Origin: a virus
Direction: 5' to 3' (one strand)
Length of the DNA stretch: 64,000 bases
IMG/VR virus record: IMGVR_UViG_3300021479_000014
Coordinates: 16,610 to 80,609 of that record
Shown here: positions 1 to 64,000 of the stretch, piece after piece
Position numbering within the stretch: the first letter of the stretch is position 1
Layout: each line of letters starts with the position of its first letter
Translations under genes and position numbers: made by a program
Notes under the pieces: model-generated
Database searches by the model: none
What the model was told of the DNA's origin: nothing
The model's input: only the letters and a program-made list of their open reading frames with translations

Positions 1-1427
1 TTCTTTGCTCCTGGTGCGCCACCAGCTCCTTCTTCAACAGGAGGCTTATATTTAGCCAATTTTTCGTAATCAAGTATAAGCGGAGATGGAAAAAGTACCT
101 TCAAATCGTTGAAATTGTCTGCTGCCCACTCGTAAATATCAGCTTTATTGTCATCATCAGAGACCGGAAGCAGAATTTCAAGCATAGAAAGTATGGCGCG
201 CAACTTAACGTTGGCAACTTTAATCTTTTCTGAGTCAGGTTCAGTCAAAAGTGATGGCCAAATCGCAATAAAGTGATTTGACCATTCGGTAAAAGCCTGA
301 TTGTAGCTCTTTTTCTTGTATTCGTCAGGAAAATCGTTTTGAACTGTTTCGTAAAAATCAATATTCCAAGCTCTATGTTGCACTATTCTAGTGAAAAAAT
401 TGTATAAACCCTGCATAGATTCACGTAATTTATCAATATAACGTGCTATCGCTTTGGCATCTTCCTCACCTTCAGCAAAGGCAACCGCTAATGTTTCAGA
501 ATTTACTAATTTTGCTGGCATACCTGCTGCTGCTGCTATATTTTCAAGTATGTTTTTTCGTGCTGTGCGTGATGAGTTGTCTATATTCTGTAAATTTAAT
601 GATTCGACCTCTTCGTCAATACCGATATTCATTACAGAGCCGGTCATTGCCTCCTTAAGCATACCACGCTTAATGCCAGCAATGCGCTGCATAACGTCAT
701 TTATGATAGAACCAGGCGCTTTTAGCTTTGCAATAATTACACCAGCTTTTTTCGTCACTAAATCATCAGTAATCATCGACTGTAAGAATGATTTAAGTGG
801 AAAAAGCGCGCGCTGATATACAGAGCGGCCAACATAACCCCAAGCTGAAGTAGTATAATCAAGATAAATTGGATCTTCATTCTGATAAATACTAGTTCTG
901 TTAAAATGATAAGATTGCCCTTGTACAGAAATGGTTAAAGGCTTCAAAAATGTTGGAGAATTTGGATTTTGATTTAAAACTAAGCTTCCTGCTGTATTTA
1001 ATGGATCAAAAACGTTGAAAGTAATTGGTTTATTGGCTAAACTTGCAAAATCTAATGGTTTTGTAGGATCTTCATTTGGAATCATTAACGCTACAGATGC
1101 AATTCCATAAATTCTTGCTAATCTTACCACATTTGCAATAATTCTATCAGCATCTATCTTTTGCCATTCATCTGTAAATGCTTTTCTAACGCGATCTTCT
1201 GGAGAACCAGGTATATTTATCTTTCTTCCTTGTGATTGCGCTAATTGTACTGGAACATCTACAAGTTTTGCACCATATGGATGATAAGAATAGATGAGTT
1301 TACATAGCTCATAGGACGCACTCGATCCCAGCTCTATGTTATCAGCCATCAAAATTTGCATCAAAGGGGTGCCTAGCGGCGAACCGCCAAACAATCCCCC
1401 TTGACTTTCTACGACAGCTTCTGCCAT
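1..1427 (-). CDS. Portal protein (DUF1073-like), truncated at the left window edge
   Basis: Not in the ORF track because it runs off the edge. Manual translation from ATG 1427 gives MAEAVVESQGGLFGGSPLGTPLMQIL...YELCKLIYSYHPYGAKLVD...ARIYG...FDPLNTAGS...GYVGRSVYQRA...MPAKLVNSET, open to base 1. It lies downstream of terL. Confidence 0.8.
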   Translation of the reverse strand, partial: MAEAVVESQGGLFGGSPLGTPLMQILMADNIELGSSASYELCKLIYSYHPYGAKLVDVPVQLAQSQGRKINIPGSPEDRVRKAFTDEWQKIDADRIIANVVRLARIYGIASVALMIPNEDPTKPLDFASLANKPITFNVFDPLNTAGSLVLNQNPNSPTFLKPLTISVQGQSYHFNRTSIYQNEDPIYLDYTTSAWGYVGRSVYQRALFPLKSFLQSMITDDLVTKKAGVIIAKLKAPGSIINDVMQRIAGIKRGMLKEAMTGSVMNIGIDEEVESLNLQNIDNSSRTARKNILENIAAAAGMPAKLVNSETLAVAFAEGEEDAKAIARYIDKLRESMQGLYNFFTRIVQHRAWNIDFYETVQNDFPDEYKKKSYNQAFTEWSNHFIAIWPSLLTEPDSEKIKVANVKLRAILSMLEILLPVSDDDNKADIYEWAADNFNDLKVLFPSPLILDYEKLAKYKPPVEEGAGGAPGAK

Positions 1428-1529
1428 TTTCTTCTTGTGCTGAAAAAAGATACGCGGAGGAGGCTGTCAGTCCCCCTTGCCAGTTCACAGAGTGTTAATT
1501 CACCCCGCCGCGCACCATCCCAGTATTAC

Positions 1530-2330
1530 TTACCGACGAGTGGGATCAACTTCCGGCGACCCACCTGGGCGCTGTGGCGGTCGACCACCAACTCCACCAG
1601 CCGGCGGGGTCGGACGACCAGGAGGAAGCGGTTGACCTGCCGTCGGAGGGCGAACGCCAGGACGACCAGGCGCCATCGGAGGTTGTGGATGTTCACCTTC
1701 GCCGCCTTCACCAGGAGGCTCGCCAGGTTCATTCGGAGGAAGCCCCTGATCAGGATGAACAGGAATTTCCAACACGACGTAACGATAACCGACGCCAGAA
1801 ATCAAAACAAGAACGAGCGTCTTGCCGGCTGGGATAGTTGGCGGAAGTGGCGGCCAAATTGTGCCAGGAGGCGGATCAACCGGAGGAAGTTCAGGTTCAC
1901 CAGGCTGCGGAGGCGCGATAGGATGCGTTGGATCGACAGGCCAAGCAGGAATATGGCCTTCATCCACACCGTAGTCTGGATCAACAGGACGCCCACCCCA
2001 ACCACCAGGAGGACGATGACCAGGTCGCTCAGGAAATTCTGGACGTTCCCAAGAACCCGGAGGACGATTGCCTGGACGACCAGGACGACCAGGAAGTCCC
2101 TGATCAGGATAGCCGCCGCCACCAACACCCCAATCCGGGTCAACAGGACGACCAGGACGCGACGGGAGATGACCAGGACGGTCGCCTACGCCACCCCAAC
2201 CCGGAAGATGACCAGGACGTTCGGGGCGCCCAGGAAGACCTTGGCCAGGTCTGCCACCTTCATCAATACCGTAGTCAGGATCCACCGGACGGCCCTCCCT
2301 ATCGAGGAACTGAATATATGCAAAGGGCAT
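1530..2330 (-). CDS. Pro/Gly-rich repeat protein (PVDPDYG / PDQGLPGRP / RPGHLP repeats)
   Basis: Good SD (ggag) upstream, co-oriented with the late operon, repetitive low-complexity sequence, locally GC-rich. Confidence 0.75.
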   Translation of the reverse strand: MPFAYIQFLDREGRPVDPDYGIDEGGRPGQGLPGRPERPGHLPGWGGVGDRPGHLPSRPGRPVDPDWGVGGGGYPDQGLPGRPGRPGNRPPGSWERPEFPERPGHRPPGGWGGRPVDPDYGVDEGHIPAWPVDPTHPIAPPQPGEPELPPVDPPPGTIWPPLPPTIPAGKTLVLVLISGVGYRYVVLEIPVHPDQGLPPNEPGEPPGEGGEGEHPQPPMAPGRPGVRPPTAGQPLPPGRPTPPAGGVGGRPPQRPGGSPEVDPTRR

Positions 2331-2489
2331 TCATCTTCTCCATTTGGTTTCTGTTGTTAGTCTGGATCTTCAAACACATAGTGTCCCAGACAAAAGTGCA
2401 GGGTGGTATCTGATCGACGGGAGAGCCGAGACGCACTCAATTGTCGCTAGTTGGGAGGTCTTCACGACAATTTATTACCCTGCTGAAGC

Positions 2490-2699
2490 TTAAAACTGCC
2501 GACCTGTCCTAAAATGATGTTCTTCACTACTAGGCGGTTCGGACTTCTTTGGTGGTTCTGGTTTCTTTTCTGGCTCAGATTTCTTTGGTGGCTCAGATTT
2601 TTTATTCGCTTGCTCATTTTGATAATGAGTAGAATAAGAAATAGCTTTTCTGAGCGCAGGTTGTTGCGCCACAAATCGCTTCCTCTGCTCAAAGTTCAT
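2490..2699 (-). CDS. Small hypothetical protein with KKSEPP repeats
   Basis: ATGA overlap with the upstream ORF 2696..2911. Confidence 0.55.
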   Translation of the reverse strand: MNFEQRKRFVAQQPALRKAISYSTHYQNEQANKKSEPPKKSEPEKKPEPPKKSEPPSSEEHHFRTGRQF

Positions 2700-2911
2700 A
2701 GCTTCAGATCCTTTTTAAGCTGTTGCCAAAACTCTTCGCGTTTACCTTCAGCTCTGATCTTCTTAATTTCAATATCCCTAATTATTATATCAAAGTAACC
2801 ATCTGGTGCAATAGAAGCAAGATCATCTATTAACCATAACGCACGATCATAATCATGATAGCCTAAAGCTATTATGTGTTCTTCCCATACTCTTTTAAGA
2901 CGATCTATCAC
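2696..2911 (-). CDS. Hypothetical protein
   Basis: Overlap-coupled to both neighbours in the late operon. Confidence 0.55.
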   Translation of the reverse strand: MIDRLKRVWEEHIIALGYHDYDRALWLIDDLASIAPDGYFDIIIRDIEIKKIRAEGKREEFWQQLKKDLKL

Positions 2912-3693
2912 ACTGGTCCTAAATCTTCAAGAACTGCCTGCCAAGCATATTTTGATGATCCTGGTGATTGAGGATGATCCATAGTATTACAAAATGGCAG
3001 AAGAACAGGACCATTAAAAGCAGTAACTGGATGAACTGAAATCACAATCTCCTTATCTCCACCATTTATAACTGTAACAAATTCAATAGGACTTGCACCA
3101 ATATAAGGAACAGATAGTGGAGGATCAACACCACCAGTAAATCCTGGTGATTCAGCTTTACCCGTATATTGATTAGGACCAGAAAACATTAAAAAATTAT
3201 CATTAGGCGGACAATTCCCCATAGCTGTACTTTTATTGCATCTAGCATCAATTATGACTTCTCCATTACTCCCAACAATAATCTGCCCGCTCAAATTTTG
3301 ATATGCTAAACCAAATCTATTTATCCAAGCATTAGAAAAAATTGGCGTTCCAGGAGGTAAACCAGTAAATTTAATTTTACCTTTAGCTTGTGTATTGATA
3401 TCTTTATATGTATCATTAAAATAATTTGTTGGGACAGGTATAACCAAACCAAGTGCTTTAAAATAAATAGGTATTTCAAGAGTAGACATTCTTGGTATAG
3501 GAGATCCGCCTGGATAAGAAGGTGGTCTTTCTGGTTGAGAAGGAGGTGACAAAATACCCCCAGACAAACTAAGTCTAATTAGACGATTTCCAGAATCAAG
3601 AGTTGCTGGAAATCTAAATACCTCAGTATCTACATCAACAGGTGCATTTAAAATACCATTTAATACAACAGAAGCTATAAGTTCAACAGACAT
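2908..3693 (-). CDS. Hypothetical protein, possibly virion-associated
   Basis: 261 aa with SD aggag, directly after terL. Confidence 0.6.
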   Translation of the reverse strand: MSVELIASVVLNGILNAPVDVDTEVFRFPATLDSGNRLIRLSLSGGILSPPSQPERPPSYPGGSPIPRMSTLEIPIYFKALGLVIPVPTNYFNDTYKDINTQAKGKIKFTGLPPGTPIFSNAWINRFGLAYQNLSGQIIVGSNGEVIIDARCNKSTAMGNCPPNDNFLMFSGPNQYTGKAESPGFTGGVDPPLSVPYIGASPIEFVTVINGGDKEIVISVHPVTAFNGPVLLPFCNTMDHPQSPGSSKYAWQAVLEDLGPV

Positions 3694-3702
3694 TTTATTC
3701 TC

Positions 3703-5214
3703 CTACCACAAATCCGGATCACCTAGTGCGCTACAAACACCATAACAGAACGCATCTACTAAGTCATCTTCTTGATCTGGTACGCCAACATTGAAAGTAT
3801 GAACCTGCTTAATCAAATGATTCGCGTGACGTTGTTTAAAATCAACAGTCTTACGATAGGCAAGTTCTGAATATTTTACTTTGCCAACGGAAACGTAGCC
3901 ACTAGCGTTAAGAGCACGCGGCTGTTTGCCAAGTTGTACCAACTTAGCGTCAATACCAGTTGCCAAAAGGTTGCGTCGATTACATTGTTGCAAAAGGACA
4001 ATGCCAGAGCCCTTTTCTTCAATTAATGTACCGATTGACCCTCGCCGCGGGTGACACTCTCTAGCAAATTCTTCAAGTCTCAAATAAACATTTGGAATCC
4101 AATCTATCAATAAATCAGAAGGAACCTGCAATATATCATAATCTAAAATTGTTAAAGGACGATCTTGAATGTATTGATTTAATGCCCAATATATTACGGC
4201 TGTTGCGTCATGTTTTGCATCAGCTTTAATGCCAGTATCAATAGTGGCAAAGACGCAATCACACCACTCAGGAAAGTTGACAGGAGATCCGTCAACAAGT
4301 AAGTCCTTTTCGAGGAAAAACGTACCACCAGGCGGCTGCGGATTTTGTTGATAGAGAGACTCAAAATCTCGAATCCCAACGATTGTGCGTTTTCGTTCAA
4401 GAGCAGCAGCATCTTCCCAAGATGGCCAGAGCGCCTCACCTACGCCGCGCCCCAAAGGATCATCTGCCACTGCAAAAGCCGGAAGGCATATAACTGTCCA
4501 TTGATCTCCACCCTTCTCCATTTCATGGAGAAGCATTCCACCTAAATCTTCCAAATGCCATCTTGTTTGAATCAAAATAATTCTAGCATCAGGTTTAAGT
4601 CTTGTAACCAAATCACTTTTGTACCATTCATACGTTTTCGCCCTAACGGTTTCTGACTCAGCATCTTCTCGTGATTTAACAGGATCATCAATGATTGCGA
4701 GATCAGCTCTTCGTCCTGTAATAGCCCCACCGACGCCCGCCGCAAAGTACTCACCGCCGTTCGTAGTTTCCCATCTTGAAGCGGCCCTATTTGATTCATC
4801 TAAAGAATATCCTAAAGTGGATGCTTTCAATAATATCTTGTTGCGCACCCTGCGGCCAAAACGTTCCGCAAGTTCACCTGTATGTGAGCAACCTATCACG
4901 CTTGAGCGTGGAAATTGTTTAAACCAAAATGGAGGAAGTAGTTCGCTGGTATAAGTAGATTTGGCGCTCCCAGGAGGAGCAAATATCATCAAACGATCTA
5001 TTTCGCCAGATACTACTTTTTCTAACGCTTTGATAATAAGTCTATGGTGCGCTGCTGGTTTGAAACCAAAATCACCAACACACTCTGAACACCACGCCAA
5101 TAAATTAGTTTGACATTTACGGCGCCAAGCAGCAGTCCTAAGCTTAAAAACCTGAGCACGACGGATACGATCGAACTGGGATGGATGCTGCGGTGGCTCA
5201 AATCCCATGCTCAT
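3703..5214 (-). CDS. terL: Terminase large subunit
   Basis: Walker A-like APPGSAKS, GAITGRRADLAIIDDPVK (Walker B), TRWH, LYQQNP, and C-terminal nuclease acidic residues (IDTG...DDLVDA). Confidence 0.93.
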   Translation of the reverse strand: MSMGFEPPQHPSQFDRIRRAQVFKLRTAAWRRKCQTNLLAWCSECVGDFGFKPAAHHRLIIKALEKVVSGEIDRLMIFAPPGSAKSTYTSELLPPFWFKQFPRSSVIGCSHTGELAERFGRRVRNKILLKASTLGYSLDESNRAASRWETTNGGEYFAAGVGGAITGRRADLAIIDDPVKSREDAESETVRAKTYEWYKSDLVTRLKPDARIILIQTRWHLEDLGGMLLHEMEKGGDQWTVICLPAFAVADDPLGRGVGEALWPSWEDAAALERKRTIVGIRDFESLYQQNPQPPGGTFFLEKDLLVDGSPVNFPEWCDCVFATIDTGIKADAKHDATAVIYWALNQYIQDRPLTILDYDILQVPSDLLIDWIPNVYLRLEEFARECHPRRGSIGTLIEEKGSGIVLLQQCNRRNLLATGIDAKLVQLGKQPRALNASGYVSVGKVKYSELAYRKTVDFKQRHANHLIKQVHTFNVGVPDQEDDLVDAFCYGVCSALGDPDLW

Positions 5215-5409
5215 TTAATATAACTTTTCACGTACCTTTGCGAACTTTCCACCCATACCATTGGCACGTAATATTAAACTAACTGTCCCTTGAGAAATTC
5301 CAACTTCAGCCGAAATCTCACCCTGCGTCATTTTCTGAGAGCGCAGTTCTTTAATTCGATGGACCATACGTTGGTCAACTTTTAAAGGTGATCCTCTTCG
5401 ATCTCTCAT
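5215..5409 (-). CDS. Small HTH DNA-binding protein
   Basis: MTQGEISAEVGISQGTVSLIL HTH pattern, abutting terL. Confidence 0.7.
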   Translation of the reverse strand: MRDRRGSPLKVDQRMVHRIKELRSQKMTQGEISAEVGISQGTVSLILRANGMGGKFAKVREKLY

Positions 5410-5740
5410 AATTAGCCAACTGTACCAACTTTGTGACGGTTTCCCATCCCAATTAAAAAGTCAAAATACACCAAATGATAAATGGAAAATTTCCTCCTTC
5501 TATGATCCCTGGACCCCTCTGGGCTGGGGGCACGTTAAAAAAGGGGTCCAGGTTATTAAAATCTCAGCTAGAGGGGGATCATTGCTGAGATAGCGGCCTT
5601 GTGTTCTCACCAGCTCGGTTGCAGGAAATCACACTGGCGAGCCTTCAATGATCCGCTTAAATTACGGCGAAACTAAGGCGCGCAAGGGTAAAACTACGTG
5701 GACGATACATTAAATTTTGTTAATGTTTACAATGTAAGCG

Positions 5741-5769
5741 TAGACTTCATCTCTCAGTTGTGCTATAGT
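5741..5769 (+). promoter_or_regulatory. Sigma70-type promoter for the NusG paralogue
   Basis: TAGACT-N17-TATAGT with a TG extension. Confidence 0.55.
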
Positions 5770-5803
5770 GTACGAAAGGGAACACAGAGGGCTGGAGCAT
5801 CAA

Positions 5804-6331
5804 GTGCAAGATCTCTTCGATCAGCAATCAGTAAATGATTTCCATTGGATTGTAGCAGTCTTCGCCAATACTGGTGCCGTAGATGTCATTAGAAAAGCTA
5901 ATGAAGTTCCTCTCAAAACATTTTATCCAATACGTTTTAATGGACGTGGAGAGCCAATACCTATGTGGCGCCACTATTTATTCATCGAATTTCGCCAATT
6001 TATAACAGCTGAGATTTGTCGTAGTACAAAGAAGTTCATAAAAGTTTTGAGTATGAGAGATAAATTTGGCATAGAATATCCAGTAATGGTACGCAAGAAT
6101 GCCATTGATGAACATATGAGATTATTGTTATCTGGTAAATTTAATGAAAAATTACGTATGAGAAGATTTTATGGTAAGGGTTCATTTGTTAGAGTAATTG
6201 AAGGAACATTTATTGATAAACGTGTAAGATTGGATATGGACATTACACCAGATATGCCAGGTACTAAGAAAGTTTTGGTAGACATTAATGGGTTCAAAGG
6301 TTCAATAGAACTATGGAAGTTAAGCTTATGA
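5804..6331 (+). CDS. nusG: NusG-family transcription antitermination factor (NGN+KOW paralogue)
   Basis: TFYP...PMWRHYLFIEF...FIKVL (NGN) and KGSFVRVIEGTF (KOW). Start moved to GTG 5804 after SD ggag; the track ORF is 5768..6331. Confidence 0.8.
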   Translation: MQDLFDQQSVNDFHWIVAVFANTGAVDVIRKANEVPLKTFYPIRFNGRGEPIPMWRHYLFIEFRQFITAEICRSTKKFIKVLSMRDKFGIEYPVMVRKNAIDEHMRLLLSGKFNEKLRMRRFYGKGSFVRVIEGTFIDKRVRLDMDITPDMPGTKKVLVDINGFKGSIELWKLSL

Positions 6332-6486
6332 ACGATGATGAAGACGAACATTATAACGATTATGATGAAGGATACTTTCCTCCATCTAAATATCCTTGGA
6401 GGGAATTATTTACGTTTATATTATTTCTATCAATTTTCCTAGCAGGACTATGGTGGTTAATATGGAAGATATATGAATGGGTCTAA
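6328..6486 (+). CDS. Small membrane protein (not in track)
   Basis: ATGA-coupled to nusG; acidic N-terminus followed by a hydrophobic helix, LFTFILFLSIFLAGLWWLIW. Confidence 0.55.
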   Translation: MNDDEDEHYNDYDEGYFPPSKYPWRELFTFILFLSIFLAGLWWLIWKIYEWV

Positions 6487-6698
6487 GAGTAAAAATCATG
6501 TCAATGGCTGGAGAGCATAGAAAATGGACGCTGCTATCATAGAAAATTTGGTACAAGAAACTGTGTTTACAATATCTCCTCACAAACTAAAGATCGCAAC
6601 AGATGAAGCACTAAGAGTAATGATTAATAGCGGTGTATTCTATCCACGAGAAATAGCTGAAAACATCGCCTACGCTGTACTCAGAATCGTACACCAGA

Positions 6699-6974
6699 AT
6701 GGAGGTTTCATTGACTAAAGATGAAGACTTCCCTCGAATGAGCGAACCATATGTCATAGCGTGTCTGCGAATATATGGCGCTGCACCAACAGAATCACTA
6801 GTGGGATGGTGCGGTAGATGCGGACATGATATATGGATCGCTAAAAGCACTCCTCAGATCAAAAACGCAAAATACATATGTCTCAATTGTGTTAACTGGA
6901 GTGAGGTTGATGATATTGAAGCGCCAACTCCAGAACAAATTGAAGATGTACTGAGACATAGGAAGAGACAATGA
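6699..6974 (+). CDS. Zn-ribbon protein
   Basis: CGRC...CLNC. Confidence 0.55.
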   Translation: MEVSLTKDEDFPRMSEPYVIACLRIYGAAPTESLVGWCGRCGHDIWIAKSTPQIKNAKYICLNCVNWSEVDDIEAPTPEQIEDVLRHRKRQ

Positions 6975-7465
6975 AACTAGAAAATATTACTAGTGAAGGT
7001 GATTTGCGCAATTGGCTCACAGATCAGATCTTCGAGTGCGAAGGCCGATTAGGATTGGAATGGATAGAACCTGCCAAGTTCGGTTCCACTATTGGCGCAC
7101 CAGACTGTAAAATCAAATATGGTATTAGCTCCATAGGTCTTGAGCTAAAATATTTAATCAGTACAAAGAAAGGCATAAAATGGGCGGTAAGACCTGCCCA
7201 ACGACGCTATCATCACATGCTTGCTTTTCATGGTGGTCGTAGTGCGCTTATGGCTTTCATTGCCGCCAAACAAGAATTGTATTTAGTGCGAGGTGACCAT
7301 ATTCCATTGAGAGATTATGCTTCTGATCCTCAATCTGGATGCGCCAATAGATTAGTTAAAATGACACACTTAGACTTTATGAGTATTGATAGAGATCGCC
7401 AAGCTATGTTCGCTCTTGAAGATAATTTGTTTCAAGACGAGTTTTGGGAGAAGAGCAATGGTTAA
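6971..7465 (+). CDS. VRR-NUC / PD-(D/E)xK nuclease (Holliday-junction-resolvase-like)
   Basis: GAPD...GLELK...VRPAQ..YH motif. Confidence 0.7.
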   Translation: MKLENITSEGDLRNWLTDQIFECEGRLGLEWIEPAKFGSTIGAPDCKIKYGISSIGLELKYLISTKKGIKWAVRPAQRRYHHMLAFHGGRSALMAFIAAKQELYLVRGDHIPLRDYASDPQSGCANRLVKMTHLDFMSIDRDRQAMFALEDNLFQDEFWEKSNG

Positions 7466-7700
7466 GATGGTACCGCCACAATACAAAAAGGGAGGATTAC
7501 ATGGGCCACCTAATGATAGAATATTTCATCACTTTGTTGGTCAAGCAGTACAAAAAATCAAAGGCTACAAATATCCAGGTATCATCTTAGTTGCATTCAA
7601 AACATTAGATGGAAAGGCACGCTATGTCGTTGAAGCTGATCATCCTGATTTTCGCGGTATGCTTCATATTTTCTCTGATGCGGACATTGAGGAACGGTAA
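7458..7700 (+). CDS. SH3-like protein resembling the R67/DfrB fold
   Basis: VGQAVQKIKGYKYPGII...YVVEAD...GMLHIFSDADIE parallels the DfrB pattern GDRVRKKSG..WQGQI...YAVESE..GSVQIYP..LE. Confidence 0.45.
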   Translation: MVKMVPPQYKKGGLHGPPNDRIFHHFVGQAVQKIKGYKYPGIILVAFKTLDGKARYVVEADHPDFRGMLHIFSDADIEER

Positions 7701-9991
7701 TGAAATGTGAAAACTGCCATGGCAAAGGAAATATTTGGTCACAATTAACTCAAGAATATCTACTTTGCATGGAGTGTAATGGTAGTGGCATAACATCATG
7801 TTGTGAAGGAAATCCAAATATGACTGAGCAGCGCCCAATGTATGAGTGTGACGTTGAACTTTATACATGTCCATACTGTAAAGAAGATGTGGTAGTATAT
7901 GTCGAACTAGATGGCACAGGAATCATTTCACACGAGAGCTATGATCTCATTGCCAATTGGGTGTATCATTCCAAATGTTGGGATGAACAGATGCGTAAAT
8001 TTCCACCTGGAGGAACCAATGTCGAATGATCCACTAAAAGAACTCCAAGAATATAATGCGCGGCGTGATGCTTTATTCCGCAACCCAACTACAGAAGGTG
8101 CTGTGGCGCTCCTAAAGGAAACGGGCGTTACTCAATTTGACAGAGAAGATGTGCCATTGGCCACAGTCCACAAAGCAAGATTGCAATGGCTTGGCGCCAC
8201 AAACGAAATGATAACAGAGAGCATTGTGTGGCTAAAAGAACATGGCTATCTAACTACTTTTAAAGGAGCGCCACCACTCACACCTGAACAACGTGACGCA
8301 GATCGCGTGTCAATAGGAAAGAAACCATTGGGAGAAGAATGATGGAAGTATCAGAAATGTCTGATGATGAACTCATGAGATATGCCGCACAATATAATTT
8401 AGAATTACGTCGTGGCAGAGAATTATTGAAGGAAGGTGACGATATCATCAAAGCGAACATTAACCTATATGTGGCATGCCAAAATGAATTAATGTCTCGA
8501 ATGACCAATCGTATTGAACAAGAAACAAACAAGTTGGGAGAAGAATGATGGGAGAAGCCAAACGAAGAGGAATAATAGTCAATACTACCAGGCTAAGTTA
8601 TATTTGTGATTGTCTAAATTGTGGAGTAGAAATTGACGCTGCTACAAGCGTTGGCCATAAACATTTACCAAAACCAGGAGCCATTGCCATTTGTATAGTG
8701 TGTAGTCATATTATGGCTTATGATAAAAATCTACACTTGCGAGAACTTACAGATGATGAAATTCTAGCCATTGCGGGTAGACCAGAAATCATCTTCCTCA
8801 TCAACGGCCTAGGTGGCGCCAAAGCAAAATGGGAGAGTGAACATGGTAAAGGAACGTGGGGTCAAAAAGCCAGGGAGAGGCTCGCGCAAGTTCGAGCATC
8901 CAGGGCTCAGATTCAATAAACTCAAAGGAGAGTTGAATAAAAATGAATATGAGTGCGCTGCATGTCACGAAGTGTTCATTGCTGCGATAAGTGATGAACA
9001 AGCCATAGCAGAAGCAGCGGAGAATTTCCCAACAGTACCGATTGAGGAAACTTCAATCGTGTGCGAGGACTGCTTTCAAAAGATGATGGCAGACGTAGCT
9101 GCGCACCCATGGGCATACCCACCACTCCCACCGGAGAAAAAGTGATGCGGATCGACATATTATGGATCATAGCTGTCATGTTTATGGTGGCCTATGGTGG
9201 CCAAATCATCATCAATCTACTGGGGTTAAAATAATGGTCAATTATGATAAGTTCAAACGTCCAGGCAGCGGAGTAGCGCCAAAGCCGCTTGATAAGACTG
9301 AGCTTGAGATCGTAAGAGCAGACATGAAGTATCTCATTGAGAAAGAAAAAGAGAATGGTGATTGGGCCAAATGGTTAGAATCACAAAAACCATTTGGAGC
9401 ATATACAATCCCACTCAACTTCGTTGAAGTTGATCTAAGTATACAGGTCACGATCCTCGATGCTCATGGCAATCCGGTAGTTGTGGCTGGCCCAACTCCC
9501 ATCTTCCAAGCCATATCAGAAGAAATTCAACGCCGTGCCCATATCAATCATGACCCCAATCTTGACCCAATGGCTCCTCTTCTAAGGCCAGGCAGCATCA
9601 CCGCAGAAATATTCACATTCTATGTTGGTCGCGCCCCAGAGAATGATGATCTTCTTCGGTGTAATTGTGAACTAGCAGGACAGTGGGGCCATATTGGATG
9701 TGGTTGGTGCAATCTGTGCGTGAAGCCAAAATTCATGTGCCATGGCCATCCGCGAATGCCACGACCTGGAGATGCTCTATGGTAGATGATGCGCAACATG
9801 ATGACCATATTTGGGTGACCGTGAGAGGTGAATCTTGGGCTATAGCTGAGATCTACAAAAGTTGGATATGGTTATGGAGAGGTTATTGGCCAAACATGGA
9901 AGTTGCGCTCCTAGATACAAATGGCATTGACTGGGTTGGATATTGTGATAGGGCTGTCTTTATGATGTATGGTGATACTATTGTGTGGTAA
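7700..9991 (+). CDS. Run of small, tightly coupled hypothetical ORFs, many Cys-rich Zn-ribbons (7700-8029, 8019-8342, 8339-8548, 8545-8919, ~8934-9145, ~9234-9785, ~9779-9991)
   Basis: Overlapping start/stop codons, SD sequences and repeated CxxC pairs. Confidence 0.55.
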
Positions 9992-10332
9992 TTTTACTGG
10001 TGAAGGTTGTAGAATTATGGTTCGTGGATTTTTGACGCTAGTGCAGAGACGGTGGCCACCAAGTGGTGGGCGCAAACAGGTGAATTTCTGATTCTCCGAA
10101 AGCGTCTCCGACGCTTCTGGCTATCCCTAGATCGTCTAGGAAGCTCTAGGAGCTGGGGCTTTTTCTAGGGGCACGGACATAGCGGGCAACGACCGAGGGC
10201 TGATGGACGGCCTTCCTAATGCGTTTAAACGCATATCGCCAAGGTTAGGCGACAATCGTCGCCGAGGGCGACTGGCCCTATTTATTAGATGCCCATAGAT
10301 GTTTTTTAGGGGCAAAACCATTAAAATAATTC

Positions 10333-10361
10333 TAGACTTTCCTACGCGGTAGGAGTAGCTT
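10333..10361 (+). promoter_or_regulatory. Sigma70-type promoter with a palindromic spacer
   Basis: TAGACT-ttcctacgcggtaggag-TAGCTT. Confidence 0.5.
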
Positions 10362-10423
10362 GTTTCTTGTCGGACGGCGATGTCGCCCTCCGCTAAAACG
10401 CCCCGAGCGGGCAGGAGAGAAAA

Positions 10424-10885
10424 ATGGGTAAGGTATCGTTAGACGAGCGCATTGCGCTCGCCGTGTCCCAGGCGCTTGCGCTTAAGACACGCAAGGCTCG
10501 CGATCCGGTCGTTCCGGTGGACGAGAGCGAGTGGGACCGCGTTGCGCGTGTCCTGCGTATGCAGAAGGGCATGCGTGGTATGCTCTTGCGGCATATCGTG
10601 CGCAAGGGTCCGGGCGTGTACACGTTCGAGGGCATACATGCGGTGGAGGGTCTCGAGTGGATCTCGGCGCCTAATGTCGCTGCGTGCCTAACGCATATCG
10701 CCTGGAAGATGCAGGGCGGTTCGGGGTCGGGCACGGTCGCCCCGTGTGGGTACACCCTCGCCGTCGATGGGACGGGTGTTAACGTGCGGGCAATGCTCGC
10801 CCGCGTTAAGCCCGCGAAAAAGCCGGTGGCTCGCAAGGCGAAGGCTTTGCCCGCTCCGGTGGCGAAGAACACAGACGCCGCGTAA
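10424..10885 (+). CDS. Basic hypothetical protein in a GC-rich stand-alone cassette
   Basis: SD aggag, own promoter and terminator, K/A/P-rich tail. Confidence 0.7.
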   Translation: MGKVSLDERIALAVSQALALKTRKARDPVVPVDESEWDRVARVLRMQKGMRGMLLRHIVRKGPGVYTFEGIHAVEGLEWISAPNVAACLTHIAWKMQGGSGSGTVAPCGYTLAVDGTGVNVRAMLARVKPAKKPVARKAKALPAPVAKNTDAA

Positions 10886-10890
10886 AAACT

Positions 10891-10916
10891 GGGGAGGCGC
10901 AAGCCTCCCCTCTTTT
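10891..10916 (+). terminator. Intrinsic terminator
   Basis: ggggaggc-gcaa-gcctcccc followed by tctttt. Confidence 0.8.
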
Positions 10917-10949
10917 CCCCTCGTTTCTCACTAGTCAGGAGTCATCAAA

Positions 10950-11078
10950 ATGGCACACATCTACTCGGGAGTTAACTCCCAGCATCGCGACCCCATCGAT
11001 CACCTCGAAGATGGGTGGGTGGTCTACGTCAGCGACGACCAGGTCCAGATCCTCATCATTATCGTGGAGGTGGAGTGA
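10950..11078 (+). CDS. 42-aa ORF (not in track), followed by an 18-aa ORF at 11078..11134
   Basis: SD aggag; TGATG coupling to the next micro-ORF. Confidence 0.45.
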   Translation: MAHIYSGVNSQHRDPIDHLEDGWVVYVSDDQVQILIIIVEVE

Positions 11079-11137
11079 TGGCCAAACTCCAGCGCTTATG
11101 GCGGCGCATCATGGGTCAAAGACCATACTTCTAAGAT

Positions 11138-11162
11138 GGGGTGGCGCAAGCCACCCTTTTTT
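11138..11162 (+). terminator. Intrinsic terminator
   Basis: gggtggc-gcaa-gccaccc followed by a T-run. Confidence 0.8.
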
Positions 11163-11164
11163 AT

Positions 11165-11665
11165 CAACGTGGTGATAGATGATATTTGGCTTTTGATGCG
11201 CACCAATTTGCGTGTCACCATGCCATATGTCATTTATCATTTCACCAATGGTGAGAGATAATTTTTGACTGATGATATATGATATGGATGATATTTGGCG
11301 TGATATGTTCTCGGTTTGTTCTCAGCTGTCATATGTGTTCTTGATCTGTTCTTTATGATTATCATTTGTGGTGACTTCTGATTTTCCGCTTTTGGCTTTG
11401 GTTGCGCACCAAGCATTATGATGTTATCATTGTCTACTTTGTTCTAAAATAAAGCAGACATAAAAAGCATAACGATATCAATGACTTAGGTGCATCAGTC
11501 TACTTTGTCCGCTTTGTATGCTTATCATACCGTCCTACATGTATGATTTAAAATACAGCTATACCAGGTCAGCAAAGATTTATCATTTGGTGGAGCACTT
11601 TCCCCAAGCATTTCAGTTGGTTATGCCTGAAACTTAATCTAAAACATTAAGCAGACAATTTACAG
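11165..11665. other. AT-rich non-coding region, candidate replication origin or genome end
   Basis: No ORF. Repeated tgatat / tctactttgt / aagcagaca words and an IHF consensus match TATCAATGACTTA (11476-11488). Lies directly downstream of the helicase gene. Confidence 0.4.
11307..11351. promoter_or_regulatory. Two tandem alphaproteobacterial LexA (SOS) boxes
   Basis: GTTC-tcggttt-GTTC (11307-11321) and GTTC-ttgatct-GTTC (11337-11351). Confidence 0.55.
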
Positions 11666-11667
11666 AT

Positions 11668-13212
11668 CTAGAATAGATTATGCGATGACATGATGTTTCT
11701 TTCAGTAAAAGTAGGATATTCCCACACATCATTATCATCACCCCAATTAAATTTTGATTTAAGTCTAAAATCCATTAGCGCGCGACAAATACTCAATTTC
11801 GGAATTGTATAAACATTCAGCCGTTCTTTTCCGGCATTGTATTTATCAGTATGTTTTATCATACTAACAATTTTACCATTTGGATAAGTTTGTACTCTAC
11901 CATTATCAAGCTTTGGTATGAGCGCAGCAAATTGCATTCCAAACGATCGTGGATCACATCTATGTTTATCATTTATCCTCTTTTGAGCATCAACAAAATC
12001 TTGATATAATTTTTCTTTCACTACCATATATCCATTATCATTTTGATTAACAAATGGCAATTGGCCACTCACCAATAGATTAAACCACCAACGCTCTACA
12101 CCTGTCATAGTTTCAGTTTTCTGTTCAATTTGCGCCTCAGTTACCAATGCTGTTCTGAGATTAACATCAATTTTCCAATTCATCAATTCATACATGAATG
12201 CTTCCAATCCACCATGCTCCAATAGTTCTTCATCAAGAGCATCGAAATATGATTTAACATCCTTCTGAGCGCTGCTAACATTCAATACAAAAAATCTTCT
12301 TTCATCATATGATGCTGGAACTAGCCAATCAGCATTGCCAATTATGATTGAGCGAATATAGCTCTTCACACTACGACCTGGTAAGTTCTTTGGATTGATA
12401 AATAATGTATCGCCAGTTATGATATGTTTCAATGTGCTCTCGTGAGCCTTATCGCCTGCCCATATTGCTTCTTCCAAACATAACAATATTATCTTTTCCA
12501 AATGATCATTATGAGGGCCAAATATGGAATTTTTACTATCAATTGGCAAATAAATCTTTTGTTTTCGCTCTTCTGGGTAGCCATTCATCAATCGTCCAAG
12601 TGTGAGAGCCAAATATGATTTTCCTATCCCTTTGATACCTTTCAATACCAATGCTGTTCCAAGTTTATTCCATGGCTCTTGGAATATCTGAGCGCACCAA
12701 CACATTAGCCAATGATAATGCTCTTCATTACCACTGCATATAATATTTCTGATATAATCCAAGAACAAATGGCAATCGCCTTGTTTTGGCTCCATAGCAA
12801 ATCCACGCCATGTATTATATGCTCCACTGCGCATTGTTTTAGAATCAAATTTATATTTGGGATCGAATATGATTCCTTTCTCATATGTGCGCCTCAATGG
12901 CCAATCCAACCATAATTGTGATGCTGGAACTGCTTTTGGAGGTCCATCTTCTTGAGTTACATTGATTTTAATATGTCTTAATGAACTGATAAAATCTTTC
13001 TCAGTACGCAACTGCATTTCATCTTCTAATCGCTCATCAATAATCATAAATTTGCCCACTATAGATGTAATGGCTGATATGCTATCCACCCATTCGTTTG
13101 AATCTCTTGTAGATTTGATTTCTGGGCGCTCAGAACGTTTCTGTTGTGCGCCAAAGAGTGGATTATTTCTGAGCTGATTGAGACGGATGATGTTATCATC
13201 TTCTTCAGACAT
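11668..13212 (-). CDS. Primase-associated helicase (DUF5906 / D5-like SF3 NTPase)
   Basis: YNTWRGF, LKGIKGIGKS (Walker A), LCLEEA, ERRFFV; no primase domain. Confidence 0.85.
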   Translation of the reverse strand: MSEEDDNIIRLNQLRNNPLFGAQQKRSERPEIKSTRDSNEWVDSISAITSIVGKFMIIDERLEDEMQLRTEKDFISSLRHIKINVTQEDGPPKAVPASQLWLDWPLRRTYEKGIIFDPKYKFDSKTMRSGAYNTWRGFAMEPKQGDCHLFLDYIRNIICSGNEEHYHWLMCWCAQIFQEPWNKLGTALVLKGIKGIGKSYLALTLGRLMNGYPEERKQKIYLPIDSKNSIFGPHNDHLEKIILLCLEEAIWAGDKAHESTLKHIITGDTLFINPKNLPGRSVKSYIRSIIIGNADWLVPASYDERRFFVLNVSSAQKDVKSYFDALDEELLEHGGLEAFMYELMNWKIDVNLRTALVTEAQIEQKTETMTGVERWWFNLLVSGQLPFVNQNDNGYMVVKEKLYQDFVDAQKRINDKHRCDPRSFGMQFAALIPKLDNGRVQTYPNGKIVSMIKHTDKYNAGKERLNVYTIPKLSICRALMDFRLKSKFNWGDDNDVWEYPTFTERNIMSSHNLF

Positions 13213-13227
13213 GGCATTTCCCCAGAA

Positions 13228-13431
13228 CTATTCTTCTTCGCTGATATGTACTACTCTCAGCGCATCATATATTTTCTTGAATTCTCTATTGGCCATACTT
13301 ATATTCTCAAATTCTATTGGCCTAAATGATTCACTATTATCTGTGTCCCACAATTTTATGACATTATCTTTTATAGTGACACAACGTATATGATCCATAT
13401 TGGTGATGATAGATCCTGATTTAATCCACAT
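13228..13431 (-). CDS. Hypothetical protein
   Basis: SD ggagg; co-oriented with the helicase. Confidence 0.5.
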   Translation of the reverse strand: MWIKSGSIITNMDHIRCVTIKDNVIKLWDTDNSESFRPIEFENISMANREFKKIYDALRVVHISEEE

Positions 13432-13443
13432 ATTAACCTCCCA

Positions 13444-13617
13444 TTACGCTGCAAATAAATCACGTCCCATTATTTTAAGTTTACGATTTCTTTTTCTGAA
13501 ATCACGTTTCCTACAAACATCACAACAAAATCTCTGATTTTTTATTACCTTTATGAATTCTTTATTGCATTCGTGACAATTGATAACTAGCTTTTTTAGT
13601 TCTGTATCAATATCCAT
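13444..13617 (-). CDS. 57-aa Zn-finger protein (not in track) ending in RDLFAA
   Basis: MDIDTELKKLVINCHECNKEF...FCCDVCRKR...GRDLFAA; SD aggag. Confidence 0.6.
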   Translation of the reverse strand: MDIDTELKKLVINCHECNKEFIKVIKNQRFCCDVCRKRDFRKRNRKLKIMGRDLFAA

Positions 13618-13643
13618 CTTTCTCTCCTGCTACCGGGATCGTA

Positions 13644-13672
13644 AGCATAGAACGAGACGAGTCTCTCAGCAA
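13644..13672 (-). promoter_or_regulatory. Sigma70-type promoter for the helicase operon
   Basis: TTGCTG-N17 (palindromic gagac/gtctc spacer)-TATGCT on the minus strand. Confidence 0.55.
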
Positions 13673-13759
13673 GCCCTAAAAATCAGAAATCGTAGATCAT
13701 ATTTCTGTTTTTCAGATATCGCCTTAATTTCGACACAATTGGAGAGTTATCATGCAAGC

Positions 13760-14002
13760 ATGATAAATGAACACCCAGAAACTGCTAGACAAAGAGCAGC
13801 GCGTATCTGGCGCAATCATCAAATTCAACAAATGGGTATTCAACAGCCAGAGCCAACTATACCTGAAGTGACATTGAATGAGATTGAGGCGCGATTCAGA
13901 AAAGAAATGAGAGATGCGCTCCAACAACACAATAAGAACAAATCATTACTCCAATATTTGATATTGAAACTACGTCAGAGGAAGAGTAAAGATGACAAGT
14001 AA
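13760..14002 (+). CDS. Hypothetical protein
   Basis: Likely start ATG 13760; overlaps the terS start. Confidence 0.45.
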   Translation: MINEHPETARQRAARIWRNHQIQQMGIQQPEPTIPEVTLNEIEARFRKEMRDALQQHNKNKSLLQYLILKLRQRKSKDDK

Positions 14003-14636
14003 TGCGTATCATCCTGATGATCAACCAGCCATGTTGGCTGAAGATTGGGAGCGTATGAAATTTGAGCAGCGCCAACAAGCTGAACAAGAACGTATCAGAA
14101 AAGCTCAACAAGATGAGATCAATCGTGAACTCCATAAAGAACAAATCAAAATAAAGGACAAAATCAATTATACTGAAGAATTGGCACAAGAGATATGTGA
14201 ACGTATTGCTGCTGGTGAGTTGCTCATTAATATTTGCAAAGATGAGCACATGCCCACTGTGCGCCGCTGTAATGTGTGGCTGAAGCAAAATGACGACTTC
14301 AGTATTCTATATAAAGACTCAATCAATGATCGCTTATCCATATTTGAAGAGCAGGTGATCAGCATCGCTGATGATGCAGCGCATGATTTTAGAGAAATAG
14401 TGAAGAATGGAAAGACCATCAAAACGCAAGATGCTGAGGTGATTGCCAGAGCCAAGTTGCGCGTCGAAGTGAGATTCAGGCATCTCAAAGCTGGTAGGCC
14501 TGGCAAATGGGGCGATACTTCAACTCTCATCACTAAGAGTGAGGATGAGGCTGCCATTGACAATATGACCACAGAAGAAATGGAAAAGAAGATTGCTGAT
14601 CTGGAAGAAAAAGACAATATCATCAAAGTGGTATGA
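13992..14636 (+). CDS. terS: Terminase small subunit (Sf6/P22-like HTH)
   Basis: YTEELAQEICERIAAGE.L..ICKDEHMP...W...F...Y...IADD...IARAKLRVEVR...P.KWGD. Confidence 0.8.
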   Translation: MTSNAYHPDDQPAMLAEDWERMKFEQRQQAEQERIRKAQQDEINRELHKEQIKIKDKINYTEELAQEICERIAAGELLINICKDEHMPTVRRCNVWLKQNDDFSILYKDSINDRLSIFEEQVISIADDAAHDFREIVKNGKTIKTQDAEVIARAKLRVEVRFRHLKAGRPGKWGDTSTLITKSEDEAAIDNMTTEEMEKKIADLEEKDNIIKVV

Positions 14637-14709
14637 TTGATGATAAATGATGTTGTAACTTAGCACGTAATTCCTGCCCTCGATCCGAGGCGCTAGATTG
14701 AGTGGCTAA

Positions 14710-15723
14710 TCAGCTATATCTTGTCCACATTTCTTCAAAATCTTCTCTGAACCAGCATCGCTGAACTGGGCCACGTTGGTGCCTATATGGACGGCTTCTG
14801 ATTTGGAATTCCACTAGTATGTTACCCAATACTCGTTTTGTGACTTTGTGCTCAGTATAATCAACCTCGAAATCACCGTCCTTATCTTCACGTAATGTTT
14901 CGCAAAGATAATCTGTGGTGATGATCTTGGCCTTTGTTTTTGTGAACACTTTCTGTGTATCACGCAACACTGACTCTCTTATATCAAGAGTAGCACTCTC
15001 ATTCATATACGTGAGAGCCATACTTCTGACTAAATGGCCTCTACCAAAATAGTCAGCAATGGCAATTAGAGGGCGCCACTTGTCTGCATTACGTCCAACC
15101 ATCGAAAGAGGCATTTTCGGATCTGGATCCAAATTTTGACCCGAATGTTCGGCCCATCTATGCAATTGAGATGCATAGTAATGTTCTCTTGGGCTGAACC
15201 TCTCAAGAGGTTTAGATGAGCGATGCAACCTGATTACAACTGATCTACTCATTAGAGTTGCTGGCACTTTACCGATACCAGCAAGTGCAACTGGGCCATA
15301 AACTGGCCAATTGACTACAGTCTTATCTGGTTGTACGCGCGATACACTTCCACCGAAACTATGCCCGTCATTAAGAATGGATCTCATTCTCTTAACGATT
15401 GACATATTGTCCACTTCGTCAATCAACAATGAGTGTTTGTTGGCTAGACGAAGCAGAGATGCTTCAGATGGATCTATCACTCTTTTGGATTCCCACGCCA
15501 TTGCACCAAGAATATTCAGAACTGTGCTCTTTCCACAATTCGGAACAGGACTGAGGATAGTCAATCTTGGTGACTTATCGTATTGCATGAAGACGTGAGT
15601 ATGTAGCGCCCATAGAGCTGCGCCCCACATATAGTGTGGTTTAGCATCCATATAAGTGTCGAAGACCTTTACCACTTGATCAAGTGGATTTGGCGCTATG
15701 GTAGTTTTCTTTGTCAGACTCAC
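14710..15723 (-). CDS. DUF3631-type P-loop protein (replication-associated)
   Basis: ALWALHTH...SPRL.ILSPVPNCGKST...LLIDEVD...ILNDGH...ALAGIG...SRSVVI...DKWRPL.AIAD. Confidence 0.75.
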   Translation of the reverse strand: MSLTKKTTIAPNPLDQVVKVFDTYMDAKPHYMWGAALWALHTHVFMQYDKSPRLTILSPVPNCGKSTVLNILGAMAWESKRVIDPSEASLLRLANKHSLLIDEVDNMSIVKRMRSILNDGHSFGGSVSRVQPDKTVVNWPVYGPVALAGIGKVPATLMSRSVVIRLHRSSKPLERFSPREHYYASQLHRWAEHSGQNLDPDPKMPLSMVGRNADKWRPLIAIADYFGRGHLVRSMALTYMNESATLDIRESVLRDTQKVFTKTKAKIITTDYLCETLREDKDGDFEVDYTEHKVTKRVLGNILVEFQIRSRPYRHQRGPVQRCWFREDFEEMWTRYS

Positions 15724-15845
15724 AACGGTTCTCCTAATAGGCCGAAATTACGTGCAAAGTTACACGTATGGCTTGGCAGTATTGCCTAAAAGGTGAGCCG
15801 TCCATAGGCGATTTACGATGTCAAACAGCACATTGGTCTAGCCCT

Positions 15846-15874
15846 ATTATAGCACGTTTTCTAATGTGAAGCAA
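15846..15874 (-). promoter_or_regulatory. Strong sigma70 promoter
   Basis: TTGCTT-N17-TATAAT with a TG extension on the minus strand. Confidence 0.7.
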
Positions 15875-16000
15875 ACCCACATTAAATAGTGGCGCATCAA
15901 GTCATCTATCACCATTATCAATAGCTGATGATATTTGACAATTGAACATGGCAAATCTGTGTATGAATTCTGAACCGCCAAAGTGCGGCAAAAATAGGGC

Positions 16001-16029
16001 TTGCCTTCCTTCGCGATTTCGGCTAGACT
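16001..16029 (+). promoter_or_regulatory. Sigma70-type early promoter
   Basis: TTGCCT-tccttcgcgatttcggc-TAGACT. Confidence 0.6.
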
Positions 16030-16035
16030 ACCCTC

Positions 16036-16595
16036 TAGCCCGCTATAGGCGCGGGCGAAGACGATCTGATCTGACTTCTACTGCGGTTACACTTGACATT
16101 CCGCCGAAAGCGGTCTCTGCGGTTTTTGACAGATCCTACGACCCGCTGTTTGACATTCGAGGATTGCTTTATGCCGGCTGGGCTCGTCCGTGTTCGGGGC
16201 TGATTACGCATGTCTGAAGACATGCGGAGAATCAACAGGAGCGGTAAAAGGATCACTCGTAGAATAGCGCAAGTATCACGGGGTTGCGAAGAACAACGCT
16301 CTGATACGAAAGGCAAGCGCATGACAAGTTGCCTGAGGATGTTTGACCAGCCTTAGATGCAGGAAAACAGATTTGACGAACTCATGTAACACCCTGTTGA
16401 GTCCAAAAAGGCAAGAGACAGTGTTTTGAGGGTGCAAACTGGACGGGAAAAGAAACCGTACGTGGCGAGCAAGGGAACATCCGAAACCCAGACATTGTGC
16501 GATAGTGTCTGGTGACCCAAAAAATCAAAGACAGCAATACAGAGCACAGCGGGATGAAATAATCCTGCTGTGTTCAATAGTGCTGTCAGCACTAG
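16036..16595 (+). ncRNA. Putative large structured RNA / 5' leader (~560 nt)
   Basis: No credible ORF. Many hairpins, a long-range helix 16337-16343/16476-16482 and a possible pseudoknot. Confidence 0.55.
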
Positions 16596-16610
16596 AAAGG
16601 AGAAATCAAA

Positions 16611-17045
16611 ATGTCTTATAGAAGTAAAAAGATTCAAAAAGAAAAGCATGAATCTTATTCTGCATCATTGCGACAAATAGTTCTCTCAACAACAAGAGAA
16701 CGTCTACCACAACAAGACGGATATGTTGTGGCTCAAACGCCAAGAAAGAAGCGTTCTAAGTGGCGTATCGTAATTGATCCTGAAAATAGCAAGAAAACGC
16801 GAAAAGTTTCAGGATTCAGAATTAAAACATCAATTAAAGATCCAACTGTCAATCGTTATAGAGAAAACGATCAGAATTTAGGATATATCAACAAGAAGAA
16901 GTATTATGGGAGGTTTACGACTAATCCAAAGACCAAAGGGCGCGTCTTAGCTGTTATTCAGCAACCAGCGCAAGCAGCGTCTCAAGAGTCAGAATATATG
17001 CAGATCGAAGGAATAGTCATCGAAGGCGAGTATACTGAGGAGTAA
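16611..17045 (+). CDS. Very basic hypothetical protein
   Basis: SD aaggag; K/R-rich; first ORF after the structured RNA. Confidence 0.65.
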   Translation: MSYRSKKIQKEKHESYSASLRQIVLSTTRERLPQQDGYVVAQTPRKKRSKWRIVIDPENSKKTRKVSGFRIKTSIKDPTVNRYRENDQNLGYINKKKYYGRFTTNPKTKGRVLAVIQQPAQAASQESEYMQIEGIVIEGEYTEE

Positions 17046-17050
17046 GTACA

Positions 17051-17801
17051 ATGCGTGTCAAACACTTCGTGCATTCTAATCAACCAGAACAGAAGCGCAC
17101 CAGAATAGAGATTGAACTGCGAATGATGAATAATCGCAGAAAGAAAAGAGGACCAATAACACTAAAGCAACTAAACTTCATAAACAAACAACCACAGGAG
17201 AAGTAAAATGGCCGTATATGCGTTTGGACACCCAGGACAATGGTGGGCTGATGTAATGGGTAAAAGATACCCTTGCGTTGGCGCAATGCGAATAAAGAAT
17301 GACCACTACCAACAAGCGTATTCTCTTAATAAAGAGAAGTCGTGGAACCTCATAGAGGAAATTGAGGAGCTTCAAAAGGTTATAGTCAGAGAGGAAATAC
17401 TGCAAGCTAATGGCATCTATAAAGTGATAGGATATGTTGGCTTATTTCATGTACTCAATTTTATAGTAACAATTACTGATACCCACAAGATCGTTGATTT
17501 CGATCTTGGTCCGAAAATTGTTACGATCAAAAACCGCTAACCACAGGAGAGTAAAATGGCAAACATAAGCATACCGGTGGAACTTATCGACAGCTTCAAC
17601 TACTTCCTCAATAAGGGAGCTGGCGATCACAAAGCGAAGCCAATGATAGACGAACTTGGAATGACTAAGATAAGAAAGATAATGAAATTAAGAACGTTCT
17701 TCAATAAGAACGAGCAATATGGATACAGAATTGTTGCTCATGGTCCAGACGATAAAGAAGAAACTGGAGATGATAGCTATTACGAATTCATATTTCCGTA
17801 A
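17051..17801 (+). CDS. Three early hypothetical ORFs (17051-17206, 17208-17540, 17556-17801)
   Basis: The last two share the leader aaccacaggag(a)agtaaaATG. Confidence 0.6.
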
Positions 17802-17804
17802 ATA

Positions 17805-17861
17805 GATCGAAACAGCCAGTGCGATTGGCTGTCCTAGCGTTTGGCGCTAGCTGATGAGATC
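17805..17861 (+). ncRNA. Type II hammerhead ribozyme HH1
   Basis: gatc-GAAA-cagcca[gtgcgat]tggctg-TC^-ctagcg[tttgg]cgctag-CTGATGA-gatc; predicted cleavage after C17833. Confidence 0.9.
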
Positions 17862-17879
17862 AGTAACAGGAGAAGTAAA

Positions 17880-18299
17880 ATGAAGATAAATCTTAACATA
17901 CATATCATGTCGTGGATGTGTCGCGAACATGACATCATCGATCCAGATCTTATCCAACTAAAGAACAATCACGAACAAATGATTGTGGATATTTCAGAAA
18001 GGATATCAATAAGATTTGATTATCCTCTTTCACATTCTGTATTGCTCCAATTTGGTGGCAAGAAGCCGTGGAGATTATCAGATCTAATTGATGTTGTCTG
18101 CGCCGGATATGTGAAGATATATGACGAGGAAGATGAAACCAGAACGCTTCCAGCTAGTGCTCCGTTGGATTCGATTCTGGTCAATCGTCCTAAAACTGAC
18201 GGCAAGCACGGCATCTGGGGACACATCCTAAATGACTTGTATATTGAAGGAATATACAAAGGATCAGACGGTGTTTGGTTGCTACAAATGGGATCATAA
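17880..18299 (+). CDS. Hypothetical protein flanked by two hammerheads
   Basis: True start ATG 17880 after SD aggag; the track start at 17841 lies inside HH1. Motifs FDYPLS and GIWGH.L.DLYIEG. Confidence 0.7.
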   Translation: MKINLNIHIMSWMCREHDIIDPDLIQLKNNHEQMIVDISERISIRFDYPLSHSVLLQFGGKKPWRLSDLIDVVCAGYVKIYDEEDETRTLPASAPLDSILVNRPKTDGKHGIWGHILNDLYIEGIYKGSDGVWLLQMGS

Positions 18300-18360
18300 G
18301 ACCGAAAGGGTGGCGCCACAAGCGCCATTCTCCTAGCGTTAGGCGCTAGCTGACGAGGTC
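18300..18360 (+). ncRNA. Type II hammerhead ribozyme HH2
   Basis: gacc-GAAA-gggtggcgc[cacaa]gcgccattc-TC^-ctagcg[ttagg]cgctag-CTGACGA-ggtc; cleavage after C18332. Confidence 0.9.
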
Positions 18361-18378
18361 AGTAACAGGAGAACTAAA

Positions 18379-20984
18379 ATGGTAAAAGCAGTATATTGGT
18401 ATGGACCAGATAAAACTGGTCACGACGACTTTGGTATGCCATACGGCGATTTTATGTTTGATGGCAAAACAAAGATGGGACCTTGGGCCTGCATGAGTAG
18501 CTATAGCTGGGAGAAACACGGCTGTGGCAAACTCGGAACTGGCTTTGGCCAGAAGTACAAGAGACAGGCTGATGGCCGTTGGCTTAAGGTGGAGGGTTAA
18601 ATGGCGCGCATCAGTGTAAGACGTGGATCTGAAGGTCCAGAACACGATCCGTATTCATATACGGAGATCACGTTCTACTTCACAGATTCTGAGCGATCAA
18701 AAGTCGTTTATCATAGAGGATTAGGTGAGTGGCTTAAATATGGTGGTCGAACATACGACGCTAGTGACAGTTGGTTACCATCGTCAATTGACTATCTATT
18801 TAAGCACATAACTGGACTCTCAGTTCGTAGAGCCGAAGAGATTCCAGAGATGCTGTTTGAGCGTTCCATGCGTAAATACACTAAAGCTGAGCGCTGGGCC
18901 ATCATGGAATGCATCGAAGCCGATGAGGCCATGCTCAGAAACTGCTATTGAAATAATTGAACTTTGGAGCGCAGCAATGCGCTCCGCTTTTAGGCAATTT
19001 TGCCAGACTGAGGAGAATAAAATGAGGTACGTTGTTATCAATAGAGCATGTGATGGAACACATATTTCGTCACATGCTACGTTTGAGAAAGCACAAAAGC
19101 GTGTGGAAGAAATGGTTGGCAGAAGAGAAGGGCCATTCAAACTTAATCAACCCTATTGTTCTGATTGGGGTAACGTTCTCACAATCGAGGAGCGCCCAGG
19201 CAATTGGACTGCGAATACTGAGCGGCGCGTTTCCGAGGCTTTTGATGCTAACGAATGTGGTTTTGCAACAAAGGCTCAAATTAAATTGTTGCATGAAAAG
19301 GGTTGGCTGACAGGAGAGTAAATGACAGAAAATCAAGAGTTTAGTATTTGGATGTCAAGGGTAGAATTTTACCTTGAATCTATGGTAAAGAAGTCGTTGA
19401 CACTATTGAAGTCATATGACTATCGCGATGACTTCAATAAAGGTTTTCTACCAGAAGAAACAGCAACTCGTGTAATTCAAAGGAGCAGAAAATGGCAAAG
19501 AAAGACCCGTGGATAATATGCCCTGTCTGTGAAGGAGAGGGAAAGACAGTCAATCCAAATATTGACGCGAATGGATTGACTGCGGAAGACTTCAATGAAG
19601 ACCCAGACTTCAGAGAAGACTATATGAGCGGCGTATATGACATTACGTGCGCTGCATGTGGAGGTCAACGCGTCATCAAGAAGCAACGCATGAAAGAGCT
19701 GGCGCGAAATGCCGAAAGTCGCCGTCTGGCTGCTCGTGAAGATGGCGATTATGAAGGCTATTGCGGCGCTGGTGATTGGAGATATGGATAATGCATATCC
19801 TCCTTACCATAATTGTTATCATTGTACTAGTGGTTGTTTTTAGCAACCTAAATCAACAAGGAGTGATAACAGCTTGGAAAGGTCCAAATAACAATCTTGG
19901 TTGTATACCATTATTGTTAGTCTTTATATTTACCATTTGGGCCTTATGCCAATTGCCTGTAATACATTGAACTTAATGGCAGGTGCGATCTGCCATCTTT
20001 TAGGCAATTTTGCCAAACTAGGAGAATAAAATGGATAATCCTACAGTAGTGGTAGAAATAGAAGTGGATGCCGTACAAGAGGCCATCCAAACAATCCGAA
20101 AGATCAATAGCAAGATTGCTTGGGTGCTGGAAAATAATCCGCCATACAAGCAGAAGGAGCTTGATGATCTGAAGTATCGCAACGCCAATCTTACACTGGT
20201 TGAGTTGCGCCTCACTAAAGCTCTGAGCGATAGGGCTTTGGCCAATCAAGCCAAGGGCAATGTCGTTAAGATGGGAGGCAAGAAATGAGAAAGGCTCTAT
20301 TGGCAGAATATAAAGTCAAGCCAAATGGCACAAAACTCCTTGACGATTTCAGAGGAGACAGAATTTATGGTAATTGTTATATTATCATAAAGGCTGGCGT
20401 AGAAATCTACGAGGTTATTACCTCAACGTTGGGTGATTGGTGTAACTGCCCAGCCGGACAACATGAGAAGAAATGCAAGCATCTATCTATGGTGTATGAT
20501 TTCAAAGAGAAGGAAGAAAAGGTCATATGAAATACAATGCGACGTGTACGCTTCAAGCAGTACATATCAAAACTGGCAAAGTGATAGATATTTGTCAGTT
20601 TGATTCTTCTCCTCTTGAGATAGAAGCATCTTCACAAGAAGACGCAGACGAAAAATGGTCCAGACGCTGCCTCATCGAGGCAATGTGCTCTGGTTCTGAT
20701 ATAGCCAGAAAAGAATACAAGCAAGGGAAATGGAAATGAATAAACAAGACAAAGCCAGGTATCCTTTTATACGTGCCTGGGGCTACCAACTTGGTTCTTT
20801 TCAATATTATATCGAGAGTGAAATTGAAAGAGCCATTCGAGAAAATGCTCCTGAGCGTGCCATTTATAAAAGTGGTGCAGGAGGGTGGCGAACTATAGAT
20901 GACTGCAAGGATGAAGCAGTCAAACAACAGTGTATTGATTGGGTAGAAGCACATAAGAACGATCAATACGTTTCTGACGAATAA
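18379..20984 (+). CDS. Early hypothetical ORFs (18379-18600, 18601-18951, 19022-19321, 19322-19516, 19492-19791 Zn-finger, ~19791-19970, 20031-20288, 20285-20530 SWIM-like, 20527-20739, 20730-20984)
   Basis: Contiguous and SD-preceded; CPVC..CAAC and CNCPA..CKH motifs. Confidence 0.6.
18956..19024 (+). repeat. Repeated two-hairpin intergenic leader, copy 1
   Basis: attgaactt-[ggagcgca gcaa tgcgctcc]-cttttaggcaattttgcca-gactgaggagaataaaATG. Confidence 0.7.
19966..20033 (+). repeat. Repeated two-hairpin intergenic leader, copy 2
   Basis: attgaactt-[atggcagg tgcga tctgccat]-cttttaggcaattttgcca-aactaggagaataaaATG. Confidence 0.7.
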
Positions 20985-21045
20985 GACCGAAACTGGCCGC
21001 AGTGATGCGCCCAGTCGTTGCGTAATGCGCAGCCTGACGATGGTC
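20985..21045 (+). ncRNA. Type II hammerhead ribozyme HH3
   Basis: gacc-GAAA-ctggccgca[gtga]tgcgcccag-TC^-gttgcg[taatg]cgcagc-CTGACGA-t-ggtc; cleavage after C21016. Confidence 0.85.
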
Positions 21046-21065
21046 AGTAACCCAAGGAGATGTAA

Positions 21066-21209
21066 ATGGGCGATCCAGAAGAGCATAAAGACGAAGAGTT
21101 GACTGTAAAATCTGATGCTCCAAAGGAAGAAGGGCCAAAAACAGATCCAGAAGAGAAAGAGGCGGATCCAATTCGCCCAGGAGAAGGCGGACAACCTGAA
21201 GTAGCGTAA
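21066..21209 (+). CDS. 47-aa highly acidic protein (not in track)
   Basis: MGDPEEHKDEELTVKSDAPKEEGPKTDPEEKEADPIRPGEGGQPEVA; SD aaggag; lies between HH3 and a terminator. Confidence 0.65.
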   Translation: MGDPEEHKDEELTVKSDAPKEEGPKTDPEEKEADPIRPGEGGQPEVA

Positions 21210-21216
21210 TCAACTT

Positions 21217-21251
21217 GCCGCTCCCATTTTAGGGAGGATGGGAGCGGTTTT
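21217..21251 (+). terminator. Intrinsic terminator
   Basis: gccgctcccat...atgggagcggt followed by a T-run. Confidence 0.75.
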
Positions 21252-21266
21252 AACTAGGGATGGAAA

Positions 21267-24200
21267 ATGATAACCATAAAAGAAATCACTTCTATGAAAG
21301 AGTTTGCTATCATAAGAAGTGCTTTGGAACTATATGTCGCTACTCTGAGTGAAGAGTATGACAGTAAGCAAACACGCCTCAAACTTAAAAAACTTGAGGA
21401 AGCCCAAAAATGTCTGAAAGACTTCAAACAACTAGGAGAACAAAATGGCAAACTTCAAAAGGCTACCGTCACTTAAACCCTGCCATTGCGGCAGCGGTTT
21501 GGAAAGAGAAGCGCGTTATGATGCGCGTGGAATCTTCCTCACATATGTCTGCGAGAAGTGTGTGGAAGAGAAACTGGGTAAATTTCGCCCGGAAGTTCTA
21601 ACTGATCCCAATTATGATCTTATGGGAGAAGAGTTAGACGATGATGGTGATCTTGCAGATCCTGATATTCATCGCGATCTGCCGGATTTTGAAGATCCGG
21701 ATGTTCTCAGATGAAAACTCTTATCACGATGGGTGCGCTGCTAATTTCAGGCAGCGCACAGGCTATGTGTGATTTTGAACATCATTGCTATCAAGATACA
21801 CCACCGCCGCAAGTATATCATAATCTAAACGGAGACGTGATACCGCCTCCGCCTCCTCAATATCCTAAGCCTAATCAAATTATAGTTCATGCACCAACAC
21901 CACAAGTGACAATAAATGCGAATGTTTGTAAGTTGGTAAGAATTAGAGTAGCGCCAGAAGCTCCACAAACAATAGTTGAAATCTGCACAATGTCTGATGA
22001 TGAAGAAAGAATGTATCGTCAGAGACAGAGTCAACTACAAGCATCTATTCCACAATTTCAACCCTATTAAGGAATCACCTGGTCTTTTCAACAGCCCCCC
22101 GGTTGTTATAGGCCAGGTGAAGACTTGCCGCCAGGATTTGTACTGCGTACCTGGCGGATTTTTTGTCAATTTAGGAGGCAGTAATGGCAACCTATCATTA
22201 TTCCATGTTGGGAATGGTAAGAGTAAGACAACTTCCAGATAAATGGGTACTTGAAGTATCCTACAAGGATGAGGATGTCCAATCTGGATATTACAAACAT
22301 GACCAGATATGGCACCTAGTAGGCGAATGTTCTGATCTTGTCCAAGTAGGTGAACTAGTTTTGAACCTATGCAAAGAGGAGACCAAACGTGTCTGACTCA
22401 AGGAGGAAAGAAAGTGGTTGAGCAAAGGCGTTATATGAGTATCGTAATTGCCATCCTCAGAGAGGAAGGTTTGTACAGTATGGCAATGTCTAATGATCTG
22501 TATGTGTGGATCAACAAGCGTATCAGCGAGAACCATCAGAAAGGTCTCACTGTCCTAGAATGTGTGAAAAATATCAAGAAGGAACTTCAGCATGCCAGAG
22601 CATAAACTGCCAAAGCGTTTAAAGCTACCAGTAGTTCCGATGGAAGGTAACTTCATGTTTATAATTAAACCTGAAGATACTCAATTTGCTGAAGGGAAGA
22701 TATTGGAGACTTTACCAGATGTTGATATGCTTACATTTGGAGTTGGCGGTTTATTAGAAATCATCCCTTTATTCACTAAGTTTGGTGGACGTCCATGTGT
22801 TGCTTTCTGTAATGAAGAAGGCAAATTATATGGACTTCCTCCTAATCATTTAGCCCATATGCTTTGGGAACAAAACTTGGGGCGCATCATAACTGAAGAT
22901 CAACTTGTTGGAAATGTGGTTGTTGTTGTAGGATCACCATCATTCTTAAGGAGGATGTGATGAAGAAAATCCTCGTCATAACTCTAACCATAGGAACGAT
23001 AAATGCAGCAGATGCTCATTGTTACTCTCGCTGGTATTATCCGTTTCCTCAAAACTGTGGAGTCGCTTATCGCAGCCACTCCCATCGCATGGCTCTATTA
23101 CAGCTTGATTCCACTCCTCCTGTTCGTCCTGTTTCTATTGATTTCCCATTACCTGATCTGAGTGGAATATGGATCAACGCTACAGAAACTCCAGAACAAT
23201 TAGAATTAATGGAAGCAATGGATCGTATCAAAGCTATTAGAATATTATCAAATAATTAATTTGCCAATTTGGCAAGGAGACAGCTATGAATAAGGCAGAA
23301 CTCAAGGTAGTTGCTGATGCCAAGGGAGAAATTGAAGATGCAAAGGAGAAAGTTTCCAATTTTATCGATGAGATCATAACAAAGACAATAGATCCAATGA
23401 TAGAAACCATTGGAAATCTGCAAGATGAGCTGCAAGCGCAGTTTGACGATCTTTCTGAGAAGACCCAGGAAGGTGATAAGGGGACAAAACTCACAGAAGA
23501 AATAGACGCTCTTGGTGAGCTCAAAGATGAACTCGATACGTTCAAGACAGAGTTTGATGATACAGCGTTCGACGATATCATCGCTAAGTTCGATGATGTA
23601 CCAGGACTGACTGCATAGTTTTGCTTGACGTACCAGCCTTAAGGCTACCGCAAACCCCCGACAGGAACTGGCGTTGATATAGCACAGTCAACGAAAGTCA
23701 AGCAATGGGTGGGAGGAGGTATTTTGAATGGCATCCTAGCCTCCTCCCATTTCTTATATGGAGAGAAAAATGAACACATGTGAAGTTATGCACCAATATA
23801 AAGATGGGTTAGTAATAAAATGGAATAATTCTATATGGGTTGTTAGAGCAGATGGAGATCAGCCATCCTTGTGGCCTGTTGCGATTGTTGAGCGCAATGC
23901 ACAAGGAAGATTATCATTCAAAATTCCTAAAGGAACTGACATTGCTAATGCCAATGCAGTTCTTGCATCACTTATCGGAATTAATGACTTCTTTAAATAG
24001 GAGCGCCACATGCCAGTAGGTCCAGGTAAATATGATGGAGAAGCAACATGGGTACAAGCGCGCACCCAAGCTACTGGTGTATTACTAATGATAGTAGACG
24101 GTAATAAAGGTAATGGATTTTCAATAGCCAGTTTTGATATTCAAGCAACTCTTGATATTACATTGGTATTACCAAAATTATTAAGGGAAATGGCAAATCA

Positions 24201-25202
24201 AATCGAACAAGAAATCTCTAAAATGGGTCATTAAAATGACAAAAACTAAACCGTCTAATCAACAAGTACAATTCCGATTGTTACAAATGCCATGTTGTAA
24301 TATTTTGATCTGTTGGGTTAATCCACGCAGACCAATGTATTGTCCAGAATGTGGAACAAGAGTGTTCCATGCCTATCCAAAAGCAAGATGGGAAGAACAA
24401 TATTCTGAAGCATGGTTACGTGTAACTGACTATGAGAAAGCGACTTGGAAAGATGAAAAAGAAACATGAAGAGCATGATGAAAAGACCTGCTTTCGTTGC
24501 AGACTTCATGCACTATTTGAAGAAATATATCCGAAAGGTATTGGTGATGATGAAAGATTTATATTGACTACACTTGCTGAGGCAGTAGGTCAACTATTAT
24601 CAGGAATGGATGATCGTGAAGCAGCATATTTTATGTTTGCAGTAATGAAATATATGCAAGAAGATGATGAAGACGAAACACCCACAGAACACTAGGAGGC
24701 GCAACATGGCTAAGTTTGAAGAATCAATCGATCCCACTGAAAGGCTTACGTTCTTTCCAGATGGAACTGCTCTAGTTATCAGGTATTCGCCGTGGACAGG
24801 TAAATTCAATAAAGTTACCATACGACTTACTGAAGAACAATATAATAATTGGCACAACAAGCGTATGCTGATACAAGATGCAATGCCTCATCTAGATAAA
24901 GATGAGCGTGAGTTTTTAATGACAGGCTATACCCCTACAGATTGGGCGACAATATTTCCTCCAGAAGACGAGGATGATAAAGACGTTTAATGGGGGAATA
25001 AATGGAAACGTCTCCTTGGAACAGGAAGCTCCATAAATATCTAATGACTAATGGATATAAATACACTCAACATTATCGTTATGATAGATATGACAAAGGT
25101 AAGATAACCATCTTCTATTATATCAATAACTACATAATGATTCTAGAGGGAGGGGAACCAGCATCAAGTAGAATAGTACGTGAAATAGAAAGTGTACTCT
25201 AA
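21267..25202 (+). CDS. Cluster of small hypothetical ORFs, including signal-peptide-like proteins (21711, 22957), DUF3846-like 22592-22960 and an acidic coiled coil 23286-23618
   Basis: Contiguous ORFs with SDs. CNEEGKLYGLPPN..A...LVGNVVVV is typical of DUF3846. Confidence 0.55.
22128..22164 (+). terminator. Intrinsic terminator, preceded by a long hairpin at 22075-22120
   Basis: ccgccagg...cctggcgg followed by atttttt. Confidence 0.7.
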
Positions 25203-26226
25203 CCAGGAAACTAAAATGTATCTCATGGATCATATAATAGAAACAGTTCACGAAGCTAAAAAGAGACGATTGTTGAATCATCCAGTTATAAGTGTCTTCC
25301 CAATATTGGAAGAGAAACTGAAAGGATGTCCACGTTTCTTATTTGATGAAAACTCAATACATACAGCAGTTGAACTTACTCTGGGGCGCCCCAAAGTTCT
25401 CAGAGAAGCCATGGCGCATCTTACCATACCTTATTCAAGAATGTGGATAGAATGGCCAGAATCTGGTAGAGAAAGATTGAGGCAAACATTCTCAATAGAT
25501 GCTTTTGAGCATCCAAATAGACCTTTACCAACCCGTCTTGGCTTTTTGTTAGAAGCAGATGAAGCTGGTAGAAAAGGAATGGTAACTTGGGTCTGGAGTA
25601 ATCATTTTATTAAAAAAGGAGAGCCACCTAATGTGTGTCCAATATCTGCTTTCTTTGATCTAGATTTTGATTACGGAAAGTTATCCAATTCGCATATGTC
25701 AAGCTTTTTGGACGCAAATCTAGCACACATTTGGAGAAACAAACCAATTCAATTAGCTGCGCTCCAGAGTATATGGGACACAGCAGTACATAAGCCATCT
25801 GATTGGGGAATGAGATTTCTAGAACTTCCTACTCCAACATCTCCATTTGGACACACCAATAATGAAGTAGCCAATTTCTACGCAGACGTTTATGGTGAAT
25901 ACATTATGGTTTGGTCTTGCCTAATGCTTCTTACCAGTTCTAGGAAGATCATAGATCTAGAAGAAGTTGACATGTCTAAACTTAATCAGATTCGTAAACG
26001 AATGAACAAACCTGTAAAGCTGGACCATACTGTAGTGAGCATGTATATTAATCAAGATGTTCACGTACACAAGCCAGGTGTGCCGTTAGGATTTGATAGA
26101 AAGAGTCCTCGAATTCATATGGTTTCTCGCTATCTAAATAGACGTGGCGATAAACATTGGATAGTGGAGCCTTTCTGGCGCGGCAAAGGTGAAGTTATAA
26201 GCAGACATGTGAAGGTAAAAGTTTAG
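25192..26226 (+). CDS. Hypothetical phage protein
   Basis: 344 aa; C-terminal SPRIHMV.R...W..PFWRG. Confidence 0.65.
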   Translation: MYSNQETKMYLMDHIIETVHEAKKRRLLNHPVISVFPILEEKLKGCPRFLFDENSIHTAVELTLGRPKVLREAMAHLTIPYSRMWIEWPESGRERLRQTFSIDAFEHPNRPLPTRLGFLLEADEAGRKGMVTWVWSNHFIKKGEPPNVCPISAFFDLDFDYGKLSNSHMSSFLDANLAHIWRNKPIQLAALQSIWDTAVHKPSDWGMRFLELPTPTSPFGHTNNEVANFYADVYGEYIMVWSCLMLLTSSRKIIDLEEVDMSKLNQIRKRMNKPVKLDHTVVSMYINQDVHVHKPGVPLGFDRKSPRIHMVSRYLNRRGDKHWIVEPFWRGKGEVISRHVKVKV

Positions 26227-26501
26227 GAGTGCAACATGACTTATGAAGTAGTATCATTTACCGGTGATTTCCCATTAGCACATCAGCCTAATTGGGATGT
26301 CCAATACGTAACAAGAGCAGAAGCTATCAAAGAAGGTAGACTTCAACATGAACTATTCAACATAGAACAACATAATGAACATTATACTATGGTTTTAGAT
26401 TTAGATAAAGATGAAGATAATGAAGTTGAATGGATAATTTATCAAGATAAAGAATATGTAGGACGTAAAGCTCAAATACTTGCTGATGATTTAGCAGGAG
26501 A

Positions 26502-26708
26502 ATGTACGTGACAGCAGACGAATATGAATATTTCATTAAGCAATTAAATCCAAATTGTTGGAAAATATATAAAGTAGATGGACATTATAAAGAACCAACT
26601 GATACTTATACAGTTATGCTACACCGTGGCTATTATCAATGTGATTGTCCAGCACCAAAACACTGCAAGCACATTGATATGGTCAAACCCAAGAAGGATC
26701 TATTCTAA
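26502..26708 (+). CDS. SWIM-type Zn-finger protein ending in KDLF
   Basis: YTV...YQCDCPA..HCKHI. Confidence 0.65.
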   Translation: MYVTADEYEYFIKQLNPNCWKIYKVDGHYKEPTDTYTVMLHRGYYQCDCPAPKHCKHIDMVKPKKDLF

Positions 26709-26941
26709 TGAAATGTCCTTACTGTAATGGAACTGGAGATTTAATAAATCCTGAAGTTGGTGCACTCATTCTGTTGGCGCGCCAAGCTAAAGGAATGACA
26801 CAAGAACAACTTGGTATAGGTTCTAGCTTATCACGCGCACAAATTGCTAATATTGAACTTGGTAAATCAGATGTACCAACAAGAACTTTAGCGCGTATTG
26901 CCCAGACACTTGGTGTTTCTATGAAGGATTTAGTACCGTGA
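26708..26941 (+). CDS. XRE-family HTH regulator with an N-terminal CxxC
   Basis: RQAKGMTQEQLG...LSRAQIANIELGKS. Confidence 0.8.
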   Translation: MKCPYCNGTGDLINPEVGALILLARQAKGMTQEQLGIGSSLSRAQIANIELGKSDVPTRTLARIAQTLGVSMKDLVP

Positions 26942-27447
26942 CTCGTGAATGTGGAGACTGTACTCTTTGCTGCAAATTGGTACCAGTCAAAGAGATAGAT
27001 AAGCCAGCTAATACACGTTGTAAGCATCAACGACAAATAAAGGGTTGTCTTGTTTATCATACAAACAAAATGCCATTCTCTTGCCATGTTTGGAATTGTC
27101 GTTGGCTTGTTAATGCTGATACACACGATTTGGCGCGCCCAGATAGATCGCATTACGTCATAGATATGATGCCAGATTTTGTTATTGCCTTAGATGGAGA
27201 TAAGAAGATTCAAATTCAAGTAGTCCAAATTTGGTGCGATGCTAATTATCGAGATGCTTGGAAAGATCCTAAGCTCAAAGCATATATGATGCGTCGTGGC
27301 GCAGAAGGAATTGCGTCTATGATTCGTTACGACTCTTATGAAGCGTTCATTGTTTTTCCGCCTAATATGACTGCCGAAAAGCAATGGATGATTAGGTCTG
27401 GTGACATGAGAGAGAAGAGTGAGCTAATCGAACTATTGGAGGAATAA
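26938..27447 (+). CDS. YkgJ-like Cys-cluster protein
   Basis: RECGDCTLCCK...CKH...GC.VY...C..WNC.W. Confidence 0.65.
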   Translation: MTRECGDCTLCCKLVPVKEIDKPANTRCKHQRQIKGCLVYHTNKMPFSCHVWNCRWLVNADTHDLARPDRSHYVIDMMPDFVIALDGDKKIQIQVVQIWCDANYRDAWKDPKLKAYMMRRGAEGIASMIRYDSYEAFIVFPPNMTAEKQWMIRSGDMREKSELIELLEE

Positions 27448-28107
27448 TGGTAAAGTATAAACCAGGTTATGAACATCTATATAAAAGATTTCCAGGTCAT
27501 TATAGACAACTCATAATGAATCCAACAAAACCATTTAGACCTAATTATGAATATTTATATACACCATATCCTCCAGAAGATGATGAGGAAAAATGGCATC
27601 ATTGGTGTGAATTTCATGGTGTAAAATTATGGACAGATTTAATATTTTGTGACAATTGTTGTAAAATAATTAATCCAAACAGACATTATAATAGAAGTAT
27701 GGTGCCAAATTTATTACCAGCAAGAATACGATATTCAGTACCTGAAAAAATTCTCTGTCAAAGTTGCACAGCAAAAGAAAATTATCAATATTACCAACTT
27801 GAAGAGATTACGCATCTCACTAGGGAGATTCGTAATATGACGAGGAGAAGCAAACGTGGGAAAAAAGAATAATAAACCAAGACAGATCGTAAATGACACT
27901 CGTGGTTTACGATGGCTACTTTTAGTCTGTATAGATGATCTTGCGAACAGCAGGATCACACCCAACAAGGCAAACGCAATGTCCAATGTTGCTAATTCGA
28001 TAATGGACACAATGCGTTTAGAGATGGTATCCACCAGGATTGGCAGTTCTGATGGATACGCGCCTCTGATTCTTGCTAACGTTCCAGAAGAGATCGAGGC
28101 TAGTTAA
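27447..28107 (+). CDS. Two hypothetical ORFs (27447-27872, 27856-28107)
   Basis: Coupled ORFs; CDNCC..CQSC in the first. Confidence 0.5.
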
Positions 28108-29341
28108 ACAGGTCTTTGACCTCCTGAGAGACAGGCAAAATCTTTTCTCCAAGCTCTTTTGCCTGTCTCTCAAAATCTGGTTCCCATTTAACTTCGTTTA
28201 TCCATGGAAGAACCATCCCATTCTGTTGCGCTGCAAAGATTAAACCGCCAAGACTTTTAGTCCCATTTCTAGGTAGTTCTGGCCGATGCGATTTCCATTG
28301 CCGTGTAAAGTATCCTTGGCCTCTACCCATAGTTCCGTAGCGTGCGCCTCCTGATACTGCTTCTAAGAACAGTTCAAATGCTTGATCAATTGTTAGTTGA
28401 TTAGCTTCGTTGTCGTCATGTATTGCACCTATTAACGGTAGCATAACATTGAGTGTGTACCACTCGTTACTATCTGCTAGATGGTTATCACGTATGTAAT
28501 CAATACATGCTGATGCTTTCTTATACGCTGTCCATTTTGAATCTTTACGAGGGATATATGGTGTACGAACTGTTTCTCGCTGTACTGACATCTCTGGTAC
28601 TAGGCTGCGTAGCTTACGTATATCAGTCTTATGATAGTATTCCTTTAAGAGGTGAGCTAACGCTGGTTTTTGTCCTTTTGCTATCTTTTCTAATTTTGGA
28701 TAATTAACAGTGCCAGGTAAGCGCATAACACGATCAACGTTGGACATGTTGTCTACTTTGACAGGTAGATCTTGGAATATGTTGCGCAGCATAGCTTCAA
28801 AATCGTGTGATAAATTGGTTACACCAGAACGAAATTTTATTAGTTCATTATTTATTTCTTTTTGCACTTCATCATTAGCTGGACGGAATAGTTGAATATC
28901 TATTGCTTCAATAAGAAAATATACAAGCTGAAAACCACCCCCAGAATTAACAACAACTGATGGGCAAATATCTCCTGTTAGTTTCTCATCTATAAAGGAC
29001 GCGATTTGATCTGCATCTCTTTGGAAGGATGTAAAATCTATGTCAAAAGCTAAAGCTCTGATAGCGATAATATCATCAATATTATTCTTGCCCCACCAAC
29101 CTTGCCTTTGTGAAACTTTGCACGGTCTATTGACGCTATAATATACGTTTGATTTACGATCTTGTCTTTCTTGAATATCTTGTATGAGTTGTTTCTGTTG
29201 TTGCGCCTCAAAGGTGCAACCTGGTTCCCATTTAGGACCGTTTTGTGGACCTCCGAATGGAGCTTCACTTGCAATAGTATGGCGACCTCCTGGATCCAGG
29301 AGGTCTAGAAAATACAGGCATTGTTTGATATTTAGTTCCAT
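28100..29341 (-). CDS. RepB-type (AEP superfamily) DNA primase
   Basis: YYSVN...AFDIDF...PSVVVNSGGGFQLVY...DRVMRLPGTVN. Confidence 0.8.
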   Translation of the reverse strand: MELNIKQCLYFLDLLDPGGRHTIASEAPFGGPQNGPKWEPGCTFEAQQQKQLIQDIQERQDRKSNVYYSVNRPCKVSQRQGWWGKNNIDDIIAIRALAFDIDFTSFQRDADQIASFIDEKLTGDICPSVVVNSGGGFQLVYFLIEAIDIQLFRPANDEVQKEINNELIKFRSGVTNLSHDFEAMLRNIFQDLPVKVDNMSNVDRVMRLPGTVNYPKLEKIAKGQKPALAHLLKEYYHKTDIRKLRSLVPEMSVQRETVRTPYIPRKDSKWTAYKKASACIDYIRDNHLADSNEWYTLNVMLPLIGAIHDDNEANQLTIDQAFELFLEAVSGGARYGTMGRGQGYFTRQWKSHRPELPRNGTKSLGGLIFAAQQNGMVLPWINEVKWEPDFERQAKELGEKILPVSQEVKDLFN

Positions 29342-29342
29342 T

Positions 29343-29570
29343 TTATTCCTCCGTGTTGTTTGGACGGAAATTGACTACGTTTTCCTTTTCCAATTTTACT
29401 TCTTGTTTTTGAAATTTATCCCAGGCTTCGTTAAGTTCTTGTTGAGCTTGTCTTAGAATTGAAAATGTATCTTTATAAAGCTTAACAGCATCGTCAAACC
29501 TCTTTTTAGATGTTTCCCATTCTTTCTTCGCAGATTCAAATTCTGCGGGAAAAAGTTCTGGCATTACCAA
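29343..29570 (-). CDS. Small coiled-coil protein
   Basis: SD aggag; abuts the primase gene. Confidence 0.5.
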   Translation of the reverse strand: MVMPELFPAEFESAKKEWETSKKRFDDAVKLYKDTFSILRQAQQELNEAWDKFQKQEVKLEKENVVNFRPNNTEE

Positions 29571-29676
29571 TTCTCCTTTTCTTACTTTCTTGCCCTAAGT
29601 ATAGCGCAAGTAGAGGCGTAAGTATAGATCGAATATCGCAAGTAGAATGTTAACTCTCACAGCAGGAGCACAACTA

Positions 29677-30027
29677 GTGGCAAACTTCACGTACAAATCA
29701 TACAACTTTGTAGACAAAGATCCCATAATTGATGAGATAAGGACTGTCTATCAAGATAGCGGTGTGAATTATAGGTGGATTGAAGAAAATTCTGGTGTAA
29801 CTGCCCAGACATTATCTGCTTGGTTTAATGGCAGAACTAAGAAGCCACAGGCAGCAACCATCAACGCAGTTCTTCGATCATTAGGCTACAAGCTCGGTAT
29901 TGTTGAATATGGGAAACAACAAGTTAAAGTTTTTCCAGCAATGGAACAGCCAAAAACTTCTGTTAGACATCAAAATGTCGTAACAATCCAGAAATACAAC
30001 AAGTTCAAGAAAGCTAAAAGAAGATGA
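29677..30027 (+). CDS. XRE-like HTH protein
   Basis: SGVTAQTLSAWFNGRTKKPQAATINAVLRSLG; GTG start after aggag. Confidence 0.7.
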   Translation: MANFTYKSYNFVDKDPIIDEIRTVYQDSGVNYRWIEENSGVTAQTLSAWFNGRTKKPQAATINAVLRSLGYKLGIVEYGKQQVKVFPAMEQPKTSVRHQNVVTIQKYNKFKKAKRR

Positions 30028-30032
30028 AGAAT

Positions 30033-30196
30033 CCCACCGAGGATAAAACCCCGGCAGCGGACGCGTGATTACCGGCTAGTGATGGGTAACAGGATTGTGC
30101 CAGTACATGGCCAGACGTAGCAATAACGCCGTCGCATGTGACTCCAGGTTGCCTGTTATTTTGGCACTACAAGATGAGATTCAGGTCTTCGGTGGG
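30033..30196 (+). ncRNA. Putative ~165-nt rod-like structured RNA (strand uncertain)
   Basis: Closing helix cccaccgagga/tcttcggtggg and nested helices tagtg/cacta, gggtaacagg/cctgttattt, agtacatg/catgtgact, gacg/cgtc. Confidence 0.5.
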
Positions 30197-30300
30197 TGTG
30201 GTATCATTGCCTGTGAAATCTCATAACGTCACGTATTGGCGCTGCTATCGGAATGGGCCGGTAGCAGCGCCTCTTACTCTCAAACATCAGGAGAAATAAA

Positions 30301-30929
30301 ATGGGTAGACCAAAGAGAAAGATTCCAAAAAGCCCTGTACCAGTTAGTGAACAGGGTTATAAAAAATGCATCATGCAATTACGACATGCTGCTTTATATC
30401 AAAATTTAGAATTGAAAGATTTATTCAAGAAGAGTGATGAATGGTTATTAGACCAACCATATATCGGTATCAAATGTCTGTACGTGTTACGTCAAATCCA
30501 GCAAGGAGAAGTAAAATGAAATATAAGATAGAGTTCTCAGGTCAAGCTGAGCTTTTATTCTCAATGATGGCCAAACTACTGCCAGATGAGCTTAATGTAC
30601 ATGTGGAGGAAATACCTGATATACAACCAGGTAAAAGCTCTAAAGTTGCGCAACAGATGATATCTGCATTAGGTCCACCACAATTAGAAAAGCCAAAACG
30701 AGTAAAACATTTTATACATCCTACTGGAAAAACATCGTCTGATTTTATTCTTGAGTATTTACAAAAACATCAAACAGGACGATGGAGAGATATGAGTAAG
30801 CATCTTGTCAATATTGGTTATAATAAAAGTACAATCAATAATTCTGTAACCAGATTAAAGAGTAAGAAAATTATTGAACAAACAGGTATTGGTGTGTACA
30901 GATTGATAAAACAAGCCAAAGCCTCTTAA
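30301..30929 (+). CDS. Two ORFs: 30301-30519 hypothetical and 30516-30929 winged-helix-like
   Basis: SDs and ATGA coupling; GYNKSTINNSVTRLKSKKIIEQTGIGVYRL. Confidence 0.55.
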
Positions 30930-30959
30930 TCACATGTAGATCATGTATTATTATTCTAC

Positions 30960-30988
30960 TTGCGTCGCGAAGGAAAGTATGCTATTCT
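30960..30988 (+). promoter_or_regulatory. Promoter of the replication operon
   Basis: TTGCGT-cgcgaaggaaagtatgc-TATTCT. Confidence 0.6.
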
Positions 30989-31009
30989 AACCGTAGGAAG
31001 GAATGAGTA

Positions 31010-32158
31010 ATGGAATTGGCCAAGTTGTACAAGAAGGATGCATCAGGTAATACAAGAGTTTGGTGGGCAGAAGTAGGTGAGAGTCCTCATGAAGGTTATT
31101 GGCGCACCCATTCTGGTCGTATAGATGGACAAATATCTGTATCAGAATGGAAATGGGCTGCACCTAGATCTCAAGATACTGCTTATGATCAAGCGCATTT
31201 TTATGCTGCCGCAGCTATGGAAAAAAGATTGAAAACTGGCGACTATAAATCTAATGAGGAGAATATTGGAGAACAACGCTCCAGTATAATTAGTCCCATG
31301 CTTGCTCAACCTTATGCAGGTTGGCAACGTCCTTGTTATGCTCAACCCAAATTAGATGGAATACGTTGCCTAGCTAATAAAGATGGTCTATGGTCGCGCA
31401 CCAATAGACAATTGGTTGCCACACCGCATATAGAGGGAGAATTGAAAGAATTCTTTGTAGAATATCCTGATATAGTTCTTGATGGAGAACTATACAACCA
31501 TGATCTGCATGACAATTTCAATAAGATAATTTCACTTGCTAGAAAGACAACGCCAGATTTTGCGGAGCTAGAAGAATCAGCACAATTAATAGAATATTGG
31601 ATATATGATATGTATGATGCAACCTATCCCAATATTTTATTTGGAGATAGATGGCGTTTTCTATATGATAAATTATTCAATCTTGATCATAATATAAATA
31701 TGATCAGATCTGTTCCAACTAAATGGGTAAATTCAGAAGATGAACTAAACATATATAATATTGAATTGCTAACTAACGGCTATGAAGGCCAAATTGTGCG
31801 GCATAATACGCCATATGAGCAGAAGCGCACCAATAATCTTTTGAAGAGAAAGGAATTTGTTGACCAAGAATTTGAGCTTAAAGATATATTGGAAGGTCAA
31901 GGACAATGGACTGGATATGCGAAAATAGCTGTTTGTTCTTTGCCGGATGGTAGAGAATTTAGAGCTGGTATAAGTGGCACTCAAGAATTTAATTATCAAC
32001 TCTTATTGGAAAAAGACAAATATAAATCAGTTACAGTCAAATATCAAGCATTAACACCAGATGGTATTCCACGTTTCCCAATAGCAATTAAGTTCTATGA
32101 TGACATATTTGGTGGATTGGAAGAGAGAATCAAACCGCGAAAGGATCTGTTCGCATGA
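31010..32158 (+). CDS. lig: ATP-dependent DNA ligase
   Basis: PMLA, QPKLDGIRC (KxDG), LDGELY, YEGQIVR, LLKRK and PRFP motifs. Confidence 0.93.
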   Translation: MELAKLYKKDASGNTRVWWAEVGESPHEGYWRTHSGRIDGQISVSEWKWAAPRSQDTAYDQAHFYAAAAMEKRLKTGDYKSNEENIGEQRSSIISPMLAQPYAGWQRPCYAQPKLDGIRCLANKDGLWSRTNRQLVATPHIEGELKEFFVEYPDIVLDGELYNHDLHDNFNKIISLARKTTPDFAELEESAQLIEYWIYDMYDATYPNILFGDRWRFLYDKLFNLDHNINMIRSVPTKWVNSEDELNIYNIELLTNGYEGQIVRHNTPYEQKRTNNLLKRKEFVDQEFELKDILEGQGQWTGYAKIAVCSLPDGREFRAGISGTQEFNYQLLLEKDKYKSVTVKYQALTPDGIPRFPIAIKFYDDIFGGLEERIKPRKDLFA

Positions 32159-32982
32159 GTGATGCACACGCTAGAGACATTATGAATACAGCCGCATCTG
32201 GTAATCTTGTGCTAGATGATGAACTCCTAAAATTAGGAGGGATGGGCACTGAGAATGTCAAGGCTAAAGATGTTGTTATTCCTCGCCTAGTCATTCTGCA
32301 AGCTCTATCTCCACAACTCAATAAAAAGAAAGCTGAGTTTATTGAGGGCGCAGAGATTGGTGACTTTTGTAATGTTGCCACTGGCGACATTTACAAGGAA
32401 TCAATTCTTGTTGTTCCTTGCCATTTCGCTACAGCATATATGGAATGGACAAAGAACAGAGGTGGTCTAGCTGGTAACCACGGAGATGATCCTTCCATTC
32501 TAGCTAAAACAACTCAGAATGACAAACGAGAGAACATATTGCCTAATGGCAATGTGATTCAAGAACAGGCGCAATGGTTTTGCTTGGTACAAAATGGTGC
32601 GCAATGGCAGCGTTCATTCTTGCCACTAAAAGCAACCAATCTAAAACATAGCAGAAAATGGCTAACACTCTGTCAAACGGAGACAGTCCAACTTCCAAAT
32701 GGAGAGTTCTGGAAGCCACCTCTTTTTTGGCGTTCTTGGAAGCTCATTATTGTTGACGACAGTAATGACCAAGGAGACTGGGCGACATTCCGTCCAGAAA
32801 AAGGCGATTTAATAATGGATATTGATCCAAATCGCCAGCTTCTTAGAATGTGCAAATCATTCTACGAAGATATTAGAACTGAAAAGGTTCGTCCTGACAT
32901 CGAACAGACTCAGGATGAAGGTGGTCCTATTATTGAAGGTAGTAGGGCTAAAGGCCCTGATGACAAAGACGTAGCGTTTTGA
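32155..32982 (+). CDS. Putative ssDNA-binding / recombination protein
   Basis: IPRLVILQALSPQ family motif and an acidic tail ending in F; lies within the replication operon. Confidence 0.55.
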   Translation: MSDAHARDIMNTAASGNLVLDDELLKLGGMGTENVKAKDVVIPRLVILQALSPQLNKKKAEFIEGAEIGDFCNVATGDIYKESILVVPCHFATAYMEWTKNRGGLAGNHGDDPSILAKTTQNDKRENILPNGNVIQEQAQWFCLVQNGAQWQRSFLPLKATNLKHSRKWLTLCQTETVQLPNGEFWKPPLFWRSWKLIIVDDSNDQGDWATFRPEKGDLIMDIDPNRQLLRMCKSFYEDIRTEKVRPDIEQTQDEGGPIIEGSRAKGPDDKDVAF

Positions 32983-32993
32983 AAGGAGAAAGC

Positions 32994-33419
32994 ATGTCTG
33001 AAGAAAACGTTGAGCGCGCAACAATAGACATTGAAAATCTAATAAAAGGTGAAGCATCTAGGCCAAGATTTCTACGCCAAATAGAAGCAATACCAGTTAA
33101 AGAACCAATGCCTGAACCTAAACCACCTAAGATAGATCATACATATCTTCCTCTAGATGCCCTTGAGGAAGTATCACGTTCTCTTATGTATGGCGCTGCA
33201 AAACGAGAAGCTTGGAATTGGGCTGTAAATCCAATTAGCTGGACAGAACGTTTGGCTAAAGCGCAACGCCATATATTTGAATTCCAGAAAGGGATAAATA
33301 TTGATCCTGCTTCTGGAGATGCGCAACTTCAGCATCTTGCATGTGCCATAACTCAACTTATGTTCTTGCAGTCATATGTTATAAATGACGCAGGAACGGA
33401 CGATAGATTCAAGCGGTAA
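32994..33419 (+). CDS. dATP/dGTP diphosphohydrolase (DUF5664)
   Basis: LPLDALEEVSRSLMYGAAK...NW...RHI.EF.KG..IDP.SG...HLACA...LMFL. Confidence 0.8.
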   Translation: MSEENVERATIDIENLIKGEASRPRFLRQIEAIPVKEPMPEPKPPKIDHTYLPLDALEEVSRSLMYGAAKREAWNWAVNPISWTERLAKAQRHIFEFQKGINIDPASGDAQLQHLACAITQLMFLQSYVINDAGTDDRFKR

Positions 33420-33720
33420 TATTTATGGCGCGATCAGGCTACAGAAGCTTGGTGAGTGGACCTTATGCTTCGAGGACTAATTCCAGGAAAGTGGGAGGCA
33501 GCTTTCACTGGCGCGCCTATTTGGAGGATTAAAATGGCAAAAGACGTAGTGAATTATAAAGAGTTTGACTGCATAGATTGTCATTGCCACGTCTATACTT
33601 GGATGGATGATCCAAGAGATCGTTGTGCTGTCTGTACATGGATATACATGCAGCCCAATTTAACTAAAAGTGAAATCGCTGAAATACGGTTGATAACTGC
33701 AACACCAATCTTGGAGAAGA

Positions 33721-34458
33721 ATGATGACTAAAGAGACCATCTCAAAGTCTTATATTGATGGACAGAAAGTTCTCCATTCTGGAAAAAGAGCACCAGATAA
33801 TAGACTCATTGCAGTTACTGGTGCATATAAGGAAGGATCTATTGGCGAAGCAATTAAAGAAAAATTCTCAGATGCTAGATCATTTGATGGATATGATGTT
33901 ATACTTGACGATTTTGATTTTACTGGCTTTACAGATTTAGTTATGTGTCACGGATATACATATATGGATTGGTTAGAAGAAGTTCCTGATGAAGAAGTTG
34001 ATAAAATTATCAACGTTAATCTATATGGCTCTATAAGAGTGATCAAACAATTTGTAAACCAGACTATAGATGAACCATTTCGTAAGAAAATCATTTCTAT
34101 AGGATCAATGGCACATAATCACGTATTAAATGGAAGTGCAGCGTATTGTGCGTCCAAAGCAGGATTGAACCATTACATTAGGTGCGCAGCATGGGAGTTA
34201 GCGCCAAAAGCATATGACGTCTATTGCATTAACCCTTCCAATGTATTAGATGCACCTATGACAAAAGATACAATTAATCATTTGATGAACTATAGGCAGT
34301 TAACATTGGAACAAGCGTTAGAATATTGGGGTGCAAACAATCCAAGGGAAGTATTTTTGACAAAAGCTGAAATAGTAGATACAGTTCAACATTTACTCTT
34401 TATTGACAAAGGCTATCTTTCTGGAAATCCTATAGATATGGCAGGTGGACAACGCTGA
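33721..34458 (+). CDS. Short-chain dehydrogenase/reductase
   Basis: VTGA..GSIG, VNLYG, SIGS, AYCASKAG (YxxxK), ELAP. Confidence 0.85.
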   Translation: MMTKETISKSYIDGQKVLHSGKRAPDNRLIAVTGAYKEGSIGEAIKEKFSDARSFDGYDVILDDFDFTGFTDLVMCHGYTYMDWLEEVPDEEVDKIINVNLYGSIRVIKQFVNQTIDEPFRKKIISIGSMAHNHVLNGSAAYCASKAGLNHYIRCAAWELAPKAYDVYCINPSNVLDAPMTKDTINHLMNYRQLTLEQALEYWGANNPREVFLTKAEIVDTVQHLLFIDKGYLSGNPIDMAGGQR

Positions 34459-35018
34459 TGTCTGATACAGAAGATGTCCGTGATATGTTCGGATTCATAG
34501 CTCCATCCGAGGCGCAACTATCATCCATTTCTAAATGGGCACAAAAAGCCCTAGAGCTTCATGCTGAGATAGAACAAGCTGAAGCGCACCTTAAGGAACT
34601 GAATAGAGAGCTAGCTCAAATAGAGGAAATTGATCTGCCTAGAGCTATGATGACAGCAGGCTCTGCTGAATTCAAAATGGTAGGTGGTGGCAAGATAACT
34701 ATTAGCGATGAGATTCAAGGTAGTCTTGCCAAAGGTGAAGAGAAACGAGAATATGCTATTGATTGGGTAGCAAAGAATGATGGTGCAGATCTTATTAAGA
34801 GGCATTTTGAAATTGACTATACAAGAGGTCAACTTTCTTATGCTACAGCATTTCGTGAACTTCTGCAAAAGAATCAAGTGCATTTTGATGAGTTCGAATC
34901 AATACATACCAGTACATTTAAGTCGTTCTTACATGAGAAGCTAAGAAAAGGTGTGACGCCACCTTTTGATAAGATGGGCTTTCGCTACTTCAAAAAAGCT
35001 AACATCAAGACAAAGTAA
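34458..35018 (+). CDS. Conserved phage protein (coiled-coil N-terminus)
   Basis: DLP.AM...G..EFK...G.KITI pattern; position within the operon. Confidence 0.55.
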   Translation: MSDTEDVRDMFGFIAPSEAQLSSISKWAQKALELHAEIEQAEAHLKELNRELAQIEEIDLPRAMMTAGSAEFKMVGGGKITISDEIQGSLAKGEEKREYAIDWVAKNDGADLIKRHFEIDYTRGQLSYATAFRELLQKNQVHFDEFESIHTSTFKSFLHEKLRKGVTPPFDKMGFRYFKKANIKTK

Positions 35019-35027
35019 GAGCTAATC

Positions 35028-35909
35028 ATGACAGAGATCCATATAATCGGTGCGGGTATGGCAGGACTACTGGCAGCCAATATTTTGAGGCGCCACAAAG
35101 TAACTGTACTTGAAAGACAAAATGAATTGCCTAACAATCATCATGCTGTATTGCGCTTCAAATCAGATGAAATTGGACATCTCTTGGGTATTCCATTTAA
35201 AAAAGTTAATATGATTAAGACAGTTGCATCATATACTAATAATATAGTGGCAGATAGTCTATCTTATTCAAAGAAAGTAACTGGTAAGTATTTGTCAAAT
35301 AGATCTATTATTGATGGAACTGTTACTGCTGAGCGTTGGATTGCTCCAGAAAATCTAATCGAACAGATGGCTGAATCTGTTCAAATTTCTTTTGGTACAG
35401 AATGGACGCCTAGAGTAAAAGCGCAAATTCCAATACCTGTTATATCAACAATACCTATGCCACAACTAATGAATATACTAGGTTATGAATGTGAGGAGTT
35501 TTTCACAAGTATACCAGGTGTAGTATTTACTGGCACAATACAAAATTGTGATGCTTATTGTTCAATTTTATTTCCTGGACCAGAACCCTTTAGTCGCGCC
35601 ACTATTACTGGAGATCAATTAATAATAGAATTTCCAGGTATGGAAGAAGTACCAGAAAGTCTGGATATAGCTAAAGCCTATTGGCAATTAGGTTTTTCGG
35701 ATGCTGTTATTCTTGACGCAGAATTCAGTAATCAGCCATACTTCAAAATTACAGAAATAGATGAAGCAGAAAGAAAAGCATTCCAGCGTTGGGCAACTGT
35801 CACGTACGGGGTCTATTCTCTGGGGCGTTACGCGACTTGGAGACCAAAGTTACTACTTGATGATCTCGTAGATGATATTCGCAAAATAGAAGGATGGATC
35901 TGCAAATGA
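35028..35909 (+). CDS. FAD/NAD-dependent oxidoreductase
   Basis: IIGAGMAGLLAA Rossmann motif, VISTIPMP and YSLGRYATWR. Confidence 0.8.
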   Translation: MTEIHIIGAGMAGLLAANILRRHKVTVLERQNELPNNHHAVLRFKSDEIGHLLGIPFKKVNMIKTVASYTNNIVADSLSYSKKVTGKYLSNRSIIDGTVTAERWIAPENLIEQMAESVQISFGTEWTPRVKAQIPIPVISTIPMPQLMNILGYECEEFFTSIPGVVFTGTIQNCDAYCSILFPGPEPFSRATITGDQLIIEFPGMEEVPESLDIAKAYWQLGFSDAVILDAEFSNQPYFKITEIDEAERKAFQRWATVTYGVYSLGRYATWRPKLLLDDLVDDIRKIEGWICK

Positions 35910-36418
35910 AAAAACACGGTCTAGGTGATGCTCCAATAGAGCCAGAATATGAACAGAAGATGAATGAACTAGCTATGTTCATCGATACATATTTTAACGG
36001 AAGTCAGCATAATAAGAAAGTAGGCTTCTGTCTAATGGTATTTCCATTTGAAGGGTTTGAGGGACGTGCCAATTATATCTCTAACGCTCAACGCAGCGAT
36101 ATAGTGACGTTGCTTAAAGAACAAATTAAACGTTTTGAAGGTATGGCAGATCAAACAGGGAGGGCATAAATGATCAAAGCAACTGCAAAACAGGCTAATG
36201 GAAAAGATCTATTGATAATTGGTCTAAGTTTCGGAAATCTTGATAAGTTCCGTGCTGAGCCAGGAGATACATTCATCAAAATTCTTGGCGAAAATATGGG
36301 CATATCTATGGATGTTTTGATATTCTCTGGTCAAACTGAAGCGCATATGCAAGGTTTAATGTCAAAAATGATCGGTCCAGATACTAAGCTCCATATTGAT
36401 CCAAAACTAAAGAGCTAA
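35894..36418 (+). CDS. Two hypothetical ORFs (35894/35906-36169, 36170-36418)
   Basis: Coupled ORFs within the operon. Confidence 0.55.
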
Positions 36419-36430
36419 TGGAGGTAGCAA

Positions 36431-37174
36431 ATGCAAGTGACTCTCTTTGATGGAACAGGCTTTGGCGCTCCAAATCCAGAACGCCACGCAGCTAATGTGA
36501 TTGTTTTCACAAGAAATACTCGATTGAAGATGACGCCAGGAGGCTTCGCTGCTGTTCAAGAAAAGCCAGATTATGAAATTCTAAAAGAACTCAAAGAGGC
36601 AGCTAACACGCTGCCTTCATCATGGGAGTTTGTTCACTTCTCATTTCTAATCGAAGGCGTCACAAGAGCTTTTACCCATCAATTGGTGCGCACCAGAACT
36701 GCCAGTTATGCTCAACAAGCTCTGCGTATTGTAGAAGTGACAGACTTTCAATACTCAACAGGACCAACAATAGCAAACGACAGATTGATAAAAGGTGCGT
36801 ACCATAATACAATGGAAAATGCTCATCAGTGTTATAAATTCTTGATAGAAGCAGGTGCCAGCACAGAAGATGCACGTGGCGTTCTTCCTATGAACATTCA
36901 TACAAATATCTGCATGTCTATCAACATGCGAAACTTTATTAACTTGACTCGTAAGCGCGTCAGTAAACGAGTGCAAGATGAATACAGAAGCGTACTGGAC
37001 GCCTGTATAATGCAAGTTGAAAAAGTCTATCCATGGTTCTATCTATTTTATAAAAATGATGCATTTAAAGCTAGGAAAGACTTGCAGGATATGATATGGG
37101 AGAATAAGTATCTTACGCCTGAAGACAAAACAAACATGGTCAAGAAACTCGATATAATGATGCCGGACCTGTAA
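36431..37174 (+). CDS. thyX: Flavin-dependent thymidylate synthase (atypical motif)
   Basis: EFVHFSFLIEGVTRAFTHQLVRTRTASYAQQALR...EDARGVLP...N.R..R..Q.E. Confidence 0.85.
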   Translation: MQVTLFDGTGFGAPNPERHAANVIVFTRNTRLKMTPGGFAAVQEKPDYEILKELKEAANTLPSSWEFVHFSFLIEGVTRAFTHQLVRTRTASYAQQALRIVEVTDFQYSTGPTIANDRLIKGAYHNTMENAHQCYKFLIEAGASTEDARGVLPMNIHTNICMSINMRNFINLTRKRVSKRVQDEYRSVLDACIMQVEKVYPWFYLFYKNDAFKARKDLQDMIWENKYLTPEDKTNMVKKLDIMMPDL

Positions 37175-37359
37175 ATGGATAAACCTAAACTTAGCTGGGC
37201 TGAGACCAATAGTTTAGATGTCTCGGCCTGTTATCAGCAAGGCAAAGTGGCGCGACAGAAGAATGAAAGTAGATTCAAAAATCCCTATACGAATGAAAAA
37301 TTCGTATTCGAGAAGTATTGGGATCAAGGTTGGGTTGATGAGGACGATCTAATCAATAA

Positions 37360-37788
37360 ATGATAATACTGGTTGACATTGATCATACTGTTGCAAACGC
37401 CTTCTGGCGCGACGGTATGATTGGGACTGAAACTTGGGATTACTATCACGAGCAGTCTAAATTCGACAAGCCATTTAAGAACGTAGTGAATTTATTAAAT
37501 GCTTTATCCAATTCTGGATATAATATAATGGGCATAACAGGGAGGAATGAAAAACATAGACAATTGACTGTTGCTTGGTTAGTACAGAACAAAGTTGATA
37601 TAGATGAATTATTGATGCGCCCAGATGATGACTATACTAAGAATGGAGAACTAAAAGTCAAACTAATACAGGAATACTTCAAAGGAGACTTCAAAGAAAT
37701 ACACTTCCTTATTGATGATAATGAAGATGCAATCCTAGCGTTTATGGCTATAGGTATCGCAACACTCCAGATAAGGAACATAAGATGA
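37360..37788 (+). CDS. HAD-family phosphatase (polynucleotide-kinase 3'-phosphatase-like)
   Basis: VDIDHT, TGR, LLMRP and IDD motifs. Confidence 0.8.
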   Translation: MIILVDIDHTVANAFWRDGMIGTETWDYYHEQSKFDKPFKNVVNLLNALSNSGYNIMGITGRNEKHRQLTVAWLVQNKVDIDELLMRPDDDYTKNGELKVKLIQEYFKGDFKEIHFLIDDNEDAILAFMAIGIATLQIRNIR

Positions 37789-38660
37789 TCGTATTCGAGA
37801 TGCCATGTCACAGAGGTCATCTATTAGCGCACATTGTTACTGTGGCAAGAAACACTAAATCTGACAAAATTGCTTTTGCAGTTGCTACAAATGGCAAAGA
37901 AATGCATGGTAGGGAAGATTATAACATACTTACTCATAATTTTGCTTCTGAATATATCCCAAACGAAATTACAGATCCTTGGGTCTCAATGGTAGAGTTG
38001 CGCGCCAATGCAAATAAAGTGGCCACTAAATATTTTGACTACCAATATAGAATTATGGGTGATCATAACTTTATATTTAAGGATGGTTGGGAAGACTATA
38101 TACTTGAAGCTGTTGACGATATGAAAAGATTTTCCAATCTAGTTAAACGACCTTGCTACATGGGTATGGGTGGTGCTTTTGGATCATATGGTCACGGACG
38201 AAAAGCATTTATTGGTCCGCAGCCTATATTTCCATGCGGTAGAGGGATCATCTATAATATGCCATTTGTTTGGGAGTTTATGGAGAGATTGCCTTGTGCT
38301 GGAGAAGAACAGTACATGACATCAATTCTATTCAAACGAGGCCATGTTCCGCTTAGAAAGATGATGAGTCCAATTCATCATACGATGAATACTAATCGCT
38401 CTGTATTGGATAATATAAATACTGATGTATACAATCCAGAACTTATTAGGCAAATTTGGAATGATCCTAATTGGATGTTTACACCCAAATATTCTAATAC
38501 GCGCAGCCCTCCTCCTGGGCGCTACTTTGCTCATTGTCCAAGAAATGCTATGAAAGAAATGGCAAAATTAAAAGCTTTTTTGTTAACACTTCCAGGTGTA
38601 GAAGAATTCACTAGACCAGACTATGGGATAAAACTGAAAGGAAAGGATCTATTCATATGA
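37785..38660 (+). CDS. Glycosyltransferase-like protein (GT-A-like), ends KDLFI
   Basis: R..A...A...YQYRIMGDHNFIFKDG...GRGII...GEE..M...G.V..R.M..PI.H; collinear with 39406-40212. Confidence 0.45.
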   Translation: MIVFEMPCHRGHLLAHIVTVARNTKSDKIAFAVATNGKEMHGREDYNILTHNFASEYIPNEITDPWVSMVELRANANKVATKYFDYQYRIMGDHNFIFKDGWEDYILEAVDDMKRFSNLVKRPCYMGMGGAFGSYGHGRKAFIGPQPIFPCGRGIIYNMPFVWEFMERLPCAGEEQYMTSILFKRGHVPLRKMMSPIHHTMNTNRSVLDNINTDVYNPELIRQIWNDPNWMFTPKYSNTRSPPPGRYFAHCPRNAMKEMAKLKAFLLTLPGVEEFTRPDYGIKLKGKDLFI

Positions 38661-39409
38661 TTCTTCTTAATAAAGAAATTGAACCTTTATTCTGGACTCC
38701 TAGTCGTCTTGATAAAGATAGTTCTTGGTGGGGTCATGTGCCATTTGCCCATTGGATGGTATCAAATTGTAAACCTCGTAGCCTAGTTGAATTAGGAACT
38801 GAGAAAGGCGTATCTTACGCAGCTTTCTGTGATGCAATAGCTAAGTCATATATTTTCAAAGCTAAACTTTTTGCTGTTGATACTTGGAAAGGAGATAATC
38901 ATACAGGATCGTATGATGATAGTGTTTATCAAGAATTATATGAATTCAATGATGCTCATTATTCTAGTTTTTCCAAATTATTACGTATGACTTTTGATGA
39001 TGCACTAGATGTATTTTTTGATCATACAATAGATATTCTTCATATAGATGGATATCACACATATAATGCTATTAGTCACGACTTTAATAGCTGGCGTATA
39101 AAGCTCTCTGATAGAGCAGTTGTTCTTATCCATGATACCAATATACGGAATAAAGAGGATTTTGGTGTTTGGAAATTTTTTGAAGAATTAACACAAAAAT
39201 TTCCAACTTTTAATTTCCTCCATTCTTATGGTCTTGGTATTGTCGCAATTGGTAGTGATCCTCCACAATCAATTATAGATTTATGCTCATTAAGTGATAG
39301 TGATATAGAAAAAGTCAGTAATATCTTTGCGCATTTAGGAGCGATTTGGGTTGGTGTAAACCGTTCTTATCGCTCATTAGATCTTCTTAATGGTGGGAGC
39401 ATACGATGA
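38657..39409 (+). CDS. Class I SAM-dependent methyltransferase (Methyltransf_24-like)
   Basis: WWGHVPFA...VELGTEKGVS...AVDTWKGD...IDILHIDGYHTY...IHD...GVWKF. Confidence 0.85.
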   Translation: MILLNKEIEPLFWTPSRLDKDSSWWGHVPFAHWMVSNCKPRSLVELGTEKGVSYAAFCDAIAKSYIFKAKLFAVDTWKGDNHTGSYDDSVYQELYEFNDAHYSSFSKLLRMTFDDALDVFFDHTIDILHIDGYHTYNAISHDFNSWRIKLSDRAVVLIHDTNIRNKEDFGVWKFFEELTQKFPTFNFLHSYGLGIVAIGSDPPQSIIDLCSLSDSDIEKVSNIFAHLGAIWVGVNRSYRSLDLLNGGSIR

Positions 39410-40212
39410 GACTAGCTTTCAGTTTGATGTGCGCATATGTGGAACGTTTTGGTAAACTACGGGAGAGTTTTCATTATAAAATAGGTGATCCAATTACTTC
39501 TTTTACCAAAAATGCGTTGACGAATCCACCATTTCAAAGATATTATTATTATGATTTTAATACTCCAGATTGGAATGTAGAATGGAAATGTTACAATCCA
39601 TCAGAAGGATTAATTGATTTTTTCTCTATTCGCCAAGATGCTTTGGACATGTCACCACATGCAGATTTCATCTTTATGCTAGATGATGAATTTGTATTCA
39701 AAGAAGGATCAACAGAAGTTATAAATCAATGTTGCAGATATTTATATGATAACCCAGATTGTGGCGCCATATATCTTGCTGGTAATTTTGGTGGCGAAGG
39801 TGATCATCACGGAGATGAAATATATATTACAAATAATAAACTTTTGAGTTTAAACCGCGGTATCGTGTTGCGCAACAAGCCTGTGAATATGGACAACCGT
39901 CTTCATGGATTAGGTTGGGCAGACGAAACTGTTATTGGCTTTACTAACTTGATACAAGGATATTATCTTGCCAGAAGGATGCATGTACCAATTGAACATG
40001 ATAGTATAAATTGGCTAAGTGAAGATAATAAAAATTTGAATTACAATACGAATTACATTATAAATGAAGGAATTGGAGCTGGAATCAACAGAACAATAGG
40101 AAGATGGAATAAACTTGATGTTTGGCCAGAAAATATATTTAACCTATATCGTCAAGCGGCGATGTTGAAAGGGTTCGTGCCTAAGTACGATGTTGACGGG
40201 AGTGTACTATGA
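39406..40212 (+). CDS. Glycosyltransferase-like protein (GT-A-like)
   Basis: RQDAL...ADFIFMLDDEFVFK (DxD-type)...P.CGAI...NRGIV...G..DE...GY..ARR..VPIEH. Confidence 0.55.
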   Translation: MRLAFSLMCAYVERFGKLRESFHYKIGDPITSFTKNALTNPPFQRYYYYDFNTPDWNVEWKCYNPSEGLIDFFSIRQDALDMSPHADFIFMLDDEFVFKEGSTEVINQCCRYLYDNPDCGAIYLAGNFGGEGDHHGDEIYITNNKLLSLNRGIVLRNKPVNMDNRLHGLGWADETVIGFTNLIQGYYLARRMHVPIEHDSINWLSEDNKNLNYNTNYIINEGIGAGINRTIGRWNKLDVWPENIFNLYRQAAMLKGFVPKYDVDGSVL

Positions 40213-40697
40213 CAGCAACGCGACAAGAAATCGTATCTCTGGTTGTTGGTGCATTTTTTGATGCTGAGAAATCACCAGCCCAAAGAAAGCTTAAAAGATT
40301 AGCTGAAGACGATGGTGTCGATCTTCAAAACAACAGAATAGCTTTTGCCGAATGGCTAGGCCAAAAGTTGAATGGTCAATCTGAACCTCAACCTCAAACT
40401 CAGCAAAGGCCAAATAGTAGAGTTAAGGACAGATTCAAAAAACATTCTCCAAGAGAATGGATAGATACAAAGATGAAAGATAGCCCATGGGCTAAAGCAG
40501 GTTTTCAAGGTATGAATAATAGAGATGAGGCACAAGATGTCATTGATGGAAATGATGCCATATTAGGTTTTCCATCATATAGAGATTGTACATGGGAGGA
40601 ATTAGAAAATGCGCCAGGTAATAGACCTGGATTTCTAATTAAGATGATCGTTGCACTCGAAAGCTTCAACGAAAAATACGCCTATATTAAACGATGA
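40209..40697 (+). CDS. Hypothetical protein
   Basis: Coupled ORF within the operon. Confidence 0.55.
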   Translation: MTATRQEIVSLVVGAFFDAEKSPAQRKLKRLAEDDGVDLQNNRIAFAEWLGQKLNGQSEPQPQTQQRPNSRVKDRFKKHSPREWIDTKMKDSPWAKAGFQGMNNRDEAQDVIDGNDAILGFPSYRDCTWEELENAPGNRPGFLIKMIVALESFNEKYAYIKR

Positions 40698-41227
40698 TAG
40701 CCACAGTCTTTGATACAGAAACTACAGGATTGATCATCAATCCAGCACGTTCTCTTGCGCTGCAACCAGAGATCATCTCTTTTGCAGCGCAAGAGTTCAA
40801 TTTGATGACTGGTGAGAAATTTAATTCATTTTATAGAATATTCAAGCCAACTAGACCTATAAGTGAAGAGATAACAAAGATCACAGGATTTACCAATGAG
40901 CAACTTGCTATAGAACCGCCAATAAAAGATAGTTTAGATGAGATAACTATAATGCTGGAAAAAGCAAATTTGCTTATTGGTCAAAATATTACGTTTGATA
41001 AAGGTATGGTGGAATTAGAATTGAAACGATACGGTAAGAGAATTTTATGGCCAATGTCACTAGACTTAGTTGAGCATACTATCTATCTTAAAGGGTACAG
41101 ATTGAGTTTAACTAATTTACATTTGGAGTTGTTTGGTGTAGGATTTGAGTCTGCGCACCAAGCCAATGTAGACGTTGATGCAACATATCGTTGTGCTGTG
41201 GAATTATACAAGCGAGGGTTACTGTGA
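40694..41227 (+). CDS. dnaQ: DEDDh 3'-5' exonuclease (Pol III epsilon-like)
   Basis: FDTETTG, QN..FD, AHQA..DV. Confidence 0.88.
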   Translation: MIATVFDTETTGLIINPARSLALQPEIISFAAQEFNLMTGEKFNSFYRIFKPTRPISEEITKITGFTNEQLAIEPPIKDSLDEITIMLEKANLLIGQNITFDKGMVELELKRYGKRILWPMSLDLVEHTIYLKGYRLSLTNLHLELFGVGFESAHQANVDVDATYRCAVELYKRGLL

Positions 41228-44109
41228 GGATCAGGTCTGAGTATAGCTTTCGCTATGCTTATGGTAAACTACCAGACGTACATAATCGCGTTCTGGAAAT
41301 GGATTGGAGTGCTTGTCCAATTAGTGATAGGATAAGCACATTCAGCTTTACCTCTTGGAATTTACTATGCGAACAAGTAAAAATGAAGCCAGTATTTGGT
41401 GTAGAATTAGGAGTCACATCTCTATTAGGTGTTAAGAGACCAGCTACATCTTTTTGGTCATTCTTTGCGCTCGATAAGTTGCGCACCATAAATGAATTGG
41501 TATATCAGACTACAAATAAGCCAGGACATTATCCATTATTAGATTATGGAGAAGCTTGCACTACTATAGATATGATTAAGATAGCTGACAATAAGGTCCA
41601 GTTACATGAAGTATATCCACATGATAATTTCTATATTGCACTGTCTCCATCAACGCCAATTGGATTATTTAGAGAAGCCAAATCTAGATGTTTTAACTTT
41701 ATGGCATCATCAGATAATGTGTTTCCATATGTAGAGGATAGAATACCGTATCATACCATTCTCTATAAAAATGCTGAGACAGCATCCTATCCACAATACA
41801 TCTTAACAGACGAAGAATGGCGCAAGTCTTTGCCATATGTCATAACAGATGAAGATGCACAACAGGCTATCAATAATAGAAATGAAGCTATGTTGCGGTG
41901 CAATGCAGTCTTGCTCAAAGCTGATGTATTTAAGCCAAAGAACAATTTCTCATTAAGAGATATGTGTGAGGAAGGTGCGCGTGAATTAGGTGTAGATTTA
42001 AATGATCCTCTCTATGCAGAACGTATGGAGAGAGAATTAAAAATGATTTACGATAAAGGATTTCAAGATTATTTTTACATTGTGGCAGATATGATGGCGT
42101 TTGCCAAGCAACACATGATAGTGGGGCCAGGCCGTGGATCATCAGCGGGTTCTTTGGTTTGTTATATTTGTGGCATTACAGCTGTTGATCCTCTTAGGTT
42201 CAATCTATTATTTGAAAGGTTCATCGACGTTACACGTACAGATCTTCCTGATATTGATCTTGATTTCAGCGATGTTAAGCGCCAGTTGGTTTTTGATTAT
42301 ATTCGTGACAAGTATGGAAATAACCATGTAGCGCGCTTAGGCTCAGTAATGAGTTATAAGCCTAAGTCCATCCTTAATACAGCTGGCGCTGCATTAGGTA
42401 TACCAAAATGGCTATGTGATAAAGTAGCTGATACTTTGATCGAAAGATCTTCAGCTGATTCGCGTGCGCTGCAAACGTTTGAGGAAACCTTCTATGACAC
42501 AGAAATAGGAAGGAAATTACTCAATGATTATCCAGAAATTTCTGCTGTTTTTGAAGTCGAAGATCATGCAACAAATGCAGGCCAGCATGCAGCCGGTATC
42601 GCCATTACTAGTGGTGAAGTATTGGACTATGTTGCTATTGATGGTCGCACTGGCGCAATCATGGCAGATAAGTACGATGCAGAGATTCTCAATATTCTTA
42701 AAATCGACTGTCTGGGCCTTTCCCAGCTATCTATATTTGAACGCGCCTTGGAATTAATAGGAGAAAATCCAAAGAACGGATTTCTTGAAATGCTGCCGTT
42801 AGATGATCAAACAGCATATGACGTTTTAAATAAGAAGCAATTCTCAGGTATATTCCAAGCAAATGGAAAAAGCTTGCAGATTTTGTTCCAATCTATTCAT
42901 ACTGATAGATTTGATGATTTAGTAGCAATCACTTCTCTGTCGCGCCCAGGTCCAGTTGCCTCTGGCGGTGCTGTTCGTTGGACACGCAAGAGAATGGGAA
43001 CAGAGCCAACAGTTTTTAAACATCCATTATTGGCGTCACATCTTGAAAGTACATATGGAGAAGTAGTCTATCAAGAACAGATTATGTCCATTTGTAGAGA
43101 TGTTGGGAAAATGCCTTTCTCTGAAATAGAGAAGGTTAGACGCGCCATGTCTAAGTCTCTGGGCGTAGAAGCCATTAAAGAATGGGGACAATCATTCAAA
43201 AGAGGCGCGCTAGAGAATGGAATATCAGAAGAATTGATAGATGTTATTTGGGGAGAGTTGACGCAATTCGGAGCATGGGCTTTTAATAAATCTCATGCAC
43301 TATCTTATTCTCTTATCACATATTGGTGTTGCTGGCTTAAGGCGCATCATCCAGTAGAGTTTGCTGCGGCTACTCTTGATAATGAAGCAGAGCCTATGAA
43401 GCAATTGCATCTTCTACGCGAACTTGACATAGAAGGTATTAAATATAAGCCATTAGATGTTGAACATTCAATAGATAAATGGACAATTAAAGTAGAAGAT
43501 GGTAAGAAAATTCTAGTTGGACCTTTGACAAATATCAAAGGCGTAGGTCCAGTTACTGTTCGCAAGATAATGGAATCACGCAACGGTGGTGCGCCACTAA
43601 CGCCAGCAATCTTAGATAAATTGGCAATAGCATCAACAAAGATAGACTCATTAACGCCTATTAGTGATGCAATCAATAAGTTGCATCCAGATTTAACTGC
43701 AATAAAAATCTTTTCTAGTCCAACTCCTATATCTGATTTGTATGCAGGATTAGATGGAGAATATATGATCTTTGGATTAGTCAAAAGAATACAGCCTAGA
43801 GATGAGAATGACTTGCACTCGATAGCAAAAAGAGATGGCAGAAAGTTGGAAGGTCCATCTTGGAGTTTAAATCTGTTTATGCATGACGATACAGATGAGA
43901 TACTCTGTAAGATTGATAGATTTGATTACGAAACATCAGGAAAGAGAATTGAAGAAATAGGCGGACAAGGTGATGCGCTCTATGCCATAAAAGGCCGCAT
44001 CCCACGCGGCTTTAGAATGATTTTAATATCAGGTATAAGATATTTGGGACGTATGTCTGATTTGGATATAAAAACGCCTAAGTATCAAGGAGCGGATCTG
44101 TTCGCATGA
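41224..44109 (+). CDS. dnaE: DNA polymerase III alpha subunit
   Basis: GPGRGSSAGSLV.Y..GIT.VDPL...LLFERF...DLPDIDLDF, HAAG, KID.LGL, YQEQIM, AFNKSHA. GTG start at 41224 overlaps the dnaQ stop. Confidence 0.95.
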   Translation: MRIRSEYSFRYAYGKLPDVHNRVLEMDWSACPISDRISTFSFTSWNLLCEQVKMKPVFGVELGVTSLLGVKRPATSFWSFFALDKLRTINELVYQTTNKPGHYPLLDYGEACTTIDMIKIADNKVQLHEVYPHDNFYIALSPSTPIGLFREAKSRCFNFMASSDNVFPYVEDRIPYHTILYKNAETASYPQYILTDEEWRKSLPYVITDEDAQQAINNRNEAMLRCNAVLLKADVFKPKNNFSLRDMCEEGARELGVDLNDPLYAERMERELKMIYDKGFQDYFYIVADMMAFAKQHMIVGPGRGSSAGSLVCYICGITAVDPLRFNLLFERFIDVTRTDLPDIDLDFSDVKRQLVFDYIRDKYGNNHVARLGSVMSYKPKSILNTAGAALGIPKWLCDKVADTLIERSSADSRALQTFEETFYDTEIGRKLLNDYPEISAVFEVEDHATNAGQHAAGIAITSGEVLDYVAIDGRTGAIMADKYDAEILNILKIDCLGLSQLSIFERALELIGENPKNGFLEMLPLDDQTAYDVLNKKQFSGIFQANGKSLQILFQSIHTDRFDDLVAITSLSRPGPVASGGAVRWTRKRMGTEPTVFKHPLLASHLESTYGEVVYQEQIMSICRDVGKMPFSEIEKVRRAMSKSLGVEAIKEWGQSFKRGALENGISEELIDVIWGELTQFGAWAFNKSHALSYSLITYWCCWLKAHHPVEFAAATLDNEAEPMKQLHLLRELDIEGIKYKPLDVEHSIDKWTIKVEDGKKILVGPLTNIKGVGPVTVRKIMESRNGGAPLTPAILDKLAIASTKIDSLTPISDAINKLHPDLTAIKIFSSPTPISDLYAGLDGEYMIFGLVKRIQPRDENDLHSIAKRDGRKLEGPSWSLNLFMHDDTDEILCKIDRFDYETSGKRIEEIGGQGDALYAIKGRIPRGFRMILISGIRYLGRMSDLDIKTPKYQGADLFA

Positions 44110-44605
44110 AAAATCATCCACGAATAGTCGATCCAGGACACACTCATCCAATTCGACAATTGACGCCTGAAGAAAGTGCTGCGTCTCAAAAGGAACACGG
44201 TTTTGATATAAATGAACATTTAGCTGCACTTCCAGAGAAAGTGCGTGACGATTATGCAAAAGCCATAAAGAGACAATCTAAAATATGAGAATATTCATAT
44301 GGTTATTCAGTCTGTCTTTGATAGGATTATGGCTTACAGCACTGATAATAGTGCTGTTTGTTCCAAAAGTTCATAAGCATTTGTCAATAGATGGAGTGCA
44401 ATATGAAAATATGTCCAAGATGCGGAGGTGAAAAGAAAACTAATAAAGGAATTTATTGTCAGCCTTGTGCTGTTCACATTGCTGCTGTAAAAGGTAAACT
44501 GTCAAAACAGGCTAAGAAAAGTTCAAGTAAAGGAGGACTTAAAGGTGGTCCTTCATCGAGAAAAGGTAAAGTCAAAATAACTTTGCCTCCAGTTGGGAAG
44601 AAATA

Positions 44606-46321
44606 ATGATACGAGTTGTTGCTGAAAATAGATATCTCACGGTCTATGGGCCATTTCCTTTAGATTTTTTGAAGGTATTGTCGCGCACCAGTGGACGTAA
44701 GATCTGGACCCAATCTAAGCAAGTTAGAGTGGAAGGTTCTGCATGGAATCTTAACATCTTAAAGAATAGTGGATTTGATTTAAATTTTGAAGATGCTACT
44801 AATGATATAAAAGAAATTGAAGAAATTAAGAATATGCTCACAATTGCTGATCCTATCAAACATAATTATCGTCCAAAACTTGCTCTTAAAGATCATCAAG
44901 TAGAAGGATTGAACCTTAGTTGTTATCGTCATGCATTTGCTTGGTTCCTAGAAATGGGTCTAGGTAAGACTGCAATGGCTATTGCCAATTTTTGTATTTT
45001 ATGGCTACAAAATACAATTGAAGCAGTTCTTATTTTAGCACCAAAAGGCGTACATAAGCAATGGATAGCAGAGGAAATTCCAAAACATATAGATCCAACT
45101 ATTCCTCTAAACATGACATTATGGACAGCTGGCGCTGCATACGAATCATCAGAATTAAAGGTGCATGGTGCGCTCAATATCTTTGCCATGAACATAGATT
45201 CAGTTAATACTAATGATGGTGATTTTGCAATTCGCCAATTTTTTAGTTTGTTTGGTGCTAAGTTCGATATGAAATATAGCAAGAAAGGAGAAAGATCATT
45301 CATAGTTGATAAGAAAAGCAAAGTAATGATGATTATTGATGAGTCTCATCAAATAGGAAATTATTCATCTAAAAGAACTCAAGAAACTATTGAGTTTGGT
45401 AAATTAACAGAATATAGAAGAATATTGACTGGAACTCCTATTGCCACAAGTCTACTTAATATTTGGTGTCAATTTATGTTTTTGGATAGTCGCATTATAG
45501 GTATTGATTATATCACGACATTTAAGTCGCGCTTCTGTGAGACTGGTGGCCATACAGGATATGATGTTATTGGCAGTAAGAATGTTGAAGAATTCTATAC
45601 TCTTATTGCATCACATTGTTATAGAAAGACCAAAAAAGAATGTCTGGATCTTCCAGATAAAATTTATGCTCAACGTACTTATGTGTTAGGAAATGAAACT
45701 CGTTGGCATTATGAAAATATTAAACAAGCTTTTATGACAAAATTAAAGTCAGGCAACGTAGTAGCGCCAGCTAATGCTCTCGCGTCTCTGGTGCGCCTCC
45801 AACAGATATGTTCAGGGTTTTTGCCAGACGAAAATGAGAATGAAATAGCAAGTAAGAGAGTTTATGAAATCTTCTCTTATGAGCGTGCAGATATAGCTCT
45901 GGATATGGTTAAGCAAATTGAAGGTCAAGTTATTATATGGGCACGATTTATTCCTGATATCAAATGTATAAGGCATAAATTCCAGAAAGATTTTGGAAAA
46001 GATATAGCTTTAATGGAAGAAAATGAACAATTTAAATCTGGTAAGAAAAAGATATTGCTCTCTAATCAAGCTAAAGGAATTGGCGGTAACTTACAAGAAT
46101 CAGGTTGCACAAATATGATATTCTATAATAACAGTTTCAATTTGATACATAGATTGCAACCAGAAGATCGTGTCCATAGAATGGGTATGCGTGGTGCATT
46201 AACTATTTGGGATATAACCGCAGATAGAACAGTTGATAAAATTATTGCGGATAATTTAAAAGCCAAAAAAGATTTATCTCAATTCGTATTAGATGACATT
46301 CGGCAGATAATAGAGGCTTAA
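44606..46321 (+). CDS. SNF2-family helicase
   Basis: EMGLGKT, IDESH, LTGTP, RLQQI, Q.EDRVHRMG. Confidence 0.9.
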   Translation: MIRVVAENRYLTVYGPFPLDFLKVLSRTSGRKIWTQSKQVRVEGSAWNLNILKNSGFDLNFEDATNDIKEIEEIKNMLTIADPIKHNYRPKLALKDHQVEGLNLSCYRHAFAWFLEMGLGKTAMAIANFCILWLQNTIEAVLILAPKGVHKQWIAEEIPKHIDPTIPLNMTLWTAGAAYESSELKVHGALNIFAMNIDSVNTNDGDFAIRQFFSLFGAKFDMKYSKKGERSFIVDKKSKVMMIIDESHQIGNYSSKRTQETIEFGKLTEYRRILTGTPIATSLLNIWCQFMFLDSRIIGIDYITTFKSRFCETGGHTGYDVIGSKNVEEFYTLIASHCYRKTKKECLDLPDKIYAQRTYVLGNETRWHYENIKQAFMTKLKSGNVVAPANALASLVRLQQICSGFLPDENENEIASKRVYEIFSYERADIALDMVKQIEGQVIIWARFIPDIKCIRHKFQKDFGKDIALMEENEQFKSGKKKILLSNQAKGIGGNLQESGCTNMIFYNNSFNLIHRLQPEDRVHRMGMRGALTIWDITADRTVDKIIADNLKAKKDLSQFVLDDIRQIIEA

Positions 46322-46463
46322 AGATGGTAATTAACCCTGATCAAACAGTAGAAAGAAAGTTGCTTTTCCTTCGCTTTTTTAGTTGCAATTGTCCGCGAAA
46401 TGTGTTATACCAGCGGTGTGAAGACGCTGTATAATCAACGTCTCTAGCAAGGAGAGCAGAGTA

Positions 46464-47303
46464 ATGGCTAAAATCTACCAGGTACGATACACAGTTGCTG
46501 ACAGCACTGTGGCGCACGAACACTATACTGAAAAAGGCGCCAAGGCTGACGCAAAGCAACTGTCCAAGGCTATCGGAAATGCGATGCTTGGAGAGATCGA
46601 GCGCGCAGAAGATGGCACAGACCTTATTCTACGTGTTTGGGAATATGCTGGCGGAGAACCAGGAAAGGCAATTCCAAAAGAAGGTTCACCTTCGGCAGTC
46701 AATGTAGTCAAGACCGCAGACGAAACGAAGTTGGCGGAAGGCACTATCGAAAAGAAGCCAAAAGCTCCGAAGAAAACTGACGAAGAGCGTATCGCTGAAA
46801 TTGCTGCCGACGCGCAGCGCAAACTTGATGAGATCGCTTCTGGTACCTTTGTTCTTCCAACTCGCGGTCGTCGCGTAGCTTCTGGCGAACCCAGAGCAGA
46901 ACGTAAGCCCAAGACGCCTGATCTCGACAAGGCGAAGAAGTTCCAGGAGCTTATGGGCGCCTCGGAAGGCGTTGCCAAACTTCTTACGGAAATTGGCGTT
47001 ACGACGGTCAGCCGGCGCGCCAAGGTTGCGGTTATTGTTATGGACAACAATGGCCCTATCTTCGCTTCGCAGGTTGCTGAGCTCTACAACACCAATCTTG
47101 ATGAAGGCGAAATCAAGATTGAAGTCAAGGAAGTTATGGCGTGCGTTAACCACGTTGTGTACCTGCTTACGCGTGAAGAGAAGCCTTGGCGCATTACGGT
47201 TCGGCCGAAGGATGGCGGAGATAAGCGCCTGAACTTCGTTCCAATTCGTGTCGAATACGAGGACAATGACGACGAACCGGAAGCGGATCAATCCGCTGCC
47301 TGA
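46464..47303 (+). CDS. Hypothetical protein, GC-richer stand-alone unit (probably highly expressed)
   Basis: SD aggag, upstream promoter-like TTGCAA-N17-TATACC (46383-46411) and its own terminator. Confidence 0.75.
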   Translation: MAKIYQVRYTVADSTVAHEHYTEKGAKADAKQLSKAIGNAMLGEIERAEDGTDLILRVWEYAGGEPGKAIPKEGSPSAVNVVKTADETKLAEGTIEKKPKAPKKTDEERIAEIAADAQRKLDEIASGTFVLPTRGRRVASGEPRAERKPKTPDLDKAKKFQELMGASEGVAKLLTEIGVTTVSRRAKVAVIVMDNNGPIFASQVAELYNTNLDEGEIKIEVKEVMACVNHVVYLLTREEKPWRITVRPKDGGDKRLNFVPIRVEYEDNDDEPEADQSAA

Positions 47304-47309
47304 AGACTT

Positions 47310-47339
47310 GGGGAGCGCCCTTGTGGCGCTCCTTCTTTT
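47310..47339 (+). terminator. Intrinsic terminator
   Basis: ggagcgcc-cttgt-ggcgctcc followed by ttctttt. Confidence 0.75.
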
Positions 47340-47350
47340 ATGAGGCGAAA

Positions 47351-48118
47351 ATGGACGCGTTTGACAAGATTAGATATTCTCCAATGGAGAAAAAGATTTT
47401 GGCTGCTATCCCGAAAGATGGCAGATATATCTCTACTTTAGAGTTAGTGGATATAGTTTATACAGATCCACCAAGGAACGCACGGCAATCAATTTTGACT
47501 GCTGTCAATTCGCTCATCAGTAAGAGCGACGAGAATATGGAACCTTGGGAAATTTTCAAATCTAAGCCTAGAGGTAGCCAACCCAGTTATTTCTGGTGTA
47601 AAGTACGAGAGTGAAGTGTGCTTTAGACTACAAAAATAAGACGTATTTTTTTAAACAGCTTCCCAGGCATCATAGGCGGCCGATACGGTTCTAGGCTAGG
47701 GATATGCCCGACAAGGTAAAACGACCGTGCTAGGGCCGTTTCTAGCGGTTTAATCCGCTATCCTGCCCGCGATCTAGCACGATCCGTGCGAGCTAAACAG
47801 AGGGAGAGCCACATGCAAAACATCTCAGAAATCAAAGTCCTAATTGATGAAATGGAAATGAAGATTGAATCATACGGAGATAAGACCGTATGGCAAAAAT
47901 CCAATAGCTCGGATTGGTACACTTTCGTTGTAGAAAGTGGCCCTAAGATTATCCAAAGTTGGAGAGAATTGGCTGCTTTGGTAAGACTTACGCCAGGAGA
48001 TCAATTACTAGAATTGATTGCTAAACTAGAAAGCATCCAAGCAATGGTTGCCAATCAAGACGTAATGCAGCTTGCAGTGAAACTCAACCGCTCTGTGGCG
48101 CCACCAATACAAGAATGA
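47351..48118 (+). CDS. Two hypothetical ORFs (47351-47614 winged-helix-like; 47813-48118)
   Basis: SD-preceded ATGs within the track ORFs. Confidence 0.5.
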
Positions 48119-48301
48119 ATTATAGCAAAGTTATCTAAGTTATCCAAAACCACTATAACTAAATCACAAATAATTTTTGTACTATACAAGGGCGCATAAA
48201 TATGTTACAGTTTGTTAATGTTTCAAGAATAACTGTGAGTGCGTATTAACTCACCGTTATGCGTTGTAATGGTGCGTTCACCCAGATCTGGAGAACAACA
48301 C

Positions 48302-48949
48302 ATGAGAACTATGCTGCTTGCTGGCGCGGCTATGTTGGGGCTTATGGCCCCGGCTTATGCCACGTTGCAAATCGAAGTGTTTGACAATGGCACTTTGATC
48401 GACAACATCACGGGGATTACGACTGGCGCTGCTTCGCTCACAACCAATGATGCGAACTTTGCCAATATCACAATCGCCTCTCAAGGCTCGCCTATTTTGC
48501 CCAATGCCGATCTGTCAAGCGTCACACTTGACGCCTCCGCAGCGGCTGGCTTTACAGGCTCGCACACATTGACGGTTGATATCCTGCAAAGCGCCGTGTC
48601 TGGACTTGGAAACACGCTCTCGACCTTTACGGTCAACGGCCTTACCAACGATCCTGGCCCAACGACAGAGAGCACGTTCGCCGATGGAGGGCTTCTAGCA
48701 ACGCACACGTTCCCTGCTGCGCTGCTTGACGGTTCTTTTGGGCCGGTATCGGCAGCAACTGGTCCGTTCACTTCGGATGAGATCCAGTTTGCTGTGGACT
48801 TCACTGCACCAAGGCAGTCGTTTGGTGGTTCAGCCCAGTTGACGACAAACGTTCCTGAGCCTTCGACTTGGGCTATGCTCATTCTTGGCTTTGTCGGACT
48901 TGGCTTTGTCGGGTTGCGCCACAAAGCTGGACGCCTAGCGTCTCTCTAA
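48302..48949 (+). CDS. PEP-CTERM (PEPxxWA-type) surface protein
   Basis: Signal peptide MRTMLLAGAAMLGLMAPAYA; C-terminal VPEPSTWAMLILGFVGLGFVGLRHK. Confidence 0.9.
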   Translation: MRTMLLAGAAMLGLMAPAYATLQIEVFDNGTLIDNITGITTGAASLTTNDANFANITIASQGSPILPNADLSSVTLDASAAAGFTGSHTLTVDILQSAVSGLGNTLSTFTVNGLTNDPGPTTESTFADGGLLATHTFPAALLDGSFGPVSAATGPFTSDEIQFAVDFTAPRQSFGGSAQLTTNVPEPSTWAMLILGFVGLGFVGLRHKAGRLASL

Positions 48950-48956
48950 CAACAAT

Positions 48957-48982
48957 GGTGGGAGGCTTGTAGCCTCCCACTT
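48957..48982. terminator. Hairpin between convergent genes (probable bidirectional terminator)
   Basis: gtgggaggc-ttgta-gcctcccac. Confidence 0.65.
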
Positions 48983-49287
48983 CATCTGGAGAGATTATAT
49001 CTGATAGCAACCATTTCGCCATATAATCGTTCCATTAATTCTTCAGTAAACTCTTCACGTTTTATTTTAGCTTCTTCTGTCATAAAAATATGACCATATG
49101 TAATAGCTAAAGCAACTGCATGTGTCAAATTAACAGCACCAAATTTAAACCGTGCTGTATCAAGATGAGTTTTTACTGTTCCGAAAGATACACCCATAAT
49201 AAGACTAATTTCGTGATAAGTCTTACCTTGCGCTGCCCATGTTAGAGCTTCAATTTCTCTTGGTGAAAGTTTTATGGCATTTAGCAT
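48982..49287 (-). CDS. LuxR-type HTH protein without an autoinducer-binding domain
   Basis: LSPREIEALTWAAQGKT..EIS.IMGVS.GTVK.HL..AR.K.GA.N.THAVA.A. Confidence 0.88.
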   Translation of the reverse strand: MLNAIKLSPREIEALTWAAQGKTYHEISLIMGVSFGTVKTHLDTARFKFGAVNLTHAVALAITYGHIFMTEEAKIKREEFTEELMERLYGEMVAIRYNLSR

Positions 49288-49637
49288 TGTGTCTTTTCAT
49301 ATGCATCTAGCCAGCCATTATATTCAAGTGCTACTTCCCCCTGTGGCGTTCTATGTGAATAAACACACCAAGCATGTCCTACTGGTGCGCCACCAAGAAA
49401 GGTGAATTCATGTTTAGCACCTTTTTCTATTAACAAATGGAATGGACCAGATTTTTTAAAATCAAAACGTGTTTCGCCATCTGTAGCCCATTTTACAATA
49501 TGCCAATCACCACAAAAGAATATCGAAGTATGATCGAAATTGTGCGTATGGCCTTTGACTACTTCTCCTGGCTCAAGACCTTTGCCATTTTTGCCCATAG
49601 CACGGATAAAAACGTTCCCACTAATCCAATCTGTCAT
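49281..49637 (-). CDS. Cupin-like protein
   Basis: GHTHNFDH...I.KG..HEF. Confidence 0.65.
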   Translation of the reverse strand: MTDWISGNVFIRAMGKNGKGLEPGEVVKGHTHNFDHTSIFFCGDWHIVKWATDGETRFDFKKSGPFHLLIEKGAKHEFTFLGGAPVGHAWCVYSHRTPQGEVALEYNGWLDAYEKTQC

Positions 49638-51850
49638 AGTCCTGCTTTCTTAAGTCGCGCCTCAAGCTCTTTAATTTTGGCAATCGCTATAGCTAGTACG
49701 CCAGCTACATCATATGCTTTTACCATATTTGGTTCTAGATTTTCAATATTATTGCCATCAAAATCAAGATGTCGTGTGTAATCAGCTAGCGTCACCAAAT
49801 CTGGCGCGCCAATTTCAATATCATCAGCAACCAGGCCCCAGTGCAGACGATCTGGATCTTTATATGGCAGATTACTGTAACCAGTTGCGGATAGAGGATC
49901 AGGTTGTTGTGGCGGTTTTAGTTTGTATCGCACAGGATTGAATGATTTAAAAGCAGCATCAACTTCATTCAAATTGACAGGCACTACATTAGATTTCAAC
50001 CTTATATCTGATGGCGCACTGACTGTTGCGTAAACTGTGCCATTGAATGTGGTCGATGGTCCAACATTACTGTGCATGAACCATTGCCAACCATAACCGC
50101 CATTGCCGTTTAAAAGATATACCTGGCCCTGTGCCCCGCCATAACCAGTATAACCGTCATGTATAGCGTAAAATCCAGCAACACCTTGACCGTTAGAATT
50201 AACGGCTTGCAAAACTGGGTACATACCAACATTGGCGCTTGTATAATCAATATGGCGATAATACATGCCTCCTGCTTGATATAGATCAAGGCGACCATTT
50301 TGAAGAGTTAATTGGCCATTTATTGGATCATCAAATCGCCAGTTATAACCATTCTCAGCTTTAATATGCATAATATTGGCACTACCATAACCCATATAAC
50401 CACGACGAGTTCCTTCTGGAGTATAAAAACTAATTTCACCAGATGTTACTGTGCTACCAGAATGAAGCTCAAGTTTACCAGTATTATTAACAGTTTGTAC
50501 TCTTAGAGTATTGGCAATAGATGTTAAACCATTAACATTTAAAGTGCCACCTATAGTCGTGGCACCACTTACTAAAAATGTCCCAGCAGTAATTCCTAAA
50601 ATATCAAAAGCTACAGAACTAAAAGACATACCACCAGGAAATGTTAATCCATTACCAATATTTAGAAAATTCAAACTTCCTGTCAAATTATCACCGGCTT
50701 TTTTCACCAAAGTAGCTTCGGCAGTTGCTAATGAATCTTGAACGCTTGATTCTCCAAATACTGGAGGATTAACTGCAACATTCGCAGCCAAATTAGAAGG
50801 AGAACCAACATTCAATAAGAACCAAGTTGTTCCATCACATATCCACCAATCACCTACTTCTGCTAATACTCGTGTTTCTGGTGGGCCAAAAGCTGGCGTT
50901 CCACGAACGTTAACAATAACATAATCATTAGCCCATTGCGGCGCTGCATCTGGTAACCAACCATTAGGAAGAAGAGTACCAGGAATAAAGTTTGCTATTG
51001 ATGTTGAAGCATCGAATGATCCAATAAACTGTTGCGCACCAGAAACTCCTTTATCAACATAAATTTTAGTCGCTGCTTGCATATCCTGAGTAGGATCGCG
51101 ATCCAATAAAACAGTAGCATTAAGATTAATTACTGCGTTACCAGGAATAATTGGATCTGTATTGTTAATTAAAATTGGTGCCCCTCTAGGAGTACCAATT
51201 TGATCATATCTAATTAATGCAAAATCAGGTAGCATCCCTGCGCCACCTCCTACAGCTATACCCCACCATGGATTTTGACCTGTAAATGGATCATAAAAAT
51301 CAACTCCAGGAGTTTTTAATAATCCGGTTAATGTGCCACCTGTTAATGGCAAAAAATTATCATCAATATATTGTTTTGGCGCAGCGCCAAGAGGAACTGT
51401 TGGATCTCCATATAGATGGAGTTCTCCTGTCATAGTATCGCCAGATAGATTAACGTATAATCCATCTGCTTGATTAGCATTTAAAGGTGATATATTAATA
51501 TTTCTATATGCTAAATTAGCTTCCTCCCAAACAATAAGTTCTCCATTATAAATACGTTTATTACCAATGCCTGGTAATGAAGGATCAGCTAATTCAGGAA
51601 CTACTGGATCAACAGTTTGAGCGATCCATGTAGATCCATTTTTTAATATTGGCAAAACATCAGGATCAATATCTGGATCATTAATACCTACGTGCCAGAT
51701 ACCTTGAATTTGATTCGCACCCAAATTTCTTTTAAATAGTCCATGCACAAATTGTCTATTGGTGGCATCTAATTTACCCCAACCGTCTAGCTCTTCGCCA
51801 AACAAAGCCCAAGGAGTACGGACCTTTAGTGAACCAGCAGACTCACCCAT
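49634..51850 (-). CDS. Tail fibre/spike with a C-terminal intramolecular chaperone (Peptidase_S74)
   Basis: GDTMTG.L / ATK.YVD modules; SDIRLKSNV...PVRY...WGLVA...AIAKIKELEARL. Confidence 0.85.
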   Translation of the reverse strand: MGESAGSLKVRTPWALFGEELDGWGKLDATNRQFVHGLFKRNLGANQIQGIWHVGINDPDIDPDVLPILKNGSTWIAQTVDPVVPELADPSLPGIGNKRIYNGELIVWEEANLAYRNINISPLNANQADGLYVNLSGDTMTGELHLYGDPTVPLGAAPKQYIDDNFLPLTGGTLTGLLKTPGVDFYDPFTGQNPWWGIAVGGGAGMLPDFALIRYDQIGTPRGAPILINNTDPIIPGNAVINLNATVLLDRDPTQDMQAATKIYVDKGVSGAQQFIGSFDASTSIANFIPGTLLPNGWLPDAAPQWANDYVIVNVRGTPAFGPPETRVLAEVGDWWICDGTTWFLLNVGSPSNLAANVAVNPPVFGESSVQDSLATAEATLVKKAGDNLTGSLNFLNIGNGLTFPGGMSFSSVAFDILGITAGTFLVSGATTIGGTLNVNGLTSIANTLRVQTVNNTGKLELHSGSTVTSGEISFYTPEGTRRGYMGYGSANIMHIKAENGYNWRFDDPINGQLTLQNGRLDLYQAGGMYYRHIDYTSANVGMYPVLQAVNSNGQGVAGFYAIHDGYTGYGGAQGQVYLLNGNGGYGWQWFMHSNVGPSTTFNGTVYATVSAPSDIRLKSNVVPVNLNEVDAAFKSFNPVRYKLKPPQQPDPLSATGYSNLPYKDPDRLHWGLVADDIEIGAPDLVTLADYTRHLDFDGNNIENLEPNMVKAYDVAGVLAIAIAKIKELEARLKKAGL

Positions 51851-52164
51851 TACTCTTTTCCGTTTCTTCTATAGATCCAGAAAGCAACTACTGATGTAAA
51901 CGCAGAAAATAAAACACCAGCAGCAGCAGAAGTAATTTCATCATTTGGAATAGTATATAATAAACTAAGTGTCATAGCACCTACAAATGCCAATACTATT
52001 ATAATGGATATTGTTAATGGACCTTTAGTTTTATCAAATTTGTCAACAACTATAAGCAAAATTGTAGTGAAAATAATAATAAATAAAGCTGTTATCAATA
52101 CTGGATAATCTGTCATCTTGACTCCCGATGCTGGAGACAAGATGATTGGTGGATTGTCTGCCAT
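51850..52164 (-). CDS. Putative holin
   Basis: Three hydrophobic segments and a basic tail, adjacent to the endolysin. Confidence 0.65.
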   Translation of the reverse strand: MADNPPIILSPASGVKMTDYPVLITALFIIIFTTILLIVVDKFDKTKGPLTISIIIVLAFVGAMTLSLLYTIPNDEITSAAAGVLFSAFTSVVAFWIYRRNGKE

Positions 52165-52196
52165 ATAGTTTGTTGCGCCCCCTCATCGTGGCATCC

Positions 52197-52646
52197 TTAC
52201 GCAAAACCGTTACGGGTGCCTTTATTGTCAATTGTCATAGCCATATGACGCGGCGCAGATGCGCTCAAACCAAGATGCACCCAAGTATCGTATTCGTGAA
52301 TCAATTGGTCTATGCCAAGTTCTTTCATATGCGGATGAAGTTTATGGCAGATAGCTTTTGGCGTCCCGAAACCAGGACAGCTGAAATCGACAGCTAGACC
52401 ACTCATATGTGCGCTGCTTTTGCTGCCGCCAACAGCAGCATTGACTTGTGGACTACGATAACCAGAGCTGATTAAAATAGGCTTGTCGCCAAGAATGGTG
52501 CGCACCTGTTCCATTGTTTCAGCAGTACGCTGAATATTCTTACGTTCCTGACTATTTTCTGGCGGAATATTGTGAATTCCCTTGCGCGCAGCAGTTTGAC
52601 TGTCAGTAAATTCTTCCAGAGTAAAATGTGGTGTTAGTTGAGTCAT
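52197..52646 (-). CDS. Endolysin, peptidase M15 family
   Basis: HFTLEEF, SSGYRSP.VN.AVGG...SAH..GLAVD, WVH. Confidence 0.88.
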   Translation of the reverse strand: MTQLTPHFTLEEFTDSQTAARKGIHNIPPENSQERKNIQRTAETMEQVRTILGDKPILISSGYRSPQVNAAVGGSKSSAHMSGLAVDFSCPGFGTPKAICHKLHPHMKELGIDQLIHEYDTWVHLGLSASAPRHMAMTIDNKGTRNGFA

Positions 52647-52876
52647 TGTTGCCTCGCAATTACAGCTTGTTGAATTGCTCCAGAAATAATATTTATAATT
52701 GGAACTGGATCAACAAACGGACGCATAGAACCATCTTGCGTTTTTGCAAAGATGACTGAATTATTTAAATGCATTATAATTTGTTCCACAGCTTCTCCAG
52801 CCAAATGAATAGAAGGTGCTCTTTGTGTGGGAGGATTAAACGGCGCGTTCATTTCTTTCTCCACTGTATCGTTCAT
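52643..52876 (-). CDS. Small hypothetical protein
   Basis: ATG 52876 overlaps the upstream stop. Confidence 0.5.
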   Translation of the reverse strand: MNDTVEKEMNAPFNPPTQRAPSIHLAGEAVEQIIMHLNNSVIFAKTQDGSMRPFVDPVPIINIISGAIQQAVIARQQ

Positions 52877-53628
52877 CTTGCTCGCCTTGCTAGAATGTTT
52901 CCAGTTACTAGAACATTTCCAGACGGAAAGTTTACATGTCCAATTAAATAATATGGTGTTGGTATACTCAAACTTGCACGGCAAGGTCTTAATGATATAA
53001 CTGCAAAGCTATTAACAGCAAAATTCATAGGTAAAGACATACGTGATACACCAGGTCCAGGTGTATTGGGAATTGCAATTATGTTAGGATTTATTCCAGC
53101 TTGTATCAATGTTGGCATCATATTTGATGTAGACCAATTAAACCAAAGTTCACCATCAATATCCCAATCACCAGGCGTTAATGTAACACCAATAATATTA
53201 GTTGGTATACCCGATGTTATGGATATTCCGGCTGTCGCTGAGTTTGTAGAAATTTGTCCAACAGCACCTGGAGTAGCATTATCATTTGTACCTGTACCTG
53301 TAATACCAAGAGCAGAATCAGGAATGAATGGCGCTGCCATTACAAGCGGACCATTCATAGTTCCGCCAGCTGTAGGTAAAAATGAACCTCCTCCAGTTAA
53401 TTGATTATCAACATACTCTTTGGTACTAGCATCTAATGGATTAATAGGGTCCGCATCCAGGGTTAACGGTCCTGTCATAGTTCCGCCAGCTATTGGAAGA
53501 TATAGACCAGGTGGTATTCCAACAGCAGCGCCAAGATCTGGGATCCATTTTATTCCATCCCAGACCCACGCCAATCCTCCAGATTGGAAGGTATCTCCAG
53601 GAGTAGGCGTGGCAGGAAAAACAATCAT
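52873..53628 (-). CDS. Short tail-fibre-like protein
   Basis: FPATPTPGDTF..GG..W.WDG.KW; two LP..GGTM.GPL modules. Confidence 0.65.
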   Translation of the reverse strand: MIVFPATPTPGDTFQSGGLAWVWDGIKWIPDLGAAVGIPPGLYLPIAGGTMTGPLTLDADPINPLDASTKEYVDNQLTGGGSFLPTAGGTMNGPLVMAAPFIPDSALGITGTGTNDNATPGAVGQISTNSATAGISITSGIPTNIIGVTLTPGDWDIDGELWFNWSTSNMMPTLIQAGINPNIIAIPNTPGPGVSRMSLPMNFAVNSFAVISLRPCRASLSIPTPYYLIGHVNFPSGNVLVTGNILARRAR

Positions 53629-54419
53629 TTCTTAGGTTCTTCATGCGAATGAGAATGGCCTAAAGCATGTGCCACAGCATGTGCTATTTGTTCATTTACA
53701 TATTTTTTGGTAGCTACATCAAGTGATGGATCCACAGGTTGTAATGGAGTAGGTAATGGAGAAGGTAATGGAGTAGGTTCACCATAAGTTGGCGAATGAG
53801 GTGAATATGGACTTTTATAAGTAGGAGATATTTCAGGTGGTTCTGTAATATCATTTAAAGGTGGTGGTTCATTTCCTTCATCTAACCATCGTAAATACAT
53901 TCTATAAACAGCATTATTTGGATCATTTTCTGGTACAAACACACCATCGCTACGTGTAAGTATATTAGTTCCATCATAAAAATAACTAAATTCAAATGTA
54001 GGTATATTAATTTCAGGAAGTGGAGGTGGTATAGGTGGTGGCTCATTACCAAGAGCTAGCCATTGTAAATAAAGCGTATATGGAGTATTATTTGGAATAG
54101 TTTCATCTTCTTTTATAAGTGAATTATCTTCAATACGCAAAAGTGTTCCACGTTCATCACGTTTATAAGTGTATATACTAGGATCTATATCAGGAATATC
54201 TGGAATATCAGGATCGCTACGTTGAGCTCCTTTCGGTATTGATTTAACAATTACTGGCATAGATGGTGGAGAATTTCCTAATTCTAACCATTCTAAATAA
54301 AGTTTATAAGCAACATTACTAGGATCATTTTCAGGTACTGCAACTTTATCATCACGCATAAGCCATCCAAATTTATTACGGCTATAAGTGAATTGAGCAG
54401 CAGGATTTTCAGGAATCAT
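53625..54419 (-). CDS. Tail-fibre assembly-like protein with three tandem domains
   Basis: Three copies of L.R.D...(P)E.D..N..Y..YL.WL..GN.PP. Confidence 0.6.
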   Translation of the reverse strand: MIPENPAAQFTYSRNKFGWLMRDDKVAVPENDPSNVAYKLYLEWLELGNSPPSMPVIVKSIPKGAQRSDPDIPDIPDIDPSIYTYKRDERGTLLRIEDNSLIKEDETIPNNTPYTLYLQWLALGNEPPPIPPPLPEINIPTFEFSYFYDGTNILTRSDGVFVPENDPNNAVYRMYLRWLDEGNEPPPLNDITEPPEISPTYKSPYSPHSPTYGEPTPLPSPLPTPLQPVDPSLDVATKKYVNEQIAHAVAHALGHSHSHEEPKK

Positions 54420-54429
54420 GACATTCTCC

Positions 54430-57333
54430 TTATTGGTATTTAATAATAAATGGAATCACAATGTATTGCGGTTCAATATTATATGGTGCGCCGCCCCCAT
54501 TCCCGTAAACACCCATACCAGTACCAGCAGCATAAGTGCCACCATAAGTATTTATTTCAGTACCAGCAGCGTAAAGATTAGAAGGACCAGCATAAGTAGC
54601 ACTAATACCTGCCCAAGCAGCATCAATTCCTATATTAGCAATAGCACCATAAACATTAATACCACCTGATCCACCTGCTGAAGTTCCTGGATTATGTAAA
54701 GGCGCGCCAGCAGCACCAAGAGAATAATATCCAACATTTGGCTGCATAACATTGCCATGCACGTGACCACCTACGTCACCAGTATGTGCATGGCCATAAT
54801 CTGGAAGTCCATGATTATGATAATTATCATAAACACTATGATTATGCCAAGGATCTGGATGAACATGTCCAGGATCAGTAACTAAATGAGTATGGCCAGG
54901 ATCATAAAGTGTATGATCGTGTGCAGCCATCTCAGCAATAGTATTAGTATGTGTTGATGAACCTCCTGTTGTGCCTGGAATATCAGTTGCACTGGCACCA
55001 CGTGGGAATGTTTGAGACATATTAGGAACGGCATTGGATACACCTGGTACGCCGCCATATCTATTTCTAAGTCTTGGTGCAAGTAATGGAATATCTACGT
55101 TATCATAAACTGTACCATCACATAATAGCCAATCAGCTGGTGGTACATCGTCGCACCACATTACAATTGTTCCAACTTTTACAGCACCTGCTATTCCAAC
55201 ATCAACATACTCTTTCGTTGTTGCGCCAAGTGGATCAATAGGATCAGCATTAAGAATAAGTGGCCCTGTCATAGTTCCGCCAGTTATCGGAACATAATCA
55301 AGAGGCGGTATTGGTTGATTAATAGCAACTACCCATTGGGCAGATGTAGCGTCCTCATACCAGATATACAATTGAGCATTGATACTATCGAACCAGAATT
55401 CTCCTTGTGAAGGGTTAGCAGGAGGAACATCACCTATGTATACGGCGCCACCATCTATACCGGATGGGCCTACAGGGCCTTGAGGACCCATTTGTCCTTG
55501 AGGGCCATCTGGTCCAATAGGGCCAGGTAAACCTTGAGTACCTTGTATTCCTTGCGGACCTACAGGACCATCTATACCAGCAATTCCTGGAGGCCCTTGA
55601 TTTCCTTGTGGGCCTTGAGGTCCAACAAGCCCTTGCAGTCCTGCTGGTCCTTGTTGTCCTATTGGACCTTGAATACCCTGTCCACCAGTTGGACCTTGCG
55701 GGCCTTGAATTGGTCCCGCATCTACCCAACCGCTAGGATCATATACTGTTGTCACATAAACATAAACATGACCAAAAGTAAATGTGGAAGCATTATTATT
55801 TAAGATACCTTCACCCTGTATCATCTGATACGGGGTTGGTGGCCAATTATTTGGCTGATCCCAATTTGCAGGAATTGCGCCACTAGGGGGTAATTCAAGA
55901 AGTTGTTCTGGATCTCTATATTCGCAAGATCCAATAAGAACTCCGATTTCTCCAGATGAACCTTGTATGCCTTGTGGACCCATCGGTCCTTGCGCACCAG
56001 GTAGACCACCAATTCCTTCTGGTCCTTGTGCGCCTCCTGGACCTTGCGGTCCCATAGGACCAGAACCACCTGACGGTCCTGGCGGGCCTTGATTTCCTTG
56101 TTGACCTGCCGGGCCTATCGGACCTTGCAGTCCTTGATTTCCTTGTGGACCCACCGGTCCTAATGGTCCTTGTGGACCATCTAAACCAATTGGACCTTGC
56201 GGTCCTAATGGACCAGGTATTCCTTGTGGACCATCCGGTCCTGGAGGGCCTTGTACTCCTTGTGGACCTATAGGTCCAGGAGGGCCTTCAATTGCTCCTC
56301 CATTTACCCATCCAGATGGGTCAAAAGCTGTTGTGACATAAATATAAACATTTCCAAGTTCTGGAATTGCAGTATTACTACATAATAATGATTCACCAGA
56401 ATTCATTTGAAAAGAAGGTTGACCTTGTCCATCCCAATCAACAGGCATTAATCCATTTGGTGGAAGATTAGCAGGTGTTTCATGTTCAAAATATCCAACA
56501 AGAGTTGTAACTTGACCAGAAGAACCTTGTGGCCCTTGTGCTCCAGTAGGCCCTTGAGGTCCAATTGGACCTACTGCCCAAGTTAAAACTCCTGCGCCAT
56601 TAGTACGAAGAAATTGATTTGCAGCGCCACCTCCAATTGTTAAATTGGCAATATTATTAAAATGTAATTTTGATAAAGTAGTAATACCAGTACTACGTGC
56701 AATTGTTAGTGGAGTTCCTAGATATACACCATTATTATCATAATTAATGATAGTTAAATCTGATCCAGAATTATCCTGAGCTTCAGCAGTACCATTACCT
56801 AAGTTTAATGCCCAACGATTACTCAAATTTGATTGTCCAAAAATTGAACTAATCTGATTTAATAACGGCAACTTACTAAGAGTTAATGATGGATTACCAG
56901 TAACAATTGATAAATTACCCGTAAGTTTACCACCTAGTAATGGCAAATATTGGTCAAGATGAGATTGATAAATACCACTTGTAAAACTTAAATTTCCTAA
57001 ACCATCCGTCATTATAATATCGCCAGGATTACCTCCATACATAGTCAAATAATTATTGTTAATTAGGACCAATGGTCCAGTAAGTGTGCCTCCAGTTATT
57101 GGCAAATAAAGTCCAACTGGACTTATAACTTGTTGCCCACTAATAAAGAGAGCATTGGCGTTAATAGTTCCTGCACCCATACTTCCACCAAGAACATTTC
57201 TTGGTACAAGTAGAGCACCATCATTAGCAATAACAAATCCACCCATAGATATCCACGGCTGCGGAGGCGCACCTGGGCCTCCACTAGCAGCAGCGGAACT
57301 ATCAAAAGCTAGTGGATTAACTTGCTCATTCAT
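54430..57333 (-). CDS. Collagen-like long tail fibre with a collar domain and an HxH needle tip
   Basis: Long (GPQ/GPP)n tracts, VGTIVMW....[10 protein letters not shown] collar and seven HxH motifs. Confidence 0.85.
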
Positions 57334-57336
57334 ATC

Positions 57337-57977
57337 TTAAATCCACTGCACAGACACAAATGCTTGATTAGGAACAGGACTAGCAACTGATAAAGGTAAT
57401 GTAGAACCAGGAATGGCATAATATGTTCCACCTGGCTGTATAGCCATAGATGAACCATTTCCTAATGTTGATGCTGGCCCTGTCGGATCAACATACAAAG
57501 CAGCTGGCGCATCTGCTGGATTGAATATATATCCACCAGATATATTTGCTGAAAGAGCATCAACAGGTTGACCAGGTATTGTTGATGTTAAATGAGCTAT
57601 ACCTGGAGTTGGAGTTACAGCCATTATTTTTGAGCCTTTAGTTGCGCCACTTCAGATTTTAAATCATTGATTTCTTTTCGTAAATCTTCAATTACTTTAA
57701 ACATAGGATTTGGTACTGTATCTTCCGAAGTTGAAGTTCGTGGTGTAATTACATCTGGTGATGCAGTATATTCACCAATTTCGCCGTATTCACCTCTAAT
57801 TGCTTTATTGTAAATTTCTCTACCATAATCCATTTTATCATATGGACTAGCATAAAATAATAATTTTTGTCCATCAATTATTCCAATCAAAGCAATAGGT
57901 CCAACATGATCCCGATTAACATATTGGGGATTATGTAGAGTTCCTAAAAACGCATCACGCTGTCCAGGATCTAACAT
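57337..57977 (-). CDS. Two small tail/baseplate-associated ORFs (57337-57624, 57624-57977)
   Basis: Coupled. The second has FYASPYD...YGREIY.KAI.GEYGEI, resembling fibre-assembly proteins. Confidence 0.55.
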
Positions 57978-59269
57978 TATGCTATCCTCTGATAATAATA
58001 AAGCAACGTATTAATAGGAGATGGATCAAATGAAACAGTCGCACCTAATTGTGCCCATAATCCCCCATAATCAGACATTTGTCTACCAGTAAAAGAAGAA
58101 GTACCTTGACCTGCTTGCCCAGGAACGACAAGATACCATGATCCAGGTTCTCCATAACCTGACATAATACCAGCAGCGCCAGGCGGACCTTGTGGTCCTT
58201 GCCCGCCTTGTGGTCCTTGAACACCCTGTAAACCTTGTGGTCCTAATCCACCTTGTGCTCCAACTGGGCCAGGCGGACCAGGAGGGCCTGGAGGTCCTGG
58301 CGCGCCAGGTGCGCCAGCAGGTAGCTTAGTTTCAAGAAACGCTAAAGAATAACCACCTGTAATAAAGAAAGCTCCATTTGGGTAAATATTATTTGTATCA
58401 AATTCTAAAAACAACATTCCCTGTAATTCACCACCTGTAAGAGTTTCTCCTTGATGTCCAAGAACAGCATATGGTCCCCATTGGACACCTTGCGATCCTT
58501 CAACAGTAAGCTGAACTGGACCTGTACTTACATTAGTGCTACCAGTAATAATCATTCCAGGAAATGGACCAGTTGCTGGGAAAGTAAGTCCAATATTGCA
58601 AAGAAGATTATTATAATCTGGAGATGGAATTGCGGCGCCAAAGAAGAAAATATCAGAAGTTATTTCTTTAAAGTTTAGAATTTGAAATTCTGATCCATCA
58701 AATTCCATTAATGCTATTTGACCAGTAATTAAATCGTCTGGAGAAAGTTGTGAAAGATCTGATCTCGTAACAGGATGCGCGAGTGATCCTTGCACTTGCA
58801 TTACCACAGGACCAGTATTGGAATTGGCAATAGTAACTGATAAAACAGTGCCAACATCTAGACTGGGTAGAGGTGGATTAGTATTAGCTATTTCAATTAG
58901 ATTAGGAGTAACACTAATATCATTACCAGAATAAGTGACATTTGGAACATCACCCTGCTGTAACATTTGATTCATTGCACCAGCAGTATGCAAATGACCA
59001 AATATAGAACCAGCTGGCCAAGATTGGGGTAATGTGTTTTCTTGGCCTCTAACTATGGTTAATGTGTCACCAACAACAGATGTAACATGAACAATTTCTC
59101 TTAACTGTCCAGTTAATTGGTCAATCAAAGTTGCAATGAATTGTTCTTGTCCAGGAACAGGTTGCGGGAATGTGGCGCCACTTCCAGATGCTACATTCAC
59201 CTGTGTGCTGGTAGGAAAGATAGACCCAGCAATAGTGCTACTAACATTATTACCAAAGATGAGTCTCAT
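57977..59269 (-). CDS. Baseplate-proximal tail fibre with a short collagen segment
   Basis: NN.SSTIAGSI...EIV.VT..GDTLTI.RGQE.T....W; GPP/GPQ tract. Confidence 0.7.
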   Translation of the reverse strand: MRLIFGNNVSSTIAGSIFPTSTQVNVASGSGATFPQPVPGQEQFIATLIDQLTGQLREIVHVTSVVGDTLTIVRGQENTLPQSWPAGSIFGHLHTAGAMNQMLQQGDVPNVTYSGNDISVTPNLIEIANTNPPLPSLDVGTVLSVTIANSNTGPVVMQVQGSLAHPVTRSDLSQLSPDDLITGQIALMEFDGSEFQILNFKEITSDIFFFGAAIPSPDYNNLLCNIGLTFPATGPFPGMIITGSTNVSTGPVQLTVEGSQGVQWGPYAVLGHQGETLTGGELQGMLFLEFDTNNIYPNGAFFITGGYSLAFLETKLPAGAPGAPGPPGPPGPPGPVGAQGGLGPQGLQGVQGPQGGQGPQGPPGAAGIMSGYGEPGSWYLVVPGQAGQGTSSFTGRQMSDYGGLWAQLGATVSFDPSPINTLLYYYQRIA

Positions 59270-59274
59270 TATTT

Positions 59275-60396
59275 TTATCCTGTTACTACATCATCCCAGA
59301 TAAACTGAAATGGCAATTCTAGAATACCCGATCTAACAGCATCAGCAAATTCTATCATATTAGGTAATGATGGAAAATTAACAGCCACAGTATTTACTTG
59401 ATTATATCGCATAACATTATATTGAAATGAATCATCATTGTATAAGGCACTATCCACTAATGTACGATCAACTAGAATCAATCTAATCGTAACATCACAA
59501 TGTGCACCAAAAGTAACGCTAACTTGATAAGTATTATCTATATTTGGACTTGTTCCGTTTGTTCCCAATAGAAAGCGCATAATGCGCTTCTTAAGCCATT
59601 CAACACTAAATCGTTTACCATCACCTTTATGATAATGCCATGTTATACAACGTCGATAAATATCATCATTTACTAATGCTGGTGCAGTAGGAAAATAATA
59701 TTGCCAGAAATTATATTGCTGAGTATTATATTGTCCAGTATTATATGGTCCTATAATAGTTGGAGATTTATACAATAAACTTGGACGAGGATATCCATAA
59801 ACGCCTTGACCTACCCAATCTAGCAGCGCACCAGATACAGGATCTTTGGTGTAAATGGGTAAATTAAGAGCATTAAATGTATCAACTATATCCTGTTGCA
59901 TTTCATTATAAGCACGTATAAATGCTTGTAAATCATCATCATCGGAATATTCTTGATAAAGATATGCAGGAATTGTTCTTAATAAGCCAGTTGGACCTTT
60001 AGGAGGAAAATCACTTGTTATAAAAGGAGGTGGCGGAGGCTCTTGCGGAAGAATTTGAACTACAACAAATTTATGTCCAACAGCAGTAGAGTTTACCCAA
60101 ATACCATATTCTGATTGCGGCGGAATATCAAAACGTTGTCCAGGCTGTAGCGCAACAGTAGTGGAAGTAGTTTCACTAGCAGCAGGACCAGTAGGATCTA
60201 CGTAGAGAACAGTTGGAACAGATAAATCTTGTTCATAAGCGTCTATTGGATTAAATATATAACCACCAACAGCATCTCCTGATGAAACTTGTACCGAATG
60301 GTGCGCTGCTAGTATCTTGGATACAAATCCCTTTGTTGGCGTTACTGGTGCAACTACATCAACACTTACATCTACAAATGGTACATGTTTATTCAT
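59275..60396 (-). CDS. Baseplate wedge protein (DUF2612-like) with an N-terminal accessory domain
   Basis: IPAYLYQEYSDDDDLQAF...SG.LLDWVG...YG..RP...DD.YRR..TW..KGDG. Confidence 0.7.
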   Translation of the reverse strand: MNKHVPFVDVSVDVVAPVTPTKGFVSKILAAHHSVQVSSGDAVGGYIFNPIDAYEQDLSVPTVLYVDPTGPAASETTSTTVALQPGQRFDIPPQSEYGIWVNSTAVGHKFVVVQILPQEPPPPPFITSDFPPKGPTGLLRTIPAYLYQEYSDDDDLQAFIRAYNEMQQDIVDTFNALNLPIYTKDPVSGALLDWVGQGVYGYPRPSLLYKSPTIIGPYNTGQYNTQQYNFWQYYFPTAPALVNDDIYRRCITWHYHKGDGKRFSVEWLKKRIMRFLLGTNGTSPNIDNTYQVSVTFGAHCDVTIRLILVDRTLVDSALYNDDSFQYNVMRYNQVNTVAVNFPSLPNMIEFADAVRSGILELPFQFIWDDVVTG

Positions 60397-61826
60397 ATCG
60401 AATTTACTATCACATTATTGGTAGTTGTATAAAAATAACTAAATGGATCTCCTGGTATAATTCCTGTATCAGGTGTTGGAGGTTGTCCTACTCCATCAAA
60501 AGCAACCTCAAAATTAAGAACAGTCACATTTTCAGATGCAAGAATATTCTTAATTGAATCAAGAAATACAGCAGTCATATCATAAATATTTAAAGGTGAT
60601 ATACCAACAAAAAGACTGTTTATGTAATTTACCAATGCTGGAGTTGCAGCTTGAGCTATAGCTTGTGGAGACACATAATTTGGAGAATTAGTATCCCATA
60701 ATACAACCATAGTTACAAGTTGCTGCGGTGGAAGAATAAATGGAATAAGATAACTATCAGGATAACTATTAAGTGTAACTTCTTGAAGAATAGGATTGGG
60801 ACTTACAATTCCACCTCCGTTGTTATATGGAAATAACAATGTGCCATCAACAGGAATACTAAAACTATCATCATCAATTATAGTAACTGGATATTTATTG
60901 CCATTTAATATTGACATATTACCAGAGATATTATATAACGTCTCTGTCATTCCTGTTAAAAGATTATGATTATATGCTGTTTCAATAACGACTGGATTAG
61001 TATTTGAGATATTGACTATTTCGATATTTGGACGATCAAGACTAACAAGATCGCCAAGAGCATAATAAATTGCCCAAGCGACTTGATAAGGATCACCACC
61101 TCCAACAAGTATTGTCCATTTGCAAGTATTCAGATTTTGACGAACAGAAACCAACCGTTGCACAACACCTGGAATGTTCCAAAGCAATGTCTTGAGATAA
61201 CGATCCGTACCTGTTGATGAAGCAAGACCTGCTGTCAACGTTCTAGTTCTAAATGATTGTATAGTTTCTGTTGATAAAGAAGGAATACCATCAGAAGGAT
61301 TTGTAACTGACAAACTAATATCTAATGGAACAGATGTACCAAAACTTGTTACAGTTCCAGCTGGAACAGGCCAAGTGCCAGCTTGCGTAGCTACAGCATG
61401 AATAGGAAGTGAATCACCGTATGAACCAACAACACCACCATCTGTGCAAATATATTGATAACTACCGTCAGTAACAGTAAAGCCAGGAATAATAATGAAT
61501 CCAGGTGTACCACTAAATATAAGATCAACAGAAGTATTGTTAGCCGCACCAGGCTGTATACCATATATATCAATTCCAAGTTGATATAATATAAAAGCAT
61601 TGGCACCATAAGGCGTTACAGAATTTATTAAATCAACCATAAATTGATTTGAAATAACAATAGCAGCAACACATGTGGAAGCCACATCTTCTATAAGTGT
61701 TGCTGGAAGATTGGCTGTATAATCTGGATTGGTAGATGCTACCTTAGCAACCAATCGCTGACGCAATTGTGCAGGTGGCGTAGGCAGCAAACCTTGTGGA
61801 CCCATAATTAAAGGAAGTACAGCCAT
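60393..61826 (-). CDS. Baseplate J-like protein
   Basis: YTANLP..LIED.AST, F.GTPGF.I..GFTV.DG.YQY, ET...FR.R, GGGDPYQVA.AI. Confidence 0.8.
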   Translation of the reverse strand: MAVLPLIMGPQGLLPTPPAQLRQRLVAKVASTNPDYTANLPATLIEDVASTCVAAIVISNQFMVDLINSVTPYGANAFILYQLGIDIYGIQPGAANNTSVDLIFSGTPGFIIIPGFTVTDGSYQYICTDGGVVGSYGDSLPIHAVATQAGTWPVPAGTVTSFGTSVPLDISLSVTNPSDGIPSLSTETIQSFRTRTLTAGLASSTGTDRYLKTLLWNIPGVVQRLVSVRQNLNTCKWTILVGGGDPYQVAWAIYYALGDLVSLDRPNIEIVNISNTNPVVIETAYNHNLLTGMTETLYNISGNMSILNGNKYPVTIIDDDSFSIPVDGTLLFPYNNGGGIVSPNPILQEVTLNSYPDSYLIPFILPPQQLVTMVVLWDTNSPNYVSPQAIAQAATPALVNYINSLFVGISPLNIYDMTAVFLDSIKNILASENVTVLNFEVAFDGVGQPPTPDTGIIPGDPFSYFYTTTNNVIVNSI

Positions 61827-62200
61827 TAGTAAGGTATCACATCAGTTAGAACTGCACCATACTGCGTAATCACGACAAATTGATAAGCAGGTGCAGGACG
61901 CCCATCTTCATCACGACGATTTGGCAAATTTGTTAAAGTTAATGACATAAAATACTTTGCAAATCTTTGTTGTATCAAATTTATATTATAATCAGGAGCA
62001 ATCTGTGTCATGACAGAAGCATGTGCAGGAATACCCCAATCTGCAAAGAATGGACTTTCATGTAAATTCAGCTTAATAACTTGAATCATATTTGTTAAAT
62101 ACACCATATCATTAAAGCCATTGGGATCTGTTTCTACAACTACCCATTTCTTTTTATATGGATAAAGTATATCAGGTACGATGCGCCCATAAACCCGCAT
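61826..62200 (-). CDS. Baseplate W/gp46-like protein
   Basis: MRVYGR...W..VETD..G....VYLT...Q..KL...ESPFFA.WGIPA; lies between the spike and J genes. Confidence 0.65.
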   Translation of the reverse strand: MRVYGRIVPDILYPYKKKWVVVETDPNGFNDMVYLTNMIQVIKLNLHESPFFADWGIPAHASVMTQIAPDYNINLIQQRFAKYFMSLTLTNLPNRRDEDGRPAPAYQFVVITQYGAVLTDVIPY

Positions 62201-63516
62201 TATGACCTCTGCGCCCAAATATTACCCATTACAGTACAAGCTCCAGTAAATTTTGCTTGAGCAATTAAATAATAATAAGTATCAGCAATTATGTTGACAT
62301 AGCAAGATCGTAATGGTAAAATTTGCAAGTCACTTGCCGGAGTAGCTGATGGAAACCAAAGCTGATTTCTAGCTACTCCAATATCTGGAATATTAGGAAG
62401 TGTCACTGTAGTATTAATAGCAGCTGACATATCTGTTAATCCAGCTACTGGTTTAAACCAGACTTCTCCATTAATAGTCCAAATACCAGGAGTTAACCAA
62501 ATACCAGTAAAACCTGCTGGTATATCACTAGTAATATCAACTCCAGTTGTGATATTACTGTAAATTATTTCTCCAGTTGCTCCTACTCCTGGAAAACCAC
62601 CTCCTGGTGCGCCGCCAAATCCACCTCCAGCACTAATCATTCCACCTGCGCTAATGTTACCACTAGCCGTAAGACTTCCAATAATATTAAATAATGTTTG
62701 GGCAGTAGGTTTTGGGACATTAGGAAGTGAAGGTAAAGGAAGAGGAAATGTAAGATCAGATTGTTCTGGTGTTTCTAATGTGGATATTTCTGTTTCAAGA
62801 CCTCCTGCTGCACCAACTGTAAAATGTGACGCTACTAAATTGAACATACCACTTCCGCTAATAGCGTGAGTTATTTCATTTTGTGCAAGCTGCTGTATAC
62901 TTTGAGCATTGTGAGATATAATACCAGAAAGAGCAGTATGAAGAATATTGCTACCAGCAGTATGAGATATAAGACCTTCAAGAGCTTGATGAATAATATT
63001 GCTATTAGCTACATGATTTATAGCTGCGGAAGAATTATGTATTATATTATTGAGAAAATCTAAAAGATGGAACGTTGATTTATCTTGTGTTTGAGTTTTA
63101 TGTCCTGATGGTCCTCCTGTAACTAAAAACTGGTTAGGATCGCGTTGATCAAATTTCTTATTGCTAATAGGATGAAATACATGCGTTGCTAAATTGCCTC
63201 TTGAATACATGTTAGCGGTTCCACCGCTAACTCCATCTGTAGATGATATGGAAAAATCGCTTGGGACAGCGTATCCTTTATCACCAACTTGCGTAGGTTC
63301 ACGAGTATACTTAGAAAATGCTTGAGGAATAACAATTTTAGGTAAAGTAAATGGGCCAGTAGCATCAAAAGTAAACTCTAACATATCATTTTCTAAGATT
63401 TGCGATACATGTCCTTGAAATGTTTTAGGCTGATTTTGTTGATTATCAGCCGCTTTAGTACGCGTGAAATTATGCAGTTTATTAATAAATGAAACCTTCT
63501 GTGAGGTATCGTTCAC
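62200..63516 (-). CDS. Baseplate spike (gp45/gp138-like) with a C-terminal extension
   Basis: LP.I.IP...S.Y.R.PTQVGDKG...GG.A.....NL...VF.PI; beta-helix-like I.H.A repeats. Confidence 0.7.
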   Translation of the reverse strand: MNDTSQKVSFINKLHNFTRTKAADNQQNQPKTFQGHVSQILENDMLEFTFDATGPFTLPKIVIPQAFSKYTREPTQVGDKGYAVPSDFSISSTDGVSGGTANMYSRGNLATHVFHPISNKKFDQRDPNQFLVTGGPSGHKTQTQDKSTFHLLDFLNNIIHNSSAAINHVANSNIIHQALEGLISHTAGSNILHTALSGIISHNAQSIQQLAQNEITHAISGSGMFNLVASHFTVGAAGGLETEISTLETPEQSDLTFPLPLPSLPNVPKPTAQTLFNIIGSLTASGNISAGGMISAGGGFGGAPGGGFPGVGATGEIIYSNITTGVDITSDIPAGFTGIWLTPGIWTINGEVWFKPVAGLTDMSAAINTTVTLPNIPDIGVARNQLWFPSATPASDLQILPLRSCYVNIIADTYYYLIAQAKFTGACTVMGNIWAQRS

Positions 63517-64000
63517 GGAGATACCTCAAATTGTCGATTTCTAAATATCAATGTTGAATTAAAATAGCTCTTTGTCATACTTATTAAATATTGCACCACA
63601 CCAGCTTGATACATGGCACCAGGATTTTGATCCATAGGATAAGCAAACGTATTAACTCCAGTAATTAATGCCATTCCACTTCCATTATATGTACTAGGAA
63701 GAGCTTGAATAATGCTAACATTAACTATTTTTCCAAATTGAAAATTATGTGGCGCAGCTAATGTAGCATTGACTACTTTGTTATTTTCATCCCAAACTAG
63801 TGATAGTATCTCAGCGCCTATAAGAGTTTCTACCAAAGGTACCATAAAAATTAAATTATTATTAAATGATGTACATTTGACATAATATCGTTGGGCAGCT
63901 ACATTCCATAAAACTGTAATAGTATAGGTTTCTCCATCAAATATAGGCGTAAAAGATGGTGCTCTAACGTTTGAAGGAACAAATGGATAATAAGAAATAA
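63513..64000 (-). CDS. Baseplate component, 5'-truncated by the window edge
   Basis: The frame is open from the right edge: ISYYPFVPSNVRAPSFTPIFDGETYTITVLWNVAAQRYY...MVPLVET. The track ORF 63513-63845 is its C-terminal part. Confidence 0.6.
   Translation of the reverse strand, partial: ISYYPFVPSNVRAPSFTPIFDGETYTITVLWNVAAQRYYVKCTSFNNNLIFMVPLVETLIGAEILSLVWDENNKVVNATLAAPHNFQFGKIVNVSIIQALPSTYNGSGMALITGVNTFAYPMDQNPGAMYQAGVVQYLISMTKSYFNSTLIFRNRQFEVSP

Follow-up and report, generated by a model that had tools for sequence, protein, structure and literature searches.

A conserved, structured RNA leader at the head of the early operon in a small group of uncultured phages

The locus, its promoter and the first early gene

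The DNA analysed here (referred to as the window, the whole stretch of 64,000 nt) is a 64-kb part of a complete 80.6-kb IMG/VR virus record. Within it, an 887-bp gap separates a leftward DUF3631 gene (14710-15723) from a rightward gene (16611-17045) that is the first of a long rightward gene block; to the left of the DUF3631 gene lie a small-terminase-like gene (13992-14636) and a DUF5906/VapE-like gene (11668-13212). No close cultured relative of the phage was found when a phage database was searched with the DNA and with the 144-aa protein encoded at 16611-17045 (zero matches in both cases), and the nearest cultured relative as judged by the DUF3631 protein is 30% identical. The gap contains a leader region with a G+C content of 0.47-0.56, as compared with ~0.37-0.45 in the flanks. 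The features assigned to the promoter, the leader and the first early gene are as follows, all on the plus strand.

16001-16029 (+): sigma70-type early promoter, TTGCCT (16001-16006), 17-nt spacer and TAGACT (16024-16029), read directly from the sequence
16038-16056 (+): 5'-terminal hairpin GCCCGC-UAUAGGC-GCGGGC, read from the sequence and the fold
16054-16175 (+): 5' domain, with a long-range closing helix pairing 16054-16066 with 16162-16175
16186-16262 (+): hypervariable patch with a replaceable hairpin, CGCAUGUCU-GA-AGACAUGCG (16207-16226), recognised by comparison with the related contig L002
16273-16307 (+): hairpin M1, made of 6 bp, 2 bp, a G/G mismatch and 4 bp, with the loop CGARGAA (16287-16293)
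16368-16441 (+): central hairpin (core 16382-16431), with the conserved strands UGUAAYACCCUGUUGAG and GCAAGAGACAGUGUUU
16488-16512 (+): hairpin L, with a conserved apex GU-GCG-AU (16497-16503) and a stem of varying sequence
16530-16587 (+): terminal hairpin T (~58 nt), just before the Shine-Dalgarno sequence, defined by covariation and model R1
16578-16594 (+): small alternative hairpin UAGUGCU-GUC-AGCACUA, read from the sequence, ending 1-4 nt before the Shine-Dalgarno sequence
16596-16613 (+): Shine-Dalgarno sequence AAAGGAG and ATG of the first early gene; CAGAAAGGAGAAA is conserved in the related contig L010
16611-17045 (+): first early gene, encoding a 144-aa basic orphan protein with the invariant motifs NDQNLGY and GRFTTN.KT.GR

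The promoter, which had been claimed in an earlier note on this DNA, was borne out by comparison with related contigs (described below), being kept in L002, L010 and L026; it takes the form TTGCCT/TTGCTT-N17-TATAGT/TAGACT in L010 and L026, the leaders of which have otherwise diverged, and the block conserved with L002 starts sharply at ~15997. The predicted start of transcription likely lies near 16037. No plus-strand terminator was found between the promoter and gene 16611, and the region between them is therefore regarded as a 5' leader, comprising 575 untranslated bases from the promoter to the first early gene and rich in purines (57% A+G). The statement in the same note that no credible open reading frame (ORF) precedes 16611 also held, with plus-strand ORFs in 16036-16611 reaching at most 48 aa and none surviving in the relatives; the ATG of the 48-aa ORF falls in a patch that is rewritten in L002, and a hidden coding region was rejected on the grounds of this short length and lack of conservation. 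Also rejected were the minus-strand ORFs at 16035-16322 and 16353-16649 as genes, which lie where plus-strand helices covary and where the next gene starts, and an arrangement of tandem promoters, as the internal TTGACA boxes are all without a -10 partner at 16-18 nt.

The 144-aa protein gave no match in Pfam, PHROGs, NCBIfam or PDB sequences, its AlphaFold2 model was unusable (pLDDT 43), and the ESM Atlas returned only weak look-alikes among basic-arm virus proteins. Further homologues of the protein (P0001 and P0003-P0007) are 37-96% identical in alignment; the loci encoding them are left out of the set used below for leader covariation.

Related leaders and the hairpins that they conserve

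Homologue scans using the flanking proteins, DNA patterns and a covariance model identified related loci in seven other viral or metagenomic contigs, representing five leader lineages. In every lineage a structured untranslated leader heads the same operon, the neighbouring DUF3631 gene being divergent, co-directional or absent. Lineage A consists of the window together with IMG/VR 3300037235_000027 (L002) and 3300037248_000035 (L001), with the window's leader sharing 86% identity with these two overall, 84-100% over 16001-16200 and ~96-100% over 16266-16610; the adjacent protein is only 83% identical between the window and its lineage A relatives, below the value for 16266-16610 of the leader. 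Lineage B, from metagenome contig Ga0210409_10005368 (L010), shows the same promoter type and a 573-nt leader (z -4.5 for folding energy against shuffled controls) located directly after a terminase-like gene, with no DUF3631 gene, and followed by a homologue of the basic protein with 33% identity. Lineage C, from IMG/VR 3300036832_001484 (L026), has the same promoter, a 539-nt leader (z -7.8) and a small extra ORF between T and its homologue of the first-gene protein. In lineage D (L016/L003, L014 and L032), a ~335-nt leader (z -3.7) precedes a different basic protein of 140 aa, which gave no BLASTP alignment with the 144-aa protein of the window; in L032 of this lineage, CCGCGG/CCGCGG is changed to CCGCAG/CUGCGG with pairing kept. 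Lineage E (L029/L030) shares the promoter and the first ~100 nt with lineage D, continues with a different leader of ~400 nt (z -6.5) and encodes a homologue of the lineage D 140-aa protein. The leader was very rare in the collections searched, and two further scans of viral contigs yielded no new lineage. Matches of a 17-mer scan in viral contigs (L005-7 and L009) were attributed to chance, as were those of the first hairpin-pattern scan, which fell inside coding regions (L013, L015, L017 and L018) or in unrelated bacteria (L019-L025).

For the full 575-nt leader, the folding z-score was -4.87 (plus strand) or -3.22 (minus strand). Closer examination revealed that the whole-leader score was due to the last ~110-125 nt: 16036-16485 alone gave z = -0.75, with 25 out of 100 shuffles folding equally well, and the L002 counterpart of this part gave z = -0.26. 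When the leader was taken in windows of 120 nt, only 16200-16319 (z -4.4) and 16480-16640 (z -6 to -11) stood out. The dense pairing described in the earlier note thus exceeds chance only in these two stretches, and the first 450 nt taken together fold within the range of the shuffles; the note would have abandoned its claim had folding been no better than in shuffled controls, which is the case for the first 450 nt but not for the leader as a whole. The claim of a structured RNA survives because of covariation, not folding energy.

In the window, hairpin T consists, from its base, of an outer 7 bp, a 1-nt mismatch, 2 bp, a 2x2 loop and 14 bp. This layout is common to four lineages (outer 7-8 bp, small loop, 2 bp, 2x2 loop and a stem of ~14 bp), with 7+2+14 bp in the window, 8+2+14 bp in L016 and the same arrangement in L026 and L010. 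In the middle stem, where GAGCACAGCG pairs with UGCUGUGUUC and two of the pairs are G.U, the sequence itself is conserved, in contrast to the top and the outer stem, which vary. Model R1 matched T on the plus strand in the window, L002, L026, L016, L014 and L032 and also in L010, outside its training set, with 56 bits (E 5e-10); a search with R1 found T to be absent from one lineage with a structured leader, L029/L030. Across six sequences, 97.5% of cells were paired and 8 out of 20 pairs were changed on both sides, a level reached by 0 of 500 shuffles, and a slid partner gave at most two such pairs. T is therefore interpreted as a plus-strand RNA and not as a DNA operator, because of its conserved G.U pairs, the variable spacing between its conserved halves (14, 16 or 17 nt) and the weak R1 scores on the minus strand (17-30 bits versus 56-97 bits on the plus strand); a double-stranded DNA operator at T was rejected on these grounds, G.U being C.A on the other strand. 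T occurs with two apparently unrelated first-gene proteins, and L029/L030 encode a homologue of one of these without having T. The small hairpin at 16578-16594 is mutually exclusive with the outer stem of T, and comparable alternatives that re-use the 3' outer arm were drawn by eye for L016 (GCUGGA/UCUAGC) and L026 (GGGA/UCCC). Conservation of the middle-stem sequence across otherwise fully diverged lineages suggests a sequence-specific binder, since a nuclease that reads shape would not need it.

Hairpin M1 (local z-score -4.4), followed by a conserved linker CGAAAG, is kept in L010, where 94% of cells are paired and both partners are altered in 4 out of 12 pairs, as compared with 0-2 such pairs in slid controls. 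In the central hairpin, 3 out of 14 pairs are changed on both sides, all of them in the basal helix, where CUCA/UGAG becomes (A)CUG/CAG in L010 (97.6% of cells paired); a stem extension is present in the window's lineage, both arms of which are lost together in L010, and model R2, which represents the central-hairpin module, matched only the window, L002 and L010. Hairpin L reads CCAGACAUUGU-GCG-AUAGUGUCUGG in the window and UGGGUAGU-GCG-AUUACCCA in L010, with 5 out of 8 comparable stem pairs changed on both sides when counted by hand outward from the loop in the folds, the gap placement by MAFFT being asymmetric.

Towards the 5' end, the leaders of L010 (GGCC-GGAUAA-GGCC) and L026 (UUCGGGAG...CUCCCGAA) also open with a hairpin, analogous to that of the window and not aligned with it pair by pair. 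The 5' domain encloses a nested hairpin, ACUGCGG...CUGCGGU, with an inner CCGC-CGAAA-GCGG (16080-16123), and its closing helix shares 3 nt with the 3' arm of the first hairpin. All six pairs of this helix that differ between the window and L002 stay paired in the RNAalifold structure, two of them being changed on both sides; support for the closing helix is moderate, coming from two informative lineages and a predictor that favours covariation. The patch at 16186-16262 shares 44% identity with L002 within a block of 90-100% identity, and the hairpin at 16207-16226 is replaced in L002 by a different one, UUGCUGCGUG/CGCGCAGCAA.

Several hairpins listed in the earlier note can be read in the sequence, namely GCCCGC/GCGGGC (16038-16056), CCGC-CGAAA-GCGG (16100-16112), GCAUGUC/GACAUGC (16207-16226), CCAGACA/UGUCUGG (16488-16512), GAGCACAGCGGGAU/AUCCUGCUGUGUUC (16542-16575) and UAGUGCU/AGCACUA (16578-16594). 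Other pairings on its list fared less well: the hairpin ACUCA/UGAGU is not conserved and is displaced by the covarying alternative CUCA/UGAG, and the pseudoknot CACCCU/AGGGUG is not conserved either, its partner AGGGUG being absent from L010. The helix GGAUGUU/AACAUCC has both arms unchanged in L002 and neither arm in L010; the pairing GAUGCAG/CUGCAUC, between the leader and the coding region, shows a wobble-compatible change in L002 and is absent from L010.

Comparison with known RNA families was carried out with Rfam 15, as the earlier note had proposed and with large ncRNA classes included, and no described family was matched. Specifically, no family reached its gathering threshold anywhere in the 64-kb window. 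When 15800-16800 and three sub-stretches of ~200 nt were scanned permissively, only chance-level matches appeared, at 23 bits or less as compared with thresholds of 33-100; most of these were miRNA-precursor models on T, reflecting a long irregular hairpin. The sub-stretches were scanned separately since a hammerhead overlooked in a 5-kb scan was later detected in one of 91 nt. GOLLD, ROOL, HEARO, OLE, raiA, riboswitches, self-cleaving ribozymes and EAR were among the families rejected, none reaching its gathering threshold.

Most modules are common to only two full-length lineages, those of the window and L010, and the covariation tests used 3-6 sequences, with some alignments fitted to the structure under test. 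Because the 5' halves of the five lineages cannot be aligned with one another, the evidence supports individual modules and not one global fold. The long non-coding structured RNA of the earlier note therefore stands in that four hairpins are kept by compensatory changes in distant relatives, although it is less uniformly structured than had been claimed. Conserved, devoid of genes and located at the head of the operon, the region contains these four covarying hairpins in plus-strand orientation; it is very probably a genuine conserved structured RNA leader, and it apparently belongs to an undescribed family of structured early leader RNAs in a small group of uncultured phages. Together with the lack of a terminator ahead of the first gene, these properties are those of a structured cis-regulatory 5' leader in the general sense.

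Possible roles of the leader

The function that we favour, tentatively, is that of a cis-acting early leader in which T may serve as a processing, stability or translation-control element, plausibly as an RNase III-type target. RNase III substrates are RNA duplexes of about two helical turns (at least roughly 20 bp) that are largely uninterrupted, although small internal loops are common, and the duplex of T has this shape in the window and in L016, with the same layout in L026 and L010. RNase III sites precede genes in phage early leaders, as with R0.3 upstream of gene 0.3 in T7 and the N-leader hairpin in lambda. The operon headed by the leader also contains type II hammerhead cores, each located shortly before a ribosome-binding site, at 17805-17869, 18300-18360 and 20985-21045 (Rfam Hammerhead_II, 25.5 bits, E 0.001, below the gathering score). 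A role for T in processing, stability or translation is favoured because its position and shape match the T7 and lambda RNase III sites and because of these hammerheads.

Under this cis-acting model, host RNA polymerase would start near 16037 at the sigma70-type promoter and, since no terminator intervenes, would read through the leader into the 16611 gene. The leader would fold as a chain of hairpins, formed in turn by the 5' hairpin, the 5' domain, the replaceable variable hairpin, M1, the central hairpin, L and T, the last of which, as an irregular duplex of 23-24 bp, would be the target of a double-strand-specific nuclease, most plausibly host RNase III. A cut at T would give an early mRNA with a new 5' end, refolding into the small hairpin (16578-16594) beside the Shine-Dalgarno sequence, and would free a leader RNA of ~500 nt capped by hairpins at both ends; this would be in keeping with the remaining operon, which hammerhead ribozymes ahead of its ribosome-binding sites appear to divide into gene-sized pieces. 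Transcription of the leader, its processing at T and the roles of its upstream modules are inferred.

A role in processive antitermination appears unlikely. It would require one or more modules, T being the sole one found in four lineages, to bind polymerase in the manner of HK022 put or to recruit a phage or host factor in the manner of lambda nut, with polymerase then reading through a long hairpin-rich early operon. The element does come directly after an early promoter, with a long operon beyond it that begins with a gene for a small, very basic protein, like lambda N, but the next ~20 kb contain no convincing intrinsic terminators on the plus strand. Similarly, T keeps its sequence and shape, as a binding site would, and Rho would otherwise have access to a leader that is long, untranslated and purine-rich, but T is missing from L029/L030, the 5'-proximal parts differ among lineages and no boxA/boxB pair is conserved. 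In lambda-type nut sites, a single-stranded boxA with a CGCUCUUA-like consensus is followed by a short boxB hairpin. A site of this type was rejected here, as the boxA-like CGCUCUGA (16297-16304) is base-paired as the 3' arm of M1, is altered to GUGCUUGU in L010 and is followed by no conserved boxB-like hairpin. HK022 put RNA is formed by two adjacent stem-loops of ~65 nt, which act on RNA polymerase without protein factors; no two-stem unit common to all the leader lineages was found, nor was any nut- or put-like element conserved among them.

It also seems improbable that the leader is an operator RNA, to which the 144-aa protein would bind at the central hairpin and/or T, repressing or activating its own translation or forming a ribonucleoprotein. 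The central hairpin, L and M1 occur only in the two lineages (window/L002 and L010) that clearly have this protein family (33% identity), and T lies ~25 nt upstream of the ribosome-binding site of the protein; against this, T is also located ahead of the apparently unrelated 140-aa protein in L016/L014/L032, L029/L030 carry a homologue of the 140-aa protein without T, and the extra ORF of L026 intervenes between T and the protein homologue. The 144-aa protein is strongly basic with no known fold, and its binding of RNA is putative.

The length of the leader, 540-575 nt in three lineages, is far above what a translational operator needs and would better suit a stand-alone trans-acting ncRNA, which we nevertheless consider doubtful. 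The leader, processed free or overproduced, would then have a target in the host or the phage and might, for instance, sequester an RNA-binding protein or a nuclease or counteract a defence system, an activity to which we assign the same low likelihood; in its fullest and similarly doubtful form, it would be a new class of large (~540-575 nt) phage ncRNA, cut at T and acting in trans in the first minutes of infection. Such an RNA could trap a component of the host, for instance an RNA-binding protein, a nuclease or a defence sensor, via CGARGAA, GUGCGAU and the central hairpin, and the sequence-conserved loops CGARGAA, GUGCGAU and CGAAAG could contact partners, but the 5' two-thirds differ greatly among lineages and no search suggested a target. 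Hairpins at both ends would stabilise the freed RNA, with T as the sole visible signal for a 3' end.

Very improbable is a DNA-level element, a replication origin or an operator array of TGTTTGACA-like repeats beside replication genes (DUF3631, DUF5906/VapE-like), with RNA structure being incidental, since selection on RNA pairing is evident from the compensatory changes, the conserved G.U pairs and the variable spacing of the half-sites, L010 has not kept the repeats (TTTGAC being changed to TTTCAA or lying in the deleted stem extension) and the internal TTGACA boxes all lack a -10 partner. Iteron-type replication origins have evenly spaced copies of one motif, shared by relatives and typically beside an AT-rich stretch. 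The TGTTTGACA-like repeats are clustered, with TGTTTGACA (at most one mismatch) occurring 5 times in 525 bp as compared with 29 times on both strands of the whole 80.6-kb genome, and the motif is irregularly spaced and partly kept in L002. A perfect 12-nt inverted pair, GCUGUUUGACAU, flanks the promoter (15818-15829 on the minus strand and 16145-16156 on the plus strand), its upstream copy forming an island of conservation in L002 and L026, and related lineages have GTTC-N7-GTTC repeats just after the -10 element. A few operator sites could exist alongside the leader RNA.

To our knowledge, long structured RNAs of unknown function are rare, and new classes have tended to reveal new biology. 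If T is a processing or control site, the entire early programme of this phage group would be organised at the RNA level, from a promoter and a structured leader to a processed first gene and then ribozyme-separated genes, as a compact system in which to study the timing and stability of early messages. Should it instead act in trans, the leader would represent a novel type of RNA effector in phages. Were it merely a stabilising leader, the gain would be modest, in the form of a new RNA family for databases and an improved annotation of an 'empty' gap.

Comparison with known RNA systems

As with lambda nut and HK022 put, the leader occupies the position of a cis-acting RNA close behind an early promoter, and the first gene beyond it encodes a small, very basic product. 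The leader differs from them in having no conserved boxA/boxB pair or two-stem put architecture and no obvious downstream terminators, and it is 5-8 times longer than these elements. With GOLLD, ROOL, HEARO, OLE and raiA, the leader has in common a length of more than 500 nt, an association with phages, multiple hairpins, conserved loops and GNRA-like CGAAAG elements. Unlike these RNAs, it shows no Rfam match and is a 5' leader fused to an mRNA and not a separate gene, its fold is for the most part not thermodynamically distinctive, and it is very rare in the collections searched.

Hairpin T resembles the RNase III sites of T7 R0.3 and the lambda N-leader in being an irregular hairpin of ~23-24 bp with small internal loops, located in an untranslated leader downstream of an early promoter, with the first early gene's ribosome-binding site directly after it. 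Unlike at those sites, the middle stem of T is conserved in sequence, which RNase III recognition does not require, and the leader upstream of it is much longer and contains other conserved modules.

Multiple hammerheads flanking genes in polycistronic prophage RNAs have been documented (Perreault et al. 2011, PMC3088659). In contrast to the cleavage sites of such hammerhead-punctuated transcripts, T has no hammerhead or other known ribozyme core, and cleavage there would need a protein nuclease. The operon studied here is nevertheless similar to those prophage transcripts in carrying three type II hammerhead cores upstream of ribosome-binding sites, and T occupies the slot before the first gene that is equivalent to that of the hammerheads.

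Gene order and reading frames at the leader

Gene order in the related viral or metagenomic contigs L003/L033, L014/L031, L029, L032, L010 and L026 was compared with that at window positions 13992-16610. The window, L002, L026 and L003 have the leader-adjacent DUF3631 gene in divergent orientation. In L014, L029/L030 and L032 it runs co-directionally, and L010 has no such gene. In L003, two additional small genes are inserted. Despite all these rearrangements of the DUF3631 neighbourhood, the promoter-leader unit always occupied the operon head in the loci compared. Two antisense ORFs together span the leader in the window, and a short ORF follows the leader's terminal hairpin in L026:

Window 16035-16322, minus strand: antisense ORF of 95 aa
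Window 16353-16649, minus strand: antisense ORF of 98 aa
L026:2520-2691, minus strand: K/R-rich ORF of about 58 aa, with the motif FRVWTRNPKA

The L026 (lineage C) ORF intervenes between the leader's terminal hairpin T and the basic-protein homologue. Both antisense ORFs are liable to annotation by a naive gene caller; as genes they look spurious, overlapping covarying plus-strand helices and the start of the next gene.

Candidate operator motifs and an alternative hairpin

The divergent promoters are flanked by a perfect 12-nt inverted pair, GCTGTTTGACAT, and TGTTTGACA-like motifs are enriched approximately 25-fold around them:

Window 15818-15829, minus strand: GCTGTTTGACAT, upstream member of the pair
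Window 16145-16156, plus strand: GCTGTTTGACAT, second member
Window 15932, 16123, 16340 and 17056: further motif sites

The upstream GCTGTTTGACAT copy forms a conservation island ahead of the DUF3631 gene in L002 and L026. These sites may serve as operators, although L010 does not retain the motifs.

In three lineages, the 3' outer arm of T can alternatively fold as a small hairpin ending beside the Shine-Dalgarno:

Window 16578-16594: small hairpin
L016, about 11392-11409: small hairpin
L026, about 2705-2722, minus strand: small hairpin

These folds, drawn by eye alone, suggest two mutually exclusive states.

Hammerhead elements in the early operon

Three intergenic elements each contain a complete type II hammerhead core, with a Shine-Dalgarno directly 3':

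Window 17805-17869: type II hammerhead core
Window 18300-18360: type II hammerhead core
Window 20985-21045: type II hammerhead core

The core order is stem II strand, GAAA, stem III, GUC, stem I, CUGAUGA/CUGACGA and stem II strand. With Rfam Hammerhead_II, the first element (17805-17869) gives 25.5 bits (E 0.001, below the gathering threshold of 37) in a 91-nt scan, but it was missed in a permissive scan of 5 kb.

GTTC repeats at the early promoter

Two overlapping GTTC-N7-GTTC direct repeats directly follow the early-promoter -10 in lineage D and E relatives, and the window has two such boxes elsewhere:

L016:11100-11135 (likewise L014 and L032): repeats after the -10
L029:4620-4650: repeats after the -10
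Window 11307-11351: two boxes, at 11307 and 11337

The box is absent from the window's own early promoter. The repeats have the form of the alphaproteobacterial LexA box. They hint at an alphaproteobacterial host and, in some lineages, at an early operon under SOS control.

What the first reader, a model, noticed from the sequence alone, without database searches (positions are those of the whole stretch)
17805..21045. Three type II hammerhead ribozymes punctuate the early operon
Seen in sequence: three elements (17805-17861, 18300-18360, 20985-21045) have the full hammerhead core in type II order: stem II 5' strand, GAAA, stem III, UC cleavage site, stem I, CUGAYGA, stem II 3' strand. The stems differ in sequence but keep pairing (gatc/gatc vs gacc/ggtc; ctagcg/cgctag vs gttgcg/cgcagc; three different stem IIIs). 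Each starts within a few nt of the upstream stop codon and is followed by agtaac, an aggag SD and the next ATG. Established: this core self-cleaves after NUH. Inference: the phage chops its early polycistronic mRNA without a protein nuclease, playing the role RNase III sites play in T7. Each downstream gene would get a 5'-OH end capped by stem I, which should resist 5'-monophosphate-dependent decay.
Basis: partly seen in the sequence, partly recalled or inferred. Interest (0 to 1): 0.92.

Follow-up and report, generated by a model that had tools for sequence, protein, structure and literature searches.

The report
Three hammerhead ribozymes between phage genes
An uncultured soil phage carries three genuine self-cutting hammerhead RNAs wedged between genes of one operon, an arrangement described for phage and prophage DNA in 2011, so it is a clean new example, not a new kind of thing.

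Summary
Window 17805-17861, 18300-18360 and 20985-21045 (+) each carry the complete hammerhead core in type II order. Each fills the gap between a stop codon and the next Shine-Dalgarno/ATG. My descriptor finds exactly these three in the 80.6-kb phage record, against 0.005 expected by chance. A covariance model built only from other contigs hits only these three (61-76 bits). About 45 relatives in viral contigs and MAGs keep the core invariant while all three stems covary. Related phages carry 5-6 copies per operon.

Rfam's Hammerhead_II model scores them below its gathering score (25.5, 21.8 and no hit, against 37). This subfamily has a 4-bp stem II and an AGUAAC tail. It shows no detectable loop I/tail pseudoknot.

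The interpretation, ribozyme processing of a polycistronic phage message, is the hypothesis of Perreault et al. 2011 (PMC3088659). They showed cleavage for three such tandem arrays. It is plausible here but untested: the host is unknown and no RNA data exist. This scan has already reported larger arrays (9 and about 25 copies) on other phage DNA.

Three extra points came up:
- A conserved alternative hairpin (CUGAY/RUCAG) competes with stem II.
- HH3 has an extra U after A9.
- Hammerhead junctions tend to coincide with breaks in gene order.

Verdict: real, a new member of a known kind, modest interest.

The parts
17805..17861 (+). Hammerhead 1 (type II). Stem II is GAUC/GAUC, stem III has 7 bp and stem I is CUAGCG/CGCUAG. 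The triplet is GUC and predicted cleavage is after C17 = 17833.
   Evidence: Sequence; descriptor; Rfam RF02276 25.5 bits, below the gathering score of 37; independent model R2 75.7 bits.
18300..18360 (+). Hammerhead 2 (type II). Stem II is GACC/GGUC, stem III has 10 bp including A15.1-U16.1, and stem I is identical to that of HH1. The triplet is CUC and predicted cleavage is after 18332. It starts directly after the TAA of the 139-aa gene.
   Evidence: Sequence; fold; descriptor; no Rfam hit even at E<=10; R2 61.1 bits.
20985..21045 (+). Hammerhead 3 (type II). Stem II is GACC/GGUC, with one extra U between A9 and G10.1. Stem I is GUUGCG/CGCAGC. The triplet is GUC and predicted cleavage is after 21016.
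   Evidence: Sequence; Rfam RF02276 21.8 bits; R2 63.3 bits. The closest homologue, L004:750-822, lacks the extra U. The U is present without a gap in contigs of three further soil runs.
17851..17863 (+). Alternative 5-bp hairpin CUGAU-GAG-AUCAG. It uses core C3-N7, the stem II 3' strand and the AG of the tail. The same hairpin occurs at 18350-18362 and 21034-21047.
   Evidence: It is part of the MFE fold of all three elements. The hammerhead fold lies 0.1-2.1 kcal/mol above the MFE. RNAalifold picks this hairpin as consensus. N7 pairs with 10.2 in 40 of 45 relatives.
17862..17882 (+). Conserved tail AGUAAC, then Shine-Dalgarno AGGAG and ATG of the next gene. The same layout occurs at 18361-18381 and 21046-21068.
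   Evidence: repeat families D2, D6. In relatives the ATG lies 12-25 nt after the hammerhead.
17880..18299 (+). 139-aa gene of unknown function, bracketed by HH1 and HH2. The predicted excised RNA is 17834-18332, 499 nt.
   Evidence: ORF list; no Pfam or PHROG match; only hypothetical metagenomic homologues. Homologues at 71% identity or more are also preceded by a hammerhead.
18379..20984 (+). Block of about ten small ORFs between HH2 and HH3. The predicted processed RNA is 18333-21016, 2,684 nt.
   Evidence: ORF list; gene strings.
21066..21209 (+). 47-aa gene directly downstream of HH3. Its homologues are preceded by a hammerhead in all five contig groups that have it.

Best explanation
The three elements are genuine type II hammerhead self-cleaving ribozymes, transcribed as part of a + strand polycistronic message of an uncultured soil phage. 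Each sits exactly in an intercistronic gap: stop codon, ribozyme, AGUAAC, Shine-Dalgarno, ATG. Cleavage after C17 would cut the message after 17833, 18332 and 21016. That releases a 499-nt single-gene RNA and a 2.7-kb multi-gene RNA. In the type II layout the two products are held together only by the 4-bp stem II, so they should separate readily. The upstream product would end in the stem III hairpin with a 2',3'-cyclic phosphate. The downstream product would begin with a 5'-OH directly at the stem I hairpin and keep its ribosome-binding site free. The stem II 3' strand can then refold with the CUGAY box into a 5-bp hairpin, which would hinder re-association. Shown here: the motif, its non-random occurrence, covariation and conserved placement. 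Inferred: transcription, cleavage, product release and any effect on stability or translation.
For: - Full core, G10.1-C11.1, A15.1-U16.1 and C17 are present in all three.
- There are exactly 3 hits in the 80.6-kb record, all on the sense strand, against 0.005 expected.
- The independent model R2 finds only these three, at 61-76 bits.
- In 35 relatives from other contigs, 100% of cells in 15 modelled pairs are standard pairs. Eleven pairs change on both sides, the covariation score is 0.69 against 0.18 in shuffles, and slid controls give 20-40% pairing.
- The core CUGANGA, GAAA and UH are invariant in 49 of 49 copies.
- Placement is conserved: in most of the 49 copies the stop codon abuts or overlaps the first G of stem II (gap -1 or 0), and the ATG mostly follows 12-36 nt later.
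- Related phage contigs carry 5-6 copies within 4-5 kb of the same operon.
- Published precedent: three tandem arrays cleaved during in vitro transcription, one of them also in vivo after cloning, and three type II hammerheads of Desulfovibrio vulgaris cleaved in vivo (PMC3088659, PMC8782182).
- No strong + strand terminator signal lies between HH1 and HH2.
Against: - There is no direct evidence of transcription or cleavage.
- Rfam's curated Hammerhead_II model does not reach its gathering score for any of the three.
- No loop I/tail pseudoknot, the usual tertiary brace of type II hammerheads, is detectable above permutation controls. Activity at physiological Mg2+ is therefore not assured.
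- Nearest-neighbour energies put a competing hairpin level with the active fold, or ahead of it. Stem II pair probability is 0.60, 0.42 and 0.06 for HH1-3.
- HH3 has an inserted U in the core-stem II junction.
- Two hairpin-plus-U4 elements at about 18965-18992 and 19976-20002 could end transcripts between HH2 and HH3. The 'one long message' picture may therefore be too simple.
Confidence: 0.8

Rival explanations
1. The hammerheads matter mainly at the DNA level, as portable conserved linkers. The invariant 3' half plus the ribosome-binding site gives related phages a shared 25-50-bp stretch at gene boundaries. Recombination there swaps gene cassettes. RNA cleavage may still occur, so this rival does not exclude the best explanation.
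For: - Gene-order strings show the same upstream gene plus hammerhead followed by four different downstream genes in four contigs.
- The next gene is conserved in another contig group at 2 of 20 hammerhead junctions, against 19 of 42 nearby non-hammerhead junctions (p 0.009). Over all junctions p is 4e-6.
- Stem III and stem I 'alleles' occur in different combinations.
- Contigs of relatives in the same soil samples stop matching inside the hammerheads, at 17833, 18331, 17867, 21037 and 21066.
Against: - A DNA linker would not need an invariant catalytic core together with compensatory changes in three helices. Those show selection on the RNA.
- The statistics rest on crude ORF calls, few contig groups and non-independent comparisons. 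Within the strict hammerhead zone the difference is not significant (p 0.13).
- Conserved islands in a variable region will look like breakpoints whatever their function.
Confidence: 0.3
2. Cleavage is conditional, not constitutive. The CUGAY/RUCAG hairpin, or a ribosome stopping at the abutting stop codon, holds the ribozyme off, so processing is tuned by translation of the upstream gene or by conditions in the cell.
For: - The alternative hairpin is in the MFE fold of all three. It is isoenergetic with, or better than, the active fold.
- N7, which is free in hammerhead catalysis, pairs with 10.2 in 40 of 45 relatives. C7 goes with G10.2 (Fisher p 2e-4, not corrected for relatedness).
- The stop codon abuts or overlaps stem II in most copies. 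From general knowledge of the ribosome's mRNA footprint, a terminating ribosome would cover stem II and GAAA.
- Perreault et al. raise regulated cleavage for phage hammerheads (PMC3088659).
Against: - The N7/10.2 association may be shared ancestry.
- The hairpin could equally act after cleavage, as a product trap.
- No ligand-binding or sensor element is present.
- Energy models ignore the tertiary contacts of the active fold.
Confidence: 0.2
3. HH1 and HH2 excise the 499-nt single-gene RNA so that it can be ligated into a circular mRNA.
For: - The excised RNA would carry a 5'-OH and a 2',3'-cyclic phosphate. From general knowledge, RtcB-type ligases join such ends.
- It holds exactly one ribosome-binding site and one ORF.
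- Perreault et al. mention circles as a possibility (PMC3088659).
Against: - Perreault et al. looked for spliced or circular products in their arrays and found none (PMC3088659).
- The phage record encodes no RtcB.
- A chimeric hammerhead made of the HH2 5' half and the HH1 3' half would have a C-A mismatch in its only intermolecular helix, GACC against GAUC (sequence).
- In relatives the same gene is not always bracketed on both sides.
- An earlier bold circular-RNA reading on other DNA in this scan fell on checking.
Confidence: 0.06
4. The elements are inactive relics, or plain hairpin clusters that only resemble hammerheads.
For: - Rfam scores are sub-threshold.
- No pseudoknot is detected.
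- HH3 has an insertion in the core.
- The same operon holds two hairpin motifs that share a stem III-like hairpin but lack the CUGANGA box, which may be decayed copies.
Against: - All 13 core positions are invariant across about 45 diverged copies while the stems change by compensation. That is not expected without selection for catalysis.
- Chance expectation is 0.005 per genome.
Confidence: 0.05

Closest known systems
Clustered hammerhead ribozymes flanking single genes or short gene blocks in prophages and phages (Perreault et al. 2011, PMC3088659; arrays in Clostridium scindens, Azorhizobium caulinodans, Agrobacterium tumefaciens)
   Same: Several hammerheads lie in one orientation within a few kb and bracket one gene or a short block of phage genes of varying identity. 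The proposed role is processing long phage transcripts into gene-length mRNAs.
   Different: All three here are type II and belong to one sequence subfamily. Each is fitted exactly between a stop codon and a ribosome-binding site. They lie in an uncultured soil phage, not a prophage of a cultured bacterium. No cleavage data exist.
Rfam Hammerhead_II (RF02276), the pseudoknotted type II hammerhead
   Same: Same core, same circular permutation (stem II open, stems I and III capped), and the same A before and AG after stem II.
   Different: Stem II is a fixed 4 bp (GAYC/GRUC). The tail is AGUAAC, AGAAAA or AGUAAU, and shows no complementarity to the 5-nt loop I beyond chance. Scores fall below the gathering score. 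Of roughly 45 copies in 15 related loci, only one reaches it, and that one is a canonical pseudoknotted copy of a different subtype.
Three type II hammerheads near phage-like genes in Desulfovibrio vulgaris, shown active in vivo by cyPhyRNA-seq (PMC8782182)
   Same: Type II hammerheads in a phage-like gene context. In vivo cleavage gives 5'-OH and 2',3'-cyclic-phosphate ends.
   Different: Those lie at three separate chromosomal loci, not in one operon.
Hammerheads with an extra nucleotide between A9 and G10.1 (De la Pena & Flores 2001, J Biol Chem, title as cited in PMC2632901; the chrysanthemum chlorotic mottle viroid example is from my memory of that paper)
   Same: HH3 carries one extra nucleotide at this position.
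   Different: Here the extra base is U, in a phage type II hammerhead. Its effect is untested, and the nearest homologue lacks it.
RNase III processing sites between phage T7 early genes (from general knowledge)
   Same: Intercistronic cuts in a polycistronic early message that leave a hairpin at the 3' end of the upstream product.
   Different: T7 uses a host protein enzyme and leaves 5'-phosphate and 3'-OH ends. A hammerhead needs no protein and leaves 5'-OH and 2',3'-cyclic-phosphate ends. This is an analogy of role, not a relationship.

Membership tests
Hammerhead ribozyme | Conserved core C3 U4 G5 A6 N7 G8 A9 and G12 A13 A14 | tested here: met
   CTGATGA / CTGACGA / CTGACGA and GAAA in all three. 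HH3 has one inserted U after A9. The core is invariant in 49 of 49 family copies.
Hammerhead ribozyme | Cleavage triplet N-U-H, with A15.1-U16.1 closing stem III and an unpaired H17 | tested here: met
   GUC, CUC and GUC. A15.1-U16.1 pairs in the folds. AU in 35 of 35 relatives.
Hammerhead ribozyme | Base pair 10.1-11.1 next to the core (usually G-C) | tested here: met
   G10.1-C11.1 in all three, with a bulged U before G10.1 in HH3. CG in 35 of 35 relatives.
Hammerhead ribozyme | Three helices around the core, supported by compensatory changes | tested here: met
   98-100% of cells are paired, 11 pairs change on both sides, no shuffle of 500 reaches the observed covariation score, and slid controls give 18-44%. 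Caveat: the sequences were selected with a descriptor that requires pairing next to the core.
Hammerhead ribozyme | Site-specific Mg2+-dependent self-cleavage giving 2',3'-cyclic-phosphate and 5'-OH ends | not testable with these tools
Type II hammerhead (Rfam RF02276) | Permutation with stem II open and stems I and III closed by loops | tested here: met
   Order of parts in the sequence.
Type II hammerhead (Rfam RF02276) | Score at or above the curated gathering score (37 bits) | tested here: not met
   No match at gathering. 25.5 bits (HH1), no hit (HH2) and 21.8 bits (HH3) with permissive filters. This is an annotation threshold, not a biochemical criterion.
Type II hammerhead (Rfam RF02276) | Pseudoknot of about 4 bp or more between loop I and the tail 3' of stem II (present in the majority of type II examples, PMC3088659) | tested here: not met
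   The mean longest loop I/tail helix is 2.78 bp in 40 subfamily copies, against 2.69 +/- 0.10 with tails permuted (24% of permutations reach it). The tail is nearly constant while loop I varies. A non-Watson-Crick contact cannot be excluded.
Clustered phage/prophage hammerheads (Perreault et al. 2011) | Several hammerheads in one orientation flanking single genes or short gene blocks of a phage | tested here: met
   Three on the sense strand within 3.2 kb, bracketing one gene and a block of about ten genes. The window has phage hallmarks: large and small terminase, tail collar, DnaE. The record is an IMG/VR virus record.

The most novel reading that the evidence does not exclude
In this group of soil phages the hammerheads are both RNA scissors and the seams of a gene-cassette system. 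Each small gene travels with its own upstream 'stem I + CUGAYGA + GRUC + AGUAAC + Shine-Dalgarno' half-ribozyme. Recombination within the invariant core re-sorts cassettes between phages. A conserved product-trap hairpin (CUGAY/RUCAG) makes the cut irreversible. This would link ribozyme punctuation to phage mosaicism and would define a pseudoknot-less type II subfamily that current Rfam thresholds miss.
Probability: 0.25. Interest if true: 0.55.

Novelty: new member of a known kind. Interest (0 to 1): 0.3.

Why it matters
What bacterial and phage hammerheads are for is still open (PMC6765202). This phage group offers a compact and very regular test case. There are three to six near-identical-core ribozymes per operon, each fitted between a stop codon and a ribosome-binding site, and natural variants exist: an extra U in HH3, and loss or gain of copies between relatives. 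It also shows that a whole subfamily of type II hammerheads common in soil viral contigs escapes Rfam's gathering threshold, so routine annotation undercounts phage ribozymes. The arrangement itself and the processing hypothesis are not new.

Tried and rejected
- Rfam at gathering score on the whole window gave nothing. Rfam on 3.7 kb at E<=10 gave only noise; hits appeared only with about 90-nt inputs.
- Megablast of the region, and blastn of HH2, against 50,697 phage records gave no match. DnaE is at most 35% identical to that of any cultured phage, so the host is not identified.
- The genome contigs pattern with the AGTAA tail gave 0 hits. The relaxed pattern gave 17 loci, 15 with hammerhead matches to model R1 at E <= 0.01 (10 strong at 47-63 bits, 5 weak at 22-31 bits), in MAGs of many phyla, with other tails. 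This is not informative for the host.
- Nine of the 33 exact matches to CTGAYGAGRTCAGTAAC in viral contigs are chance matches with no hammerhead upstream.
- Sequencing runs: no RNA holder was listed. The laid runs were DNA contigs only, so nothing can be said on expression or RNA ends.
- The pseudoknot search (loop I against tail or leader) gave no signal.
- RtcB is absent from the phage record.
- The sigma-70 promoter and terminator scan was no better than shuffles.
- The 139-aa bracketed gene has no Pfam or PHROG match and only hypothetical homologues.
- Homologues at 44% identity or less, in 29 other viral loci, have no hammerhead of this subfamily within 2.5 kb. Twenty of those loci were also scanned with Rfam and hold no family at gathering score. 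The gene-ribozyme link is therefore confined to one phage clade.
I used the search for related loci instead.
Full report
**The observation.**
- HH1 (17805-17861): GAUC-GAAA-[stem III CAGCCA/UGGCUG]-UC-[stem I CUAGCG/CGCUAG]-CUGAUGA-GAUC.
- HH2 (18300-18360): GACC-GAAA-[GGGUGGCGC/GCGCCAUUC]-UC-[the same stem I]-CUGACGA-GGUC.
- HH3 (20985-21045): GACC-GAAA-[CUGG..CCAG]-UC-[GUUGCG/CGCAGC]-CUGACGA-U-GGUC.

All have G10.1-C11.1, A15.1-U16.1 and C17. The upstream stop codons end 3, 0 and 0 nt before the elements. AGUAAC, a Shine-Dalgarno sequence and an ATG follow within 18-20 nt.

**Chance.** The window is bases 16610-80609 of an 80,609-bp IMG/VR virus record rated complete. A type II descriptor of my own asks for stems of at least 3, 4 and 3 bp, the core boxes and UH. 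It finds exactly these three in the whole record, all on the + strand. Two hundred dinucleotide shuffles give 0.005 hits per genome.

**Rfam.** Rfam's Hammerhead_II model (RF02276) gives no match at its gathering score of 37 bits. With about 90-nt inputs it gives 25.5 bits for HH1, 21.8 for HH3 and nothing for HH2.

**An independent model.** I built a covariance model (R2) from 35 hammerheads of other viral contigs and MAGs. It excludes this genome and its three near-identical relatives. With filters off it hits only these three sites in the 64-kb window, at 61-76 bits and E 1e-13 to 1e-16.

**Relatives.**
- An exact-pattern scan of IMG/VR for the 3' box plus tail returned 26 loci. Nine matches were chance hits with no hammerhead upstream.
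- The rest are hammerheads, and their contigs carry more copies: five in L005, L018 and L023, six in L026 and L028, all within 4-5 kb.
- A looser pattern in 185,579 species genomes gave 17 loci, 15 with hammerhead matches to model R1 at E <= 0.01 (10 strong at 47-63 bits, 5 weak at 22-31 bits). They lie in MAGs labelled Alphaproteobacteria, Acidobacteria, Bacteroidetes, Spirochaetes, Actinobacteria and others.
- On 35 sequences from other contigs, all 525 cells of 15 modelled pairs are standard pairs. Eleven pairs change on both sides. The covariation score is 0.69 against 0.18 in shuffles, and slid registers give 20-40% pairing (for the set that includes the window).
- CUGANGA, GAAA and U-H are invariant in 49 of 49 copies.

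The selection descriptor required pairing next to the core, which inflates 'percent paired'. It cannot create the many different compensating pair types.

**Anatomy of the subfamily**.
- Stem II is always 4 bp (GAYC/GRUC).
- An A precedes it. This is usually the last A of UAA, or the A of a UAG whose G is the first base of stem II.
- AG follows it.
- The tail is most often AGUAAC (19 of 40 copies), then AGAAAA and AGUAAU.
- Loop I has 5 nt and starts with U.

The majority of published type II hammerheads brace stems I and II with a pseudoknot between loop I and this tail (PMC3088659). I find no such signal here. The mean longest loop/tail helix is 2.78 bp, against 2.69 +/- 0.10 when tails are permuted. 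Other hammerheads in the same contigs (L007, L014, L024) do have the canonical pseudoknot. Of roughly 45 copies in 15 loci, only one, a pseudoknotted copy in L014, reaches Rfam's gathering score. Standard annotation therefore misses the subfamily.

**A competing fold.** ViennaRNA folds all three elements as stem III, stem I and a third 5-bp hairpin, CUGAY-GAN-RUCAG. That hairpin uses C3-N7, the stem II 3' strand and the AG of the tail. The hammerhead fold lies 0.6, 0.1 and 2.1 kcal/mol above the MFE. Predicted stem II pair probabilities are 0.60, 0.42 and 0.06. The energy model ignores tertiary contacts. RNAalifold also chooses this hairpin as consensus. Position 7, which is free in hammerhead catalysis, can pair with 10.2 in 40 of 45 copies. 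Stem II itself pairs in 35 of 35. I read the hairpin as either an off-state or, more simply, the structure the downstream product adopts once the 4-bp stem II has opened. The second reading would keep the products apart. This is inference.

**HH3's extra U.** The nearest homologue (L004) lacks it. Contigs from three other soil runs that cover the site show no gap there, so it is not an assembly error. An extra nucleotide at this position is on record for a viroid hammerhead (De la Pena & Flores 2001, cited in PMC2632901). Its effect here is unknown. HH3 is the copy I trust least to be fast.

**Context.** The window is phage: large and small terminase, tail collar/collagen fibre, DnaE, SNF2 helicase. 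DnaE is at most 35% identical to that of any cultured phage. Nothing in 50,697 phage records matches the region. Public runs holding it are soil metagenomes, and at least two studies hold most of it. The host is unknown.

The ribozymes lie on the sense strand of a run of small + strand ORFs without known function, upstream of the replication genes. That fits an early or middle operon but does not prove one. HH1 and HH2 bracket one 139-aa gene with only hypothetical homologues. HH2 and HH3 bracket about ten small genes. The 47-aa gene after HH3 is preceded by a hammerhead in all five contig groups that have it. The 139-aa gene is preceded by one in every contig with a homologue at 71% identity or more. 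Homologues at 44% identity or less, in 29 other viral loci, have none within 2.5 kb. Twenty of those loci were also scanned with Rfam and hold no other Rfam ribozyme.

**What it most likely does.** The layout is the one Perreault et al. described in 2011. They found multiple hammerheads flanking single genes or short blocks in prophages and proposed that long phage transcripts are processed into gene-length mRNAs. Three tandem arrays cleaved in vitro, and one also in vivo (PMC3088659). A 2019 review still calls the purpose undefined (PMC6765202). Type II hammerheads next to phage-like genes cleave in vivo in Desulfovibrio (PMC8782182).

I therefore take self-cleavage of the polycistronic message at three intercistronic sites as the best explanation (0.8). 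The type II permutation with a 4-bp stem II suits this role. Only stem II holds the products together. The upstream RNA ends in the stem III hairpin. The downstream RNA starts at the stem I hairpin with its ribosome-binding site unpaired.

Whether this stabilises or destabilises the pieces depends on the host's RNases. From general knowledge, 5'-OH ends escape the 5'-monophosphate sensor of RNase E. In Bacillus, however, the 5'-OH glmS product is the one degraded, by RNase J1 (Collins 2007, cited in PMC6765202).

**Gene-order breaks (tentative).** Gene-order strings of six contig groups show that hammerhead junctions are where synteny breaks. The same upstream gene plus hammerhead is followed by four different genes in four contigs. 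The neighbour is conserved elsewhere at 2 of 20 hammerhead junctions, against 19 of 42 nearby non-hammerhead junctions (p 0.009). The difference is not significant inside the strict zone (p 0.13). Contigs of relatives in the same soils stop matching inside the hammerheads. This may mean the conserved half-ribozymes act as recombination seams. It may also only reflect conserved islands in a variable region. ORF calls were crude and the comparisons are not independent.

**The circular mRNA idea.** The phage has no RtcB. The chimeric HH2/HH1 stem II has a mismatch. Perreault et al. found no circles.

**Novelty.** The kind is known and the members are new. This scan has also already reported larger arrays of the same kind on other phage DNA, nine copies and about 25 copies; I did not re-test those reports. 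The pseudoknot-less, Rfam-sub-threshold subfamily and the competing hairpin are modest variations worth a line in a survey. They are not a new class.

Noticed in passing
window 18965-19010 and 19976-20019 (+); also about 15774-15791 (-): A second repeated intergenic motif occupies the same slot (stop codon ... Shine-Dalgarno). It is a variable, compensating G+C hairpin (GGAGCGC/GCGCTCC or TGGCAG/CTGCCA), then YC, then a conserved box TTTTAGGCAATTTTGCCA. The second hairpin equals a stem III 'allele' of hammerheads in L025/L026, but there is no CUGANGA box, so it is not a hammerhead. The box recurs in L005, L015, L023/L028 and L026. It also occurs once on the minus strand upstream of the DUF3631 gene. 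It may be a weak intrinsic terminator plus a palindromic protein site (GGCAA-TT-TTGCC), or a decayed hammerhead. Unresolved.
   Followed up: partly
window 15900-28000 compared with L005, L018, L025, L026, L028: Hammerhead-bearing gene junctions coincide with breaks in gene order between related phage contigs: 2 of 20 conserved against 19 of 42 for neighbouring junctions. Stem III and stem I sequence 'alleles' are found in different combinations.
   Followed up: partly
window 17194-17210, 17866-17882, 18365-18381 and others: Near-identical ribosome-binding cassettes (ACAGGAGAAGTAAAATG and AGGAGAATAAAATG) are repeated in front of many small genes of the operon, with or without a hammerhead.
   Followed up: no
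L014:5460-5528, L007:7565-7645, L024:6754-6822: Other viral contigs picked up by chance carry canonical pseudoknotted type II hammerheads of different subtypes. L014 holds one of each kind about 900 nt apart, so the two designs coexist in one phage.
   Followed up: partly
L033:212-299 (-): An Rfam Proteo-phage-1 RNA (45.9 bits) lies on a Xanthobacteraceae MAG contig that also carries a hammerhead of the GACC/GGUC design.
   Followed up: no

Follow-up and report, generated by a model that had tools for sequence, protein, structure and literature searches.

Intercistronic processing by RNase E or RNase III, with protective flanking hairpins, is familiar from the T4 gene 32 region and the T7 early RNase III sites. 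Type II hammerhead ribozymes also sit in polycistronic phage operons, and for those that flank single genes of a prophage operon, the proposed role is to divide a long transcript into mRNAs the length of one gene (Perreault et al. 2011, PMC3088659). T4-like phages carry PeSLs, short repeated stem-loop cassettes among small early ORFs, which have a recognizable σ70-type or Mot-type promoter with N17 spacing (Arbiol 2010, PMC2839356; Comeau 2014, PMC4122927).

Here we describe an RNA cassette of uncultured phages that resembles each of these systems in part. Like a type II hammerhead, it occupies the slot between a stop codon and the next Shine-Dalgarno sequence (SD) in a polycistronic phage operon, has a two-hairpin geometry around a presumed cut, draws on a common pool of 5′ hairpins (its first hairpin, P1, corresponding to stem III), and is interchangeable with the ribozyme upstream of homologous genes. 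Unlike the hammerhead, it has neither a CUGANGA or GAAA core nor a stem II or three-way junction; its second hairpin, P2, is a stand-alone module, and cleavage, if any, would need a protein. With RNase E and RNase III sites it shares an AU-rich single strand between a 3′ and a 5′ hairpin just upstream of a translation start, as well as predicted products that are hairpin-capped monocistronic mRNAs, but those sites do not form a conserved two-hairpin sequence family. The likeness to PeSLs extends to the short repeated stem-loop, the small early ORFs, the conserved flanks, and the shuffling of gene cassettes between related phages, whereas the conserved block of the cassette is a covarying RNA hairpin that no promoter geometry fits.

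The window analyzed here is a stretch of 64,000 nt from IMG/VR record IMGVR_UViG_3300021479_000014 (positions 16,610-80,609). An earlier note on this DNA had reported two copies of an intergenic motif whose first hairpin differs in sequence yet pairs in each. Both were located where it had placed them, and both fold (MFE of -21.5 and -18.2 kcal/mol and z = -2.7 and -2.8 for copies 1 and 2, respectively). They are true copies of a two-hairpin intercistronic RNA element in a phage early operon. In each, a stop-codon box (ATTGAACTT) is followed by the GC-rich hairpin P1, a linker (CUUUUA), and the 4-bp hairpin P2 (GGCA-AUUU-UGCC), with the SD 5-6 nt and the AUG 16-17 nt further 3′:

18956-18964, + strand: copy 1, box 1 (ATTGAACTT); the upstream ORF stops at TGA 18949-18951
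18965-18986, + strand: copy 1, hairpin P1, 9 bp with a GCAA loop
18987-18992, + strand: copy 1, single-stranded linker J, CUUUUA
18993-19004, + strand: copy 1, hairpin P2 (GGCAATTTTGCC), with the conserved 3′ A at 19005
19010-19015 and 19022, + strand: copy 1, downstream SD and ATG
19966-19974, + strand: copy 2, box 1, containing TGA 19968-19970, the stop of ORF 19791-19970
19975-19996, + strand: copy 2, hairpin P1, near-identical to hammerhead stem III hairpins of phages G005 and G006
19997-20002, + strand: copy 2, linker CUUUUA
20003-20014, + strand: copy 2, hairpin P2, then A (20015)
20020-20024 and 20031, + strand: copy 2, downstream SD and ATG

The 19-nt core, at up to three mismatches, occurs three times in the window, against 0.03 occurrences expected from shuffles. 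The window also holds two P2-only copies and three copies of P1 with a U-rich tail and no P2 (hairpins starting at 21218, 22128, and 47310), as well as two hammerhead-like elements close to copy 1:

15774-15792, - strand: copy 3, linker and P2 (GGCA-AUAC-UGCC) without P1; the third core match
17805-17861, + strand: hammerhead-like element 1 (GAUC-GAAA, stem III hairpin, UC, stem I hairpin, CUGAUGA-GAUC)
18300-18360, + strand: hammerhead-like element 2, whose stem III nearly equals P1 of the copy 1 ortholog in G003
21209-21266, + strand: box-like CAACTT, P1 (21218-21247), and UUUUAA, without P2; then SD and AUG at 21267
22119-22183, + strand: AGACTT box, P1 (22128-22157), and AUUUUUUG, without P2
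23261-23275, + strand: copy 4, a P2-only variant with a flipped pair (UUGCCA-AUU-UGGCAA) that abuts the SD of gene 23286
47301-47350, + strand: TGAAGACTT, P1 (47310-47334), and CUUUUA, without P2; then SD and AUG at 47351

Copy 3 lies in the leader of the leftward operon, about 50 nt upstream of the start of a DUF3631 gene (15723) and about 35 nt downstream of a promoter-like site, TTGCTT-N17-TATAAT. The sites orthologous to copy 4 in G005 and G006 read UUAGGCA(U/C)UUUGCC. The P1 hairpin of 22128-22157 recurs in G001, G005, and G006, where it is joined to a P2 (GGCA-AUUU-AGCC) and a different gene.

To compare copies, we used a stem-anchored alignment and a covariance model; unanchored MAFFT alignment with RNAalifold missed P1 through misalignment. 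P1 has 28 distinct sequences in 29 copies, all of which pair, over 7-13 bp that are mostly G-C and with three to six standard pair types at each stem position. Six of eight P1 pairs are changed on both sides in the model-based alignment. The covariation score is 0.315 compared with 0.117 in shuffles, none of 500 shuffles reaches this value, and slid controls stay at or below 0.10. With some 20 G·U or U·G pairs against a single A·C in P1, the structure is that of the transcribed, sense-strand RNA. P2 comprises roughly 10-12 different stems beneath a conserved (A/C)UU loop start, with an invariant G-C pair and an invariant UUA-G...C-A frame. At the junction orthologous to that of copy 2, GGCA/UGCC is replaced by GGUC/GACC in G003 and L071; wobble variants (GGUC/GGCC, GGCG/UGCC, GGCA/UGCU) occur, as do GUCC/GGAC, GCUC/GAGC, GCCC/GGGC, GCCG/UGGC, and GUGC/GCAC in G002 and L075, and GCCA/UGGC is the stem of window copy 4. 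The UA-GCUC-A...GAGC-A arrangement of G002 copies resembles a tRNA D-arm. Such a P2 follows 33 of the 188 P1-like hairpins located ahead of an SD and start codon, whereas shuffles predict 1.3. A search of 29 copies with RNAalifold for a third helix or pseudoknot partner returned only P1 and P2.

About 37 copies of the cassette are spread over some 15-20 related uncultured phage contigs. In these IMG/VR and metagenome contigs the same core recurs, each time behind a hairpin of its own. The earlier note had proposed a covariance-model search as a check on the motif; the model retrieves 25 copies at E below 1e-6, and their hairpins covary. A gapped scan of IMG/VR (box, N15-36, CTTTTAGG) added at least three further real copies among the matches listed, which are mostly chance. 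Phages that share only about 50% protein identity have the same 19-nt core. In both arms of the divergent early region every copy points in the direction of the genes, and each divergent early operon holds at least one copy in G000, G003, G004, and G006. G000-type phages have 2-5 copies each; phage G002 has more than 14, and there more than 14 consecutive co-directional gene junctions carry P1-J-P2; this series is tied to the window copies by shared architecture and two canonical copies in series rather than by a tree. Box 1 varies by lineage (AUUGAACUU vs AGCCUAUU).

The cassette matches no described RNA family. A search of Rfam 15, including twister, twister-sister, pistol, hatchet, HDV-like, and Drum, yielded no match at gathering score or at permissive limits (E up to 5 for the whole window and up to 10 for 3.6 kb), limits at which the neighboring hammerhead-like elements are missed as well. 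Full-text literature searches for the core returned chance primer matches only, and a nucleotide search against cultured phages returned no match; the DnaE of this phage is at most 35% identical to that of any cultured phage. Pfam and PHROGs placed 10 early proteins in ORFan families only and identified no regulator among them. A genome search for a trans-acting antisense partner found only the opposite strands of the sites themselves.

Several other identities were considered for the conserved block and rejected. On visual inspection and in a scan, the core lacks the spacing or the key bases of a σ70, σ54, σE, or Bacteroidetes-type promoter. A symmetric DNA operator for a dimeric protein does not fit the asymmetric conservation, with an invariant left flank and a free right flank, or a stem that covaries with wobbles. 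Box 1 resembles the AUUGAAAC handle of a CRISPR repeat, but the variable "spacer" is in every case self-complementary, forming a hairpin shared with the hammerheads, which led us to reject a CRISPR-repeat or crRNA mimic.

The relationship to the hammerheads is one of position and exchange. The neighboring hammerhead-like elements fit the type II consensus in a custom scan, Rfam reports none of them, and RF02276 finds no match in the whole genome, so that these elements escape it too. The cassette itself has no CUGANGA 3′ of a stem I hairpin, and the CUGAGGA of copy 1, which the earlier note had already confined to that copy, is a chance occurrence that appears in no homolog. In place of GAAA 5′ of stem III, the A15.1-U16.1 pair, and a cleavable H17, GAAC-UU precedes P1 and CUUUUA follows it, and RNAalifold on 29 copies gives no stem II to close a three-way junction. 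Homologs of gene 19022 are nevertheless preceded by the cassette in G000, G003, and L071 and by a hammerhead in G001, and homologs of gene 17880 by a hammerhead in G000, G003, and G005 and by a P2-only element in L078. Hammerhead stem III in G005 and G006 is almost the same in sequence as P1 of copy 2. Where P1 hairpins act as stem III, they have no U run, and hammerhead-bearing junctions contain no P2.

Overall, the cassette probably marks where a long early transcript is cut or insulated. Our preferred reading, which we hold tentatively from sequence data, is of a ribozyme-free punctuation element that would be cut in its U-rich linker by a protein RNase, so that the cistrons keep hairpin caps. 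The cassette is modular, is read on the sense strand, and fills the gaps between cistrons of polycistronic early transcripts in the order of a box with the upstream stop (TAA and/or TGA), P1, U-rich linker, P2, and then SD and AUG. A protein endoribonuclease, putatively either an RNase E-like enzyme of the host or one from the phage that reads P2, would cut the linker, leaving the upstream cistron to end in P1, which would shield its 3′ end, and the downstream cistron to start with P2, which would shield its 5′ end while the SD is kept free. The products would be the same two hairpin-capped RNAs that type II hammerhead self-cleavage between stem III and stem I would give, and P1 with its U run may double as a leaky terminator. 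The sequence comparison establishes the structure, its strand, modularity, and position, and the interchange with hammerheads; that the transcript is cleaved, by what enzyme, and with what consequence for expression we infer from the anatomy of the element. The linker, (C)UU(U)UA, and the AU-rich loop of P2 provide the AU-rich single strand between stable hairpins of an RNase E-type site. RNase E prefers RN|WUU, and the linker matches this preference in some copies only. The serial junctions of G002 argue both against a regulator site of the two-per-genome kind and against efficient termination at each copy. The invariant G-C pair and loop start of P2 point to a sequence-specific reader, which could equally be a translational repressor or activator or a nuclease. 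It is doubtful that the cut is made by an undescribed mechanism interchangeable with hammerheads, either a tiny new self-cleaving motif or a nuclease site of the form UUA-G[stem]-(A/C)UU.

Among the alternatives to this punctuation element, a possible but less probable one is that P1 and its U run form a leaky intrinsic terminator that attenuates transcription, with P2 as an independent hairpin for a phage RNA-binding protein. The reader of P2 would be a RegA-like repressor or activator of early genes or an RNAP-loading factor like λ N at boxB. As in intrinsic (Rho-independent) terminators, P1 is a GC-rich hairpin; a short U run comes directly after it, and P1 plus CUUUU resembles the likely stand-alone terminators of this phage at 10891 and 11138 (a GC hairpin with a GCAA loop, then UCUUUU or UUUUU); termination alone could therefore explain P1 and J. 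Unlike intrinsic terminators, the cassette has only four U after a C, below the scan's rule of five T in eight, and recurs serially inside operons, where efficient termination at each of the more than 14 copies of G002 would silence distal genes; moreover, these hairpins double as stem III of hammerheads, where no U run follows. The conserved loop start, invariant closing G-C, and covarying upper stem of P2 are what a hairpin recognized by a protein typically shows. P2 is also seen by itself immediately 5′ of an SD, every divergent early operon of the four phages named above has a copy, and the first rightward genes encode small, very basic proteins (pI 10-11.6); the basic products of 16611-17045 and 17051-17206 are candidate binders of P2. 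The U run can pair with the SD in about half of the copies, as would suit a translational switch. Control of P1 by its own P2 is excluded, however, because P2 is not yet transcribed when P1 would terminate, and a regulon-wide operator would skip many early genes since hammerhead junctions have no P2. The element shares with λ-type nut sites (boxA + boxB) a small hairpin, a conserved U-rich 5′ flank, copies on both divergent early operons, and one copy just downstream of an early promoter-like site. It differs in that no GNRA-like pentaloop is present, P2 follows rather than precedes its partner terminator, the cassette always abuts an SD, and there are 2-5 copies per genome, and more than 14 in G002, instead of one site per early operon upstream of overridden terminators. 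An endoribonuclease site and a translational operator, both suggested in the earlier note, are each viable on the computational evidence. A passive structural insulator, needing neither cleavage nor a dedicated factor and comparable to the hairpin of the synthetic RiboJ insulator, seems unlikely. P1 would block 3′ exonucleases and long-range pairing, and P2 would keep the SD region locally folded and accessible, in keeping with the local hairpins that fill every short intergenic gap, the freedom of P1 sequence apart from pairing, and the occurrence of modules in all combinations. Such an insulator leaves unexplained both the invariant frame and loop start of P2 across its many stems and the identity of the 19-nt core between such divergent phages.

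Readings that place the function in a promoter, a ribozyme, or the DNA itself fare less well. A stem-loop with a conserved block among small early ORFs is reminiscent of T4-like PeSLs (PMC4122927), as are a repeated cassette bounding shuffled small ORFs and recombination breakpoints at the hairpins; P1 would then terminate, and the core would be a promoter for host RNAP with a phage factor. The position of the conserved A in UGCCA, 7 nt 3′ of ...AAU and 13-21 nt 5′ of the start codon, would suit this reading, which we consider improbable. No -35/-10 pair at 16-18 bp fits the downstream gene, and no consistent σ70-like hexamer pair at about N17 accompanies the stem-loop; the sole match of the promoter scan, TTGCCA-N18-GATAAT at copy 2, would put the start inside the ORF and is absent from homologs. 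Depending on the length of the hairpin, box 1 and the core are 17 to 26 nt apart, and P2 covaries through wobble intermediates without conserving its sequence in G002, unlike a DNA promoter read by sequence. The largest ORFs encode DnaE, tail proteins, and a leftward 1181-aa protein, with no candidate phage RNA polymerase, and no sigma factor was found among the approximately 40 proteins scanned, a set that excludes the 1181-aa ORF, which lies outside the window. New ribozyme classes were reportedly found by Weinberg et al. in 2015 as motifs neighboring hammerheads, and the hammerhead slot, the shared stem III/P1 hairpins, and GAAC for GAAA 5′ of the hairpin could suggest that a novel small self-cleaving ribozyme, or one derived from the hammerhead, takes the hammerhead's place at some junctions. 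We regard this as very unlikely because the modules occur separately (P2 alone, or box and P1 without P2), no third helix or pseudoknot partner exists in the RNAalifold model, and too few nucleotides are invariant once divergent G002-type copies are included; box 1 is also lineage-dependent, CUGANGA is missing from all but one copy, and raising the E limit to 10 brings no match to an Rfam ribozyme family. The earlier view of a repeated intergenic RNA motif in the hammerhead slot is upheld by covariation, G·U pairs, and orthologous swaps, and its suggestion of self-cleavage is not. Equally remote is a DNA-level element, either priming hairpins extruded from ssDNA or linkers that serve chiefly for homologous recombination of gene cassettes. 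Orientation does flip across the divergent region, itself a possible replication origin, hairpins are swapped between elements and phages, and gene order changes there. Yet at the DNA level each of the plentiful G·U pairs becomes a G·T mismatch, placement between stop codon and SD is strict and always on the coding strand, and recombination at hairpins is as easily a consequence of repetition as a function.

The motif is a defined, covarying, and unannotated RNA family near ribozymes and thus a lead for ribozyme hunting, and the cassette is possibly a compact natural insulator part for synthetic operons. If the cassette is read by a nuclease dedicated to it, whether encoded by the phage or borrowed from the host, it would be a bacterial-virus analog of the "tRNA punctuation" of polycistronic RNA. 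The purpose of phage hammerheads has been an open question since 2011, and junctions that carry either a hammerhead or a protein-dependent-looking cassette, with shared 5′ hairpins, provide natural comparative evidence. Their interchange points to intercistronic punctuation, yielding hairpin-capped single-gene mRNAs, as the selected function.

Both copies of the intergenic repeat described in the earlier note are present, at window positions 18956-19005 and 19966-20015, each between a stop codon and the next Shine-Dalgarno sequence (SD). They share an identical 19-nt core, CTTTTAGGCAATTTTGCCA, which is matched three times in the window with up to 3 mismatches, compared with 0.03 matches expected. 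Each copy contains, in order, ATTGAACTT (box 1), a GC-rich hairpin (P1), the linker CUUUUA, a 4-bp hairpin (P2, GGCA-AUUU-UGCC), A, four nucleotides, an SD 5-6 nt from P2, and AUG. RNA folding of both copies returns exactly P1 and P2 (z about -2.7). The stop codon of the upstream ORF usually falls inside or just before box 1, either as TGA at -6 to -8 or as TAA at -10 to -12 relative to P1. The sequence of box 1 differs among lineages.

The window corresponds to bases 16610-80609 of the 80.6-kb IMG/VR phage record, which is rated complete by CheckV. Genes for DnaE, an SNF2 helicase, a ligase, ThyX, and terminase are present. Cultured phages provided neither a nucleotide match nor a close relative, and none has a DnaE more than 35% identical to this one. 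Exact-core scans located the element in related contigs, viral as well as metagenomic, along with a few obvious chance matches inside unrelated coding DNA, and whole-record searches added diverged copies. A covariance model, as the earlier note had proposed, recovered 25 copies at E < 1e-6. Across the homologues, both P1 and P2 covary. P1 indeed changes sequence while staying paired, with 28 different sequences in 29 hairpin-bearing copies and 3-6 standard pair types at each stem position. In the model alignment, six of the eight P1 pairs have changed on both sides, and the covariation score is 0.315, a value that none of 500 shuffles attains (0.117 in shuffles; slid controls collapse). P1 contains about 20 G·U pairs for every A·C pair, indicating that the structure belongs to the sense-strand RNA.

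In P2, the first pair is always G-C and the loop nearly always starts (A/C)UU. At the junction orthologous to copy 2, G003 and L071 carry GGUC...GACC, and L075 has GUGC/GCAC. One-sided changes mostly keep a wobble pair (GGUC/GGCC, GGCG/UGCC, GGCA/UGCU). The more distant phage G002 repeats the P1-linker-P2-SD layout at more than 14 consecutive junctions, with stems GUCC/GGAC, GCUC/GAGC, GCCC/GGGC, GCCU/AGGC, and GCCG/UGGC as well as two canonical GGCA/UGCC copies. This series (L041 6300-15000; G002 26.3-35 kb) runs P1, U-rich linker, 4-bp hairpin, GGAGGUAAC, AUG; many of its small hairpins read UA-GCUC-A...GAGC-A, resembling a tRNA D-arm. Among P1-like hairpins preceding an SD and start codon, such a P2 follows in 33 of 188, compared with 1.3 expected from shuffles.

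The cassette is modular, as P2 and box plus P1 each occur separately:
15792-15774, minus strand: P2 alone (the third core match)
23261-23275: P2 alone, flipped-pair variant; orthologues read UUAGGCA(U/C)UUUGCC
21218, 22128, and 47310: box, P1, and U run without P2
P2 also stands alone in L072, L078, G004, and G006. The box-plus-hairpin of window 22111-22183 recurs in G001 (12276-12339), G005 (41007-41067), and G006 (43484-43546), where the downstream gene is a homologue of window 25216-26226. Because the modules and genes downstream of this box-plus-hairpin differ between phages, the recombination breakpoint lies between P1 and P2.

Hammerhead-like elements were sought with the pattern GAAA, hairpin, hairpin, CUGANGA, and a complementary 4-nt stem II:
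17805-17861: hammerhead-like element, from the scan
18300-18360: hammerhead-like element, from the scan
about 20985-21066: third hammerhead-like element, found by eye, with an extra base in stem II
Our scan found 3-8 per phage in most relatives, including G001, G005, and G006 (L037, L050-L051, and L054-L055), but only one spurious-looking match each in G002 and G004. The elements show covariation in stems I, II, and III alike and fit the type II hammerhead consensus (PMC3088659). Rfam 15 and RF02276 both leave them unscored, even at E = 10; this short-stem variant escapes either the model or its filters. The proposal that the repeat occupies the hammerheads' slot holds, since either of the two element types can stand before homologous genes. 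Homologues of the gene starting at 19022 follow a cassette in G000, G003, and L071 and a hammerhead in G001; those of the gene at 17880 follow a hammerhead in G000, G003, and G005 and a P2-only element in L078. One common pool supplies P1 and hammerhead stem III hairpins, and the hairpins are sites of gene-order breakpoints between phages.

The surrounding region has several further features:
about 15.7-16.6 kb: divergent control region, with a leftward operon (DUF3631, DUF5906) on one side and the rightward array, a long run of small ORFs, on the other
15847-15875, minus strand: near-consensus, left-facing TTGCTT-N17-TATAAT
15930-15975, plus strand: right-facing TTGACA, with the box 1 word ATTGAAC immediately after it
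16611-17206: first two rightward early genes, encoding very basic small proteins (144 aa, pI 10.0; 51 aa, pI 11.6), candidate RNA-binding factors
16261-16275, 29598-29612, and 29630-29644: 15-nt word AG(A/T)ATAGCGCAAGTA
29677-30027: weak HTH_3 gene; the two word copies just upstream are therefore candidate operators of this regulator
10891-10910, bidirectional: canonical-looking terminator (GC stem, GCAA loop, U run), closing a self-contained small gene unit
11138-11157: canonical-looking terminator (GC stem, GCAA loop, U run)

Of the three functions suggested earlier, a new ribozyme is very unlikely. The element is not a hammerhead or any other ribozyme in Rfam: the intact hammerhead core is missing, as had been noted, there is no third helix, and Rfam searches gave no match. 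An operator survives within the main rival, a leaky terminator plus operator, which we consider possible but doubtful; P1 with CUUUU looks like the stand-alone terminators of this phage, and the conservation pattern of P2 fits a protein-read hairpin. A passive insulator is improbable, and a promoter like the PeSL terminator-promoter cassettes of T4-like phages more so. The element is not a σ70-type promoter, as no pair of hexamers is suitably spaced to drive the downstream gene. P2 covariation argues against a sequence-read DNA promoter, and any DNA-level role seems as remote as a ribozyme. A nut-like site (λ boxA plus boxB) is unsuited in both copy number and order relative to P1.

The endoribonuclease site is the function we tentatively favor, as a ribozyme-free punctuation element that may be cut in the linker, because its anatomy is that of a processing site and its products would equal those of the hammerhead. 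A stable hairpin, U-rich single strand, small hairpin, and SD form the layout of a protein-RNase intercistronic site, and a linker cut would leave hairpin-capped products, as does a hammerhead cleaving between stems III and I. Our searches of Rfam and the literature found no family or paper matching the motif. Intercistronic punctuation in phage operons is already known as a kind of element; the covarying two-hairpin family and its swapping with hammerheads appear to be undescribed.
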